From contig JAGMEA010000030.1 in assembly GCA_023128415.1 (NCBI GenBank), positions 263 to 64,262 of the forward strand: 64,000 bases of DNA. The letters run 5' to 3'. Below the pieces are notes generated by a model. That model was not told the DNA's origin and did no database searches. It was given only the letters and a program-made list of their open reading frames with translations. The translations under genes were made by a program, and so were the position numbers. The DNA is from Candidatus Babeliales bacterium. GTDB taxonomy: Bacteria; Babelota; Babeliae; Babelales; UBA12411. Positions 1 through 64,000 of this stretch are shown here, in pieces (the stretch's first letter is position 1; the number at the start of each line of letters is the position of its first letter).

Positions 1-1
1 A

Positions 2-259
2 AATAACAAGGCATATCGAAAACTAATGTTAGTCTATTTTGATGGAACTCATTCAAAAACATTTGAAGCTGTGTGTCCAGGAAAAATAGTACCGCCTAGA
101 AAATCCAAATCTCCTTCTTCATTTCCATGGAATGCCATTTTTATTCCTGATGGTAGTAATAAAACATCTGCTGAGATTTATGGAACCTCTGAAGAGGAAA
201 AATACAATCACAGAACTCAAGCCCTAAAAAATTTCTTAAAATGGTTTTTACAAAAATAA
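2..259 (+). CDS. 3' part of a RdgB/HAM1-like non-canonical purine NTP pyrophosphatase (5' end outside window)
   Basis: The frame is open from nt 2, with no stop before the listed ATG at 26. The C-terminal pattern FIPDGSNKTSAEI..EEKYNHRTQALKNF resembles the family C-terminus (P.G..KT.AEM..EKN..SHR..AL). The usual GFGYDP is divergent here (SFPWNA). Confidence 0.5.
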   Translation, partial: NNKAYRKLMLVYFDGTHSKTFEAVCPGKIVPPRKSKSPSSFPWNAIFIPDGSNKTSAEIYGTSEEEKYNHRTQALKNFLKWFLQK

Positions 260-343
260 TTTTTTTGTAGACATGTATAGTTTGGAATGCTAGAAACATT
301 TAATCACTAAAACAATTTCAAACTACAATTCTAAGAAATTTTT

Positions 344-1387
344 ATGAAAAAATTATACAAAGTTGTGCTGACATTACCGCTATATTTAATGCCTCGACCA
401 CTTTTAAATCTGACAACTGATAAATTCGTCCCTGATATTTATATCACTCATAAATCCGTAGAAGATAAAAAGTTGTTAGAAGAAATAAAACCTTTATTTT
501 TCGAACATTCACCTAAAGAGGCATTTTTAGAAAGACTTACTAGACGATTATCAAAAAAAATTAGTTTCTCTGGAAAAAATCGCAGCTTTGCTATTAGAGA
601 AAAAGCAAAAAAGGAATTTGGAGCTCAAGAACTCTACCTTCCGAGTGAAGATAAATATCTAATTTCATCTCTATATTTTAAAAGAGAAAATGCCCCGCTA
701 AATATTATTTATGTAACCGGATACTTTGAACAAGAAACTCCATTAAAAGAATGGGGAGCCCCTTTCGGAGTACTTTTCCCCGAATTTAATATTTTAACAT
801 TTGACTGGAGAGGATACGGAAATAGTAGTGGTAGTAAAAAACATTTTGGATCAAACGCATATAAAGATATTTTAACTACTATAGATTTTATGAGATCAGA
901 AAATGACAAGCCTATAATTTTGGTTGGTTTTTGTATGGGCGGAGCTTTGAGCCTTTACGCAACGATAAAGGCAAAAGAAGAAAAACGAAACGGTCCAGAT
1001 GCTATTGTATTAAACTGTCCCTTTACAGATTTTTTAAACATTATGCCAAGAGTAGCTCGGGAACCTGGCCTTACACCACTTCAATGGTTAGCATTAAATA
1101 GCAAAGCTATCTTTGATCTAAAATTAAAACAACTGAATGGAAATTTATTAAATCTTAATCCTAAAAAAATGGTTGAAAAGATTGATATCCCTTGTTATAT
1201 CGAACACTCTACGGCAGATAAAATGGTTCCAATAGAAGAAGGCATAAAAATATTTAAAAGTATAAAAACTCCACAAAAAATGTTTATGAAATCAGAAATT
1301 GGGCAACATGTACGCATACACACTTCTGTACCGTATCAATACAGAAATGCTTTTTTAACATTTCTGAAAAAATTTGATTTTTTATAA
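344..1387 (+). CDS. Alpha/beta hydrolase, dienelactone-hydrolase-like (Cys in the nucleophile elbow)
   Basis: 347 aa. FDWRGYGNSSG is followed by the nucleophile elbow VGFCMGG (G-x-C-x-G, as in GYCLGG of dienelactone hydrolase). Later HSTADKMVP and GQHVRIH could supply the Asp and His. Confidence 0.6.
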   Translation: MKKLYKVVLTLPLYLMPRPLLNLTTDKFVPDIYITHKSVEDKKLLEEIKPLFFEHSPKEAFLERLTRRLSKKISFSGKNRSFAIREKAKKEFGAQELYLPSEDKYLISSLYFKRENAPLNIIYVTGYFEQETPLKEWGAPFGVLFPEFNILTFDWRGYGNSSGSKKHFGSNAYKDILTTIDFMRSENDKPIILVGFCMGGALSLYATIKAKEEKRNGPDAIVLNCPFTDFLNIMPRVAREPGLTPLQWLALNSKAIFDLKLKQLNGNLLNLNPKKMVEKIDIPCYIEHSTADKMVPIEEGIKIFKSIKTPQKMFMKSEIGQHVRIHTSVPYQYRNAFLTFLKKFDFL

Positions 1388-1420
1388 ATTAAAAAAGACT
1401 ATTAAATTTCTTAAAATATA

Positions 1421-1457
1421 AACGCCTCCAGTTTTTTATTACAAATCTGGAGGCGTT
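1421..1457. terminator. Bidirectional stem-loop terminator between convergent genes
   Basis: 11-bp GC-rich inverted repeat: aacgcctccag (1421-1431) and ctggaggcgtt (1447-1457). It is flanked by A/T runs on both sides and lies between the + gene ending at 1387 and the - gene ending at 1476. Confidence 0.65.
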
Positions 1458-1475
1458 ATAAATTTTTTAATTAAT

Positions 1476-1913
1476 TTATTCTTCTGTTGATGCTTCGGCT
1501 TCTGCCTCTTCTTCAGCACCTTCTGCTGTTTCTTCGGAAGCTTTAATTTCTTCTGCTACTTCTGCCACAACCTCAACCATTTGAGATAGTTCAAATTCTT
1601 TTAAAACTTCGACTACTTCATCATGGTTATAATATAGTGCTACTTCTAAAGCTGTTTTCTCATGATTATTGTCTCTAATTCTTATATCGGCACCATGTGC
1701 TAATAAATATTTAACTAGCTCTACATGACCAGCTGCTGCTGCGCAATGAAGGGGTGTATAACCATGCCGAGTTGCAACGTTAACGTCTCCGCCATCATTT
1801 AACCAAGCTTCAATAGCTTCAACATTTCCTTTAGAAACTTCTTCATGCACTGCTAAACCCAACAAGCCGGATGAAATAAATAATCCCAACGACAATATAT
1901 AAGCTCTTTTCAT
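1476..1913 (-). CDS. Exported ankyrin-repeat protein with acidic C-terminal tail
   Basis: Ankyrin consensus GYTPLHCAAAAGHVELVKYLLAHGADI. I take the start at the internal Met (MKRAYILSLGLFISSGLLGLA, hydrophobic leader), which is preceded by AAAGGA. The ORF-track start at 1937 is probably too long. The tail is Glu/Ala-rich. Confidence 0.8.
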   Translation of the reverse strand: MKRAYILSLGLFISSGLLGLAVHEEVSKGNVEAIEAWLNDGGDVNVATRHGYTPLHCAAAAGHVELVKYLLAHGADIRIRDNNHEKTALEVALYYNHDEVVEVLKEFELSQMVEVVAEVAEEIKASEETAEGAEEEAEAEASTEE

Positions 1914-1984
1914 TAAAATTCCTTTCTGTAAATACATTTCATAAAATTGGTCGTCAGTGTACTCACAAAATACTGGCTTGTAAA

Positions 1985-2473
1985 CTACTTATTATTTAAA
2001 AATTCCTCTTCTATTTCTTTGACTCTAACAGATATATTTTCTAATAAATCTATCAACTTTTTATTACCCGATTCAATGGCTAAATCTAAAGCTGTTTTAC
2101 CCAAAATATTTTTTGCTAAAGGATTTGCACCCTTCCAAATTAAAAAAACTGCAACTCTATAATTGTTCTCTCTCACGGCCAAGTGCAAAGGTGTATTAAA
2201 AACACAGTTTTTTGAATTAACTTCTGCACCCTTTTCTACAAAAAGTGTTACTAATGGCAAATGCCCAAACTTGGCAGCATAATGCAATGGAGAAGCTAAA
2301 TAAGGCTTATCTTTCTCATTAACATCGTAACCATGCCTACTAATAAGAGCAAAAGCCTTAAAATACGATCCCTCAATAGCAGCCTCGTGCAATTTATTTC
2401 TAAATAATGAAGATTTTAAATTTGCCGAGAGCAATGGTAACACGAGCAAAAGCCCTATTAATAACTTTTTCAT
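1985..2473 (-). CDS. Exported ankyrin-repeat protein
   Basis: N-terminal leader MKKLLIGLLLVLPLLSA. Ankyrin repeats SPLHYAAKFGHLPLVTLFVEKGAEVN, NTPLHLAVRENNYRVAVFLIWKGANP and GKTALDLAIESGNKKLIDLL. AGGAAAGG lies upstream of the ATG. Confidence 0.85.
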   Translation of the reverse strand: MKKLLIGLLLVLPLLSANLKSSLFRNKLHEAAIEGSYFKAFALISRHGYDVNEKDKPYLASPLHYAAKFGHLPLVTLFVEKGAEVNSKNCVFNTPLHLAVRENNYRVAVFLIWKGANPLAKNILGKTALDLAIESGNKKLIDLLENISVRVKEIEEEFLNNK

Positions 2474-2503
2474 ACGCGCCTTTCCTAAATTCTTGAATCA
2501 ATA

Positions 2504-2660
2504 GTGACATCCTCACGGTAATAAATTACCGTGCATCCCAATTCTTAAATTGGAAATCGGCTCCTGCTTCATAGAGCCGACTTGCTTTTTCTTATTAGAA
2601 GAAAAAACCTTGGTCGATCTCTCCACAGGCTTAACTTCGGGTCTGCCCTTCCCTAGGGAC
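2504..2660 (-). ncRNA. Putative omega-RNA (reRNA) scaffold overlapping the 3' end of tnpB
   Basis: By analogy with characterised TnpB elements, the guide RNA scaffold is encoded by the last ~150 nt of tnpB plus the right end. Here the tnpB stop (TGA, 2513-2515) lies only 9 nt from the inferred right end. The extent is a guess and no structure was computed. Confidence 0.3.
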
Positions 2661-3778
2661 GCTCGTGTACGTGACACATTTTGTCCAATTTTTAAAATAT
2701 TTATTGCTGCATTTATGTCTCTGTCATGCATAGAACCACAGAGCTTACATCTCCAAGTTCTATGTTGTAATTTCAGCTCTTTGTTTACAGTTTTACAGGT
2801 ATTGCACATCTTCGAAGACGGTTCAAAGCGTCCTATTTGAACAAACGTTCTACCTCTCCATTCTGCCTTATACTTAATCTGACGTATAAACTCTCCCATA
2901 GCTGTATCTGCTATCGATCTTGCGAGGCAGTGGTTTCTCATCATACCTTTCACATGCAAGTCTTCTGCATAGATTACTTGGTTTTCGTTTATCAATGCAA
3001 AACTTGTCTCGTGAACAAAAGAACTTCTCTTGTTAGCTATTTTCTCATGAATTTTTGCTAACTTTAACTTTGACTTCTCTCTATTATTACTTCCCTTTTT
3101 CTTTCTAGCTAGCGACTTACTAGCTCTAGCCATCTTCTTTAATGACGTCTTCATAAATCTTGGATATAATATTTTTTCTCCATTGCTTGTTGTAACAAAG
3201 CTTGTTATTCCCAGATCTATCCCGATTTTTCCTCTTGCCTCTCCCATGGTCTTGGGTTTGGGAATATCTTCCCTTTTTACATCATACGTAATACTTGCAA
3301 AATATTTTCCCGTATATGTCTTTGTTATTACTATGCGCTTCGATTCGCCTACCAGTTCTCTATGCATTTTAATTTTTATACCAGATTTCAGTTTGGGAAT
3401 GTATAGAAACTTATTGTCCATTTTGGACTTCTTAATCGAAAAATGCTGTGGTATTGTACATGACTGCTTAGAGTTCTTCCTTTTAAATCTAGGCCTACCA
3501 TTTTGCTTTTTAAAAAACCTATCTCGAGATTTTCCTAGATTCAATGCTGCTTCCTGAAGACTTTGTGAATTAATCTCTTTTAGCCATTTCTTAGCAGATT
3601 TTAATTGCGGTATTTCTTTCTTTAGATCATTTATGTGTATTGTTTTCTTTTCTTTTTCGTATATTTCGTTACTTCTCGATAAGAGATAATTGTAAATGAA
3701 TCTTACCCCGCCAAACTGCTTTGCTAGGAACACCTCTTGCTCTTTTGCCGGGTATATTCGAAATTTACAACTCCACAT
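2513..3778 (-). CDS. tnpB: TnpB (IS605 OrfB family RNA-guided endonuclease)
   Basis: 421 aa. The N-terminus MWSCKFRIYPAKEQEVFLAKQFGGVRFIYN is typical of OrfB/TnpB. RuvC-like residues are in IGIDLGI, IYAEDLHV and HDRDINAAINI. The zinc finger is CNTCKT...CKLCGS. The C-terminal tail (KPVERST...GSMKQEP) has the pattern usually imposed by the overlapping omega-RNA. Confidence 0.9.
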   Translation of the reverse strand: MWSCKFRIYPAKEQEVFLAKQFGGVRFIYNYLLSRSNEIYEKEKKTIHINDLKKEIPQLKSAKKWLKEINSQSLQEAALNLGKSRDRFFKKQNGRPRFKRKNSKQSCTIPQHFSIKKSKMDNKFLYIPKLKSGIKIKMHRELVGESKRIVITKTYTGKYFASITYDVKREDIPKPKTMGEARGKIGIDLGITSFVTTSNGEKILYPRFMKTSLKKMARASKSLARKKKGSNNREKSKLKLAKIHEKIANKRSSFVHETSFALINENQVIYAEDLHVKGMMRNHCLARSIADTAMGEFIRQIKYKAEWRGRTFVQIGRFEPSSKMCNTCKTVNKELKLQHRTWRCKLCGSMHDRDINAAINILKIGQNVSRTRASLGKGRPEVKPVERSTKVFSSNKKKQVGSMKQEPISNLRIGMHGNLLP

Positions 3779-3865
3779 TACAATCTCGCCTAGTACAAAA
3801 TTTTACTTTACCTTTTGGTCACGAATATATTTTCTTACTATATTTTCCGATATGTGGTATCCAAT

Positions 3866-3895
3866 ATTATAAACAACAGTTCTATCGTATACCAA
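3866..3895 (-). promoter_or_regulatory. Candidate sigma70-type promoter for tnpB
   Basis: On the minus strand: TTGGTA (3890-3895), an 18-nt spacer, then TATAAT (3866-3871), about 90 nt upstream of the tnpB ATG. The -10 is mutated in the deleted copy (tctatttgat). Confidence 0.3.
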
Positions 3896-3927
3896 ATTAC
3901 TCATACACATACTATAAAAATTATGGG

Positions 3928-3999
3928 GATATGTTACAAGATAAACTTCGTTTAACTTATAACATATCGTCGCTTACATCACGGTTTTTAAAAACCGTG
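3928..3999 (-). repeat. Two subterminal hairpins in the IS left end
   Basis: Hairpin 1 is the perfect 20-nt palindrome cacggtttttaaaaaccgtg (3980-3999). Hairpin 2 has 13-nt arms gatatgttacaag (3928-3940) and cttataacatatc (3956-3968) with one mismatch. That mismatch is a proper pair in the second copy (tttgtaacatatc), i.e. the structure is conserved. Confidence 0.6.
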
Positions 4000-4033
4000 G
4001 ATTGCGCTCCGGATCCTAAAATTACCGATAGAG

Positions 4034-4074
4034 TATATACCTGAATCTTGTAATTAAAAAAGATTGAGAAAGCT
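4034..4074. repeat. Inverted repeat A flanking the fic gene
   Basis: tatatacctgaatcttgtaattaaaaaagattgagaaagct matches the reverse complement of 5461-5504. The identical cores are acctgaatctt and taattaaaaaagattga. Confidence 0.75.
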
Positions 4075-4102
4075 TTCCAGTGGAAGGAAAAGCTTCTTAT
4101 CA

Positions 4103-4126
4103 AAAGTTTAATTATAATTAAACTTT
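4103..4126. repeat. 24-bp perfect palindrome downstream of fic
   Basis: The halves aaagtttaatta and taattaaacttt are exact reverse complements. A second small palindrome, gttat-tacgcg-ataac, follows immediately. Confidence 0.7.
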
Positions 4127-4192
4127 GTTATTACGCGATAACATTTAATTGTTGAAGCCTTTATGAAAAAGGATTGGTTGTTGTTCACTTAT

Positions 4193-5302
4193 CTATTTTG
4201 TTAATTTTTCGTAGGACGGTGTTAATTTATATTTTCGGCTCTTTCGAGAGTAATCTTTGATCATAAGAAAGCCTTCATCTACCCATTTATTACATAAATT
4301 TGAACAGGCTCTGGCTTGAAGGCCAAAAAGCTCTCCAATTTGTTTTGAAGTTATGGTTTCAAATTCTTCAAATAAATCAAGTACTTTCCGCTGCCGAAAA
4401 GTAAGTTTACGTAATAACAAAGGAAGTTTAGTTGAAGAGTTTTGTTTGGTTGCCTTTTCTGCCTGTTTTTTAACATCTTCAAAAACTTGAACCATACCTG
4501 TACAAAAATATTCAATCCAGTTTGTTATATTTGCTTCTTCTCGTCCTAAATAATAGTTATGAGAAGGGCCTGCATTTAAGGCATCATAATAGTCTTCTAA
4601 GTTATTCGCATAGTATTCATCCAGGGAATAAATTCCCTTAAGTCCATATCCTTCTAGATGTAGAATTAGAGTTGCCAATAAACGAGCAACCCTACCATTT
4701 CCATCATAGTATGGGTGAATAGTAACAAACTGATAATGAGCAATGCTCGCGACAATTGGTTGTGGTAGATCTTTATTTTTATTTATCCACCTTACAAAAG
4801 ATTGCATTAAAAACTTTATATCTTTGGTTTCTGGTGGTAAATAAACAATTTTTCCTGTTAATCCATCTCTAATAACGTTTTGTCCATCTCTGTATGGGGT
4901 GGGTTTTACTTTAATTTTTCCATTATTCATAACAAGAGCATGCAAGGTTTGAATAATTTTTTCGTTTATTGTTCTTTTTTCAGAGACACATTGTTCTATA
5001 TAGTCTAAAGCTGCATAATATCCCCTAACTTCGCTGACATCTCTTTCTCTACCAGGAAAGGATTTTTTTTGCTTTAATACAGAGTTAATTTCTTCTTGTG
5101 TAAGTCGATTTCCTTCTATTTTAGTTGAATAGTAAGTCGAAACTAATTTTGCTGCTTTTTGTAAGTTTGATAGTGTTACATAGGGTATCTTGAGATTATC
5201 TATGATATGGCGGCAAATATCTATACGCATTAAAGCATTAGCTATTTTATAGGAAATAGAATAATTAGGTCTAAACTCTTTCGGCGTTTTATCGGCATTC
5301 AT
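4193..5302 (-). CDS. fic: Fic-domain protein (AMPylase-type) with N-terminal inhibitory motif and C-terminal winged-helix-like region
   Basis: Fic motif HPYYDGNGRVARL (HxFx[D/E]GNGRxxR). Inhibitory-helix motif STKIEGN ([S/T]xxxE[G/N]) lies upstream in the same chain. I take the start at the internal ATG 5302 (MNADKTPKEF) because ACGGAGGG lies 9 nt upstream. The ORF-track start at 5371 is probably too long. Confidence 0.85.
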   Translation of the reverse strand: MNADKTPKEFRPNYSISYKIANALMRIDICRHIIDNLKIPYVTLSNLQKAAKLVSTYYSTKIEGNRLTQEEINSVLKQKKSFPGRERDVSEVRGYYAALDYIEQCVSEKRTINEKIIQTLHALVMNNGKIKVKPTPYRDGQNVIRDGLTGKIVYLPPETKDIKFLMQSFVRWINKNKDLPQPIVASIAHYQFVTIHPYYDGNGRVARLLATLILHLEGYGLKGIYSLDEYYANNLEDYYDALNAGPSHNYYLGREEANITNWIEYFCTGMVQVFEDVKKQAEKATKQNSSTKLPLLLRKLTFRQRKVLDLFEEFETITSKQIGELFGLQARACSNLCNKWVDEGFLMIKDYSRKSRKYKLTPSYEKLTK

Positions 5303-5460
5303 CTGGTGGCCCTCCGTGAACCTATATTTACAATATGCCTTTATTATGCCAAGAAAATGCCGATAAGTCAAGAGATGTTTGACTAAATTGTCTACTAGCG
5401 TATAAATTTAGCTTCTGCAACTTTTTATTTTTTATATTTTTTCAAACTTCTTAATAAGAA

Positions 5461-5504
5461 AGCTCTTTCAATCTTTTTTAATTATTAAGATTCAGGTAGT
5501 ATAT
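5461..5504. repeat. Inverted repeat B flanking the fic gene
   Basis: agctctttcaatcttttttaattattaagattcaggtagtatat. Its reverse complement aligns with 4034-4074 at about 40 of 45 positions. Confidence 0.75.
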
Positions 5505-5522
5505 GAAAAATAAACAGCAGGG

Positions 5523-8096
5523 CTAAATTTGTTTTTTTAATTCCCATAAAATATCGAATGCCTTTTTAGGAGAAAGATCATCAAAATTTAAATTTTTTAA
5601 TAAATTTACAAAACCATCCTTTCTCTTTAACTCTTTTTCTAAAATGAAAACTTTTTCTTTCAACACTGAATCTGATTCAACGATATCTGTATGCAAATTT
5701 TTGTCTAAAACTTGGGAACTAGTTTCTAACATATGTAAAATATCACGTGCTCGATTTATCAACCCTGCCGGCATATTTGCCAACTTTGCAACATCTATAC
5801 CAAAACTTCCATTCGAAATACCCTGTTCAATCTTGTGCAAAAATACAATACCATCTTTCTTTTTCTTACACAGCATATGATAATTTTTAATTCCTGAAAA
5901 ATGATCTTTGAGATGAGTAAGCTCATGATAATGTGTAGCAAAAAGGCACTTAGATCCTATTTTCTCATAAATATACTCTATAACCGCTTGAGCAATTGCT
6001 AATCCATCAAATGTTGAAGTCCCTCTGCCAACCTCATCAAGAATTACTAAACTATTTTTAGTTGCATGACGACAAATTATTGAAGTTTCTTCCATCTCTA
6101 CTAAAAAAGTACTCTTTCCCTCTACCAAATTATCACCACTACCAATACGCGTAAAAATACGATCAATAAAAGGTAAGTTTGCTTCTTCTGCTGGAACCAA
6201 ACTCCCACATTGCGCCAAAATAGAAATCAGTGCAACTTGTCTTAGATAAGTAGACTTTCCTCCCATGTTAGGACCAGTAACAATCCACAACAATTCTTTA
6301 GAATTCAAAGTGGTATCATTGGAAACAAAACTGTCCAAACTTGAAGCAACAACTGGATGCTTTCCTCCCCTTATAGAAATTTCACCGGAATCGTTAAAAA
6401 CTGGCTCAATATAATTATTTTCATAAGCAACTTTAGCAAAACTATAAAGCCCATCTAAATACGCCAGTGCCCCGGCACAATGCCTCAAAAAAGAAAGCTT
6501 AGAATGAACTTGATCTTTTATTTGTTGAAAAACTTCTGCTTCTAAAGAACCTATTTCATTTTGCGCTTTAATGATTTCATTTTGTAGAGCAAGTAACTCT
6601 TCAGTAACAAAGCGCTCTCTGTTTGTTAAAGACTGTAAACGCTTATAATATTCTGGAATTTTATCTAAGTGTGTCTTTGTAACTTCAATGACATAACCAC
6701 TAACCTTGTTATAACGAATTTTTAAACTATTAATTCCAGTTTTTTCAATCTCCCTAGCCTCTAAAGCAATTAGTTCTTTTTGTGAATTTTCAACCAAGTT
6801 TCGAATTCTATCTAAGCTGGAATTAAAACCATACTTTACTATGTGACCGCTCGAAGAGCCTTCTTCTAAAGCATTTTCCAAAAGTGTTATTAAGGGATCA
6901 AAATTAATAAACCTGCTCAAAATTATTTTTATCAGATCTAGTTCTAAATATTTGGATAATAGATTTTTTATATAAGGTAAGATTTTAAGAGACTGTTTTA
7001 AGGCAATATAATCCTGAATCGGGGCTTTATATAACCCAATTCTGCCAACAATTCTTTCAAGATCAGAAAGCTCTCCAAGAAGTTCTCCAAGCTTTTGAAT
7101 AATATCAACATTGTTTTTAAAAGTTTTAACAACTTGTAAACGTTGAAGTATCGCTTTTTTTTGTAACAGAGGACGTGTAAGCCACTTAGTTAAAGTTCTA
7201 GATCCCATAGCCGTTTTTGAATGGTCTACAACAGAAAGCAAGGTATTTTTTCTACTACTATCGATGTTATTTCTAACAATCTCTAAATTTTTTTGTGTCG
7301 AAATATCTAAATATAAATAATCATCAGATTCATAAAATTGAATTGTTTTAAATTGTTCTAATGAAAATTTTTGTGTTTTAAATAAATATTGGTGGAATAA
7401 AAGAAGGGCATTTTTTATAACTGTTTTTTCTTTTAATTTTTCATTAATAGAGTTATCAAATGATTTATTAACCCATTGGTCCGAATTTTCTATATCTTGA
7501 AGAAAAGAGTCATTTGTAACCCAATAGCCATTTTTTTTAAAATAGGTCTCAAATTTTTGATCCGAAATAATAACCTCATCTGGAAAAAATCTTGCTAATT
7601 CCGATTCCAAAATTCTAAATTCACCCGCAGGAATAGTTGTTGCAAAAATTTGAGCAGTAAGCAATTCTCCAAAAACCAGCCCCCATTCCTTTTCTGAAGG
7701 ATAAAAGGCAAATAAATATGAAGCAGATTTATCGTCCATCATTTGAGCGTCTGTAAGAGTCCCTGGGGTATATACCCTAGTCACTCCTCTTTCAACAACC
7801 ATACCTGGCTTAGGCTCTGAAAGTTGATCACAAATACCTACTCTAAATCCACCCTTAACAAGTTTCTTAAGGTAATGATTTAAGGCATGTACGGGAATTC
7901 CGCATAGAGGTACGTCTTTGCCTTTGCATTTTCCTCGTTTAGTCAAGGCTATAGCTAAAAAAGCAGAGGCAATCTTTGCATCCTCAAAAAACAACTCATA
8001 AAAATCCCCCACCTGAAAAAATAGAAGAGTACTTGGATACTGCTTGCGAATATTAAAATATTGCTGCATTAGAGGTGTTAATTTTTCATCAGTCAT
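5523..8096 (-). CDS. mutS: DNA mismatch repair protein MutS
   Basis: 857 aa. N-terminal mismatch-binding region TPLMQQY...VGDFYELFFEDA, Walker A TGPNMGGKSTYLRQ, DEVGRGTSTFDG and THYHELT. Confidence 0.95.
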   Translation of the reverse strand: MTDEKLTPLMQQYFNIRKQYPSTLLFFQVGDFYELFFEDAKIASAFLAIALTKRGKCKGKDVPLCGIPVHALNHYLKKLVKGGFRVGICDQLSEPKPGMVVERGVTRVYTPGTLTDAQMMDDKSASYLFAFYPSEKEWGLVFGELLTAQIFATTIPAGEFRILESELARFFPDEVIISDQKFETYFKKNGYWVTNDSFLQDIENSDQWVNKSFDNSINEKLKEKTVIKNALLLFHQYLFKTQKFSLEQFKTIQFYESDDYLYLDISTQKNLEIVRNNIDSSRKNTLLSVVDHSKTAMGSRTLTKWLTRPLLQKKAILQRLQVVKTFKNNVDIIQKLGELLGELSDLERIVGRIGLYKAPIQDYIALKQSLKILPYIKNLLSKYLELDLIKIILSRFINFDPLITLLENALEEGSSSGHIVKYGFNSSLDRIRNLVENSQKELIALEAREIEKTGINSLKIRYNKVSGYVIEVTKTHLDKIPEYYKRLQSLTNRERFVTEELLALQNEIIKAQNEIGSLEAEVFQQIKDQVHSKLSFLRHCAGALAYLDGLYSFAKVAYENNYIEPVFNDSGEISIRGGKHPVVASSLDSFVSNDTTLNSKELLWIVTGPNMGGKSTYLRQVALISILAQCGSLVPAEEANLPFIDRIFTRIGSGDNLVEGKSTFLVEMEETSIICRHATKNSLVILDEVGRGTSTFDGLAIAQAVIEYIYEKIGSKCLFATHYHELTHLKDHFSGIKNYHMLCKKKKDGIVFLHKIEQGISNGSFGIDVAKLANMPAGLINRARDILHMLETSSQVLDKNLHTDIVESDSVLKEKVFILEKELKRKDGFVNLLKNLNFDDLSPKKAFDILWELKKQI

Positions 8097-8225
8097 TTTA
8101 ATCCTAATAAGCCACTCTAAAATAAACCAAAAGGCCCTTAAACAAAAGATAAATTCGGTGTATAATCCCTTTAATGTGGGGATTATTAAATTTAAAACAC
8201 AATTTCATAAAACAAAAGGTTAAAT

Positions 8226-8696
8226 ATGAAAAAATTATATATTCTATTGAGCTTGTTACTTTCAATTTCAAAATTTAATTGTGATAAAATAGTAATAACG
8301 ACTTCAATTGCTGACTACAAATACGGACTTGGCAAAACTTACGTTGTTAAGGATGTAAATGGTTATTGCGTTGCAGGACCAGAAAGTGATGAACTATCCA
8401 AAGACATAGAACTTGTACATGAAGAATTTACAAAGGAAGAATACGAGAACCTTTCACCATTTGCATCACGAATATTAAAGAAATATATCTTTGTATTTGG
8501 AGCTCTACCTATAAGCCTAAACGTTTTTTCTTATGTAAGAAAGCCAGAACAAATAGCCGCAATTCAATCTCCCGAACCTCGATTAGCAGTTCCAAAAACG
8601 CTTATGATTCGACGCACACTAAGAAGAGAAAAAGGAATGCATACGATTGCGAAAGACATATTATTTCCAGGTGATGCTGCATATCTACCACGTTAA
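8226..8696 (+). CDS. Hypothetical exported/membrane protein
   Basis: 156 aa. N-terminal leader MKKLYILLSLLLSISKF and a central hydrophobic segment YIFVFGALPISLNVFSYV. No recognisable motif. A TATAAT at about 8158-8165 and an 8-bp hairpin lie in the 5' region. Confidence 0.5.
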   Translation: MKKLYILLSLLLSISKFNCDKIVITTSIADYKYGLGKTYVVKDVNGYCVAGPESDELSKDIELVHEEFTKEEYENLSPFASRILKKYIFVFGALPISLNVFSYVRKPEQIAAIQSPEPRLAVPKTLMIRRTLRREKGMHTIAKDILFPGDAAYLPR

Positions 8697-8732
8697 CGCC
8701 ATACTGAATGGTAATATTAATAATTAGAAATT

Positions 8733-11700
8733 TTATTCTGAGAAAAAATCCCAAGATAATATTGGTTCAACACTATTATAATCCTCAAACAGCGGCTCTG
8801 GAAAAAATATTCCTAAAAACTCAGGGAGAACTATTTTCTCCAACAAATGTAAGGCTGCAGCAAAATCCTCCTTATTGCCCTTCCTGACAACTATATCAGC
8901 ATCTGCATCCTTGAGGATCATTTCTAAGGTAGCAATCATTTTTATAAATAAACGAGCAGAATCTTTCATATTTGGAGTGCCTAAAAATATTTTGGCACTC
9001 CAGGTATTTGAAGAAACTTTTTTAGAATTGTAATATCCATTTTGTTTGGCCTGACTATAAAATCGCTCTCTCTCCCGATGATACTTAGAATTTTTAACTA
9101 ACTTTTCATAAAAGGTTGATGTTGGTAAAACATAATGAGAACCAAATTCTTCTTGATAGCTGTTTATAATATCCGAAAAAATGGATCCTACTCCAAAAAA
9201 TAACTTTCTTTTAACTCTTGGAGCTCCAAACCCAAAAACTCCATGATTTGTTCCATTATTTTCCCAATCTAAACAGTATGGCCTTCCAAGGAATTCTCCC
9301 CAAATCCTATCCCTACCATGAATATGAAATGTGTTATAAGGTAATTGCTTTTTGCCTTCCCATTCAGGAAATAATTTTTGTGCAACATAAACCCTATCAT
9401 AAAATCTATTACTGGAACTGGTTTGTCCAAATTTAACAACCATAGGCGGTACAGCATACTCTTCTTTTAAAAACAAAATGTTAGCTAAAGCGGCATACCA
9501 ATTAGCACGTAATGTTTGAAACAAAGGAGCTAATAAATCAACCTGACGATTATCTATGGGAAAATCATAATTAACCCAAAGACTCTCTCCTGTGCTCAAT
9601 TTCAACATATTATAATGACTCTTAACATTTCCTAGATATGACATAAATTTTTCTGGACCTAAAACAATACCATCCAAATTACTCCAAAGATTCAAAATTC
9701 TATCTCCAACCATGCCACTGAAAAAAATTGCCTGCATTTTGTCAGAAAAAACTTTTAATAATTCAAAAGAAAATTGTTGAACATTTATAAATTCCTTCGT
9801 TAACCCAAACTCCTTATCAAGACTCTCTTTTTCACAAATAAATTTTAATTTAGATTTAGAATCCAAATAATTTTTTACAGACTCATTATTATTTAAATTG
9901 TTTATTTCATCTTTTAATAATTTAGTTATATCTGGTAACGAAAGTCCCTCTAATTTCTCACTAGGACATCTTTCAATTAATTTGAATAATCCATACCTGG
10001 ATAAAATTTCCAACTTAAAAGAATCAAACATAACTTTTTCCAATTCCGGCTTTAATAAGTCAGAATAAAGCTCAGATGCATTAACAAAACTTTTATAAAG
10101 TGAAAAATTTGTTAAAAATTTATCATCTAATAATGACATCTGTTGAAGAAGATAATTAATTCTAATATTTTCCCTGGAAGAACGTGGATACATACTTAAG
10201 AAATCAACAAAAACAACGTTTTCTACTCCATTTGTTTTCAATTTACCAACCAAGTCATCTAAAAAAGTGTCATAGGCTATTGGAAAACGAATCCCTTCAA
10301 AAAATAACATTTGTTCGGATTCCATATTTTTTAAACCATGAGATGCTGCACCTGCTAAAGAACGTAAAATTCTAATATCTGAAATTTTTTCAAAATTGCA
10401 TAAATAATGCTCATTCTTATATTTAAAAGGCAAATAACAACTATCTTTTGCTAACAAAATTAAGTTGCGAACATAAGTTTTTTCTGGTTGCCCTGGATCA
10501 TTAAGAGAAGACGCTAAAAATCCCTCCTTAGAAATAACATTTTTCACTTCATCAAAAGCTTTGTCATATTCATTCAATATTTTGCCGCGATTTCCAAGAA
10601 TAAAATCTTTTATCTCTTTTATTTCTTTTTCAGTCTTTTCGGTTCCAACATCTACATATCCCATGCCATCAGGCTTATATGTAAAATGACTCATTTGAGC
10701 AGGAAGATCTGCAACATAAACCTTGTCATCAAATTTAAAAACGTCTGCCCATTGAGAAGATGAGTTGTCCACTCTTTCGTATTTATCTATACGATCTTCA
10801 TGCTGCATCCAATTCTTAACATTTCCAAGCATGGTTGTTTTGCCAACCCCATCAACAAAGCTATTGAAAACATAAACAGTTTTTTTATTATCCATAGCTT
10901 TAAGATGTCTTGTTGTAAAAATTTTTACAAAATCTTGGGCATTTTTAGTAGCTCCCGCACCTTGGGTTACGCTTTTTTCAATAGGATAAGTAATATCACC
11001 ACCACAATAAAATTTTAAAATTGGAAGATCTGATTTTAAAAGATACTTACCGTAATCTATTGAAAATAAAATATCTTGAGTTGCCGCAACTTGACTACCT
11101 AAAATCATCACACCTTCTTTATACAAATATTCCCAATAATTTATTAAAAAGGAATAAATGCCCTTCCAATTCTTCTTTTTTAAATGCTCTTCTATCTCAA
11201 ACTGAAAGTTTTTCATAGCATCTAGGGTCTGTCTAAAAGAATGCTTTTGAAAAATTTCTCCTAGATTGAAAATTTCAATATTTGCAGGATTAATATGCTC
11301 AAATACAGGCTCCTCATCCTTAAACCAGCGCTTAGAAAATTCATTAAAATCTTTAAAAAGATAACCCGTCATTAAACCAAAAAAGTTATGTAAACTCATA
11401 GACCAACCAACTTTGGTTTTGGTAGCCATCTCATCATCAATAACTTCTTCATCATATTTTGTATAATACGAAGGAAGAGCCCCTCCCTCATATCCACTTA
11501 TTATGAGATGACCTTGTAAATTTAAACCTTCTTGGCTAAAACGATCTCTTAATTGATACAAACTTTTAACGGTTCTATTTAGAATAAATGGATGATATTC
11601 GTGAGTATAACGTCCTTCAGCCTTAAAATCATAATGATTAATACTGCTATCGATAAATTCTTTTGCATCCTTATAATCAGATGAAAAAAGGAAGGCGGAA

Positions 11701-11738
11701 AAAATAAAAGGTAAAATTTTAATATATGTATTCTTCAT
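8733..11738 (-). CDS. Large (1001 aa) protein with N-terminal hydrophobic leader and a Walker-A motif; family unknown
   Basis: Leader MKNTYIKILPFIFSAFLFSS. The Walker A-like VYVFNSFVDGVGKTTMLGN is encoded at 10833-10859. A possible Walker B is VVFVDF. The ATG lies 20 nt inside the upstream gene. It is the last gene of the 4-gene coupled set. Confidence 0.55.
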   Translation of the reverse strand: MKNTYIKILPFIFSAFLFSSDYKDAKEFIDSSINHYDFKAEGRYTHEYHPFILNRTVKSLYQLRDRFSQEGLNLQGHLIISGYEGGALPSYYTKYDEEVIDDEMATKTKVGWSMSLHNFFGLMTGYLFKDFNEFSKRWFKDEEPVFEHINPANIEIFNLGEIFQKHSFRQTLDAMKNFQFEIEEHLKKKNWKGIYSFLINYWEYLYKEGVMILGSQVAATQDILFSIDYGKYLLKSDLPILKFYCGGDITYPIEKSVTQGAGATKNAQDFVKIFTTRHLKAMDNKKTVYVFNSFVDGVGKTTMLGNVKNWMQHEDRIDKYERVDNSSSQWADVFKFDDKVYVADLPAQMSHFTYKPDGMGYVDVGTEKTEKEIKEIKDFILGNRGKILNEYDKAFDEVKNVISKEGFLASSLNDPGQPEKTYVRNLILLAKDSCYLPFKYKNEHYLCNFEKISDIRILRSLAGAASHGLKNMESEQMLFFEGIRFPIAYDTFLDDLVGKLKTNGVENVVFVDFLSMYPRSSRENIRINYLLQQMSLLDDKFLTNFSLYKSFVNASELYSDLLKPELEKVMFDSFKLEILSRYGLFKLIERCPSEKLEGLSLPDITKLLKDEINNLNNNESVKNYLDSKSKLKFICEKESLDKEFGLTKEFINVQQFSFELLKVFSDKMQAIFFSGMVGDRILNLWSNLDGIVLGPEKFMSYLGNVKSHYNMLKLSTGESLWVNYDFPIDNRQVDLLAPLFQTLRANWYAALANILFLKEEYAVPPMVVKFGQTSSSNRFYDRVYVAQKLFPEWEGKKQLPYNTFHIHGRDRIWGEFLGRPYCLDWENNGTNHGVFGFGAPRVKRKLFFGVGSIFSDIINSYQEEFGSHYVLPTSTFYEKLVKNSKYHRERERFYSQAKQNGYYNSKKVSSNTWSAKIFLGTPNMKDSARLFIKMIATLEMILKDADADIVVRKGNKEDFAAALHLLEKIVLPEFLGIFFPEPLFEDYNSVEPILSWDFFSE

Positions 11739-12630
11739 CAGAGTTTTCTTCTGTAAATTTCTTTTTGAGCTCTGCTAATAGCCATTTATTATCCTTGATT
11801 TTCCTCTGGTATTTTTCTTCGTAGAGAGATCCCTGCAATTTTCTCACTGCTATTTCAAGTTCAAAACTGTACTTCACAGCCTGTTTATAATCTTCAAGAT
11901 GAATCCCCTCATTAAACATTCTTACTAAAAAATCACAATGATGTGCATGAAAATCATAAAAACTATCAACACCATGATTTGTCCAATAATTCTTTAAGGA
12001 AATAGATTTATTATCTTTCTTGAACCAAAGGGCAGCTCCTTCAGGAAGAAAAACTTTACCTGTTTTGTTGTCAATCAGGGCTAAAGACAAAAACCTGCTT
12101 AAAGTATGATACTGTTCTAAAATAATTTCCCAGTACTCACCCAACTTAAAACCCTCTGGTTTGTTCTTAAAATAAAACCACGGGGTTTTAGAAACAACAT
12201 CTACAACTTCCAATAAAGCTGCTTCTATTGCAGCTGGACACATAGTAAAAAAATTGTCTGTAATAACTAGTGCTCTAGGATAATAGGTTGCCAAGTATTT
12301 TTTATAAAATTCCTGCCCAACTTCTGGAACAACTTCCATTGTTTTTTTTTCTTCCTGCCGTTCAGTTTTTTTAGCTTTTATAGAATCTAAAAGCTCTCCT
12401 ACTTCTCTTAAAAAATCATCATGCGAAACATCATCACTAAATAAGGATCCCAATCCAGATAAAGGATCTTCGTCAGATTTTTCTTCATACTTGCTATTAC
12501 TTGCTTCTAAATTTTGAGAATCTTTAGAAGTAATGATTGGATCCTTTTTTCCCCACTTTTCACACCATGAACATGGATTAAGCGAAGCATTTAATAAGAA
12601 GAATAGAATAAGGGCTTTTTGAAATTTCAT
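11719..12630 (-). CDS. Hypothetical exported protein (about 303 aa)
   Basis: I take the start at the second Met (MKFQKALILFFLLNASL), whose ATG forms an ATGA overlap with the stop of the upstream gene (12627-12630). It has an acidic, low-complexity N-terminal third and no recognisable motif. Confidence 0.55.
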   Translation of the reverse strand: MKFQKALILFFLLNASLNPCSWCEKWGKKDPIITSKDSQNLEASNSKYEEKSDEDPLSGLGSLFSDDVSHDDFLREVGELLDSIKAKKTERQEEKKTMEVVPEVGQEFYKKYLATYYPRALVITDNFFTMCPAAIEAALLEVVDVVSKTPWFYFKNKPEGFKLGEYWEIILEQYHTLSRFLSLALIDNKTGKVFLPEGAALWFKKDNKSISLKNYWTNHGVDSFYDFHAHHCDFLVRMFNEGIHLEDYKQAVKYSFELEIAVRKLQGSLYEEKYQRKIKDNKWLLAELKKKFTEENSDEEYIY

Positions 12631-13547
12631 GCAAAAGAAATCTCGCAATTATCCCAAACACTTTTAATAGAATTTAATAAACGTTTTAGCTCCAATCCTA
12701 TTTCTTTCAAATCTGTAAATTCTGAACCATTCTCGTTCTGTTTCAACTTTTTCTCAACTGCAATATTTAGTTTTTCAACAGCAACAAAAATTTTATTATG
12801 AGAATTAGTCAGCCAATTTTCTTGAATTGTTTTATTTTTTATGTGCGCCGTAGAAGCCAATACTGCTAAAAAATGCTCAATAGAGGAAATCAAAATATTG
12901 TGACATTCTACAATTTGTTTTTTATGAAATTCTCTATCTGAGAGTGTACCCATGGGCTCTATTAGGTTTTCGACAAACAAACCTAAATTATCCCCATTAT
13001 TAAAAATTTGCTCACCATAAAACAATGTGTTATCACGGATACTGAATAGGTTTTTTGTTACTTTTAAACCCTTCGCTAGCTCTTTTTTAAATACTACAAA
13101 AACAGCTCCTGATAGGGATACAGCACTACCCAACAATATAGAATCATAAAAATATGAAAGGAATTTTTGAAATTTAGACTTATTCTCAAATTCTTCTTCC
13201 TTCTTCAATATTCTGTCTAATAACCTATTCTTTAGATCCTCATCTGAGGTTGTTTTTTCTGTGGCCAATTTAGAAGAATCAGGAATAACCCTATCCTCCT
13301 GCACAAAACCTTCAAAAAGCATTTTTTTTAATACTATTGAAGCAATTATAGCCCCAGATAAAAGAGCACCGATCTTTAAAAATTTAATATTTCGGTTTTT
13401 TTTAAGGTATTCAGACTTATACCTTTCAATGGAAGAAATACTTAATGTATTTAAATTATACTCTTCTGGCCTAAGAGAGAACACAAACATTTGTACAATA
13501 CTAAAAAGTACTAAAATCCGTTTCCATTTTTTTATAATGTACATCAT
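12627..13547 (-). CDS. Hypothetical membrane protein (about 3 hydrophobic segments)
   Basis: The ORF track starts at a GTG (13586). I prefer ATG 13547 (MMYIIKKWKRILVLFSIVQMFVF), which is preceded by CAGGGA. Hydrophobic segments: IGALLSGAIIASIVL and ILLGSAVSLSGAVFVVF. No recognisable motif. Confidence 0.5.
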   Translation of the reverse strand: MMYIIKKWKRILVLFSIVQMFVFSLRPEEYNLNTLSISSIERYKSEYLKKNRNIKFLKIGALLSGAIIASIVLKKMLFEGFVQEDRVIPDSSKLATEKTTSDEDLKNRLLDRILKKEEEFENKSKFQKFLSYFYDSILLGSAVSLSGAVFVVFKKELAKGLKVTKNLFSIRDNTLFYGEQIFNNGDNLGLFVENLIEPMGTLSDREFHKKQIVECHNILISSIEHFLAVLASTAHIKNKTIQENWLTNSHNKIFVAVEKLNIAVEKKLKQNENGSEFTDLKEIGLELKRLLNSIKSVWDNCEISFA

Positions 13548-13572
13548 ATTGCTGCCATCCCTGAAGTCAAAA

Positions 13573-14994
13573 TCAATAATTTTCACCTAAACCACCGTTC
13601 CAGGAATCCATCATAGAATGCCTGTTAAGTTTTTGTGGTTCTTTTTCTGTCTTTTCTTTATTATCATCGGATTTTTTATATGAAATATATTTAAGCAAAT
13701 TCTCACAATTCTTTTTAAAACTGCTTCTAAGCCGTTTTAAACGACCTTCCACCCTAGACGTACCAAGATCCTCAAAAGATTTAGCTTTATAAAGAAGTGA
13801 AGCAAATTCTTTAAGGGAATCCCTGATCATAACCCCAAAGCGATATTCCATAGAATTCTTATTTTTAGAATAATACGAAACTCCACTATCAAAATAAGCA
13901 ATTATTAATGATAATTCTTTTAGCCTCAAATTTCGTTCTTCACGCCAATCTGAATCAGCTTGAATAAAATCAAGCAAGTCTGTAAAACAAGCAATCTCTG
14001 CTTCATCTTCTAAAGTTATCTCAATATCGAAAGACTTTTCTACTTCTCTAAAAATTTGCGATTTTGAGACACCATCTATACCAAGCTCAGTAAAACCTGA
14101 ATGCTTTTTAAGATGTGAGCCAATTTTTATATTAATACCAACTTTATTGAAGACAATCTCATCCACTTTTTCTAAAACGTCTGGAGCTTCATGCTTTTGA
14201 GCACGCTCAATATAGTCTCGAGCACCTAAGCTCTTAGCACCCTTTAATGTTTCTAGATAACCATCAATTATACCAAAAACAACTTGGTTTAAATCGTCCA
14301 CGCATAGATAATCAAATGGGGACCCATCAACCCCAGAAACTAACCGAACGAATCCTATTTTAAGATTAAAAAGAACGTTGCCAATAACACCAATAGTCCA
14401 ATCTGCCAGTCTTTCAAGAGGAATTCCAACACTATTTTGAATAATACTGTCTATTGGCTTTCCTAAAGCAGTAACTGATTTTCCTACTAATCCATAACCG
14501 ACCATTCGCAAAGTTTTACTCGGCTTCTTAGGTTTTTTTGGGTTAGAGGAATCTTGAGATTCAGCTTTATTATCTTCTTTAGGATCTTCACCATCAAAAT
14601 CATCCCATAGGCCTAAATTTTCCAAATCGTTGAACGTATCATGACCCAAAAATGAAATCGCCGCTATTTTACCTAAGGCTCCAGATGATAATTTTGCTAA
14701 TCTACTATATTCCAACTTCAACTTTTCCTCAGTTTTCTCAATACTTTGGGCAAGCTCTTTATCATCTTTTCTTTGTTTTTGTTTATGGTAAAGATCACTT
14801 ATTTCATTTTCAAGATCAAATATTCTGGTTTTTATCATATTACGAAGAGAATTTCGTTCAAGTGAATGACTATCGCCAAGTGCTCGCCTTAGTAAAATAG
14901 AATCTGTCCTTCCAATCCCAAACAAAGAATTGCCTATAAATAAAGAAGTCGTAGAAAAAATACTTATCAATATGAGTAATTTATATTTAGACAT
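13573..14994 (-). CDS. Hypothetical exported protein containing an acyl-carrier-protein-like domain lacking the Ser attachment site
   Basis: Leader MSKYKLLILISIFSTTSLFIG and a coiled-coil/charged N-terminal part. Residues ~272-346, VLEKVDEIVFNKVGI...FTELGIDGVSKSQIFREVEKSFDIEITLEDEAEIACFTDLLDFI, follow the ACP/PCP four-helix pattern (..F.EDLGADSLD.VELVMALEEEF..EI.DEEAEKI.T...AIDYI) but have DGV instead of DSL. Confidence 0.5.
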   Translation of the reverse strand: MSKYKLLILISIFSTTSLFIGNSLFGIGRTDSILLRRALGDSHSLERNSLRNMIKTRIFDLENEISDLYHKQKQRKDDKELAQSIEKTEEKLKLEYSRLAKLSSGALGKIAAISFLGHDTFNDLENLGLWDDFDGEDPKEDNKAESQDSSNPKKPKKPSKTLRMVGYGLVGKSVTALGKPIDSIIQNSVGIPLERLADWTIGVIGNVLFNLKIGFVRLVSGVDGSPFDYLCVDDLNQVVFGIIDGYLETLKGAKSLGARDYIERAQKHEAPDVLEKVDEIVFNKVGINIKIGSHLKKHSGFTELGIDGVSKSQIFREVEKSFDIEITLEDEAEIACFTDLLDFIQADSDWREERNLRLKELSLIIAYFDSGVSYYSKNKNSMEYRFGVMIRDSLKEFASLLYKAKSFEDLGTSRVEGRLKRLRSSFKKNCENLLKYISYKKSDDNKEKTEKEPQKLNRHSMMDSWNGGLGENY

Positions 14995-15111
14995 GCATAG
15001 ACCTGTGATTTAAGTATTTATAAAATTAATTAAATATTAGACAATTTACTATCATCAGAAGTATAGCAATGCAAATGAACATTGCAACCGTGAAAAGCCC
15101 TTCAAGCAGGG

Positions 15112-16761
15112 TTAAAACTCTAGACTATAGGCAATATTGCCTTCTATATTTTGAGGAACATTTCGTCCAGCAACAGTTAACAGCATTCCCCCATTAAACC
15201 GCTGTCTACCGCTAATTTGATAATCAAAATTAAAACCAATACGATGTTCCATTTGAAAAGTATTATCTGTCAAAATAGAATAATTATAACTATCACTATT
15301 ACGATAACCCAAATAATCAGTTCCCTTAACCCGAAGATCATAAAACATGTCAAAAAAAGCCTTTTTTGAAAAGACCTCCTCATAAATATTTCCAATTCTG
15401 AAGAAAAATTGAGGACCTCTTCGAATTCGAACATTTCTTACAGTACCTGGAAAACGCCTAATATCGGTATCAAAACGTTCAAAAGCTATGCCTTTAAACT
15501 GTACTTCCGTGTTCCCTAGAGTCAAAAAATCACCCACTGGAATCCCATTACCAGGAGTAGTTCCATCATAAACCTTTTTAAAAGGAACCCGTCTACTTAA
15601 AGTAGTCGGAACACTTCCTGTAATCTCTAAAAAGGCATGTGGATTAAAAATCCTACTATAAGATTTCATAGCTCCACCAAAAAATGAATACTCCATAAAA
15701 CCACCATTACCCAAGTCTGCATGCCACAACTCATCTGTCTGTCTATCATTGGCAGTAGGAGCTAAAAACTTAAAGCCCATCAAAACTCTTTCAAAATGCC
15801 TCGATGCTATCTCGATATTAATGAAAGTAGAAATATCACCTATTCCGAGTTCAGTATCATGTTTTGTATAATTCATGTGCCTTGCTTCTACAATTTCTTT
15901 AAGAAAATTATCAAGAGACCCAAATCTGTCGGCAAAACGTGGAGTAACACTCTGAAGCTGAGCTTCTTTACTAGAAGTAATCGTGGAAGAAAGCCTCAGT
16001 TTGTTTTCTCTCCTTATTATAGGAATCTGAAATCCAAAAGAAATATCTCCATCCCTAAAATGTCTTGCATAATTTAAATCAATTCTTTGAGAGGTCGTAG
16101 AACCATCAAAAATTATGGGCTGATCTGCAAGAATATAATAATAGTGAAACTGAAACCCCAAATTTCCATCTTCATATCTGGCACTATTAGCATCTAAAAT
16201 TTCTTCTTTTAATAATTTTGAAGCCAACAAGATATCCTGTAATTCTATATTTTGTTCACCAAAAACCAACTTAGAAATATCTTGAGAATTTCCCCCAGAG
16301 CCATAGGCCTTGGAAGCTCCATTAGCAGCAAAATTAACTTCTAATAAATCTTTTTCTGCATAAAAAATAGAAGAAAATGGCCAAGAAGGAATTTTGTAAA
16401 AAAAGTCTCCATCACTAAACCTAGAAACATTATGTAAACGAACCCGCCCTGCTAGCTTATCTTTAACGTGCTGACGACGAGCCTTGTTAGCTTGCCAGCG
16501 CACTTCTTCTTTTACTTTATCCTTTATTTTATGAGTAAGCCTTTTTTTTGCTCTCTTCTCTTGTCTCTCTAAAAATTTTTGCTTTTTAATTTCGTCTATT
16601 AGTTCCCTCTTTACCTCAGCAGTAAGACCAACTTCTTCATTTAGTTTATCTAATTCGGAGTTATCCCTAATCACCGTTACAGTAAAAAGATTTCCAAAAA
16701 ATAGGGCAGAATAAAAGATCAAAATAAATATGAAAAAATTTTTTTTTGAATAATAATTCAT
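15112..16761 (-). CDS. Putative outer-membrane beta-barrel protein, paralog 1 (549 aa), with a Lys/Arg/Glu-rich N-terminal extension
   Basis: Leader MNYYSKKNFFIFILIFYSALFF. A charged helix-like stretch covers residues ~40-105. The C-terminal ~430 aa alternate hydrophobic and polar residues and end ...NIAYSLEF (terminal Phe beta-signal). It is a clear paralog of 25522-27465: WPF, SQDIS.L.F, QDILL.SKLLK, ISFG.QIP, GIGDI..F.NIEI, LGNGGF, AGRNVP. Confidence 0.55.
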   Translation of the reverse strand: MNYYSKKNFFIFILIFYSALFFGNLFTVTVIRDNSELDKLNEEVGLTAEVKRELIDEIKKQKFLERQEKRAKKRLTHKIKDKVKEEVRWQANKARRQHVKDKLAGRVRLHNVSRFSDGDFFYKIPSWPFSSIFYAEKDLLEVNFAANGASKAYGSGGNSQDISKLVFGEQNIELQDILLASKLLKEEILDANSARYEDGNLGFQFHYYYILADQPIIFDGSTTSQRIDLNYARHFRDGDISFGFQIPIIRRENKLRLSSTITSSKEAQLQSVTPRFADRFGSLDNFLKEIVEARHMNYTKHDTELGIGDISTFINIEIASRHFERVLMGFKFLAPTANDRQTDELWHADLGNGGFMEYSFFGGAMKSYSRIFNPHAFLEITGSVPTTLSRRVPFKKVYDGTTPGNGIPVGDFLTLGNTEVQFKGIAFERFDTDIRRFPGTVRNVRIRRGPQFFFRIGNIYEEVFSKKAFFDMFYDLRVKGTDYLGYRNSDSYNYSILTDNTFQMEHRIGFNFDYQISGRQRFNGGMLLTVAGRNVPQNIEGNIAYSLEF

Positions 16762-16780
16762 TCAAATTTCTCAAAAATTA

Positions 16781-17836
16781 TTAGTCTAAATCATCTTCAA
16801 CGTAATAGCGTCTTACTTTTGGTCTTGCTGGCTCTTCATAATATATTCTTTTATTACGAGCAACTTCTTTAGGCACATAAATTTGACGCTTAACTTCATT
16901 TTTTATGAACTGAGAAATATCTCCATTGTTTAAATTTGCTTTTAGATCCTCAACCCGTTGTCCCCTAGAATCGCCACCATTTATTTTTAAACTTTTATAA
17001 AGACCCTTTAGCCTCTTATCCAATTCTTTTTTAACAAGCTCTTGTGTAGTTGAAATAACAGTATTTAACATACTTTTAAGTTGATCGTCTAAATAGGAAT
17101 GTTTAGACTCAAGATTCTTAATTGTTAGTTCAATCAACTCCAATTTTTTTACCATTTCATACCGCTCATTGCTATATTCTAATTTAGATAATAAGCGTTC
17201 CTTTTCCTTCCTAACATCTTTTTTTAAGAAAAGTAATTCAGATTTGACACCCTTAAATTTATCTTCTATATCAGCAGTCTGAGAAGACAAACGTTCTTCT
17301 ACATCAATATTTTGCGCAGAAACAAAATTAGTAACACTAGAATCTAAAGAACGAACCTTGTCTTCTACTACCTTAACTTTTCTAGAAACATCTTCTTTAC
17401 CACTTTGTAAGTCAGAAAATAGCCGCTTTTCACTTTGCTGTAAGGTTTGGCTGAAAAAATCTAATCTAGTTGAAAAATTATTAACACTTTCTTTCTGAAG
17501 CCGAATTTCATTTTCCTGGGCCTGAATACGAAGATCTATTGATTTTTTAAAACGGTTGTATGCCTTATAAAGTCTATTTTTTATAGAATTCATAAAATAA
17601 CTAAAGCTAAAAACTTTCTTTTCTAAATCACTTGATAATAATTCTTCCTTTTTATTACTTGCTACCTTCTTTTCAGATTTATAATTCGCTTTAGCATTAG
17701 GAGGGCTTACTTTTGGCATAGCTTCAATAGATTTGTCTGTAATTTTTAGCTGAGAATCTTGAGTAGAAATAGAACTTATTCCTATGGAAAAAATCCCTAT
17801 TAACATCCAAGCTAATTTAAAACCTTTAATAGTCAT
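16781..17836 (-). CDS. Exported coiled-coil protein
   Basis: 351 aa. Leader MTIKGFKLAWMLIGIFSIGISSIS, then about 300 aa of heptad-like charged sequence and a basic Tyr-rich C-terminus. It sits 22 nt downstream of the 879-aa gene and 19 nt upstream of the barrel gene. Confidence 0.55.
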   Translation of the reverse strand: MTIKGFKLAWMLIGIFSIGISSISTQDSQLKITDKSIEAMPKVSPPNAKANYKSEKKVASNKKEELLSSDLEKKVFSFSYFMNSIKNRLYKAYNRFKKSIDLRIQAQENEIRLQKESVNNFSTRLDFFSQTLQQSEKRLFSDLQSGKEDVSRKVKVVEDKVRSLDSSVTNFVSAQNIDVEERLSSQTADIEDKFKGVKSELLFLKKDVRKEKERLLSKLEYSNERYEMVKKLELIELTIKNLESKHSYLDDQLKSMLNTVISTTQELVKKELDKRLKGLYKSLKINGGDSRGQRVEDLKANLNNGDISQFIKNEVKRQIYVPKEVARNKRIYYEEPARPKVRRYYVEDDLD

Positions 17837-17858
17837 ATAAATTAACTCCTTTATTGAA

Positions 17859-20498
17859 CTAATAAGTATAGACCCTAGGACTTCCTGAAGTAGTTGGTTC
17901 TATAGCAAATGAACGTTCATCTGCTTTTACCCCATAAACTATACCTGTTGTTGAATCATCTTTAATAACAACAGCACCATCGCTAAGAGTAACAATTTGT
18001 CCACTACTTAGTCTTACCTTACGATTGCCGTCAGAGTCAATAAATAGCACACTTATACTTAGATCTGCATCTTCATCCTGAATATCTTTCAAAGTAGCTC
18101 TTTGTAGTAATGCAGAAACAAGTTGTAATGCTGTTGCATTTGATAGAGCAAAACTTTGTTTAGGCAAAAGGCCAATAAACCCAGATTCTGAAAGCAACCT
18201 AACCGAGCCATTTGATAAGATTTTAGTATCCTCTAGTATATTTCCACCAGTATTATCCCAATTAAAGCTTGTACCAGCTAAATTCTCTCCAATTATAAGC
18301 ACTCCGCCTTCATCAACACTAAGTATTCCACCTTCACCAAATTCCCAACTGCCAACTCTTCCAGCTGAAGCATTGCCCCTAATAGCATTAACTTCAAAAG
18401 TCCCACCATCTTGAACAAACAATAAACCACTTTGCTCAAAATCTAAATCAACAGTTGTCTTTTGCAGAGAAATATAAGAATTATCGCCACCAACTTTAAT
18501 CATTCCATTATCATCGACAAAAATTCTAAATGTATCAGTCTCGGCTGTACCAATAATTAAATGCCTGTCACTTCTAACTCTTATTTCTCCACCATGGACT
18601 ACATGCAATTCTCCAAATCCTAAAGAAGTTGCTCCCCTTAGAGTTACTGTGGCATTTTCCTCTAGAATCATTAAAGCACGATTTTCAAACCAAAGCTCTG
18701 ATGAACTCAATGTATCATTTCCTTCAAATATGATATTTACACCATCTTTAAGTTTCAAAGTTCCTTTACCTTTAAAGGCCAAACGTGAATTTGGTGAAAC
18801 AGTAATATTATTAGCTAGATATACTGTAGGATTATCACCCCTATCATTAAATTCAAATATTAATTCACTATCAGGTTCAAATAAAATATTTCCTGAAATT
18901 GTAAATGTATTAATTAGATCTATAACATTATTTCTTCCTTTAACCTGTATAGAATCAGTAATTTTGAGCTCAGTTTCCTCATCTCTAGCAAAAGCAACTG
19001 ATTCTTTAGAAAGAGTAAGATGAAGAGCCAAAGCAGGATGAACAGTAAAGTTAATTCCTATTTGCTTATCTAGGACAATAACACCAGAAGCATTATGTAG
19101 ATCTATAGGGATAAGAGGAATAGCTATAGAAATTATGGTTAAGCTATTATAAAGAATATTATCTGCATTCGTAACGATAGCCTGACTGTTGTATAAAATA
19201 TTATCTGCATTTGTTATTACCGCTTGGCTATTCGATGCAATATCATCTCTGTTTGTTGCTATTGCTTGACTGTTATGCAAAATATCATCTGCATTTGTAA
19301 CTATAGAATTGCTATTTAAATTTATATCATCTCTGTTCGTTACTATTGCCTGGCTATTATATAGAATATTATTGCCAAGGACAGTTGTATCTGTACGTAT
19401 AGTATCCCCGTTAGCACATTCTTTTATGGTCCCCCCACTAATTAATGATAAATAATTTTCTTCAGGGGTACCGAAAACTAAACTTCCAGGATTTATTTCA
19501 TCAAGAGAATCTAACCAAAGAGTAACTCCATCAATAGTAACAGAAGATAATTGATCAAAAGTCCATTTATAATTCTTCAATCCAAAAGTTGTAGAACCCT
19601 CTATATAAAAGCCACCAACAGTATTATTAATATTATTATCAAGTTCTATATAAACATTAGACAAAGACACAGTAGCTAAATCATCCAACAAACCCAGTTG
19701 ATTTTCCATCACACCCAAATTTTTAAAAACAATATCTGTTATTGCTAAAGTACCACCAGGACCAACGTAAATACCCCCTCCATTTAAAAAATTAATAATG
19801 TTTCCATTACCATTCAGATTATTAACACCATTAAAAGTGAGTGAGGAAGACAAATTAATTTTGCTAGTGAGGGTAACATCAGCAGCATTCTGCCAAACCA
19901 ATGAATGTGAAAAAGTTAAATCCTTACCTCCAAAAGTCAGTTTATGACCATTTAGATCTATAATTCCTGGGCCTATTATTTGTTTATCATCTGAAAATTT
20001 CAAATCGCTATCTAAAAATAATTGGCCATCATTAAGAACAATATTATGATCTAATTGAGTATCGATAGCCATAGTCAAACCACTGGTTACATCTTGCAGA
20101 GTGATGTCATTACTAAACTTTGAATTTCCTTCAAGTCTATTATTTAAACCAGATACACCAATTGACTGTAAAATAGTTCCAGCTCCTCCTCTTAAAGAAT
20201 TACTACCTAAAAAAGAAAACCTATTTATTAATGGCTCAAAGGTGGTACTTAGCTTAAGTTCATTACCTGCATCTTCTAAAATACCATTATCGAAAGATAC
20301 GGGCTCCCCCATTAAAATAGCATCAGCTTCTTTGATAAGAGTTCCTCTAAAATTCCTCCATGGTGATGCTATATTTAAAGTAGAACCACTATCAATAATT
20401 ATTGCACTATTTTTACTATTAAAATTAACAACACAGTGTAGATCACTAAATAAAAATAAAATCCAAAAAATAAATTTTATATCTGCTTTCATAACCAC
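17859..20498 (-). CDS. Exported beta-helix-like repeat protein (879 aa): N-terminal A/B-like modules + 14-residue repeats + ~390-aa C-domain
   Basis: Leader MVMKADIKFIFWILFLFSDL. It is Gly/Asn/Thr-rich with short beta-strand periodicity. There are six 14-aa repeats of the form NADNILYNSQAIVT. The C-domain is paralogous to that of 27486-28970 (DLDFEQSGLLFVQDGGTFEVNA vs TLDFEQGGRLEVVEGAVIEINA). Confidence 0.6.
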   Translation of the reverse strand: MVMKADIKFIFWILFLFSDLHCVVNFNSKNSAIIIDSGSTLNIASPWRNFRGTLIKEADAILMGEPVSFDNGILEDAGNELKLSTTFEPLINRFSFLGSNSLRGGAGTILQSIGVSGLNNRLEGNSKFSNDITLQDVTSGLTMAIDTQLDHNIVLNDGQLFLDSDLKFSDDKQIIGPGIIDLNGHKLTFGGKDLTFSHSLVWQNAADVTLTSKINLSSSLTFNGVNNLNGNGNIINFLNGGGIYVGPGGTLAITDIVFKNLGVMENQLGLLDDLATVSLSNVYIELDNNINNTVGGFYIEGSTTFGLKNYKWTFDQLSSVTIDGVTLWLDSLDEINPGSLVFGTPEENYLSLISGGTIKECANGDTIRTDTTVLGNNILYNSQAIVTNRDDINLNSNSIVTNADDILHNSQAIATNRDDIASNSQAVITNADNILYNSQAIVTNADNILYNSLTIISIAIPLIPIDLHNASGVIVLDKQIGINFTVHPALALHLTLSKESVAFARDEETELKITDSIQVKGRNNVIDLINTFTISGNILFEPDSELIFEFNDRGDNPTVYLANNITVSPNSRLAFKGKGTLKLKDGVNIIFEGNDTLSSSELWFENRALMILEENATVTLRGATSLGFGELHVVHGGEIRVRSDRHLIIGTAETDTFRIFVDDNGMIKVGGDNSYISLQKTTVDLDFEQSGLLFVQDGGTFEVNAIRGNASAGRVGSWEFGEGGILSVDEGGVLIIGENLAGTSFNWDNTGGNILEDTKILSNGSVRLLSESGFIGLLPKQSFALSNATALQLVSALLQRATLKDIQDEDADLSISVLFIDSDGNRKVRLSSGQIVTLSDGAVVIKDDSTTGIVYGVKADERSFAIEPTTSGSPRVYTY
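19131..19373 (-). repeat. In-frame tandem 42-bp (14-codon) repeats, about 6 copies
   Basis: It encodes NNILYNSQAIVT NRDDINLNSNSIVT NADDILHNSQAIAT NRDDIASNSQAVIT NADNILYNSQAIVT NADNILYNSLTIIS. The DNA periodicity is visible, e.g. attatctgcatt.gt.ac.at.gc.tg.ct.tt recurring. Confidence 0.85.
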
Positions 20499-20694
20499 CC
20501 ATCTGAATTATAAAAACAATTAAATATCAACATATAGATTAATATTTTTACATCATAAAAATCTAGTTAGATAATAATATTATTAATTAAACATCCAGAT
20601 AAAAGCTTAACTCTTTTTTAAAAAATAATTTTTCTTGATCTAATTGATAACTATTTTTAACTTTAAATCAAAATTAGTTTATATACTAAGAATT

Positions 20695-22779
20695 CTATTC
20701 TATAATCGTCAGATATCCAGAAACAAGCTCAATGTTTGCAGCAGGCCCTATATCTACAGATAAATCATCATTAAAATAAATACCTTCCGAAGGAATCATG
20801 CCTTCTCCACTAAATCTAGTGTTACCATTTATCATTAATTTTCCATTTGATAAATTCAAACCTGTTTTTGTCACATAAAAAGTACAATCATTCAAATACA
20901 ACTGCGATGTTTCATCTGTCAAAAAGAATAAATTTTGATTGGGAATTAATGGATCATAACTAAAAGTAACTCCACTACCGATTTCTATTCTAGAATTAGA
21001 AGCTAATGTATTTGCTCGAGAATTCCCTAATACAAATTGACTTGTACCAGATATAAAATTATCTCCACTAAACATTAGGCTTCCCATTGTTTGCGTAAAA
21101 TCCTGTGAAAAAGCAATTTTAACATTTTCTATTTCTATAGAACAATCTTCAGTTAAACACCTAATATTACTACCCAGCCCTTCTAAATTCAGATTCTTTA
21201 ATTTCAATGTAGAAGAAGGTTGCAATGAAAGAATACCATCGGAACCAAATATCAGCTTTCTATTTCCACCATCTATTGTACACAAACCTTTGATTTGCAA
21301 AGTTGTACTTAATTCAAGATCAGCTGCAAGCCGAATTGTTAAGTCTTCTAAACACGCCTCTGGTCTTAAATCTGTATAAACGCTAATCAAACCAGTCATG
21401 CCTCCTGTAGCAAAAAAATCATTGTTAGGAGTCCATCTAATATCCCATTGGTATGTACTCATTTCTAATTCTCTTAACAATGTCAGTGTCCCCGTTGCTT
21501 TATCAAAATTGTATAATCTTACCTCTGTATCACCAGAAACTGTTAACGACGAAACTAACAATCTATTTCCATCCTCAGACCACTGAATAGATCTAGGCCG
21601 AAAATCTAGATCACTAAGCGCAAATATCTCTACCAAGGTCCCATTCCAAACTCTATGTTCATAAACACGTAATCGTGATACACCAGAAGAACCAATCCCA
21701 ACAGCAATAAAAGAACCTGTTGGAGACCAATCAATTGCCGAAACATGCAAATCTAAATTGGCTCCCAGCCCAGTATCTGTAATTGTTGCACCATCAAAAT
21801 AATAAATATCTAACTCATTTTCACCACCGGTAGTACTCTTTAGAAATCCTACTGCAAAATAGTCACTTCCAGGACTCCACTTGATACAATTATTACCATA
21901 AGGATTTCTATTGGGAGAACGATCAACTGTATCTACAACAGACAATACACCTGTCCCACTATCAAAACTAAAGATTTGAATCTCTGTTATTGAATAACCT
22001 TGAACAATCAAAAAATTACCTGCCGGATCCCAAGAAAGGCTTCTCTTAGTAGTATCTTCTAATTGAAAAACATTAGAAAATTCTCCTATTTCAGGAGTAA
22101 ATTTAAAAGTGGCCAGATCAAAACCCCCAGCACTTCCATCTTGTTTTCCAGTCGCAAGAAAATATAAAGAAGGATGCCACCTTACACATTCAATACGATC
22201 AAACCCCCCGGCATCCATGTCCCAGGAACCTGTTAAAGTTAAAGTTAAACCATCAAAATAATACACCCTTAACATATAAGGAAAAACATCGGGATCATCT
22301 TCAAAACCAACTGCTAAATATTTACCATCAAACGACCAATCCAAAGTATAAATAGATGCGTTATTTTCTTGTTGAAAGACCAAATCTGGAACTGGCACAC
22401 CTTTATCGAAAATCAATTTTGTCATTGTAGTAGAAAAATCAATTATGTTTCCTTGTCCAGAAATATTACCAATACTTTCAATGGAAGATAGCCCATCAAA
22501 TGCTAAATCTCTTTGCAAATATAAAGTCCCACCCTTTAAATTAATTAAGCCGGTAACTGGATATAATGCATTATATGTACAACTAGTTAAATAATTTTGC
22601 AAAGCAAAACCCTCATCCATCTTTGCAAAACCCAAAATAGTATTATCGCTATCACTTCCCGGAAATTCTACAAAAGATTCTATCGATACTGCAGATTCAG
22701 AACCAACAACTAAACATAAAATATTATTCTGTAACAAAGGAAAAACAAAAAAGGAGCAAAAAATAATTTTTATGTTCAT
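20695..22779 (-). CDS. Exported mosaic protein: module A + 7-bladed beta-propeller + module B
   Basis: I take the start at the internal Met 22779 (MNIKIIFCSFFVFPLLQN leader); the ORF-track start at 22860 overlaps the upstream gene. There are seven W-x-x-x-G-x-[FY]-[LIF]-A-[VT]-G blades ~50 aa apart: WSFDGKYLAVG, WHPSLYFLATG, WDPAGNFLIVQG, WSPGSDYFAVG, WSPTGSFIAVG, WSEDGNRLLVS, WTPNNDFFATGG. The N- and C-terminal parts are paralogous to the 861-aa protein. Confidence 0.65.
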   Translation of the reverse strand: MNIKIIFCSFFVFPLLQNNILCLVVGSESAVSIESFVEFPGSDSDNTILGFAKMDEGFALQNYLTSCTYNALYPVTGLINLKGGTLYLQRDLAFDGLSSIESIGNISGQGNIIDFSTTMTKLIFDKGVPVPDLVFQQENNASIYTLDWSFDGKYLAVGFEDDPDVFPYMLRVYYFDGLTLTLTGSWDMDAGGFDRIECVRWHPSLYFLATGKQDGSAGGFDLATFKFTPEIGEFSNVFQLEDTTKRSLSWDPAGNFLIVQGYSITEIQIFSFDSGTGVLSVVDTVDRSPNRNPYGNNCIKWSPGSDYFAVGFLKSTTGGENELDIYYFDGATITDTGLGANLDLHVSAIDWSPTGSFIAVGIGSSGVSRLRVYEHRVWNGTLVEIFALSDLDFRPRSIQWSEDGNRLLVSSLTVSGDTEVRLYNFDKATGTLTLLRELEMSTYQWDIRWTPNNDFFATGGMTGLISVYTDLRPEACLEDLTIRLAADLELSTTLQIKGLCTIDGGNRKLIFGSDGILSLQPSSTLKLKNLNLEGLGSNIRCLTEDCSIEIENVKIAFSQDFTQTMGSLMFSGDNFISGTSQFVLGNSRANTLASNSRIEIGSGVTFSYDPLIPNQNLFFLTDETSQLYLNDCTFYVTKTGLNLSNGKLMINGNTRFSGEGMIPSEGIYFNDDLSVDIGPAANIELVSGYLTIIE

Positions 22780-22822
22780 ACCAGTCTGCCTTTTTAAATT
22801 AATTTTGAGAAAACGTAATTCA

Positions 22823-25408
22823 CTATACAATAAGTGGTTTTTTATAAACGTTTCCTTCAAAATGCATACTTCCTAGAATCTTCTTCTGTTTAGCAGCTTT
22901 AAAAGTACTATTCGAAGCAAATTCAATTATCGCATTACCTATGTCCATATCTTCATATAAATCAAGCTCTGCATATTCTCCAATTTTAATATTCGAATAT
23001 TGTACAGCATTCATAGAACTAAGTTCAATATTTTTATAAGCAAAAATTCCTTTATTTATGATTAGCTTTGCTCCTGCTTTAATATTACAAATAAAATCAT
23101 TATAGAAATCTCCATCTCCAAAAGTTATACCTTCACCTACATAATAAGTATTAGTAAGGGTTACTGTAATTGGCTCTTCAAAGAAATCAACTCCTTCTAT
23201 TATGGTTGTTGTAATATAACTATCGGAATCTGCCTCTAAATTGACTATACCACTAATAATAATTTTACCTTTAGTTAGCTGTAAACCCTCTGTTTGAGCA
23301 TATAATGTTGAATCTTTTAAAGATAAAATAGAGGTATCATCTGAAAAAGCTAATAACTCTTTATCATTGGTCCAAGGAGCATAACTAAACGTAACACCAG
23401 AATCAAAATGTAATTTTGTTTGGAAGGCAATTGTACTAGATTGTCCAGTTTGATATTCAAAAACATGCGAACCTTTTATTAAACACTTTTCATTAAAATT
23501 TATCTGCCCTAGAGAAAATGTATAATTATTATCTAAAATCAACCCAACATTTTGAAATACAACTATTCCAGAATCATCAAGACATTTAATGTTTTGACCG
23601 CCAACTCCACTTATTACTAAATCTTTTAAAATTAAAGTAGAACCACTTTCTACAACTAAAGCACCAAGAGATTGTAAATCCAAAATATTTCCATTACTAT
23701 TCAATGTACACACTCCACTAAATGTCCAAGTATTGGATAAAGAGACTGTTGAGTTCAAATTAATAGTTCCACTATTGCCATCAAAATAAACAGGATCTAT
23801 TGCATTTAAACTCTTATCGCTCAAACTTAATTCATATTTAGAAAGATTAACAATTCCGTCGTTTTTGAAAAATTTTCCTTGGCCAATCTGCAGATTGTTA
23901 TTTAACAAAAAAGTACCACCATTTAGATATACATCTTCTAATAAAGAACCATTTAAATCAAACAACAGTTGAGTGTCACTATTTTGGAAAGTTATCACTC
24001 CCCCAACATAACCCGTTCCATGAATTTTATTATTAATTCCATTAACTAACAAATAAAGGAGTAAGGTTCCTTTTGAAAGAAAAATTGAGTCATCACCATC
24101 TAATAAAATAGTGTTTTGATTATAAAGAGTTCCTGTAACATCAAATTCCCAATCTGGTGCTATAATTGTTATATTTTTATAAATGACATTTACCCCTTCC
24201 TCAATAGTTGCGAAGACTGGGCATTCTGCTTCAAAAGTTACATTAGAAATAATTAAATCTCTTTGAACATGTAAAGTATGACCGGCTTGTCTAATAAATC
24301 TTGTAGATTTAGAGTGACTATTCATAAATCTTGGATTTATCGAATCAAATACTGCATGGCCTGCAGTAACATAAATTCTAGCAGCAGGTAAAAATTCAAA
24401 TACAACTTCTGGTTCCTCACCATTACCTAAAATAAGCCCTGTATTTGTATCTGAAGAATTAAGGTCTATAATAACATTACTATCAAACTTAAAAGAACCA
24501 CGATCAAATCTTAATCCAGAAGTCGTTATATACAATGTACAATTCTGAAATCGCAAATTAGATGTATTATCTTGAAAATAGAATGGTTCTATATTATTCA
24601 AGCGACCGGCCTTAAGCATCATTCCATCATGTACTTTCCATTCAGACTTATAGTCAACTGTCGAAGTTTGATTAGATTCATAAGAAAATGTATAAGTACC
24701 CAAAAATGAAACTTCATCTTTAAAAAAGATACTTCCCTTATCAAAAGTAAAATCATCATCTTGAACCCAAGTTACCCCCTCTAAAATAATTTTTGCTGAA
24801 TCATCTGAACATTGAATATTATTACCCTTAATTCCCCGAATTTTAACATTACGTAAAAATAACGTTGAATTTGGAGCAACAATAATATAGGCAGAAGGGT
24901 CTAAAATAAGCTGGTGATTGTAACTACAAAGCCCCCCGTAACCTTGAAATGTAATCGTATTGCTCAAGGTTATGTCAGATTCAAAAGGAATCCTAATATT
25001 GTCAAAAATAGTGCTACCATCTGACGCCCCTTGTATCCATGTAGTACTACAACAAATTTCTAATAAGTGGGAATTTGCATATATAGAACCTAAACCATCA
25101 ATTAAAACATTTCCTTGTAACTTTAAGTCCTCTTGTAAATAAAAACTCCCACCATTAAAATGAATATCTCCAGAAACAGGATAAAGAGCATCATAAGTAC
25201 AAGTTGTAGAAGCATCTTCCAAAGAAAAGCCATCTCTTATCCAAACAAACCCTGTAACAGTATTATTTGTATCTGCAGCTGGAAAAATAAAAGAATCTGA
25301 CTCTATTGAAACCAAATTGGAAAACCCTTTAACTAAAGCATTCACTGAAGAAATAAAAAACAAAAAAATAAAAGAACACGTAACAATAGAATGCACTTTA
25401 ATATGCAT
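22823..25408 (-). CDS. Exported mosaic beta-helix-like protein (861 aa): modules A-B-A'-B' + tail
   Basis: Leader MHIKVHSIVTCSFIFLFFISSVNA. Module A: CTYDALYPVSGDIHFNGGSFYLQEDL. Module B occurs twice (about residues 146-318 and 555-726; DNA 24455-24973 and 23231-23746) and shares ..L.L.NV.I.G..G.NI.C.DDS... F.FD.G...F......G..TFSY.....L.F.D.TS.L.L...TLY..T.GL with the 721- and 233-aa proteins. Confidence 0.6.
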   Translation of the reverse strand: MHIKVHSIVTCSFIFLFFISSVNALVKGFSNLVSIESDSFIFPAADTNNTVTGFVWIRDGFSLEDASTTCTYDALYPVSGDIHFNGGSFYLQEDLKLQGNVLIDGLGSIYANSHLLEICCSTTWIQGASDGSTIFDNIRIPFESDITLSNTITFQGYGGLCSYNHQLILDPSAYIIVAPNSTLFLRNVKIRGIKGNNIQCSDDSAKIILEGVTWVQDDDFTFDKGSIFFKDEVSFLGTYTFSYESNQTSTVDYKSEWKVHDGMMLKAGRLNNIEPFYFQDNTSNLRFQNCTLYITTSGLRFDRGSFKFDSNVIIDLNSSDTNTGLILGNGEEPEVVFEFLPAARIYVTAGHAVFDSINPRFMNSHSKSTRFIRQAGHTLHVQRDLIISNVTFEAECPVFATIEEGVNVIYKNITIIAPDWEFDVTGTLYNQNTILLDGDDSIFLSKGTLLLYLLVNGINNKIHGTGYVGGVITFQNSDTQLLFDLNGSLLEDVYLNGGTFLLNNNLQIGQGKFFKNDGIVNLSKYELSLSDKSLNAIDPVYFDGNSGTINLNSTVSLSNTWTFSGVCTLNSNGNILDLQSLGALVVESGSTLILKDLVISGVGGQNIKCLDDSGIVVFQNVGLILDNNYTFSLGQINFNEKCLIKGSHVFEYQTGQSSTIAFQTKLHFDSGVTFSYAPWTNDKELLAFSDDTSILSLKDSTLYAQTEGLQLTKGKIIISGIVNLEADSDSYITTTIIEGVDFFEEPITVTLTNTYYVGEGITFGDGDFYNDFICNIKAGAKLIINKGIFAYKNIELSSMNAVQYSNIKIGEYAELDLYEDMDIGNAIIEFASNSTFKAAKQKKILGSMHFEGNVYKKPLIV

Positions 25409-25521
25409 GCACTCTCCCTTTTTAAAAAATATAAATATAGAATTAATTATTTTGCCAGTAAAAAAGTAAATTAGTCAATAAAAGTCTTAGAAAGATCAAG
25501 ATATATTTAACTAAAAAATTA

Positions 25522-33599: not shown

Positions 33600-33996
33600 A
33601 ATTACGTACTTTTTTTATAACATACAACCAAAAAGATAACAGATACCCTGCAACTCCGGCAAGAACCTCAAAACTTCTATAAGCAAAAGCAACTATTAAT
33701 ATAGAAAGAATAAAATATCTGAACATAGAATTTAAAGATAATTTTACTGAATGCCCCTTGCCAATCTCCTCACTACCCTTAGCAACCTCAAAAATCTTTT
33801 TATTATCATTAAAAAACAAAAAACCAAACAAGACCCCTAAAAGGGCGCCTGCCAGAAAAAAGGTTAAAATCATATAATATGAAAAAATATTCATAATTAG
33901 GCCCACATAATCTGTTTTTCGCCAGTCTAACTCCAATTCAAAATAATAAAAAGCTATTTTAATATAATAAATCGACAAAAACCCATACAAATTCAT
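33589..33996 (-). CDS. Small polytopic membrane protein in the AtpI/AtpZ position upstream of atpB
   Basis: 135 aa, possibly starting at the internal Met at 33894. It has 3-4 hydrophobic segments, overlaps the atpB start by 11 nt, and occupies the same position as atpI in F-type operons. There is no diagnostic motif. Confidence 0.4.
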   Translation of the reverse strand: MNLYGFLSIYYIKIAFYYFELELDWRKTDYVGLIMNIFSYYMILTFFLAGALLGVLFGFLFFNDNKKIFEVAKGSEEIGKGHSVKLSLNSMFRYFILSILIVAFAYRSFEVLAGVAGYLLSFWLYVIKKVRNYGN

Positions 33997-34099
33997 AGCT
34001 GAAAAAACCCACGAGAGCTAAAAACCCCATTTCTATTTAAAAACCAAACCATTGATTTTCAAATAGAAATATTTGTATTTTAGTATTAGGGGGATGATT

Positions 34100-34363
34100 A
34101 TGAAAAAGTTTTTAACAGTTTTGCAAGTACTACTTTCTCTATTTATAGCTACCCAAATGCTGGCTAAGTCTGGAGAATGCTTTCAATACAACGGCAGAGA
34201 CATTAATTACATATCGTGCAATTGCAACTGCTACGAACATGATAACAATTTTAAGGGCTGGTGCTCGAACTGTTGGCACTATCGCAATAGAAGGCCCCAA
34301 CAATTTGATTCAAATTATGCTAAAGCCAAATCACTCACCGACAAGCTAAGAGGCAAGCGCTAA
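34100..34363 (+). CDS. Small exported Cys-rich protein (87 aa)
   Basis: I take the start at ATG 34100, preceded by AGGGGGA. Leader MKKFLTVLQVLLSLFIATQMLA. The mature part has 6 Cys (C-x13-C-x-C-x-C-x11-C-x2-C) and a basic tail. Its 3' end overlaps the convergent ppsA by 18 nt. Confidence 0.5.
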   Translation: MKKFLTVLQVLLSLFIATQMLAKSGECFQYNGRDINYISCNCNCYEHDNNFKGWCSNCWHYRNRRPQQFDSNYAKAKSLTDKLRGKR

Positions 34364-36721
34364 AATAGTCTTTAGAACTGTATCTGGATTGAGAGAAATA
34401 GAATCAATACCACAATCAATCAAAAACTTTGCTATCTCGGGATAATCTGATGGTGCCTGGCCGCAAATTCCTATAGGCCTGCTACACTTATTTGCCCCTT
34501 TAATAGCCATTTCCATCATTTTCTTTACTGCAGCATTACGTTCATCAAACAATGGAGCAACTAGGTCAGAATCCCTATCTATTGCTAGAGTGGTTTGGGT
34601 CAAATCATTAGAACCTATTGAAAACCCATCAAAAACTTTTGAAAATTCCTCAATTAAAATGACATTAGAAGGCAATTCACACATCATAATAACACTAAGA
34701 CCGTTTTCGCCTTGTTTCAGCCCATATTTAGCCATTTCTTGAATAACTGTTTTGGCTTCTTCAACCGTTCGAACAAAGGGAATCATCAGTTTAACATTAT
34801 CCAATCCCATTTCTTCTCGAATTTTTTTCATTGCTAGGCATTCCAATGCAAAAGCTTCTTCATATTTTTCATGATAATATCTAGAAGCTCCTCTGAATCC
34901 AATCATTGGGTTTGATTCTTCAGGCTCAAAAAATTCTCCACCTAAGAGTTTTTTATATTCATTGCTCTTAAAGTCAGAAAATCTTACTATTACCGGTTTG
35001 GGATAAAAAGCAGCTGCAATGGTACCTGTTTCCTGAGCTAATTTATCGATGAAAAATTCTTTCTTATCCTCATATCCAAATGTCAAATCTTCTATCTTTG
35101 CCAAAACATCCTTGTCTTCAACTCTTTCAGGATGGACTAGTGCCATTGGATGAACATAAACAGAATTATTAATAATAAATTCTAGCCGGGCAAGTCCCAC
35201 GCCATCATTTGGAAGTAGAGCAAAACCAAATGCTTCATCTGGATTTGCAACATTCATCATAATTTTGGTAGAAATTTTTGGAATTTCTTTCAAAACAGTT
35301 TTTTTCACCTCAAATTTCATCTGCCCCTTATAGATAAAACCACCTTCACCGTTACTACAATCAATTGTAACTTCTTCTCCTGTTTTAATTAGGCTTGTTG
35401 CATTAGATGTACCAACAATGGCAGGAATCCCTATCTCTCTGCTAACAATAGCCGCATGGCAAGTTCTCCCACCGCGATTAGTAACGATACCAGCAGCATG
35501 CTTCATTATTGGTTCCCAGTCAGGATCAGTCATATCTGTAACCAAAATTTCACCCTCTTTGAGTTGGTGCATATCCCTAGCGGTCTCTATAACTCTTGCA
35601 ATCCCAGAGGAAATTTTACGACCAATGGCCTTACCCTTAATAATAACCTCTCCCTTTTCCTGAAGAATATATTCCTCCAAAACAGTTTCTTTTTTTCTTG
35701 AATGTACTGTTTCTGGACGAGCCTGGACGATATAAAGCTTTCCATCTATCCCATCTTTAGCCCACTCAACATCCATAGGCGTCCACTGGTCTTTTTTTTC
35801 AGAATAATATTCTTCAATCATTAACGCCTGTTTGGCAAGCTTTAAAATTTCATCGTCATTCAATGAAAATTGTTTTTGTTCTTGCTCAGAAACATCTACT
35901 GTCTTTGTTGGTTTTTCGTTATCATCTGAATAAATAATCTTTGTCTTTTTGGCCCCCATGTGCTTTTTCAACATGGGTCTAAATCCTTTTTTCAATGTTT
36001 CTTTATGAACATAAAATTCATCTGGATTAACTAGTCCAGCAACAACACTTTCACCGATACCATAAGAAGAGTTAATTAAAACTACATTTTTGAAACCAGT
36101 TTCAGTATCTAGGGTAAAAATAACCCCAGAGCTGGCCTTGTCTGATCGCACCATTTGTTGTACACCAACAGATAGTGCTACTTTCATATGATCAAATCCA
36201 TGATCAATACGATAAGAAATTGCTCGATCCGTAAAAAGTGAAGCTAAAGCTTTTTTACATGCAATTAAAAGATTTTTTTCATCTCTGATATTTAAAAATG
36301 TTTCCTGTTGACCAGCAAAAGAAGCCTCTGGTAAATCTTCAGCTGTTGCTGAAGAACGAACAGCAAACGTAGAATTTTTGTAGCGTTCTTTAATTTCTTT
36401 ATAAGCTTCTACAATTTCATCTGATAATTTTTTGGGAAAAGGCGCATCTATTATTACTTTTCTAATTCTCGCACCAATTTCTTTTAGCGTCTCAACATTT
36501 TTTTTATCAACCTTTAACAAATCGTTTTTAATTAGATCTTCTAAATTATTTTCTCTCAAATGAAGCCAATAAGCATCTGCTGTGGTTGCAAATCCCGAAG
36601 GAATCAAAATTCCTTTAGAAGTTAAAGCATTAATCATTTCTCCTAAAGATGCATTTTTACCACCAACAAGAGGTACATCTTCTATTCTCAAATCTTCAAA
36701 CCATTTAATATATTTCATCAC
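34346..36721 (-). CDS. ppsA: Phosphoenolpyruvate synthase (pyruvate, water dikinase)
   Basis: 791 aa. N-terminal ATP-grasp region VGGKNASLGEM, phosphohistidine swivel GGRTCHAAIVSREIGIPAIVG, and a C-terminal PEP-utilising barrel with FSIGSNDLTQ. Confidence 0.9.
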   Translation of the reverse strand: MMKYIKWFEDLRIEDVPLVGGKNASLGEMINALTSKGILIPSGFATTADAYWLHLRENNLEDLIKNDLLKVDKKNVETLKEIGARIRKVIIDAPFPKKLSDEIVEAYKEIKERYKNSTFAVRSSATAEDLPEASFAGQQETFLNIRDEKNLLIACKKALASLFTDRAISYRIDHGFDHMKVALSVGVQQMVRSDKASSGVIFTLDTETGFKNVVLINSSYGIGESVVAGLVNPDEFYVHKETLKKGFRPMLKKHMGAKKTKIIYSDDNEKPTKTVDVSEQEQKQFSLNDDEILKLAKQALMIEEYYSEKKDQWTPMDVEWAKDGIDGKLYIVQARPETVHSRKKETVLEEYILQEKGEVIIKGKAIGRKISSGIARVIETARDMHQLKEGEILVTDMTDPDWEPIMKHAAGIVTNRGGRTCHAAIVSREIGIPAIVGTSNATSLIKTGEEVTIDCSNGEGGFIYKGQMKFEVKKTVLKEIPKISTKIMMNVANPDEAFGFALLPNDGVGLARLEFIINNSVYVHPMALVHPERVEDKDVLAKIEDLTFGYEDKKEFFIDKLAQETGTIAAAFYPKPVIVRFSDFKSNEYKKLLGGEFFEPEESNPMIGFRGASRYYHEKYEEAFALECLAMKKIREEMGLDNVKLMIPFVRTVEEAKTVIQEMAKYGLKQGENGLSVIMMCELPSNVILIEEFSKVFDGFSIGSNDLTQTTLAIDRDSDLVAPLFDERNAAVKKMMEMAIKGANKCSRPIGICGQAPSDYPEIAKFLIDCGIDSISLNPDTVLKTILALAS

Positions 36722-36802
36722 AAAACCTTACTGAATTTTTCAAATACGTATAATTTTTATAATCTGTAACATATTAACAAATAATCTAGATAGAGAACAA
36801 AA

Positions 36803-37864
36803 ATGGAAGCAAAAAAAAATTTAATCTTTGTAATTTATGATAGCATCCTCAATTCAGTCTTTTATAGCATGGTATTATCGCCATTAATAGAAAAATTAAA
36901 TTTAGATCCAAACCTGCATATAACATTAATTTCTTTTGAAAGAAATAAAATTCCTGAAAACAAAACAGACATTCCAAAGACTGATCGTTTAAAAGTAGTT
37001 TTATTAAAAAGGCCTCGTTTTTTCGGCAAATCAAGTTTTATATTTTCAATACAAAAGCTTAAAAGTGTTTTCAAAAAATATCCTGGAGAAATCATTGCAA
37101 GGGGACCTCTTGCCGGATATATAACTTTAAAAGCAACCAACAATCCTTTTACCGTTCAGGCTAGAGGCTTGTGTGCAGAGGAATACCGTTATACACAAAA
37201 CTATAAAAAATCTAACTTTTTAAAAACTGCTATATCAAAATTAATTTATAAACAGTTCAAAAATATTGAGCATACTGTATATGCCTCAAACAAAGTTTTA
37301 ATAGAAAGTGTAAGTTGTGCTCTCAAAACTTATATAACTGAAAATTTTAAGGCCAAGAAAAATAAAATTACAATTATTAATGACGATATTCCATCAAAAT
37401 TTTCTAAAGAAGAAATTATTTTCTTTAGAAAAGAAGTAAGAGAAAAACTAAGTATCGACGAAACCAAATTTGTATATTGCTATAGTGGATCAGCACAGCC
37501 CTGGCAGTGCATTGAAGATGTTGTTGATTTTTTCAAGCAAGAATTATCAAAGCAAGAAAATATATTTTTATTAGTTCTAACCCAAGAAACAAACCACTTT
37601 GAAAAACTTTTTAAAGATAATTTTTTTCCAAAAAATTCTTACAAAGTAATTTCTATAAATCCAGAAATTTTATATCAATATTTGTCAGCTTGTGATGCAG
37701 GTCTTTTATTTAGAAAAAAAGATATCGTTAATTGGGTTTCACGACCAACAAAATTACTTGAATATCAATCTGTGGGCTTAAAAATCATTCACAATAATAC
37801 AATTGCTTATCTAACAGAGGATTCAGCAAAAAAAAGAGTTGCTTCAAATAACTTAAATGTTTGA
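36803..37864 (+). CDS. Hypothetical protein, possibly a GT-B-fold glycosyltransferase-like protein
   Basis: 353 aa. There is only a weak two-Rossmann-like layout and a C-terminal PTKLLEYQSVGLKII resembling the GT-B acceptor/donor helix. There is no EX7E. Confidence 0.3.
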   Translation: MEAKKNLIFVIYDSILNSVFYSMVLSPLIEKLNLDPNLHITLISFERNKIPENKTDIPKTDRLKVVLLKRPRFFGKSSFIFSIQKLKSVFKKYPGEIIARGPLAGYITLKATNNPFTVQARGLCAEEYRYTQNYKKSNFLKTAISKLIYKQFKNIEHTVYASNKVLIESVSCALKTYITENFKAKKNKITIINDDIPSKFSKEEIIFFRKEVREKLSIDETKFVYCYSGSAQPWQCIEDVVDFFKQELSKQENIFLLVLTQETNHFEKLFKDNFFPKNSYKVISINPEILYQYLSACDAGLLFRKKDIVNWVSRPTKLLEYQSVGLKIIHNNTIAYLTEDSAKKRVASNNLNV

Positions 37865-38079
37865 TTTTCAAAGTCATAATTTGAATCCAAAATTTTTCTC
37901 GCTTCTTTCTCAAAAGCATTTTTTTGCTCAGGGGTCATATGTTCTAAATTCCGCCTAAATGCTCTTACAAACATTGATTTTGCAATATTAAAAGCTTCAT
38001 CCCCTGTAGAAAATGTTAAATTAGTACCTAAGAATAAACAAATAACTCCGGTTGCTAATATTTTTTTATGTATTGTCAT
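37807..38079 (-). CDS. Small exported protein (90 aa)
   Basis: Leader MTIHKKILATGVICLFLGTNLTFS. It lies 7 nt downstream of the nucleoside transporter gene on the same strand. Its 3' end overlaps the convergent + gene by 58 nt, so one of the two ends may be mis-set. Confidence 0.4.
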   Translation of the reverse strand: MTIHKKILATGVICLFLGTNLTFSTGDEAFNIAKSMFVRAFRRNLEHMTPEQKNAFEKEARKILDSNYDFENQTFKLFEATLFFAESSVR

Positions 38080-38086
38080 AATGTCC

Positions 38087-39277
38087 TTAAATTAACAGCG
38101 ATGCTATAGCCGCATTTAAAAAATTTGTAAGTGTACCACCAAGAAGAGCTCTCATTCCCAACTTTACTAATGTGTCTCTAGATTTAGGAGCAATAGCACC
38201 AATTCCACCTATTTGAATGCCTATACATGAAAAGTTAGAAAAACCTGCAAGAGCATAAGTTAAAATGATTTTTGTTTTTTCTGTAATTGCAAAATTTACC
38301 ATGCTTGAGTAAGCGACAAACTCATTAATAACTAATTTTTGTCCTAACAAAGCTCCTGCTGATTGCGTATCTATTTTTGGTACTCCAAGAAGAAAAGCAA
38401 AAGGGCCAAAAAATGCGGAAAAAATATCATTCAAAGTATAAAAACCAACGTAAGATAAAATATAATTTATCATAGCAATCAAGCTGATAAAAGTAATAAG
38501 CATTGCTAAAACATTAACAGCCAAGCCTAACCCATCCGTTGTTCCTGTAGTAATAGCATCTAAAATATTTTTGCTATTACTTTTCATATCAACTTGTTTT
38601 TTACCAACAGTTTCTGGCTTTTCAGTTTCAGGAAGAAGAATTTTTGAAATTAAAATAGAACCGGGTATTGCCATCACACTAGCAGAAAGCAAGTGCATCA
38701 TAGGAACACCTATAGAACCGTATACTGCTAAAATAGCACCGCTCAATGTCCCCATACCACTAACCATAACAACTAAAATTTCGGAAGTTGTCATTTTTTC
38801 TAAGTAATGTTTTATAAGCAAAGGAGCTTCAGTTTGTCCTAACATACTGTTTGCAGCAGCACACAAAGTTTCTGCTCCTGATGTTCCTAACAAAGGACGA
38901 ACAAGAAAAGAAACAACTCTTACTGCTACTTGAATAATGCCTAAGTGAAATAGCACCGACATTAGGGCGCCAAAAAATATAATAATGGAGGCAACCTTAA
39001 TAGCAAAAATCATAGCCCAAGGTCCGGTACCAAAAACAAATTCTGATCCAGCTGTAGCAAATTCGTAAACTCTACTAAAACCTGCAGCTAACTTTTTAAA
39101 TAAAAATCTACCAGGAGCCGTTTTTAAAATAAAAAATGCCAGCAGAAACTGCATCAATAAAGCGTTCCCCACTAATTTAAAGCTGATCTTTTTTCTATTA
39201 TTAGAAAACAAATAAGCAATTAATAAAATTGCAACTATACCTAAAACACCAATGTAACGGGTATCTAGTAGAGACAT
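38087..39277 (-). CDS. nupC: Concentrative nucleoside transporter (NupC/CNT family)
   Basis: 396 aa and polytopic. Family motifs GQTEAPLLI, GMGTLSGAILAVY and GQKLVINEFVAY. Confidence 0.85.
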   Translation of the reverse strand: MSLLDTRYIGVLGIVAILLIAYLFSNNRKKISFKLVGNALLMQFLLAFFILKTAPGRFLFKKLAAGFSRVYEFATAGSEFVFGTGPWAMIFAIKVASIIIFFGALMSVLFHLGIIQVAVRVVSFLVRPLLGTSGAETLCAAANSMLGQTEAPLLIKHYLEKMTTSEILVVMVSGMGTLSGAILAVYGSIGVPMMHLLSASVMAIPGSILISKILLPETEKPETVGKKQVDMKSNSKNILDAITTGTTDGLGLAVNVLAMLITFISLIAMINYILSYVGFYTLNDIFSAFFGPFAFLLGVPKIDTQSAGALLGQKLVINEFVAYSSMVNFAITEKTKIILTYALAGFSNFSCIGIQIGGIGAIAPKSRDTLVKLGMRALLGGTLTNFLNAAIASLLI

Positions 39278-39372
39278 AAAAGTCCTTACGAATAAAAAAT
39301 TGAGAGAGATGAGTAAACTGAAAATAAACTGCCAAAAAAGACTATGGTTGTCTACGAAAGTTTGAAGGAAAA

Positions 39373-40434
39373 TTAAGACAAAATATTTGAACCTTCACTT
39401 TGTCTTTCTTTAAATTCCCATTCCTTCAAAGGTTCAACTAAATCGTTAAGATATCCTTGCATAACAATATCTAGTTTTTTAAGAGTCAAATTAATTCTGT
39501 GATCAGTAATTCTGTTTTGAGGAAAATTATAGGTTCTTATTTTTTCTGAACGTTCACCCATACCAACTAACTTTTTACGCTGGGCACTTAGTTCAGCTTC
39601 GTGACGTACTCTTTCAGCCTCAAAAATTCTAGCTTGTAAAACTTTCATGGCCTTAGCTTTATTTTTTGCCTGAGAACGCTCATCCTGACAAGAAACAACA
39701 ACACCTGTTGGAATATGAGTAATACGTACAGCAGAATCTGTTGTATTAACATGCTGCCCCCCAGCACCACTAGCCCTAAAAACATCTATGCGTAAATCTT
39801 GTGGATCTATTTTAACATCAACTTCATCAGCCTCTGGCAATACCGCCACGGTTACAGTAGATGTATGTACTCGACCTTGAGTTTCTGTCCTAGGAACTCT
39901 TTGAACCCTATGAACTCCAGATTCAAATTTTAAATGCTTAAAAACATTTTTACCTTTAACATAAATAATAATTTCTTTATAACCACCAATATCTGTTTCA
40001 TTGTAATCAACAATAGAAACACTCCAATTTTTTGAAAGAGCGTAATTGTTATACATTCTAAAAAGATCTGAAGCAAAAAGAGCGGCTTCTTGTCCCCCTG
40101 CACCAGCTCTAATTTCTAGGAAAATTGAGCGGTTATCCCGTTCATCCTCAGGATAAAGCAAGTTTTCTAGATCCTTTTCTATATCTTTAAGCTCTAATCT
40201 TTTTTCTTCTATGTCTTCTTCATAAAGCTCAATCAGTTCGGGATCATCCTGTGCTTGAATCTTAAGATCTTTAATAGCTTTTTTTAGCTCTTCTATCCGT
40301 TCCAAGGCAGTAATTACATTATTGAGTTGTGATCCTTCTCGTTGAAAATCTCGCCTAACCTTAGTATCTAAATTAGGGTTAGCTAATTTTTCTGTAATTT
40401 CTTCATACTTTTTTTTTAGATCAACAAGATTCAT
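39373..40434 (-). CDS. prfA: Peptide chain release factor 1
   Basis: 353 aa. GGQ motif [25 protein letters not shown]. The codon-recognition region [17 protein letters not shown] is RF1-type PxT, not the SPF of RF2. Confidence 0.93.
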
Positions 40435-40450
40435 AAGTTTCCCTTAAGCA

Positions 40451-40485
40451 AGAAAAAAGGCGCACCTATAAAAAGTGCGCCTTTT
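40451..40485 (-). terminator. Rho-independent terminator downstream of rpmE
   Basis: On the minus strand, GGCGCAC-loop-GTGCGCC (40459-40465 / 40475-40481) is followed by TTTTTTCTT. It lies between rpmE and prfA. Confidence 0.65.
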
Positions 40486-40494
40486 CTAAAGCTT

Positions 40495-40707
40495 TTACTT
40501 AGAAGATTTGGATTTTTCAAATCTTTTCTGAAATTTTTCTATTCTACCAGCTGTATCAACAAACTTTTGAGTACCAGTAAAAAAAGGATGACAATTAGAG
40601 CAAATATCTACTTCTAATTCTTCCTTAGTAGAAGATGTTTTAAATGAGTTACCGCATACACAATTGGCAGTAACATCAAACATTTTTGGTTGTATTTCTT
40701 TTTTCAT
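40495..40707 (-). CDS. rpmE: 50S ribosomal protein L31
   Basis: [22 protein letters not shown]...[29 protein letters not shown] take the start at the internal Met 40707, which gives the canonical MKK.I.P N-terminus. The ORF-track start at 40734 overlaps the upstream gene. Confidence 0.9.
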
Positions 40708-40711
40708 ACTC

Positions 40712-41725
40712 TTATTTACCCATTTTCTGTGCAAATTTTTCTTTTAATCTATCTATAAGGAATACAGGTTCAACCTCCTGTCCCCTAGCAACGCCGAGAT
40801 AATACGATGCAAAATCCGACCATAGAACAATATGCAATAACTGTTCTACCCAATTATCCCCTAAAATAGGCGGATTGTAAAGGCTTGCTCCTTGCTCTTT
40901 AAGGATTTCAGACAAGGATTCTATAGAAACCTCAACCTTAGGGGAAACAAAGCTGGTAGCAAAGAATATAACAAACGGCTTACATTCGTCTTCTAATTTC
41001 GTAAATCCAACTAAAAGATTATGATTTAACTCTGGAAATGAAGAAAACACTGCTCTAGTCTTGCTATTTTCATTAAACTGCGTTTGTGCCCTATAAGCAA
41101 ACTCAGCACTATCGCCACTGACTCCCCATATATGAAAAAAGGACTTATCTTTGGCTAAATCTATAAATTCTTTATAATAGCCTTCATCCTCTAGCTTCGG
41201 AAGATACATATCTAAATGTTTTATAAGATCATCTAATATCTTTTTACCAGAATCAAGATTCATGAGCTCTAACAAACCCAAAATCATACCTAAAAAATAC
41301 CCTAGAGCACCCCTAGGAGTGTTGCTTTCAGGAACAATCATATGTAGAATGTTTTTTTCTTCCGAAATCCTTAAAATCTCTCCATTATGGGAAATTACGA
41401 CTGTTGGAATATGACGATCAATTAATTTATTAAACGCTTTTACTGTTTCCCAAGTGTTTCCTGAATATGAAACAACAATAGCCAAAGTTGAACCATCTAT
41501 GTGCGCTGGAACCTCAGGCGAATCTATTATAAAAAATGGGATCTTACTTTCTTTTTCTAAAAAAGCTTTAACCATTCTTCCAGCAATGCCCGACCCACCC
41601 ATTCCAAAAAATGCAATTTTGTTAATATTTGTAGGTAGAGCACCTGAGTGTTCAAAATGAAAATTGTGAGCTATATCAAGACCATCTTTGAGCTTTTGTG
41701 GCCATGCTTTAATATTTTCTATCAT
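40712..41725 (-). CDS. SIS-domain bifunctional phosphoglucose/phosphomannose isomerase-type protein
   Basis: 337 aa. SIS nucleotide/sugar-phosphate binding loop [20 protein letters not shown], and a length and layout typical of the PGI/PMI family. Confidence 0.6.
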
Positions 41726-41863
41726 ATTTACTCCCTAATTTAAGTAGATTGATTCCTAATAATCTAAAACAAAATGAAAATTAGGACAAACTTTCAAAAG
41801 CACCCTCTTGACTCTTTCTAACTTTGTGTAAAAATTTATTTGCTTTAAAAGGAATCAAGAATA

Positions 41864-42505
41864 ATGAACACTAAACGTTTTTTACTACTTTTATTAATTT
41901 TTAAAATAACATTTTCTATATATTTATCTCCAAATACTGAAACTCCAGTAGAAGATCTTGTATATATGCATCTCGCACTAAAATCTAATTTGAATGGCAA
42001 TAACGGATTTAATAAAGCCATGTGCCTTTTTACTTTAGGAAATTTTCTTAGAAACCAAGAACGTGTAAAAGTGGAATTAAACGCACTTTCTAAAAAAGCT
42101 TACTATATTAATAATCTCACTACTGGACAAAATAAAAAAGAAAAATCTAAAACGTATCAAAATCTTAAAGTTATTTTACAATATCTGTTGATTATGCTTA
42201 AAGTTCATAACAGTAAAATAAGCTACTTCTTCTCAGGACCTAGTGAAATTATTCAACATCTAGAAGGCCTAATAAAATTAATTCCGGGAAATCCTTTAAA
42301 TAATGAAGAAATAACAACGTTCATAAAAATAAAAAATATGCGTAAAAATAAGCTACTAACTCCGAATGAGGTAAAAGAAGCTGCAAACAGCAATACATTA
42401 CTTAAAACATTTATAGAATGGCTTATCCCACTTCAAAAAAACGAAGAGGATTTAACTTGTGCAAAAATACTTTACTATGTAATTCCAAAATATGGTAGCA
42501 CCTAA
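41864..42505 (+). CDS. Hypothetical exported protein
   Basis: 213 aa, leader MNTKRFLLLLLIFKITFSIY, no recognisable motif. Confidence 0.45.
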   Translation: MNTKRFLLLLLIFKITFSIYLSPNTETPVEDLVYMHLALKSNLNGNNGFNKAMCLFTLGNFLRNQERVKVELNALSKKAYYINNLTTGQNKKEKSKTYQNLKVILQYLLIMLKVHNSKISYFFSGPSEIIQHLEGLIKLIPGNPLNNEEITTFIKIKNMRKNKLLTPNEVKEAANSNTLLKTFIEWLIPLQKNEEDLTCAKILYYVIPKYGST

Positions 42506-42520
42506 GAATTTATACTAATT

Positions 42521-43438
42521 CTATTGCAACCAAGGAACCATTCCTATATTCCATGTACCACCCTCTCTCCTCTCAACTTCCCTATCTGCCTCGTCCTTTG
42601 TAGGAGGAACATAATTGTCTAGTGCAGGATTTTCATATTTTCTCAAAACATCTTCAAAGGATGCCTCAGCTGACTCTTTAATACGTTGATCCCTAATTGT
42701 TTCAAGAGTATAAGCGATGATATCTCTTTTCTCAGACCTGGAAATTCTTCCATATCGCAATATCCATTCAACAATGTCTTTTCTGTCACCTTGAACATGA
42801 ATTTGCCCTATAGCTAATTTAATCTCTCTCAAAAAATTATATGGGTTTATTATCGGAGAAGAGTTAGGATACATTTGAACACCAGCTTCCCTTAAACTAT
42901 CTTTTATTATTTTAGTAGCAGCCATTTGAGGCTGACTAACAATAGAAGAACCCGCTACCATGTAATTAGCAACTAATTTACTGCCATTATCAACATATCT
43001 TATCTCTATTCGATCTTGTAAATTTGGAACATACAAATATAAATTATCCGGAAATGCCCCTACTGACACTTCTGCAAGTATGGCAGAAGCCGTCTGTTTC
43101 CCATTGAGGAGAGAAGAAAGTGTAGCCGCCGTTGAATGAAGCCCATGATGAATAGAAAATTTGTTTCCCACTGTTACTAAATTTCTAAGATCGTGATCAA
43201 TTGATTCATTCGGATTAATAATTCTTTCATCAATATTAAGATCTTGATCTAGAGATTTATGCAAAAAAGAATCAATCTTACGATGTTTAAAATAATCATT
43301 TCCTAGATAGTCAGAATTAATAGCTTTAAAATTTGATAAATATATCGTATGGCACGTATTATTAACGATAATAATAGAATTTAATTTCTGAAACGAAATA
43401 ACAATTAATACAAATAATATTTTGCTTAGACTTTTCAT
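42521..43438 (-). CDS. Hypothetical exported protein
   Basis: 305 aa, leader MKSLSKILFVLIVISFQKLNS, no recognisable motif. Confidence 0.45.
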   Translation of the reverse strand: MKSLSKILFVLIVISFQKLNSIIIVNNTCHTIYLSNFKAINSDYLGNDYFKHRKIDSFLHKSLDQDLNIDERIINPNESIDHDLRNLVTVGNKFSIHHGLHSTAATLSSLLNGKQTASAILAEVSVGAFPDNLYLYVPNLQDRIEIRYVDNGSKLVANYMVAGSSIVSQPQMAATKIIKDSLREAGVQMYPNSSPIINPYNFLREIKLAIGQIHVQGDRKDIVEWILRYGRISRSEKRDIIAYTLETIRDQRIKESAEASFEDVLRKYENPALDNYVPPTKDEADREVERREGGTWNIGMVPWLQ

Positions 43439-43520
43439 AACCCCCCTACTAAACGACTAAAACAATATATTATATAATAATCAAACGAACATAATAATTG
43501 CAAGAAATGCCCAGGATTAA

Positions 43521-44243
43521 TTACTTAAGCATAGCCAAGGTTACCTGCCTATTTGCATCTTCCTTATCTCTACGATAAGAACAATAATTTATGTTACAAA
43601 TCGTACACTCATGATGTTTAAGTTGAATATTTTGTTCTTTTACCCCTAAATTGACCAATTGATGCTTATTAAACTTAGATAAATCCAAAAATAACTTTCC
43701 TTTTCTATGCATCAAGCAGTGTTCATGATCAATATCGGTTCTACTTAAATGCTTTAAAAAATCTCTTTGTACTTCGTAGCAACAAGACCTTGCAGCCGGA
43801 CCAAAATGCACTTCTATGTCAGCAGGATCGGACTTAAACCTATCATGCATCATCTGAAGAGTTCGCTTAGAAACTCCTGCAACACTCCCTTTCCAACCAG
43901 CATGAGCCACAGCCAGGACATGTTTACTTCTATCATAAAAAACCACTGGAAGGCAATCCGCTGTTAAAATCCCTATTCCAACTTCATCTCTATCCGTTAT
44001 AATTATATCCCCATGCTCATCAGGAATATCTAGCGGATATTTGAGTTTAGATTCTTTAGAAACAACTATTCCATTAGTTCCATGAACCTGTTTTAGAAAA
44101 ACAGAACCTTTTGCATTAATTTTTTGTTGTATACCTAAAAGTACTTCTTTGAGATTATTGTGCAAATCTTCTTTCGAAAGTTTTACGCTTTCAGAATCAT
44201 CGCCAAAATAAATTAAGAAATTGGAATCGTTATGAACTTTCAT
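43521..44243 (-). CDS. pgeF: YfiH/PgeF (DUF152) purine nucleoside / peptidoglycan-editing family protein
   Basis: 240 aa. QVHGTNG, LTADCLPVVFYD, VAHAGWKG and CCYEV. It lies downstream of ftsZ, as ylmD does in many dcw clusters. Confidence 0.8.
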   Translation of the reverse strand: MKVHNDSNFLIYFGDDSESVKLSKEDLHNNLKEVLLGIQQKINAKGSVFLKQVHGTNGIVVSKESKLKYPLDIPDEHGDIIITDRDEVGIGILTADCLPVVFYDRSKHVLAVAHAGWKGSVAGVSKRTLQMMHDRFKSDPADIEVHFGPAARSCCYEVQRDFLKHLSRTDIDHEHCLMHRKGKLFLDLSKFNKHQLVNLGVKEQNIQLKHHECTICNINYCSYRRDKEDANRQVTLAMLK

Positions 44244-44248
44244 ATAGA

Positions 44249-45442
44249 TTATGTTCCTTCATCCTCTTTTTCTTCAGATGTTTGTCTTCTCAAAAAAGTA
44301 GGAGTATCTAAATCATTTGCATCTAAATCTAGAAAATTACTTGGAAGCTTTTCTGTAGCAGAAACTTCTTTGTCTTTACTTGCAGGAATATCTATAATTT
44401 TCTTTTGAGCATTGGATCTTGCAGCTTCTCTTACTCTACTTACAGATGCCCTAGGCATAGCCATCAATAAATCTTCCTCTTGTTTATCAAATCCAGTTGC
44501 TATAACAGTTATCATGACTTCATCACCTATACCAGGATCAATAACAGATCCTAATATAATTTCAGCATCATCACTAGACTTCTCGTAAATAACTTTTGCT
44601 GCATCATTAATTTCCTGCAATCCTAAACTTGAATCACCAGTAATATTTATAAGAACACCTTTTGCACCTTCAATACTAATATTTTCAAGAAGCGGTGAAT
44701 TAATAGCTGTCATGGCGGCTTGCTTAGCTCTGTCTTCCCCTTTAGCTCTACCTGTACCCATAAGAGCCATTCCCATGCCACTCATGATTGCTCGAACGTC
44801 TGCAAAGTCAACATTGATATGACCTGGTTTCATAATAATATCAGCAACACCTTTAATCGCTTGCTTTAACACATTGTTGACCACAGAAAATGCATCAAGC
44901 ATAGAAATATTTGGATCAACCAAATCTAATAGTTTTTGATTTGGAATAACAATAAGAGTATCAACCTCTTTTCGAAGCAGTGCAATTGCCTCTTCTGCTT
45001 GCTTTAACCTTTTTCGACCTTCAACAATAAAAGGCTTTGTAACAACAGCAACTGTTAATACGCCAAGCTCACGAGCAGCCTTTGCTATAACTGGCGTAGC
45101 TCCTGTACCAGTTCCGCCACCCATACCTGCTGTTAAGAATAAAATATCCGCATCTGCTATGTTTTCAGTGATAAGCTCTAAATCTTCTTCAGCTGCCCGT
45201 CTTCCTATATCTGGATTAGATCCTGCTCCTAACCCCTTGGTTACCTTCTCACCAATTTGTATTTTTATATCCACAGGAGAAACATCTAGAGCTTGGGCGT
45301 CTGTGTTTGTTACAAGAAAATTAACGTCCTGAAGATCGCTGTCAATCATGCTATTGACAGCATTCCCTCCTCCTCCTCCAACCCCCATAACTTTAATGCG
45401 GGCACCAAATGAATTTTTTTCTTCTACTTCAAACTCAATCAT
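44249..45442 (-). CDS. ftsZ: Cell division GTPase FtsZ
   Basis: 397 aa. GVGGGGGNAVN, the tubulin signature AGMGGGTGTGATPVIA, and an acidic C-terminal peptide DLDTPTFLRRQ. Confidence 0.97.
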   Translation of the reverse strand: MIEFEVEEKNSFGARIKVMGVGGGGGNAVNSMIDSDLQDVNFLVTNTDAQALDVSPVDIKIQIGEKVTKGLGAGSNPDIGRRAAEEDLELITENIADADILFLTAGMGGGTGTGATPVIAKAARELGVLTVAVVTKPFIVEGRKRLKQAEEAIALLRKEVDTLIVIPNQKLLDLVDPNISMLDAFSVVNNVLKQAIKGVADIIMKPGHINVDFADVRAIMSGMGMALMGTGRAKGEDRAKQAAMTAINSPLLENISIEGAKGVLINITGDSSLGLQEINDAAKVIYEKSSDDAEIILGSVIDPGIGDEVMITVIATGFDKQEEDLLMAMPRASVSRVREAARSNAQKKIIDIPASKDKEVSATEKLPSNFLDLDANDLDTPTFLRRQTSEEKEDEGT

Positions 45443-45463
45443 TATTTCTCCTCTCCCATTTTC

Positions 45464-46717
45464 CTATAAAAAGTCATAAATCCACGACTTCATTCGCTTA
45501 AATACCCATGAAAATAATGGATCTTGGGAACCCTCACTTAACACAACTTCTTTATCTTTAGCACTATAAACCAAAAGACCATATCCCGTTGAGTACATCG
45601 GACTTTTTAATGAATCCGGAACACTACTATCTAGTTCAGATTTTTTAGCTTCTCTAGGTAAACCGACACGGACCGGCATACCAAAAACTTCTTTTCCTAC
45701 ATCCACAATGCCACTTAACAAAGCACCGCCACCAGTTAAAACAATTCCGTATGGCATAAATGGCTGCAATTTAAATTTTATAATATCATCTAAAATTAAA
45801 TCAAAAACCTCTTTAGCTCGAGATTCCAGAATCTCGAACATATAATCTGTTTCAACTTCAGCAACTCCATTATCTATTTCTAAATCAACAGATATTTTTT
45901 TCCCTAGGCCTGTTTCTTTTAAAACACTTCCATATTTCTTTTTAATCATCTCTGCTTTTTCTAAAGGAATACGCAGGCAAACAGCTAAATCATTAGTAAA
46001 ATGATTGCCAGCTATAGGCAATACTTTAGAATGTCTAATACGACCATCTTTATAAATAGCAAAATCAGAAGTTCCACCACCTATATCTAAAATGCCAACA
46101 CCTAGCTCTCTTTCACTTTCCGTCAAAACAGCATCTGCTGAAGCTAATTGCTCTAAAACAATATCTTCTACAGAAACCCCAGCAAGTTCACAACATTTAA
46201 TTATGTTGCTAGCTGACGAAATATTTCCTGTAATTATATGTACCTGAGATTCTAACCTAACCCCATGCATTCCAATTGAATCTTTAACAACCTCTTGACC
46301 ATCAACCTTAAAATACTGTGGTAAAATGTGTAAAATTTCACGATCACTAGGCATAGGAATAGCAGTAGCTGCCTCAATGACTCTATCAATATCTCCTTGA
46401 GATACATCTCTATTTTTAATTGCTACAATTCCACTAGAATTAAAGGACTGAATGTGCCCACCTGAAATACCAACAGCTGTTGATTCTATTTTAACTCCAG
46501 CCATTTTCTCTGCTTCTTTAATGGCCTTTTTAATAGATTCAACAGTAGTAGTTATGTCTACAACTACTCCCTTTTTTAAACCAAATGACGGATATCTCCC
46601 TATTCCAATAACCTCTATGCCCCCATTGGAATTATATCTCGCAATTAAGGCACAAATCTTTGTAGTCCCTATGTCTACAGCTGACCAGTAATTATTCAGA
46701 ATTACTTTTGCCATCAC
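45464..46717 (-). CDS. ftsA: Cell division protein FtsA
   Basis: 417 aa. Actin-like ATPase motifs AVDIGTTKI, DIGGGTSD and VLTGGGALL. It lies immediately upstream of ftsZ. Confidence 0.93.
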   Translation of the reverse strand: MMAKVILNNYWSAVDIGTTKICALIARYNSNGGIEVIGIGRYPSFGLKKGVVVDITTTVESIKKAIKEAEKMAGVKIESTAVGISGGHIQSFNSSGIVAIKNRDVSQGDIDRVIEAATAIPMPSDREILHILPQYFKVDGQEVVKDSIGMHGVRLESQVHIITGNISSASNIIKCCELAGVSVEDIVLEQLASADAVLTESERELGVGILDIGGGTSDFAIYKDGRIRHSKVLPIAGNHFTNDLAVCLRIPLEKAEMIKKKYGSVLKETGLGKKISVDLEIDNGVAEVETDYMFEILESRAKEVFDLILDDIIKFKLQPFMPYGIVLTGGGALLSGIVDVGKEVFGMPVRVGLPREAKKSELDSSVPDSLKSPMYSTGYGLLVYSAKDKEVVLSEGSQDPLFSWVFKRMKSWIYDFL

Positions 46718-47418
46718 AACCCCTTATTTTTAACGCGAGACTTTACGATAATGCGGTCCCTAAATCTTACATCAAAAATTTCCCCTACCATGTGTATAGG
46801 ATCAACACTTTGTAATTTTTTATTGTCAAAAATGCTTTCTTCATCGGCTAAAATACTATAATTTTTTCCGCCATTTTTAGCATAAAGAAAAATCTCTCTC
46901 TTATTTATGTAGTTGATAGTGTATCTACTTGAAAACTCACGCGGAACCTTTTGCAAAAATTGGTACACAGAAGGCTTAATCTTCTCATCATAATAATCAT
47001 TAGAAAGAGTAAGATTTTTGAGCTTAGTTGAGTCAAAACTTGAAAATTCATCTATAGACAATAAGCGTTTTTTGTCTCCCAAAACTAACTCTTTATTAAC
47101 TAGCCACTCTGGTTCTACTCCAACTATCGTAAGATTTAATCCAGTCAAGCCCATATAATCCCATTTAATCTCTTTAATTACCTTAAACAGCGTTTTAAGC
47201 TCCTTATAGAACAACTTTGGATTTTTTAGCTCTTTAGGTTCTTTAGAACCTAAAACAAAAGTTTTTATCCGTCTCTCCAAATCAGTTGAATATATTTTTT
47301 CAAATTTAATTTCAGAGAGCTTAATAGCTTTATCTTCACCTCTAAAAAGAAGCAATAAGCCTTTATATCCAACAACAGCTAATATCAAAAATCCGAAAAT
47401 TTTAAAAACTTTTCTCAA
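46714..47418 (-). CDS. ftsQ: FtsQ/DivIB-like cell division protein
   Basis: 234 aa with a single N-terminal TM (IFGFLILAVVGYKGLLLLF). The C-terminal FDVRFRDRIIV resembles the FtsQ DLRY motif. It has a 4-nt overlap with the ftsA start and the conserved position. Confidence 0.55.
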   Translation of the reverse strand: MRKVFKIFGFLILAVVGYKGLLLLFRGEDKAIKLSEIKFEKIYSTDLERRIKTFVLGSKEPKELKNPKLFYKELKTLFKVIKEIKWDYMGLTGLNLTIVGVEPEWLVNKELVLGDKKRLLSIDEFSSFDSTKLKNLTLSNDYYDEKIKPSVYQFLQKVPREFSSRYTINYINKREIFLYAKNGGKNYSILADEESIFDNKKLQSVDPIHMVGEIFDVRFRDRIIVKSRVKNKGL

Positions 47419-47608
47419 AATAACCTCTTAATATTTTCACTAAATTAGAAAATAGCCGATTAACTATGCAAGATCTTTAGAAAAAGACTTTTGTAAAAAT
47501 CAACAACATTATAAAAACAAAATAACTTTATTTATAAAAACATTGCTGTTTGTCAATCAAACCTTGTATACTATTCTCTAGAGCCTTATTTCAGGTTCTT
47601 GGGGGGAA

Positions 47609-48226
47609 ATGGTGGATAAAAGATATTTAAGGTTTGTAATGAAAAAAAAGGCATTTTTTCTAGTAACATTTTTATTTTTAGGAAATTTTATATTTCCTAA
47701 AAATTTGGAAGACGAAGGAATCATAAAAAGAATATTAGACGATACAAATCAAAGCGAATTACAGCAAACGGCAAATTTACTAATGCTATTCGTAACAAAT
47801 GAACCACATATAGCTGACAAGATCCTAAATGACGAATCAAAACCAACAGAAATATTTAAGGCAAAAACCGCTGTGTTAGGCACCATTCAAAAGGCATGCT
47901 CTCTAAATTGCTCCTTAAACCAACTTCAATCTGAACCACTTTATCGCATAAGAAAATATGAAGATATTTTGAATAGGATATATAAGAAATTATATGCCAA
48001 ACTAGGAAAGCGCTACAAAAAAATTCTTTATGGACCAAGCAAAGGTAAAGAATTACCTGCAAAATTAAAATTTTTTATTAGAACAGAAAAGGAAGATCAA
48101 CGACTTCTGAGACTGTCTAAAAGATCCAAAATAAACCCTATATCAGTTGAAGAACCTACGAAAACTCTGACAGAGCTGCTTTCTCCTATAATATCATTCA
48201 CAGCAAATTTCTTTAATAAGGCCTAA
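47609..48226 (+). CDS. Hypothetical exported protein
   Basis: 205 aa. The likely real start is the Met at 47639 (MKKKAFFLVTFLFLGNFIFP leader). No recognisable motif. Confidence 0.45.
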   Translation: MVDKRYLRFVMKKKAFFLVTFLFLGNFIFPKNLEDEGIIKRILDDTNQSELQQTANLLMLFVTNEPHIADKILNDESKPTEIFKAKTAVLGTIQKACSLNCSLNQLQSEPLYRIRKYEDILNRIYKKLYAKLGKRYKKILYGPSKGKELPAKLKFFIRTEKEDQRLLRLSKRSKINPISVEEPTKTLTELLSPIISFTANFFNKA

Positions 48227-48963
48227 GCTTTAACTTTTTCAGATAAAATAAAAAGTAGAATTCCAGCTGCAACCGAAGCATTATATGATATATCTGGTCG
48301 CTTTTGAGGCAAAGTAATAAGCTTGCCTTCTTTTTGAACATCTTTAGAAATCCCAATAGATTCACTACCTATGACTAAACAAAGAGGCTTTTTGTACTTA
48401 ACAGTTAAAGCATTTTCACCTTCTAAAACAGCCATATAAAGTGAATAGCCTGCTGCTTTAATTTCCCTTACAGCTGCATTTATAGAGGGAGCCTGATAAA
48501 TATTTAGGTATTCAGCTAATCCAGCAGACGCTTTAAAAGCTGCTGGGGTCAACGAAGCTGCTCCCTTTTTACAAATAACAATACCATCTGCGCCTGTACA
48601 ATAAGCAGATCTTAAAATCGCCCCTAAGTTTCTAACATCTTGAACTGCATCCAACAATAATATGAATGGCTTATTTTTAGGATCAAAAATTTTAGTAGCA
48701 TATTTGAAGGGAGAGACTAGGGCAACTATTCCGGCGTGATCAGAAGTTCCTGCTATTTTAGCAAGTATATCTTTAGAAACATATTGAATGTTAGGAATCT
48801 TTTTAGGAAGATATTGTTTGATTCTATTCCAAGCCTTAGGAAGCGGCTTTGTTGTATAGATTGACATTAAGCGACGCTTTTTGGCCAAAAGCATTTCCTT
48901 TATGGCATGAGGACCATATATCAGCTCGCCCTTTTGTTCTTTTGTTCTTTTTTTGTGATGCAT
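48223..48963 (-). CDS. rlmB: SpoU/TrmH-class 23S rRNA 2'-O-ribose (Gm2251-type) methyltransferase
   Basis: 246 aa. N-terminal substrate-binding LIYGPHAIKEML. SpoU motifs LLLDAVQDVRNLGAILRSA, LVIGSESIGIS and SYNASVAAGILLF. Confidence 0.75.
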   Translation of the reverse strand: MHHKKRTKEQKGELIYGPHAIKEMLLAKKRRLMSIYTTKPLPKAWNRIKQYLPKKIPNIQYVSKDILAKIAGTSDHAGIVALVSPFKYATKIFDPKNKPFILLLDAVQDVRNLGAILRSAYCTGADGIVICKKGAASLTPAAFKASAGLAEYLNIYQAPSINAAVREIKAAGYSLYMAVLEGENALTVKYKKPLCLVIGSESIGISKDVQKEGKLITLPQKRPDISYNASVAAGILLFILSEKVKA

Positions 48964-49034
48964 ATTCTTTTTATTTCAGTTAAATTAAAAGTCCTTGTTT
49001 CAAAAGTTTAACCCAATACTCAAACTAAGGCAAA

Positions 49035-49730
49035 ATGTATATAGTTGAAGGCAATATCGGAGTTGGCAAATCAACTTTTATAAGATTAATTAATAAGTTA
49101 GATTCATCAATTGGAATTGTACCAGAACCCGTTGAAAACTGGACGGGTAAGGAATATGGTCAATCCCTTCTAGCCGAGTTTTATAAAAATCCAAGTCGCT
49201 GGGCATACACTTTGGAAACTCTAGCCATGATGAGCCGTGTAAAAAACCATCTTTTAGAAACTAAAAATTCCAACCCTTTCCGGCTCATGGAACGTTCGGT
49301 ATATTCTGGGCATTATTGTTTTGCCAAAAATGATAAGCAAAATAAATATCTATCTTCCCTTGAATGGCAAATCTACAATTCCTGGATAGACTTTATGATT
49401 CGTAAAAAACTTACTCCACCCCTAGGGTTTATATATTTACAGGCAAAGCCAGAAATTTGTTATGATCGAGTAGTCTGCAGGAATCGTAAAAGCGAAAAAG
49501 AGTTATCTCTAGACTATATGAAACAGATACATAATTGGCATGAAAGGTTTTTAGTTAAAAAAGAAGACCTTTTTGAAAACATCAAAAACGCTCCTGTTTT
49601 AGTTTTAGATTGCAACGAAGACTTTTTGAACAATAAAGATAAAATCAAAAAACATACTGAAAACATAAAAGCTTTTATGTTTCAAACAACAAGCTGTACA
49701 CAACAACCAACTAAAACGCTATCCAAATAA
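49035..49730 (+). CDS. Deoxynucleoside kinase
   Basis: 231 aa. P-loop IVEGNIGVGKSTF, VPEPVENW, the ERS motif (MERSVYSG), and the Arg-rich lid CRNRKSE. Confidence 0.85.
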   Translation: MYIVEGNIGVGKSTFIRLINKLDSSIGIVPEPVENWTGKEYGQSLLAEFYKNPSRWAYTLETLAMMSRVKNHLLETKNSNPFRLMERSVYSGHYCFAKNDKQNKYLSSLEWQIYNSWIDFMIRKKLTPPLGFIYLQAKPEICYDRVVCRNRKSEKELSLDYMKQIHNWHERFLVKKEDLFENIKNAPVLVLDCNEDFLNNKDKIKKHTENIKAFMFQTTSCTQQPTKTLSK

Positions 49731-49834
49731 GCATTAAACCATATTCTTTCCTTTGACTATAAGAATTATTTAGACTAATATTCACCAACTCTACAAAATT
49801 ATAAATTTATACTAATGAATTCAAAAGGAAAAAT

Positions 49835-50197
49835 ATGATAAAAAAACTATTTTTAATAGCCTTAATGATAATACCTAATTTTATAACACCAGTTCCCAGA
49901 AAAAAAATCCACATTTGCGAATCTCCTTGCAAAAAATCAAAAAAATTCACCGCTGGGCTATGGTTAAACATTTCTAGTAGAACCTTATGCGACCTTCAAG
50001 AAGCAATTGCTTCCTTCGAGGGAAATGAAGAGCAATTAAATAAAATAGAGACTGTCTTACAAAAAATACACACCTTAATGGGTTTCAGTAAATTGATGCA
50101 AATCAAAGTACTTATAAGCGCACAGGACTGTGAAGATCCTTATGCTGTTGTCGAAAGAGTTGAAGATGTAATCGGTTGCCTAATTACTCAAAGATAG
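49835..50197 (+). CDS. Small exported protein (120 aa), weak paralog of 50393-50884
   Basis: Leader MIKKLFLIALMIIPNFI. It shares F[TS]A..WL..S...L..L, L[QE]KI..L and a C-terminal [IV]S...[CP]ED..P...V.R.E[DN] with the next gene. Confidence 0.45.
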   Translation: MIKKLFLIALMIIPNFITPVPRKKIHICESPCKKSKKFTAGLWLNISSRTLCDLQEAIASFEGNEEQLNKIETVLQKIHTLMGFSKLMQIKVLISAQDCEDPYAVVERVEDVIGCLITQR

Positions 50198-50318
50198 AAA
50201 TAAAATAACAACAAATCTTATTGTCAAATTGCTTAATTTTATAAAAATAATTCTAAACAAAAAATATCAATCATAAAGCTAACAATGCGCAGCGAAGCAT
50301 AAGCCATCGGTCGACCCT

Positions 50319-50347
50319 TTGACAAGCATGATCAGGAATTCTAATCT
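50319..50347 (+). promoter_or_regulatory. Candidate sigma70-type promoter
   Basis: TTGACA (50319-50324), a 17-nt spacer, then TAATCT (50342-50347), about 45 nt upstream of the ATG at 50393. Confidence 0.35.
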
Positions 50348-50392
50348 CATTATAAAAGGTTAGAGTTGTAACATCATCAAAAGGAAAAAATA

Positions 50393-50884
50393 ATGCAAAA
50401 AAAATTGTTTTTGGTGTTATTTGCAACATTGTTAATTATAAGACCTGTTAGTTGTATAAATTTGATTAGCGATGAAACAACCACATTAACACATCCCGAT
50501 AGTTTTATACATCTAGACGATGATGAAATAATTTCTATCTACTCAGAAGATTCAGAAGATAGTGAAGAAACGCCATTGAAAATTCGCACCTTTTCGGCTA
50601 AAACTTGGTTAGAAACTTCTAAATATATTTTAATAAGCCTAAAATCTTTTTTAGAAAGTAACCCCCTGGAGTTAGAAATAAGTCCAACTTTATCAGCAGA
50701 CTATAAGGAAAAAAAATTAGCTGAAATACAAATAACCTTAGAAAAAATCGAAAATTTAAAAAGAGAATGTGCTAAAAATTTAGATACAATTTTAGTGTCT
50801 GTCGGCCCGGAAGACAGCAAAGAACCTTCTACTATCGTCAGATTAGCGGAAAACGCGCTGACTCTCCCTGATTGTTTTAGATAG
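50393..50884 (+). CDS. Small exported protein (163 aa)
   Basis: Leader MQKKLFLVLFATLLIIRPVSC and an acidic stretch. An 11-bp AT-rich hairpin (50881-50908) overlaps the stop codon. Confidence 0.45.
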   Translation: MQKKLFLVLFATLLIIRPVSCINLISDETTTLTHPDSFIHLDDDEIISIYSEDSEDSEETPLKIRTFSAKTWLETSKYILISLKSFLESNPLELEISPTLSADYKEKKLAEIQITLEKIENLKRECAKNLDTILVSVGPEDSKEPSTIVRLAENALTLPDCFR

Positions 50885-51009
50885 AGATTTTCAGCTAAAA
50901 ATCTCTATAAAAGTTTAATCCTAATCAAATCCAAAAATTACCTCAATAATCTAAGCTTTATAAAAGCAAGCTAACAATACTAAAAATCGCAAGATCACCT
51001 ATTAATTCT

Positions 51010-51038
51010 TTGACTTCTTTTAAGTTTTCTTTTAGATT
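51010..51038 (+). promoter_or_regulatory. Candidate sigma70-type promoter for the tRNA cluster
   Basis: TTGACT (51010-51015), a 17-nt spacer, then TAGATT (51033-51038), about 65 nt upstream of tRNA-Val. Confidence 0.35.
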
Positions 51039-51106
51039 CAATCGTACCTTGAAAATAGCATTTTAGGTTGCAATTGAGCTCAATTAGGGCTAAGTTTTAT
51101 AATGTG

Positions 51107-51182
51107 GGGCGAATAGCTCAGCTGGCAGAGCATCTGCCTTACAAGCAGGAGGTCGCAGGTTCGAATCCTGCTTCGCCCACCA
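51107..51182 (+). tRNA. tRNA-Val (anticodon UAC)
   Basis: Hand-folded cloverleaf, 76 nt with encoded CCA: acceptor GGGCGAA/TTCGCCC, D arm GCTC-AGCTGGCA-GAGC, anticodon stem TCTGC/GCAGG with loop CTTACAA, and T arm GCAGG-TTCGAAT-CCTGC. Confidence 0.9.
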
Positions 51183-51201
51183 GTAACCTGAAATCATACG
51201 T

Positions 51202-51277
51202 TCCTCGGTAGCTCAGTTGGTAGAGCAAACGACTGTTAATCGTTGGGTCGCAGGTTCGAGTCCTGCCCGAGGAGCCA
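51202..51277 (+). tRNA. tRNA-Asn (anticodon GUU)
   Basis: 76 nt with encoded CCA: acceptor TCCTCGG/CCGAGGA, anticodon stem AACGA/TCGTT with loop CTGTTAA, and T arm GCAGG-TTCGAGT-CCTGC. Confidence 0.9.
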
Positions 51278-51286
51278 TTTTTTTTT

Positions 51287-51364
51287 GGGGTTGTAGCTCA
51301 GTTTGGTTAGAGCGTCCGCCTGTCACGCGGAAGGTCGCGGGTTCGAGCCCCGTCAACCCCGCCA
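51287..51364 (+). tRNA. tRNA-Asp (anticodon GUC)
   Basis: 78 nt with encoded CCA, followed by T8: acceptor GGGGTTG/CAACCCC, anticodon stem TCCGC/GCGGA with loop CTGTCAC, and T arm GCGGG-TTCGAGC-CCCGT. Confidence 0.9.
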
Positions 51365-51543
51365 TTTTTTTAAATAAATGTTTAATGTGGTAAAATATAA
51401 TTTTCACTGTATTATTTCTACTGGTCTCTTTAATGCTGATGTTGAAAATTTAACATTATTCCCTATAAATTATTGTCATTATAGGTTATTCATACTATTA
51501 AAGTGACCATTAATCACAAACTTCAAATATAAGGAAATAAAAC

Positions 51544-52251
51544 ATGAAAAAAATAAGATTTCTTTTAGTGTATGCAATATTTGCATCACTCAATACTATA
51601 AATGCTTATAGCACTCATAATAATTGGTCCATATCAGATGAACACTCCCGCATAGTAAAGATGTGTTCTTGTGAAATAGAAGACTTAGAAACATTAGTAC
51701 TGGAAGAAGATTTAATGCTGTTTGCAGAGTTAAGCAAAGATTTAACAGGTAAGGATCATTTCTTACCAATAGCTCAAGAAAAAATAAATTTTTTTAAACA
51801 AAATTTATCTATTCTGCAAAATATTCCCCCAGAAAAATCAAATGTAATAATTACTAGATTTATTGCACTAAGCTCTGTTTTATGTGCATTTTCGTTGCAC
51901 ATTGTATTTTATAATGCACAATGGCCTGCTCGTAAAATAGCAAGAAGAGTATATGAGGAAGTCTGTTCCTCAAATAATATTTGGGATGCTAAAGAACAAA
52001 TTGAAGAACTCACAAAAGCATCAACAATTGAAGAAACAACAGAAAATATAAAGAAACTTAATTGTAAATTCGCAACTCAAGAACAGGTGAAAAGATTGAA
52101 ATCTGTTTTTACGGATGAAACCAAATCAATAAATTTGATAGATACAACTGAATTAGAAGCTCAAATACCACCTCAAGAAAGGCCTTTAAAATTTTTAGTT
52201 ACACTTATAAGACTTTACGCTGATGCAACCAATCAATATGAAAATGATTAA
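51544..52251 (+). CDS. Hypothetical exported/membrane protein
   Basis: 235 aa. Leader MKKIRFLLVYAIFASLNTINA and an internal hydrophobic segment FIALSSVLCAFSLHIVF. A 7-10 bp hairpin (gaaggaa...ttccttc, about 52270-52292) follows the stop. Confidence 0.45.
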   Translation: MKKIRFLLVYAIFASLNTINAYSTHNNWSISDEHSRIVKMCSCEIEDLETLVLEEDLMLFAELSKDLTGKDHFLPIAQEKINFFKQNLSILQNIPPEKSNVIITRFIALSSVLCAFSLHIVFYNAQWPARKIARRVYEEVCSSNNIWDAKEQIEELTKASTIEETTENIKKLNCKFATQEQVKRLKSVFTDETKSINLIDTTELEAQIPPQERPLKFLVTLIRLYADATNQYEND

Positions 52252-52550
52252 TTTATAATAATATATAAAGAAGGAAAGAGATTCGTTCCTTCCTTATACT
52301 ATTTATCCAAAAATATCTCTATTTTCCCATCATCTTATAATTCCTAATATCTCAAAACATCCACCCCTTTGATGGATACAACTATTAAGTATATAATTTT
52401 ATTTGACCCTGACACAATGTTGGAAATTGTTGAAGATGATGTGGAAGAATGTGGAAAATTTATAGAACAAATTGGTAAACGATCATCAAGTATCGTTCCA
52501 ACCAATTGAGAATAAGACAGCAAATCATCCAATTATCATAATTTTGAAAT

Positions 52551-53750
52551 TTAACCAATCTTATAAATTCTATGTTTTCCAACCTTAATTGTCATTCCAA
52601 CAACCCAAGAAACTTCTGATTTAAAATCTTTAATAACATTGTCATCAATTGAAACAGATCCAGATTCTAATAAACGTCTTGCTTCGGAAGATGTTTTGAT
52701 TGCTCCAATTTCCTTCAACAACTCTACAATCCAAACTGGATTTGCAAAATTTTGAGAAAATTTAACTTCCGTAGCTTTTGAATAATCCTTATTCTGAAAA
52801 AGCGCTTCAAATTTTTCCTGTCCTTCCCCAGCCCTCTCTTCAGACCAAAATTCTTTCACAATATCAAAAGCCATCTGTTTTTTTATTTGCATCGGATGTA
52901 ATTTACTGGATTCAACACCTCTTTGCATCGACTTTATATCGCTGTCACTTTTAGCCAACAGTAATTTTAAATAACGCCACATTAATTTGTCAGAAATTGA
53001 CATTAATTTGCAATATGCTTCCCTAGGGTCTTCATTAAGACCAACATAATTTCCCAAACTCTTAGACATCTTTTGAACACCATCAAGACCTTCTAAGATT
53101 GGCATAGTAATGGAAACTTGAGGAGTCTGATCAAATTGTTCCTGCAAAACTCGCCCCATAAGCAAATTAAAAGTCTGATCGGTACCACCAAGCTCAACAT
53201 CGGCTTCTAAGGCTACAGAATCATAGCCTTGCATAACAGGATAAAATAATTCATGCAAACCTATTGGAAGATTTTCTTTAAGTCTTTTTTGAAAATCATC
53301 ACGCTCAACGAGCCTTGCAAGTGTAACTTTTCCAGCAAGCTTTAAAACCTCCTCAAAGTCCATCTTGGAAAGCCACTCAGAATTATATCTAATGGTTGTT
53401 TTCTTTGAATCTACAATCTTTCCAACCTGCTCAAAATACGTCTTTGCATTTTCCTTAATCTGTTCAGAAGAAAGAGGTGGCCGAGTCTTAGATTTTCCGG
53501 AAGGATCACCAATCTTCGCTGTAAAATCACCTATTAGAAAAATAATTTCATGACCTAAATCTTGAAATTGTTTTAACTTTTTTAAAACAACGGCATGTCC
53601 CAAATGAACATCTGGCGCTGTAGGATCAAAACCTAACTTAACTTTCAAAATCTTTTTCTTTTCTAATTTTTTGGTAAGGCCATCTTTGGGTAAAACTTGC
53701 TCAACTCCACTCATTAAAATTTTTAACGATTCTTCTAAACTCTTTGCCAT
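52551..53750 (-). CDS. tyrS: Tyrosyl-tRNA synthetase
   Basis: 399 aa. Class I motifs HLGH (PDVHLGHAV) and KMSKS (QKMSKSLGN). C-terminal S4-like domain SSEARRLLESGSVSIDD. Confidence 0.93.
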   Translation of the reverse strand: MAKSLEESLKILMSGVEQVLPKDGLTKKLEKKKILKVKLGFDPTAPDVHLGHAVVLKKLKQFQDLGHEIIFLIGDFTAKIGDPSGKSKTRPPLSSEQIKENAKTYFEQVGKIVDSKKTTIRYNSEWLSKMDFEEVLKLAGKVTLARLVERDDFQKRLKENLPIGLHELFYPVMQGYDSVALEADVELGGTDQTFNLLMGRVLQEQFDQTPQVSITMPILEGLDGVQKMSKSLGNYVGLNEDPREAYCKLMSISDKLMWRYLKLLLAKSDSDIKSMQRGVESSKLHPMQIKKQMAFDIVKEFWSEERAGEGQEKFEALFQNKDYSKATEVKFSQNFANPVWIVELLKEIGAIKTSSEARRLLESGSVSIDDNVIKDFKSEVSWVVGMTIKVGKHRIYKIG

Positions 53751-53767
53751 GATTACCTTAACTATGA

Positions 53768-54394
53768 TTAAAAAACTAAAAATTCCAAAATACTTCTCAT
53801 TCCCTTAATAGAGGATATAAGTAACTCTCTGGCACTCGGAATTCCCAATAATAAAATAAAAATGAAAATAGAATATCGGGCAAATACAAAATACCAATGT
53901 TTAAATTTTTTAGGAATAAAAGCATACAAAATATGACTTCCATCCAACGGTGGTAAGGGGATGAGATTAAAAACACCTAACATTACATTAACATAAATTG
54001 TAACATCAAAAATTTGATTTAAAGTTAAATTTAAAACTTCATCTTTGGCAGCTGGTGCATATTTTAGAACATATAAAAAAAATATTGCCAAAATAAAATT
54101 AGCAAATGGACCGGCCAGACCAGTTAATACGGAATCGAGCCTAGGACGTTTAAAGTTCTTTGGATTAAACATTACAGGACGCGCCCAACCAACTCTGAAT
54201 AATAATAGAAACAAAATTCCCATAGGATCTAAATGTGCAAGGGGATTAAGAGTTAATCTTCCCATCTTTTTTGCTGTATCATCACCTAAGTAATAAGCAA
54301 CCAAAGCATGAGCAAACTCATGGAAAGTTATAGCTATTAAAAATCCAGGAATAATAATTATTGCCTGTGCTAAAAATAATGAAAATCCATTCAT
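53768..54394 (-). CDS. M50-family (site-2-protease-like) membrane metalloprotease, catalytic motifs intact
   Basis: 208 aa. HEFAH (54308-54322), then LNPLAHLDPMG, and the second metal-ligand motif NLIPLPPLDGSHIL. Confidence 0.75.
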   Translation of the reverse strand: MNGFSLFLAQAIIIIPGFLIAITFHEFAHALVAYYLGDDTAKKMGRLTLNPLAHLDPMGILFLLLFRVGWARPVMFNPKNFKRPRLDSVLTGLAGPFANFILAIFFLYVLKYAPAAKDEVLNLTLNQIFDVTIYVNVMLGVFNLIPLPPLDGSHILYAFIPKKFKHWYFVFARYSIFIFILLLGIPSARELLISSIKGMRSILEFLVF

Positions 54395-54395
54395 A

Positions 54396-55109
54396 TCAAA
54401 AAACTAGCAATAAAAGGATCGATTTAAGCAATCCAACAAGATAACTTATACCTACAAAAAAAACACCACCAAACAAGAAGAGGAACATTAATATATAAAG
54501 TGAATACTCTTCTAACTTGTGCAAGATATTATATGAAGAAGGTTTAAGTAAAGATGATAACAAAATTGAACCATCAAAAGGTGGAATCGGTAATAAATTA
54601 AAAACACCAAAAAATATTGATAGATCCACGACAGCGACAAACAAAGAAGCTATAGGATCAATAGCATGAAATGGCAACTTGCCAAATGGAAAATATTTCC
54701 TTATATACATAAATAATAATGCCAAAACACAATTTCCAATAAAGCCAGCTAAGGAAATAAGGACTAAACCCCCTTTCTTATGTTTGAAATTACTTGTATC
54801 TATTGGAACTTCATAACTCCATCTAACTCCCATAAATATAAGAGCTATCAATAATAAAGCATGAGCAAAACCTGGAAGCAACCCACCTATGATAAGCAGA
54901 ACAAAAATTATTAATAAAAGACCAAATAAATCTATGTGAGCAACTGGATTTAATGTCATAAATCCTTCATTGTAGGCGGTTCTATCACCTAAAAGCTTAG
55001 CAATAAGAGCCCTAAAAAACCCCCGGAAGGTAAGCACCAAAATTAATGATGGTAAAAAAATCGCTGCTATATTTAAGGCAGCTAATAAAGTATTATTCAT
55101 GCTTTTCAC
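54396..55109 (-). CDS. M50-family paralog with degenerate active site (HExxH replaced by RGFFR)
   Basis: 237 aa. It aligns with the downstream paralog (LTLNPLAHLDPMG vs MTLNPVAHIDLFG; NLIPLPPLDGS vs NLLPIPPFDGS), but HEFAH is RGFFR (55011-55025). Confidence 0.7.
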   Translation of the reverse strand: MKSMNNTLLAALNIAAIFLPSLILVLTFRGFFRALIAKLLGDRTAYNEGFMTLNPVAHIDLFGLLLIIFVLLIIGGLLPGFAHALLLIALIFMGVRWSYEVPIDTSNFKHKKGGLVLISLAGFIGNCVLALLFMYIRKYFPFGKLPFHAIDPIASLFVAVVDLSIFFGVFNLLPIPPFDGSILLSSLLKPSSYNILHKLEEYSLYILMFLFLFGGVFFVGISYLVGLLKSILLLLVF

Positions 55110-55189
55110 TTATAAAATAATGATTTTCACCTACATTAAATTGTAAGTAACTTTAATCATATGGTCAAACGGTAAAAGGTTATCACACA

Positions 55190-56152
55190 CTATTTTCTAT
55201 ACGCATAAATCATAATATCTTGATATTTACCGTTTGAAGGCAACCTTGAAAGGGTTCCCTCTATACCGTATCCAAATCCATTTTTTTCTAACAATGATAA
55301 AATACTCGACATAGAATCTTCATCTTCCTTTATATGATGATGATATTCTATAATCATTTTTTTTATATTTCTTAATTTATTGTTTTGGGATAATTCTTCT
55401 ATTACAGAAGTCTCTGCCCCCTCAATGTCCATCTTTAATAGATCAACTTCTTCACTAATGTAATCCGATAAGGTAACTGCTGGAACTTTAATGATATTTT
55501 TATTTGAACCCGAATCAACCAGTCTCATAGTTACACCGACTTTATCTATAGAGGCGCTTGAACTAAAATTCAAAAATCCCTTTTTATTACTTAATGCCTT
55601 ATTTTCTAAAAACACAGAACTTAAATTATTATCCGTTACATTTCTTTTAAGCAATTCAAAGGCTTTTTTATCTGGCTCAAATGCCAAGATTTTGGAGTTT
55701 GGATAAAGCAACTTAAAAAAAAGGACCGAAACCCCAATATTACTACCACAATCTATAATAAATGGATTAATTTTATTGGAGTAAAAATAATACTCCCTCT
55801 TAAAAAATATCTCTCCCACCAAAAAGGAAATAATTCCAAAATTAGGACCATGAATTTTAAATTCTAAAAATTCCCCTTCCACTTCTCTATTACTACTTAT
55901 TAAATGAGTTTTAAGTTGTAATTTAAAATAGTCCCAAATAAAACTAGTACTGCTAGGAAAGCCTTTGTGATTCTCCTTATAAACCCTGCCTTCATGTATA
56001 ATATGATTAATTGTATTGAATTTAGATAAAATTAAACGTACTCCTTCATGTACTGGAAATTGCTTACCCTTAGTAGAAAATCGTATAAAGAAAATCCCTC
56101 CTAAAATAATAAACACGCAACTAATCAAAAAAAATCTAGCTATTTTAGACAT
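55190..56152 (-). CDS. FkbM-family SAM-dependent methyltransferase with N-terminal membrane anchor
   Basis: 320 aa. The motif IIDCGSNIGVSVLFFKLLYPNSKILAFEPDKKAFELLKRNV matches the FkbM family core. N-terminal TM FFLISCVFIILGGIFFI. Confidence 0.75.
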   Translation of the reverse strand: MSKIARFFLISCVFIILGGIFFIRFSTKGKQFPVHEGVRLILSKFNTINHIIHEGRVYKENHKGFPSSTSFIWDYFKLQLKTHLISSNREVEGEFLEFKIHGPNFGIISFLVGEIFFKREYYFYSNKINPFIIDCGSNIGVSVLFFKLLYPNSKILAFEPDKKAFELLKRNVTDNNLSSVFLENKALSNKKGFLNFSSSASIDKVGVTMRLVDSGSNKNIIKVPAVTLSDYISEEVDLLKMDIEGAETSVIEELSQNNKLRNIKKMIIEYHHHIKEDEDSMSSILSLLEKNGFGYGIEGTLSRLPSNGKYQDIMIYAYRK

Positions 56153-56280
56153 AAAAAGATAAAACCTCTGTATGATAAAAATTATTACAAAAATATATAA
56201 GTATAGTTAAGGATATTTGAGATTTTTAAAAATTAAACTAAAATCATAAGAAATATGTTCTTAGTCAAAAAAGGAGAACT

Positions 56281-58770
56281 ATGGGAAATCTTACTCTTAA
56301 TGAACCTTCGTCTTTAGAAGAAGGTAACGCAAAAGGAAATAAAGGATTTGAAGAAAAAGTTCCATTTTGGCACTTTGTTGTCCCCCCATTTTTATTAACT
56401 TTTATAACTACCGTTTTTTACTATCCATCCTTAAATTATCCATTTCAGTTCGACGATATTGCAAATATAACTAAAAATTTTCAAATTCGGTTTTTAAATC
56501 CAGGATATCGCTTATTTAAAAACCGATGGCTGGGAGAATTATTAAATAGGCTCAATTATCAGATTGGCAAATTTGATCCTTTTTATTACAGATCCTGTAA
56601 CCTAATTATTCATTTATTATCCGGAATAGTTCTTTTCTATTTAATATTATCTATATGTAGAGGATTAGATAAGAAGACGTTTTTATTTAAAAACTCAGTC
56701 CTAGCATCCTTTGTTACAACAGCATTATTTTTATTGCATCCAGCTCAAACGCAAACAATTTCTTATGTAATACAAGCAAGACTAGAAGGCTTAGCTGGAT
56801 TTTTCATCATTTTGTCAGTTCTAATTTTTGTAAAATTAGCCCAATCTAATCAAACATTAACAAAAATTATACTAGCAATTTTATTAGCTATAAGTGGATT
56901 TCTTTCATGCGGCACAAAAGAAATAGCATTAATTGGACCAGTTCTGCTGATTGTAACAGATTGGTTTCTAGTTTCTCAGCAAAAATGGACCATCTTTAAA
57001 AAACATATTTGGATTCATTTAATGTTCAGCATTATAGTATTTGGAACGTTTGGCTATCACGTAAGCTTAAAATGGTATACCGATATTTTTGGCTTAAAAA
57101 TGGAAACCGCAAACAATCGAGGAAACGTCTTAACCCAAAATGCAAATGATATTATAAAACCTTATGACTATTTCATCTCTGAATTCAAAGTAATTTTGCA
57201 TTATCTTTTAATATTTTTATGGCCATTTATTTTGAGTGTAGAATACGACTGGAAACTTGCCAATGGCTTTTTTTCACCTGATGCATTTTTTCCATTCCTT
57301 ATTTTAGTAGCAATAGCAGCTTTTCTTATTAGAAACATTGTTAAAAAAGAATATCCATATTTAACATTTGGCTTAATTTGGTTTTTTATTTCTGTAGCAC
57401 CAAGATCAACAATTGTACCGTCTCCTGAATTAATCTGTGATTACAAAACTTATATACCATCTGTCGGTTGGCTATTCGCCATAGGAATAGGAATGACTTA
57501 TCTCATAAATTTATTAGCAACACAATTAAAAAATGTGAAAAATAAAATTATACAAAACTTATTCTCATCTATTTTAGTTTTATCTGCCATATCATATTTA
57601 ACTGGAATCAGTATTTTGATTTGGAAAGTAGAAGATCACTTAAAAGCACCTGCTATAACTCTATTATTCATTCCTGCTGGAATTATATACGCTTTATTTT
57701 ATGTTAATAAAAATAGACAAAAAGAATTTATATATTCTCAACGCAATTTAATAATCTTTTCACTAATGTTTTTGTTACCCATAGGTTACGGAACTCTAAA
57801 TAGAAATATTGTTTGGAGTACATCAGAAGAGTTTTGGGGTGATATTGTTAAAAAGGCTCCTTTAAAAGCAAGAGGCCACAACAACTATGGGGTAGCATTA
57901 TCAGAAAAAGGCAATTATCACGAAGCAATAAAACACTATAAGGAAGCATTAAAATTAGACACTCATTATTGTGATCCATATAGTAATTTGGCTGTTGCGT
58001 ACTCATTAACAGGCAAAACTAACCAAGCAATAGCTGCTTTAAAACAAGCACTAAGAATTTTTCCTAATTATCCAGAAGCATATAATAATCTGGGATCATT
58101 TTTATTACAAAAAAAAGATTACGATGGAGCTGAACACTGTTTTCGACTAGCAATCAGACTAAGACCTTGGTACGGAAAAGCTCATATGAATTTAGGAAGA
58201 TTATTTCTAGAAAGAAAAGAAAACGAAAAAGGCTGGGAATGCTTTGTTAATGCAACCCATGGAGATCTTGATAACGAGATGGGATTTGCCGCATTGGGTG
58301 AAGCAGCTATTAGACTAAAGAAATATAGTGAAGCAATTAAAGCTTTTGAACAAGCAGTAAAACTCTCTAAAAGCCCTTCCCCTAGGATATTTTTTAGTCT
58401 TGCAAATTCCTACTATATGGAAAAACAATACGATAAATCCTTGGGCATATACCAACACCTAACTAAAGTTGATCCACAAAATGCACATTACTTATACAAT
58501 ATGGGTGAAACATTATTAGCAATAAAAGATTATTCTGCAGCATTAAATACCTTTAAAAAAGCAAAAGATTTACCAAATGCAATACCTCAAACGTATCTAC
58601 GACTTGCAAATTGCTTAGAATTAACTGGCAATATTGATTCTGCAATAAAATATTTAAAAGTACTTAAAAATGCCGAAGCCCCTGACTGGTTTAAAGAAAC
58701 GACAGAAAAGGAGTTAGCTCGTCTTGAAAATCCTGGAAAAGCTCAATCTCAAACAACTTCTGCCTCATAG
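56281..58770 (+). CDS. TMTC-like GT-C-fold glycosyltransferase (polytopic N-terminus) fused to TPR repeats, copy 1
   Basis: 829 aa. The first-loop acidic motif YPFQFDDIANITKN precedes about 10 hydrophobic helices (..LLHPAQTQTISYVIQARLEGLAG..). The C-terminal ~330 aa are TPR repeats (NNYGVALSEKGNYHEAIKHYKEALKLD..). Confidence 0.65.
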   Translation: MGNLTLNEPSSLEEGNAKGNKGFEEKVPFWHFVVPPFLLTFITTVFYYPSLNYPFQFDDIANITKNFQIRFLNPGYRLFKNRWLGELLNRLNYQIGKFDPFYYRSCNLIIHLLSGIVLFYLILSICRGLDKKTFLFKNSVLASFVTTALFLLHPAQTQTISYVIQARLEGLAGFFIILSVLIFVKLAQSNQTLTKIILAILLAISGFLSCGTKEIALIGPVLLIVTDWFLVSQQKWTIFKKHIWIHLMFSIIVFGTFGYHVSLKWYTDIFGLKMETANNRGNVLTQNANDIIKPYDYFISEFKVILHYLLIFLWPFILSVEYDWKLANGFFSPDAFFPFLILVAIAAFLIRNIVKKEYPYLTFGLIWFFISVAPRSTIVPSPELICDYKTYIPSVGWLFAIGIGMTYLINLLATQLKNVKNKIIQNLFSSILVLSAISYLTGISILIWKVEDHLKAPAITLLFIPAGIIYALFYVNKNRQKEFIYSQRNLIIFSLMFLLPIGYGTLNRNIVWSTSEEFWGDIVKKAPLKARGHNNYGVALSEKGNYHEAIKHYKEALKLDTHYCDPYSNLAVAYSLTGKTNQAIAALKQALRIFPNYPEAYNNLGSFLLQKKDYDGAEHCFRLAIRLRPWYGKAHMNLGRLFLERKENEKGWECFVNATHGDLDNEMGFAALGEAAIRLKKYSEAIKAFEQAVKLSKSPSPRIFFSLANSYYMEKQYDKSLGIYQHLTKVDPQNAHYLYNMGETLLAIKDYSAALNTFKKAKDLPNAIPQTYLRLANCLELTGNIDSAIKYLKVLKNAEAPDWFKETTEKELARLENPGKAQSQTTSAS

Positions 58771-60931
58771 GCTAAATAAAACTTTTAAAAATATAGGAAC
58801 CTGCTTAGGGTTAGCATTATTAACATTTACAACTTACTTTAAATCACTACGGTACGATTTTGTCTTTGATGATCTCCCAACAATTACAAATAATTTTTAT
58901 ATAAAAACAAAAACTTTTTCGCAATTGTTTTTGAATCACTCAAGATGGATTAGCTGGATTCTAAACAAAGTAACTTATAAACTGTATCAACTAAATCCAT
59001 TTGGATACCGCTTGGGTGGTCTATTAATCCACATAGGCGTAGGTATTTTAATTTTCTTCTTAATATCAACAATTTTACAAACCTATCCATCAAATAGTTT
59101 TTTGAAACAAAATATATTTAAAATATCAACCTTGTCGTCAGGAATATTTTTACTGCACCCGGCAATAACACAAACAGCTACTTATGTTACACAAGCCAGA
59201 TTAGAAGGCCTGGCTGCCCTTTTTATACTTTTGACAACCCTAACTTTTATATATGCAGCAAAAACAAAAAATATTAAGTTGAAAATTCCTTTATATATAC
59301 TTTGCTACCTTTTAGTATTCCTTTCTGCTGGAACAAAGGAAATAACCATAATTCTTCCAGTTATTCTATTACTTGTTGACTACTTTTTTATTGCCAAAGG
59401 GAATTTAAGATCCTTAAAAAAAAGAATTTTGATCCATTTAGGTTTTTTCATTTTAATTGTTGGAGCATTCTTTTATCTGGGACGTAAGTCAACTTTAATC
59501 AATATTTTCAAATTAAAAACAGAAATAGCAAATAATAGAGGAAATGTTTTAACCAAAAATCCAAAGGATAAAATCTCTCCATTTATATATTTGATTTCAC
59601 AATTCAAGATCATTTTACATTATGCATTCATTTATTTTTGCCCATTAGGCCTAAGCTTTGATTATGATTGGAAGCTAGCCAAAACTTTTTGGAGTTTTGA
59701 GGTCTTGGCTCCCTTGCTAATTATACTATTAATATTAGGAGCAGCTTTATTCCTATTCTTAAAATTAAAAAATAATATTTTTAGTTTTTGTATTTTTTGG
59801 TTCTTTATAACTATGCTTCCTAGGGCAAGCATAGTACCATCAAGTGAATTTGTCTGTGATTATAAGACATATCTACCTTCTATCGGACTCATTCTCTTAA
59901 TAGGAATAGGCCTAACAAAATTCTTTAACCTATTAGAATCGAAATTTAAAAAAAATTGGTATTTATTCGCTGTCGTATTTTTACTTTTTTTAAGTTCACT
60001 AACCTATAATCGTAATCTTGTTTGGAACTCAAGAATTTCCCTCTGGGAAGATGTTATTAAAAAATACCCAAATAGAGCTCGGGCATTAAATAATTATGCT
60101 GTGGGACTTTATCAAGCAGGGAGAAAAAATGAAGCAATTAAAACTTATCTTAAAGCAATAAAAGCTGATCCTAGATATGCAGAACCGGTAGTAAATTTGG
60201 CTAATGCATACCAAAATTTAGGAAAAAGTAATGAAGCTATGGAGCTTTATAAAAAAGCATTAAATATGAATGAATTTCATCCGGAATTATTTAACAACTT
60301 GGGTTCACTTCACTTTTCCGAAAAACGCTACGGACAAGCTGAGGAGAGTTTTAAAATAGCCTTAAAACTAAATCCTTATTATGGCAATGCTCATTTTAAT
60401 TTAGGTAGAACTTATCAATTACAAAACAGAATAGAAGAAGCATCTTTAGAATATGAAAAAGCCTTAAATTGTCACCTAAAAACTCCTCAACTTTACTATG
60501 TATACGGAGAAGTTTGTTATCAGCTACAAAAATGGGATCTAGCTATTTTAAATTTTGAAATTTTGCATAAGACAATAGGCTCATTTTTACAAAGTCGTTT
60601 TATTTTAGGTAATATCTATTATATTAAAAAAAATTATAAAAAAGCCTCTGAGAATTTTGAATATGTTTATAATCAAAATCCGTCTCCTTTGATTGCTTAC
60701 AATCTAGCTCAATCTTTACGTAACATAGGCAATTTAGAAATGGCACAATCTTTTTTTGAAAAATGCAGTAAACATTATAATCAATTGCCATATGCTGCTA
60801 TTCACAACGCATCATGCCTAAAAGAGCTAGGTAAATGGGAAGAAGCCATAATAGTTTTAAAAGCTTTTGTAAAAACAACTGATAATGAAAAAATTAAAAA
60901 AGAAGCTATAAAATTATTAAATTCCATATAA
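58724..60931 (+). CDS. TMTC-like GT-C-fold glycosyltransferase fused to TPR repeats, copy 2
   Basis: 735 aa, a paralog of the upstream gene (YDFVFDDLPTITNN; LLHPAITQTATYVTQARLEGLAA). It uses a TTG start at 58724 with AAGGAG (58708-58713) 10 nt upstream, inside the 3' end of copy 1 (47-nt overlap). Confidence 0.65.
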   Translation: MKILEKLNLKQLLPHRLNKTFKNIGTCLGLALLTFTTYFKSLRYDFVFDDLPTITNNFYIKTKTFSQLFLNHSRWISWILNKVTYKLYQLNPFGYRLGGLLIHIGVGILIFFLISTILQTYPSNSFLKQNIFKISTLSSGIFLLHPAITQTATYVTQARLEGLAALFILLTTLTFIYAAKTKNIKLKIPLYILCYLLVFLSAGTKEITIILPVILLLVDYFFIAKGNLRSLKKRILIHLGFFILIVGAFFYLGRKSTLINIFKLKTEIANNRGNVLTKNPKDKISPFIYLISQFKIILHYAFIYFCPLGLSFDYDWKLAKTFWSFEVLAPLLIILLILGAALFLFLKLKNNIFSFCIFWFFITMLPRASIVPSSEFVCDYKTYLPSIGLILLIGIGLTKFFNLLESKFKKNWYLFAVVFLLFLSSLTYNRNLVWNSRISLWEDVIKKYPNRARALNNYAVGLYQAGRKNEAIKTYLKAIKADPRYAEPVVNLANAYQNLGKSNEAMELYKKALNMNEFHPELFNNLGSLHFSEKRYGQAEESFKIALKLNPYYGNAHFNLGRTYQLQNRIEEASLEYEKALNCHLKTPQLYYVYGEVCYQLQKWDLAILNFEILHKTIGSFLQSRFILGNIYYIKKNYKKASENFEYVYNQNPSPLIAYNLAQSLRNIGNLEMAQSFFEKCSKHYNQLPYAAIHNASCLKELGKWEEAIIVLKAFVKTTDNEKIKKEAIKLLNSI

Positions 60932-60940
60932 ATTAAAACA

Positions 60941-62101
60941 ATGTTAAATCATGAAAAATTAATTAGAGAATTTGAGAAACATTCCTCACTATTATTTCCT
61001 GACAATAGCGGTAAAAAAACAACTGCTAAAAAGATATGGAATGAAATAGTACAAGATCCTATGTTTTCCCAAAGAAGTGCCGTAGCCCAAAGTTCATTTT
61101 TAGTTCCAGGCTGGACCGGGAACCTAGATGACTCTTTTAAAATAAACTATGAAAATTTAAGTGAATATACTGTTTTAGCAATAGATGGATCTCAAATCTA
61201 CCCCGATCGCAATATGCCAGGCAATAGCTGCTTTTTAATAAATATTGGTGGTATTTTATTAACCTATGGAAAACAATCTTCTGTTAATTTTTTTTCAGAG
61301 CCCAAAATTTTATTACCTGAACATTTAATAAGGGAAAACATTAGTTTTTCTAAAGACTTGATAGATTTAAAAAGAGAGGAATTTGAATTAGAACAATCTT
61401 TTAAAATTGCTCTGGAAAAAGGTTTTAATAAAAAAAACATCCCCAAAGTATGTTTGATTGATGGATCATTAATTTTTTGGCAATTAGACTCTAAAACACC
61501 TGAAGTAAAAAATCTTTTTCTAAACTCATACTTAAAATATTTGAATGATTTTTATGAAAATAAAATACTTGTAGCTGGATATATCAGTTTTCCTAAAAGC
61601 AAAGAATTAGTAAATTTGATTAAGCTAGGCTTGTGTCGTTACAAAATAGCTGACTGCATAGGGTGTCACAAAGAACATGATTTTTTCCCTTGTAGAGAAG
61701 TTGATAATTTATTAGATACACAAATAACAAAATTTTTCTTAAAACCATTTCATAGAACAACAACATTTTGGAGCACTTCTAAAATAATCAAATCTTATCC
61801 AACACATTTAAAACCATATTTTTTTTACTTAGATGTAGGAGAAGAGATTGTAAGAATAGAAATTCCCGCTTGGATAGCAGAAAATCCTGATTACTTAGAA
61901 ACAATATGTAAAATATCAATAGACCAAGCTTTGAAAGGAAAAGGTTATCCTATTACCTTAGCTGAAGCACATGAATTCGCTGTTGTTAAAGGACCTGATA
62001 GAAACTTTTTTTTCAATTTAGTTTTTAAAAGTGGCATATCCCAAAATAAACGTTTATTAGTTTCTCAAAAAAGTATAAAAAAATTAGGACTTAGTGTATA
62101 A
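60941..62101 (+). CDS. NurA-domain-like nuclease (no adjacent HerA)
   Basis: 386 aa. VLAIDGSQIYPDR and CLIDGSLIFW are DGS motifs, with GYISFPKS and a C-terminal YPITLAEAHEFAVV. The layout is as I recall it for the NurA 5'-3' nuclease domain. The assignment comes from memory of the motif pattern only. Confidence 0.45.
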   Translation: MLNHEKLIREFEKHSSLLFPDNSGKKTTAKKIWNEIVQDPMFSQRSAVAQSSFLVPGWTGNLDDSFKINYENLSEYTVLAIDGSQIYPDRNMPGNSCFLINIGGILLTYGKQSSVNFFSEPKILLPEHLIRENISFSKDLIDLKREEFELEQSFKIALEKGFNKKNIPKVCLIDGSLIFWQLDSKTPEVKNLFLNSYLKYLNDFYENKILVAGYISFPKSKELVNLIKLGLCRYKIADCIGCHKEHDFFPCREVDNLLDTQITKFFLKPFHRTTTFWSTSKIIKSYPTHLKPYFFYLDVGEEIVRIEIPAWIAENPDYLETICKISIDQALKGKGYPITLAEAHEFAVVKGPDRNFFFNLVFKSGISQNKRLLVSQKSIKKLGLSV

Positions 62102-62103
62102 AA

Positions 62104-62736
62104 CTATACTTTGACGCTGCCTATCTTATATCTAAAAAACTGTACACAAAAAATAGCATAGATTAATAATGCACGAACATTACTAATTATTGTTTGAATC
62201 GGCAACCCCAAAATTAAAGCTGATGTTAACTCTAAAGATACTCCTATCGCCATTACTGAAAGAAATCCAAAGCTAATTCCATGAAAAGATTTTTCTCTAT
62301 AAATCTTAATTACCTGGGGTAGAGCATATACAAACCAGATAAATGCTGAAATCCAACCAAAAATTTCATCGACATCCAGCCGACCTCGTAAAAAAATTGG
62401 TGTAAAGATAAAAACAAAACAGAAAATAAAGAGGTAAGAATATCTTAATAGGGACGTAACCGTATTTGGATTATAATGAAAACGTTGCCACACTAAAATA
62501 GAAACCATCACTATTCCTATCGGAATCATGACCTTATAGGACAATGGAAAATCTTCAAAAAACACATAGTAAAATTGTGTCACATATCCCGCAAAATAAC
62601 CTAACAAAGTTAAATCGCTTAAGCCACTAGCCGATCTGAGTTTATAGTTAAGAAACATTTGAGGAATTAGACCAAAACAGTAAATACTGTACACTAGCCA
62701 CGTAAGTCCTGCAGCAATCATTTCTGAATTAAACAT
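62104..62736 (-). CDS. 7-TM PQ-loop repeat protein, tandem copy 3
   Basis: 210 aa. Two PQ-loop motifs: LIPQMFLNYKLRSASGLS and LPQVIKIYREKSFHGISF. Confidence 0.7.
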   Translation of the reverse strand: MFNSEMIAAGLTWLVYSIYCFGLIPQMFLNYKLRSASGLSDLTLLGYFAGYVTQFYYVFFEDFPLSYKVMIPIGIVMVSILVWQRFHYNPNTVTSLLRYSYLFIFCFVFIFTPIFLRGRLDVDEIFGWISAFIWFVYALPQVIKIYREKSFHGISFGFLSVMAIGVSLELTSALILGLPIQTIISNVRALLIYAIFCVQFFRYKIGSVKV

Positions 62737-62752
62737 CTTTTCCTCCCTTTTT

Positions 62753-63379
62753 TTAGGCTACCCTTCGATAAAATATAAATTGCAACAATAAAATAGAATT
62801 TATACAAACAGAATAGACAGCATTAAATGCAGTCTGTGTTGGAAGGTTAAGTGTAAAAACAGCCAACAATTCTAAAAGTGCCCCTCCCATCAGGGTTATT
62901 ACAAACAAAAAGCTAAAGCCTTTAACCGATTTTAATTTATATAGTCTAAAAACTTGCGGCAATTTATAAGTAGACCACATTGCAGCCCCAATCCAACCAG
63001 CAATATTTCCAACAAAAAATATGTTTTTGAATGTAATTGGCAAGCAAACAAGGGCTAGTGATATTATAGAAATGAATCCGTAGAAAACCATTTTATTTGA
63101 GCTAATACCACAATAATAAAATTTCTGGAAAAACATAAATATGATAACTACTAATCCAAGAGGAAGCATAACCTTATACCCAGAAGGAAGATCCAAACAC
63201 AAAGCATAATAGCTTTCACCTAAATAACCGACTAAGGCCCCTAAAAGCATCCAATCGCTTATTCCTGAAACACTTTTTAGTTTCTGATTAAGAAAGGCTT
63301 GAGGTAACAAAGCTCCAAAATAAATCAGGCATGTCATCCATATAAGCATATGTGCCATTAATTTGATATCAAAAAACAT
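62753..63379 (-). CDS. 7-TM PQ-loop repeat protein, tandem copy 2
   Basis: 208 aa. LLPQAFLNQKLKSVSGIS and LPQVFRLYKLKSVKGFSF. Confidence 0.7.
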   Translation of the reverse strand: MFFDIKLMAHMLIWMTCLIYFGALLPQAFLNQKLKSVSGISDWMLLGALVGYLGESYYALCLDLPSGYKVMLPLGLVVIIFMFFQKFYYCGISSNKMVFYGFISIISLALVCLPITFKNIFFVGNIAGWIGAAMWSTYKLPQVFRLYKLKSVKGFSFLFVITLMGGALLELLAVFTLNLPTQTAFNAVYSVCINSILLLQFIFYRRVA

Positions 63380-63403
63380 GAACCCTCACCCTCCCCCAAA
63401 AAA

Positions 63404-64000
63404 TTAGTTGCCCCTATATATATAAAAGAACATACAAAATATGACATAACCGGCAAGGGCTCGCAAACAATTTAAAACTATCGGCAAGGAAAGCTCTATG
63501 AAGAAGGCAGCTATGAACTCAATTAAAACACCAACTGCAAAAAAAGTAATAAAGGCAAAACTAAATCCCCTAGTAGATTTCTGAACATATATTTTAAGAA
63601 TTTGAGGAATCATATAAATAAGCCAAATGAAAGTATAAACCCAACCACAAATCTCAGATACTTTTTCTGGATATTTTAAGGCCAAAGGAAAGATCAAGGC
63701 CCCGATAAAACCGATAAGTAGAGATAAGTAACAAAAATACCTCCTATGACTACATCCGTCATAGTAAAAGCTTTGTAAGATCATAAAAATACTGGTGCTA
63801 AAACCCAATGGGACCATAACTTGGTAGGCTGCTGGAAAACTTTCAAGATATATATGGTACCAATACAGGACATAACCAAAAGTTGCACCTAAAAGCATCC
63901 AATTGCTAAGACCTTTAGTTGTTTTTAGCTTATAATTAAGGAATATTTGAGGAAACATTCCGGTGAGATAAATACTATTAACAATCCATACACTAAAATA
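63404..64000 (-). CDS. 7-TM PQ-loop repeat protein, tandem copy 1 (5' end outside window)
   Basis: The frame stays open upstream of the listed Met to the window edge (..YFSVWIVNSIYLTGMFPQIFLNYKLKTTKGLS), matching TM1 of the paralogs. The second motif is IPQILKIYVQKSTRGFSF. Confidence 0.7.
   Translation of the reverse strand, partial: YFSVWIVNSIYLTGMFPQIFLNYKLKTTKGLSNWMLLGATFGYVLYWYHIYLESFPAAYQVMVPLGFSTSIFMILQSFYYDGCSHRRYFCYLSLLIGFIGALIFPLALKYPEKVSEICGWVYTFIWLIYMIPQILKIYVQKSTRGFSFAFITFFAVGVLIEFIAAFFIELSLPIVLNCLRALAGYVIFCMFFYIYRGN

Follow-up and report, generated by a model that had tools for sequence, protein, structure and literature searches.

Why should a single fic gene be enclosed by two inverted copies of a sequence of about 40 nt, and what kind of element, if any, do these copies delimit? 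The locus lies in the metagenome-assembled genome of an amoeba-associated Candidatus Babeliales bacterium (Dependentiae/TM6). Dependentiae live inside protist cells as symbionts and have not been cultured; how they gain and mobilize the genes with which they interact with their hosts is poorly understood. The window, i.e., the whole 64 kb stretch of DNA that was analyzed, can be assigned to a chromosomal contig because it carries mutS, ftsZ, ftsA, ATP synthase, RF-1, and PPDK genes together with three tRNA genes; a class Ib aminoacyl-tRNA synthetase gene is also present. An identical Fic protein was found only in contig DAOWJI010000025.1 of GCA_030640465.1 and in a second assembly, from the same sample. 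Exact-protein look-ups with Fic, TnpB, and MutS likewise led only to the same contig and the second assembly of the same sample, and they returned no variants with an empty site or another orientation. The whole fic unit is identical and in one orientation in the two assemblies of this one sample, the second of which stops within the neighboring insertion sequence (IS). An assembly artefact was rejected, as both assemblies agree through the fic unit.

The inverted repeat consists of two arms, delimited here as follows.

4038-4077, plus strand: arm A of the inverted repeat, 40 nt, TACCTGAATCTTGTAATTAAAAAAGATTGAGAAAGCTTTC, with the outer tip TACCTG

5458-5498, minus strand: arm B of the inverted repeat, 41 nt, whose reverse complement is TACCTGAATCTTAATAATTAAAAAAGATTGAAAGAGCTTTC

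Together the arms bound a segment of 1,461 bp (4038-5498), and the outer tip of arm B is 24 nt from the mutS stop codon. When aligned, the arms are identical at 37 of 41 columns (90%), with one indel and three mismatches, and they share identical blocks of 12 and 17 nt. A first-pass annotation of this DNA had reported a match at about 40 of 45 positions with identical blocks of 11 and 17 nt, and this is borne out: with its TATA extension included, 41 of 46 columns are identical. In 100 shuffles there were no matches to a 35-mer of arm A, even with up to three mismatches allowed, and an nhmmer profile built from both arms found them in the 64 kb window with E = 2e-15 and 4e-15, the next best site having E = 1.5. 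The two arms are related by descent. The same annotation had taken them for related sequences rather than two independent terminators, which agrees both with the 37/41 identity and with a terminator scan that was empty at both arms. It had also described a small palindrome within each arm. This palindrome is present (half-sites AATCTT/AAGATT, with a spacer of 10 nt in arm A and of 11 nt in arm B, which shrinks to 9 and 10 nt, respectively, when the stem is extended by a base pair), but its predicted DNA fold is weak (-2.8 and -3.3 kcal/mol; z about -1.2). As the palindrome is weak by itself, what the arms have in common is sequence, not structure. An Rfam scan of positions 2300-5700 gave no RNA family at the arms, and in the literature the tip sequence turned up only in unrelated primers.

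The features between the arms, the last of which reaches into arm A, are listed below.

4193-5302, minus strand: fic, encoding a class II Fic protein of 369 aa (Pfam Fic, E = 1e-17)

5343-5371, minus strand: near-consensus, sigma-70-type fic promoter, TTGACT-17 nt-CATAAT with a TG extension

5277-5298, minus strand: inverted operator half-sites ATGCCGATAA and AACGCCGAAAGA, within the first fic codons just past the ATG

4066-4126, minus strand: double hairpin 3' of fic (DNA fold, z = -4.2)

Open reading frames and protein-family matches confirm the earlier description of the arms as enclosing fic alone: it is the only ORF between them with a protein-family match, and no transposase is encoded there. 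The protein carries both class II signatures, an HxFx(D/E)GNGRxxR motif and an N-terminal (S/T)xxxE(G/N). Its self-inhibitory motif is intact, as had been noted, STKIEG being present beside the active site HPYYDGNGRVAR. Sequence matches in the PDB were FICD, 7xux (CccR; E = 1e-15), and SoFic. The C-terminus would be expected to form an HTH-like tail, because of the length of the protein, the conserved operator described below, and a weak match to the sigma-70 (ECF) superfamily (E = 9e-4). Upstream, the fic promoter holds the operator half-sites TTATCGGCAT and TTCTTGGCAT, which pair with those at 5277-5298. On the 3' side, the double hairpin is made up of a perfect 24-nt palindrome (4103-4126) and a second hairpin (4066-4097) that is followed by CAATCTTTTTT inside arm A; the 3' half of this second hairpin consists of the inner 12-14 nt of arm A, which also supplies the T-run. 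This double hairpin is likely the fic terminator region. The arms bound a self-contained expression unit, namely fic with its own promoter, operator, and 3' hairpins.

The operator is not peculiar to this locus. Six fic loci have in common a covarying operator, TTATCGGCA / TGCCGATAA, at the promoter, in which two direct TTATCGGCA half-sites, 11 nt apart, lie within the promoter spacer and two or three inverted TGCCGATAA half-sites follow 20-55 nt downstream, reaching the start codon. Covariation is seen in fic locus L113, where TTATCTGCA is paired with TGCAGATAA, and in L112, where TTAACGGCA is paired with TGCCGTTAA. A precedent is the Fic-HTH protein CccR, which uses a split palindrome to repress its own promoter (PMC9755527). 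Like CccR of Yersinia pseudotuberculosis (PDB 7xux), the protein studied here is a class II Fic with SxxxEG near residue 59 and a putative C-terminal DNA-binding tail, and in both cases a split palindrome surrounds the -35 and -10 boxes of the gene's own promoter. They differ in half-site sequence (TTATCGGCA here) and in spacing, and no T6SS context was seen at fic here. Judging from this pattern, the TTATCGGCA / TGCCGATAA operator is likely the wHTH site of Fic, as the split palindrome is with CccR. The likeness is confined to the passenger gene with its operator; the arms bear no resemblance to the TTATCGGCA / TGCCGATAA motif. It is therefore unlikely that the Fic wHTH domain binds the arms as a pair of sites, the alternative role that had been put forward for them.

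On the side of arm A, the fic unit is adjacent to an IS, and short direct repeats abut both outer tips.

2475-4022, minus strand: TnpB-only IS200/IS605-type element, with tnpB at 2513-3778, outside the cassette

4033-4037, no strand: GTATA, candidate left copy of a target-site duplication, abutting arm A

5499-5503, no strand: GTATA, candidate right copy of a target-site duplication, abutting arm B

The left boundary of the IS is fixed at 4022 by a truncated second copy of its left end (31338-31803), in which similarity ends at 31803. It lies 15 nt from the TACCTG tip of arm A; the spacing of 11 nt given earlier holds for an arm A drawn from 4034. With the boundary fixed by the second copy, the arms were rejected as part of the TnpB element, which would be an independent insertion in the same permissive gap. 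The GTATA direct repeat matches at 5 of 5 positions, with an estimated chance of about 0.002 at the local base composition, or about 0.01 once the choice of boundary is allowed for. Its status as a duplication is ambiguous, since GTATAC forms a palindrome and TATA is common in the region: GTATA flanks both tips, as a target-site duplication would, but is explained equally well if the inverted repeat extends into TATA with a 1-nt indel. As a 5-bp target-site duplication it is suggestive only.

Further copies of the arms, alone or in pairs, would be informative about their nature, and a range of sequence collections was searched for them. The 64 kb window contains two copies only, with no degenerate ones detected by nhmmer. 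The same arm profile had no significant match in 1.6 Mb of other fetched loci and no match at the locus of the closest relative (L120, described below). Viral contigs gave 25 matches to a loose 18-base pattern of the repeat, all of them unrelated on inspection, and two further pattern scans of these contigs gave zero matches and one unrelated match, respectively. A 23-base core had no matches in the GTDB one-genome-per-species collection, and a 22-base core had two unrelated matches in JGI metagenome contigs; the source genome is itself absent from both collections. Among plasmids and phages, BLAST with arm A and its flank yielded only matches with E >= 0.5. Thus the check for more copies turned up the known pair in the window and none in the other collections scanned, and no element with ends like the arms was found in the window or in the viral, genome, metagenome, plasmid, or phage collections. 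The first-pass annotation had also named an outcome that would speak against a fic cassette, a widespread REP-like repeat; this was not seen in the 64 kb window, in the 1.6 Mb of other loci, or at the locus of the closest relative.

Whether fic itself is an insertion can be judged from the order of the genes around it. The closest MutS in a collection of 5.8 billion proteins is 67% identical and belongs to locus L120; none closer was found there. On one side of the junction, L120 has kept orf473, orf319, orf309, orf1001, a small opposite-strand ORF, and mutS, and beyond mutS it has also kept the ankyrin gene, tnpB, and an alpha/beta hydrolase gene. After mutS, a convergent glutaredoxin gene stands where fic would be, and there is neither fic nor the repeat. 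The comparison of loci with and without the fic unit is thus favorable in that L120 lacks both fic and repeat within a conserved gene order, but it is made across only 67% MutS identity, and because L120 is so distant its lack of fic may also reflect ordinary gene turnover. Among the Dependentiae-type mutS loci returned from species-representative genomes, fic is beside mutS in one locus only (L045), and that gene is of an unrelated short type (257 aa).

Homologues of the Fic protein occur in Chlamydiae, Dependentiae, Proteobacteria, and Verrucomicrobia. The nearest of them to the protein studied here is 62% identical and is encoded by a gene without flanking repeats; therefore, the cassette has so far been seen in one context only. 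More generally, no flanking inverted repeats were found at five fic homologue loci (55-62% identity). One homologue, 57% identical, has terminase, ParB-methylase, and DUF932 genes as neighbors, a setting that resembles a phage or plasmid. Taken together, conserved synteny without fic in L120 and homologue loci without repeats mean that fic is accessory and that the arms are specific to this locus. The gene is an accessory insertion between mutS and the ankyrin/IS region of the chromosome.

A further line of evidence comes from base composition at third codon positions, which in this window depends strongly on the strand, an asymmetry of the replication type (figures are given for the coding strand). 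The 36 minus-strand genes have a GC3 skew of +0.30 +/- 0.12 and an AT3 skew of -0.17, and the 12 plus-strand genes have a GC3 skew of -0.18 +/- 0.14 and an AT3 skew of +0.13. With values of -0.15 and +0.07, fic, a minus-strand gene, departs from the genes of its own strand (z = -3.7 for GC3 and +2.4 for AT3; binomial p = 2.5e-5) and fits the plus-strand class (z = +0.24 and -0.67). No other of the 38 minus-strand genes is as extreme, and the four-fold degenerate sites of fic are skewed in the same direction. In other words, fic is on the leading strand and has the third-position skews of lagging-strand genes, while in GC3 (0.22) and codon usage it matches the host. Because fic homologues elsewhere range from -0.13 to +0.22, the skew is no trait of the family. 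A two-change-point fit of G versus C along 2513-8096 placed the best segment at 3983-5576, near the arms, with a broad support interval. The simplest reading is that fic, for most of its history, resided on the opposite replication strand of a genome of this type and was then recently turned or moved. The opposite-strand skew thus argues for recent insertion or inversion, an outcome predicted by transposition and by recombination between the arms alike.

The fic unit is accessory, bounded by repeats, and compositionally out of place. The explanation that best accommodates these observations, to which we would give slightly less than an even chance, is that the segment at 4038-5498 is a mobile insertion cassette (MIC), or the fossil of one, that was recently inserted or flipped in place. 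Two features of MICs, a pair of imperfect terminal inverted repeats and a passenger without a transposase, are found in the fic unit. The arms would be bound, and cut at the TACCTG tips, by a transposase whose gene lies elsewhere in the present genome or lay in a previous one, and a 5-bp staggered cut at insertion could have produced the GTATA duplication. The unit would have arrived here, or flipped via recombination between its own arms, too recently for strand-specific mutation pressure to have brought its composition back to equilibrium. The junction expected at an empty site would read AGAGTATA joined directly to TGAAAAAT.

Elements of this kind are already known. MIC231 of Bacillus cereus and the TnXax1-related cassettes of Xanthomonas (PMC4337579) likewise lack a transposase and end in inverted repeats a few tens of bp long, and effector-carrying MICs with 5-bp duplications transport TALE and other effector genes in Xanthomonas (PMC4337579). 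The fic unit resembles them further in having a single passenger gene from a family that includes effectors and toxins, a possible 5-bp duplication, and an IS-like size of 1.46 kb. It differs in that no cognate autonomous element or second copy was found and in its host, an uncultured Dependentiae symbiont. The action of a transposase on the arms is inferred. The scanned large ORFs of the window, a set that leaves out the 184-aa ORF at 63404-63958, contained no DDE transposase or recombinase domain besides TnpB, and the TACCTG tips matched no IS family that could be named. Cassettes derived from the Tn3 family have terminal repeats of about 38 bp with a GGGG/GAGGG tip (PMC4337579) and make 5-bp duplications; Tn3-family ends were rejected here because of the TACCTG tip, although the arm length of 40-41 bp and the possible 5-bp repeat would suit them. 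The first-pass annotation had read the arms as the terminal inverted repeats of a non-autonomous fic cassette, and this reading stands in part: the absence of an inner transposase, the lack of fic in L120, the possible 5-bp duplication, and the opposite-strand skew speak for it, but no further copies, autonomous partner, or empty site were found.

Several other readings of the arms have to be weighed against a MIC. Recombination between the arms, whether RecA-type or site-specific, may flip fic at a fixed site without any transposition; the gene would then face the other way with respect to replication and to read-through from mutS. A recent flip would leave fic with just the wrong-strand composition that it has, and its native GC3 and codon usage point to a long stay in the genome. 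There is also a precedent in another intracellular bacterium, Wolbachia, where the IS element ISWpi1 has been inverted via ectopic recombination between its 23-bp terminal repeats (PMC3004938). Both cases involve short inverted repeats around a unit of about 1 kb, and fic shows the opposite-strand composition expected of a flip. The two differ in that inversion of fic is deduced from composition, not from a comparison of strains, and in that the ISWpi1 repeats were made identical by gene conversion and the fic arms are not identical. With a longest identical block of 17 nt and centers of unequal length, the arms are poor substrates for homologous recombination, and the unequal centers are incompatible with the fixed crossover spacer of a site-specific system. 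No invertase or recombinase domain was present in the scanned large ORFs of the window (again leaving out the ORF at 63404-63958), and a switch in expression is not obvious because fic has its own promoter. In-place inversion also leaves the origin of the arms unexplained; it is compatible with a transposon origin and does not exclude one. As an account of the locus in its own right we consider it unlikely. A Xer/dif-type (pdif) site was rejected: the arm centers are unequal, and the arms do not have the form of 11-nt arms around a fixed 6-8-nt center.

AT-rich, reduced symbiont genomes often carry short intergenic repeats of this sort, so the arms could belong to a dispersed repeat (REP- or MITE-like, or a host-protein site), two copies of which stand around fic by chance, a reading in keeping with the small palindrome inside each arm and one that we regard as rather improbable. 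REP/REPIN/BIME repeats are likewise short, intergenic, and palindrome-containing, and pdif modules are similarly bounded by inverted sites, but the fic arms are not abundant, lack a stable hairpin, and are 1.4 kb apart versus <100 nt. The window, with about 50 intergenic gaps in 64 kb, contains only two copies and no degenerate ones; both are inverted around one gene, for which the estimated chance under random placement is about 2%; and there are none in the 1.6 Mb of other loci, at the locus of the closest relative, or in the public collections. A dispersed repeat would also leave the aberrant strand composition of fic unexplained, and the internal hairpin is unstable (z about -1.2). On the grounds of two copies in 64 kb, an unstable hairpin, and 1.4 kb spacing, REP/REPIN/BIME elements were rejected.

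Very doubtful, in our estimate, is a purely regulatory or insulating role for the pair, as outward-directed terminators, as operators of the Fic wHTH domain, or as the two strands of an RNase III-processed duplex that a mutS-fic read-through transcript would form between arm B, near its 5' end, and arm A, near its 3' end. Each arm, read outward, follows a hairpin and supplies CAATCTTTTTTAATT, arm A overlaps the double hairpin 3' of fic (z = -4.2), and read-through into arm B is plausible because no canonical terminator follows mutS. Yet independent terminators need not have 37 of 41 bases alike, the fold on the arm B side of the transcribed strand is no better than that of shuffled sequences (z = -0.8), the likely wHTH operator is the different, covarying promoter motif, as the CccR precedent suggests (PMC9755527), and flanking repeats of this kind are absent from five homologous fic loci. 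A pair of intrinsic terminators was rejected, since the consensus scan found none at the arms and the hairpin beside arm A ends about 7 nt before the T-run. We also think it quite improbable that the locus holds something more novel, whether the ends of an undescribed Dependentiae transposon or IS lineage that moves single-gene, self-regulated host-interaction cassettes, or a true fic-flipping switch that sets the gene co-directional versus head-on to replication and relative to mutS read-through.

Under the preferred explanation, a MIC or its fossil, the fic unit is a plausible example of an element type that is already known rather than a discovery, with one occurrence and no partner transposase. 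If it is confirmed, effector-type genes would move in Dependentiae as MICs, as TALE effectors do in Xanthomonas. The strand composition of fic has a wider use as well: in a strongly strand-biased genome, third-position skew can expose a single gene that was recently flipped or inserted, without the need for a comparison genome.

The same operator layout is common to six fic loci of distant bacteria, namely that of the window and those of five fetched loci that carry fic homologues (L111, L112, L113, L114 and L117). In each, the promoter spacer holds two direct TTATCGGCA half-sites, followed on the 3' side by two to three inverted TGCCGATAA half-sites that reach the start codon, and half-site changes covary between the direct and the inverted sides.

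Positions of the fic operator.
Window 5277-5371, minus strand
L111 1680-1775
L112 3925-3990
L113, L114 and L117, each at about 2430-2515

This shared layout probably reflects autorepression by the C-terminal HTH domain of Fic. Such autorepression via a C-terminal HTH domain has been demonstrated for CccR, the Fic-HTH toxin of Yersinia pseudotuberculosis (PMC9755527).

Other repeats and mobile-element features in the window.
4103-4126, perfect 24-nt palindrome AAAGTTTAATTATAATTAAACTTT, in the interval from the fic stop codon to arm A of the inverted repeat
2475-4022, TnpB-only IS200/IS605-type element with CACGG...CCGTG hairpins at both ends
31338-31803, truncated second IS copy, comprising the left end and roughly the first 75 tnpB codons
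19132-19383, 42-nt (14-codon) tandem repeat within ORF 17859-20498, a large hypothetical protein gene
28759-28803, unit related to the 42-nt tandem repeat, within ORF 27486-28970

The palindrome is the first of two hairpins 3' of fic. For the TnpB element, a second assembly of the same sample breaks inside the IS, which suggests that the genome contains several copies. A glycosyltransferase gene adjoins the truncated copy. The Rfam family RAGATH-18 matches below threshold (26.9 bits, E = 0.044) at 2561-2629 on the minus strand, in the tnpB 3' end, the expected place of the TnpB guide-RNA scaffold.

The contig of the closest relative (L120) carries a tnpB (13405-14616) that is 41% identical to that of the window (2513-3778). 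It likewise lies in the region that runs from mutS to an alpha/beta hydrolase gene, but on the opposite side of the ankyrin gene. Either this region is an insertion hot spot common to the two, or the element is an old resident there. The TM6 genome GW2011_GWE2_41_16 (L045, 9968-13385) has mutS followed, after ~20 nt and in the same orientation, by a short Fic gene (257 aa, 30% identical). This is an independent case of fic adjoining mutS, the second in the phylum.

Counted gene by gene, replication-strand asymmetry is very strong across the window, with coding-strand GC3 skew of about +0.30 in minus-strand genes (n = 36) vs. -0.18 in plus-strand genes (n = 12). Like fic, the minus-strand gene at 63404-63958 has a value of the opposite type (-0.10), and it too may have been relocated.

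The L117 homologue (57% identical) sits amid genes for terminase, ParB-like methylase, and DUF932 and DUF6900 proteins (1-6089), a setting that assigns the Fic subfamily to a phage- or plasmid-like element.
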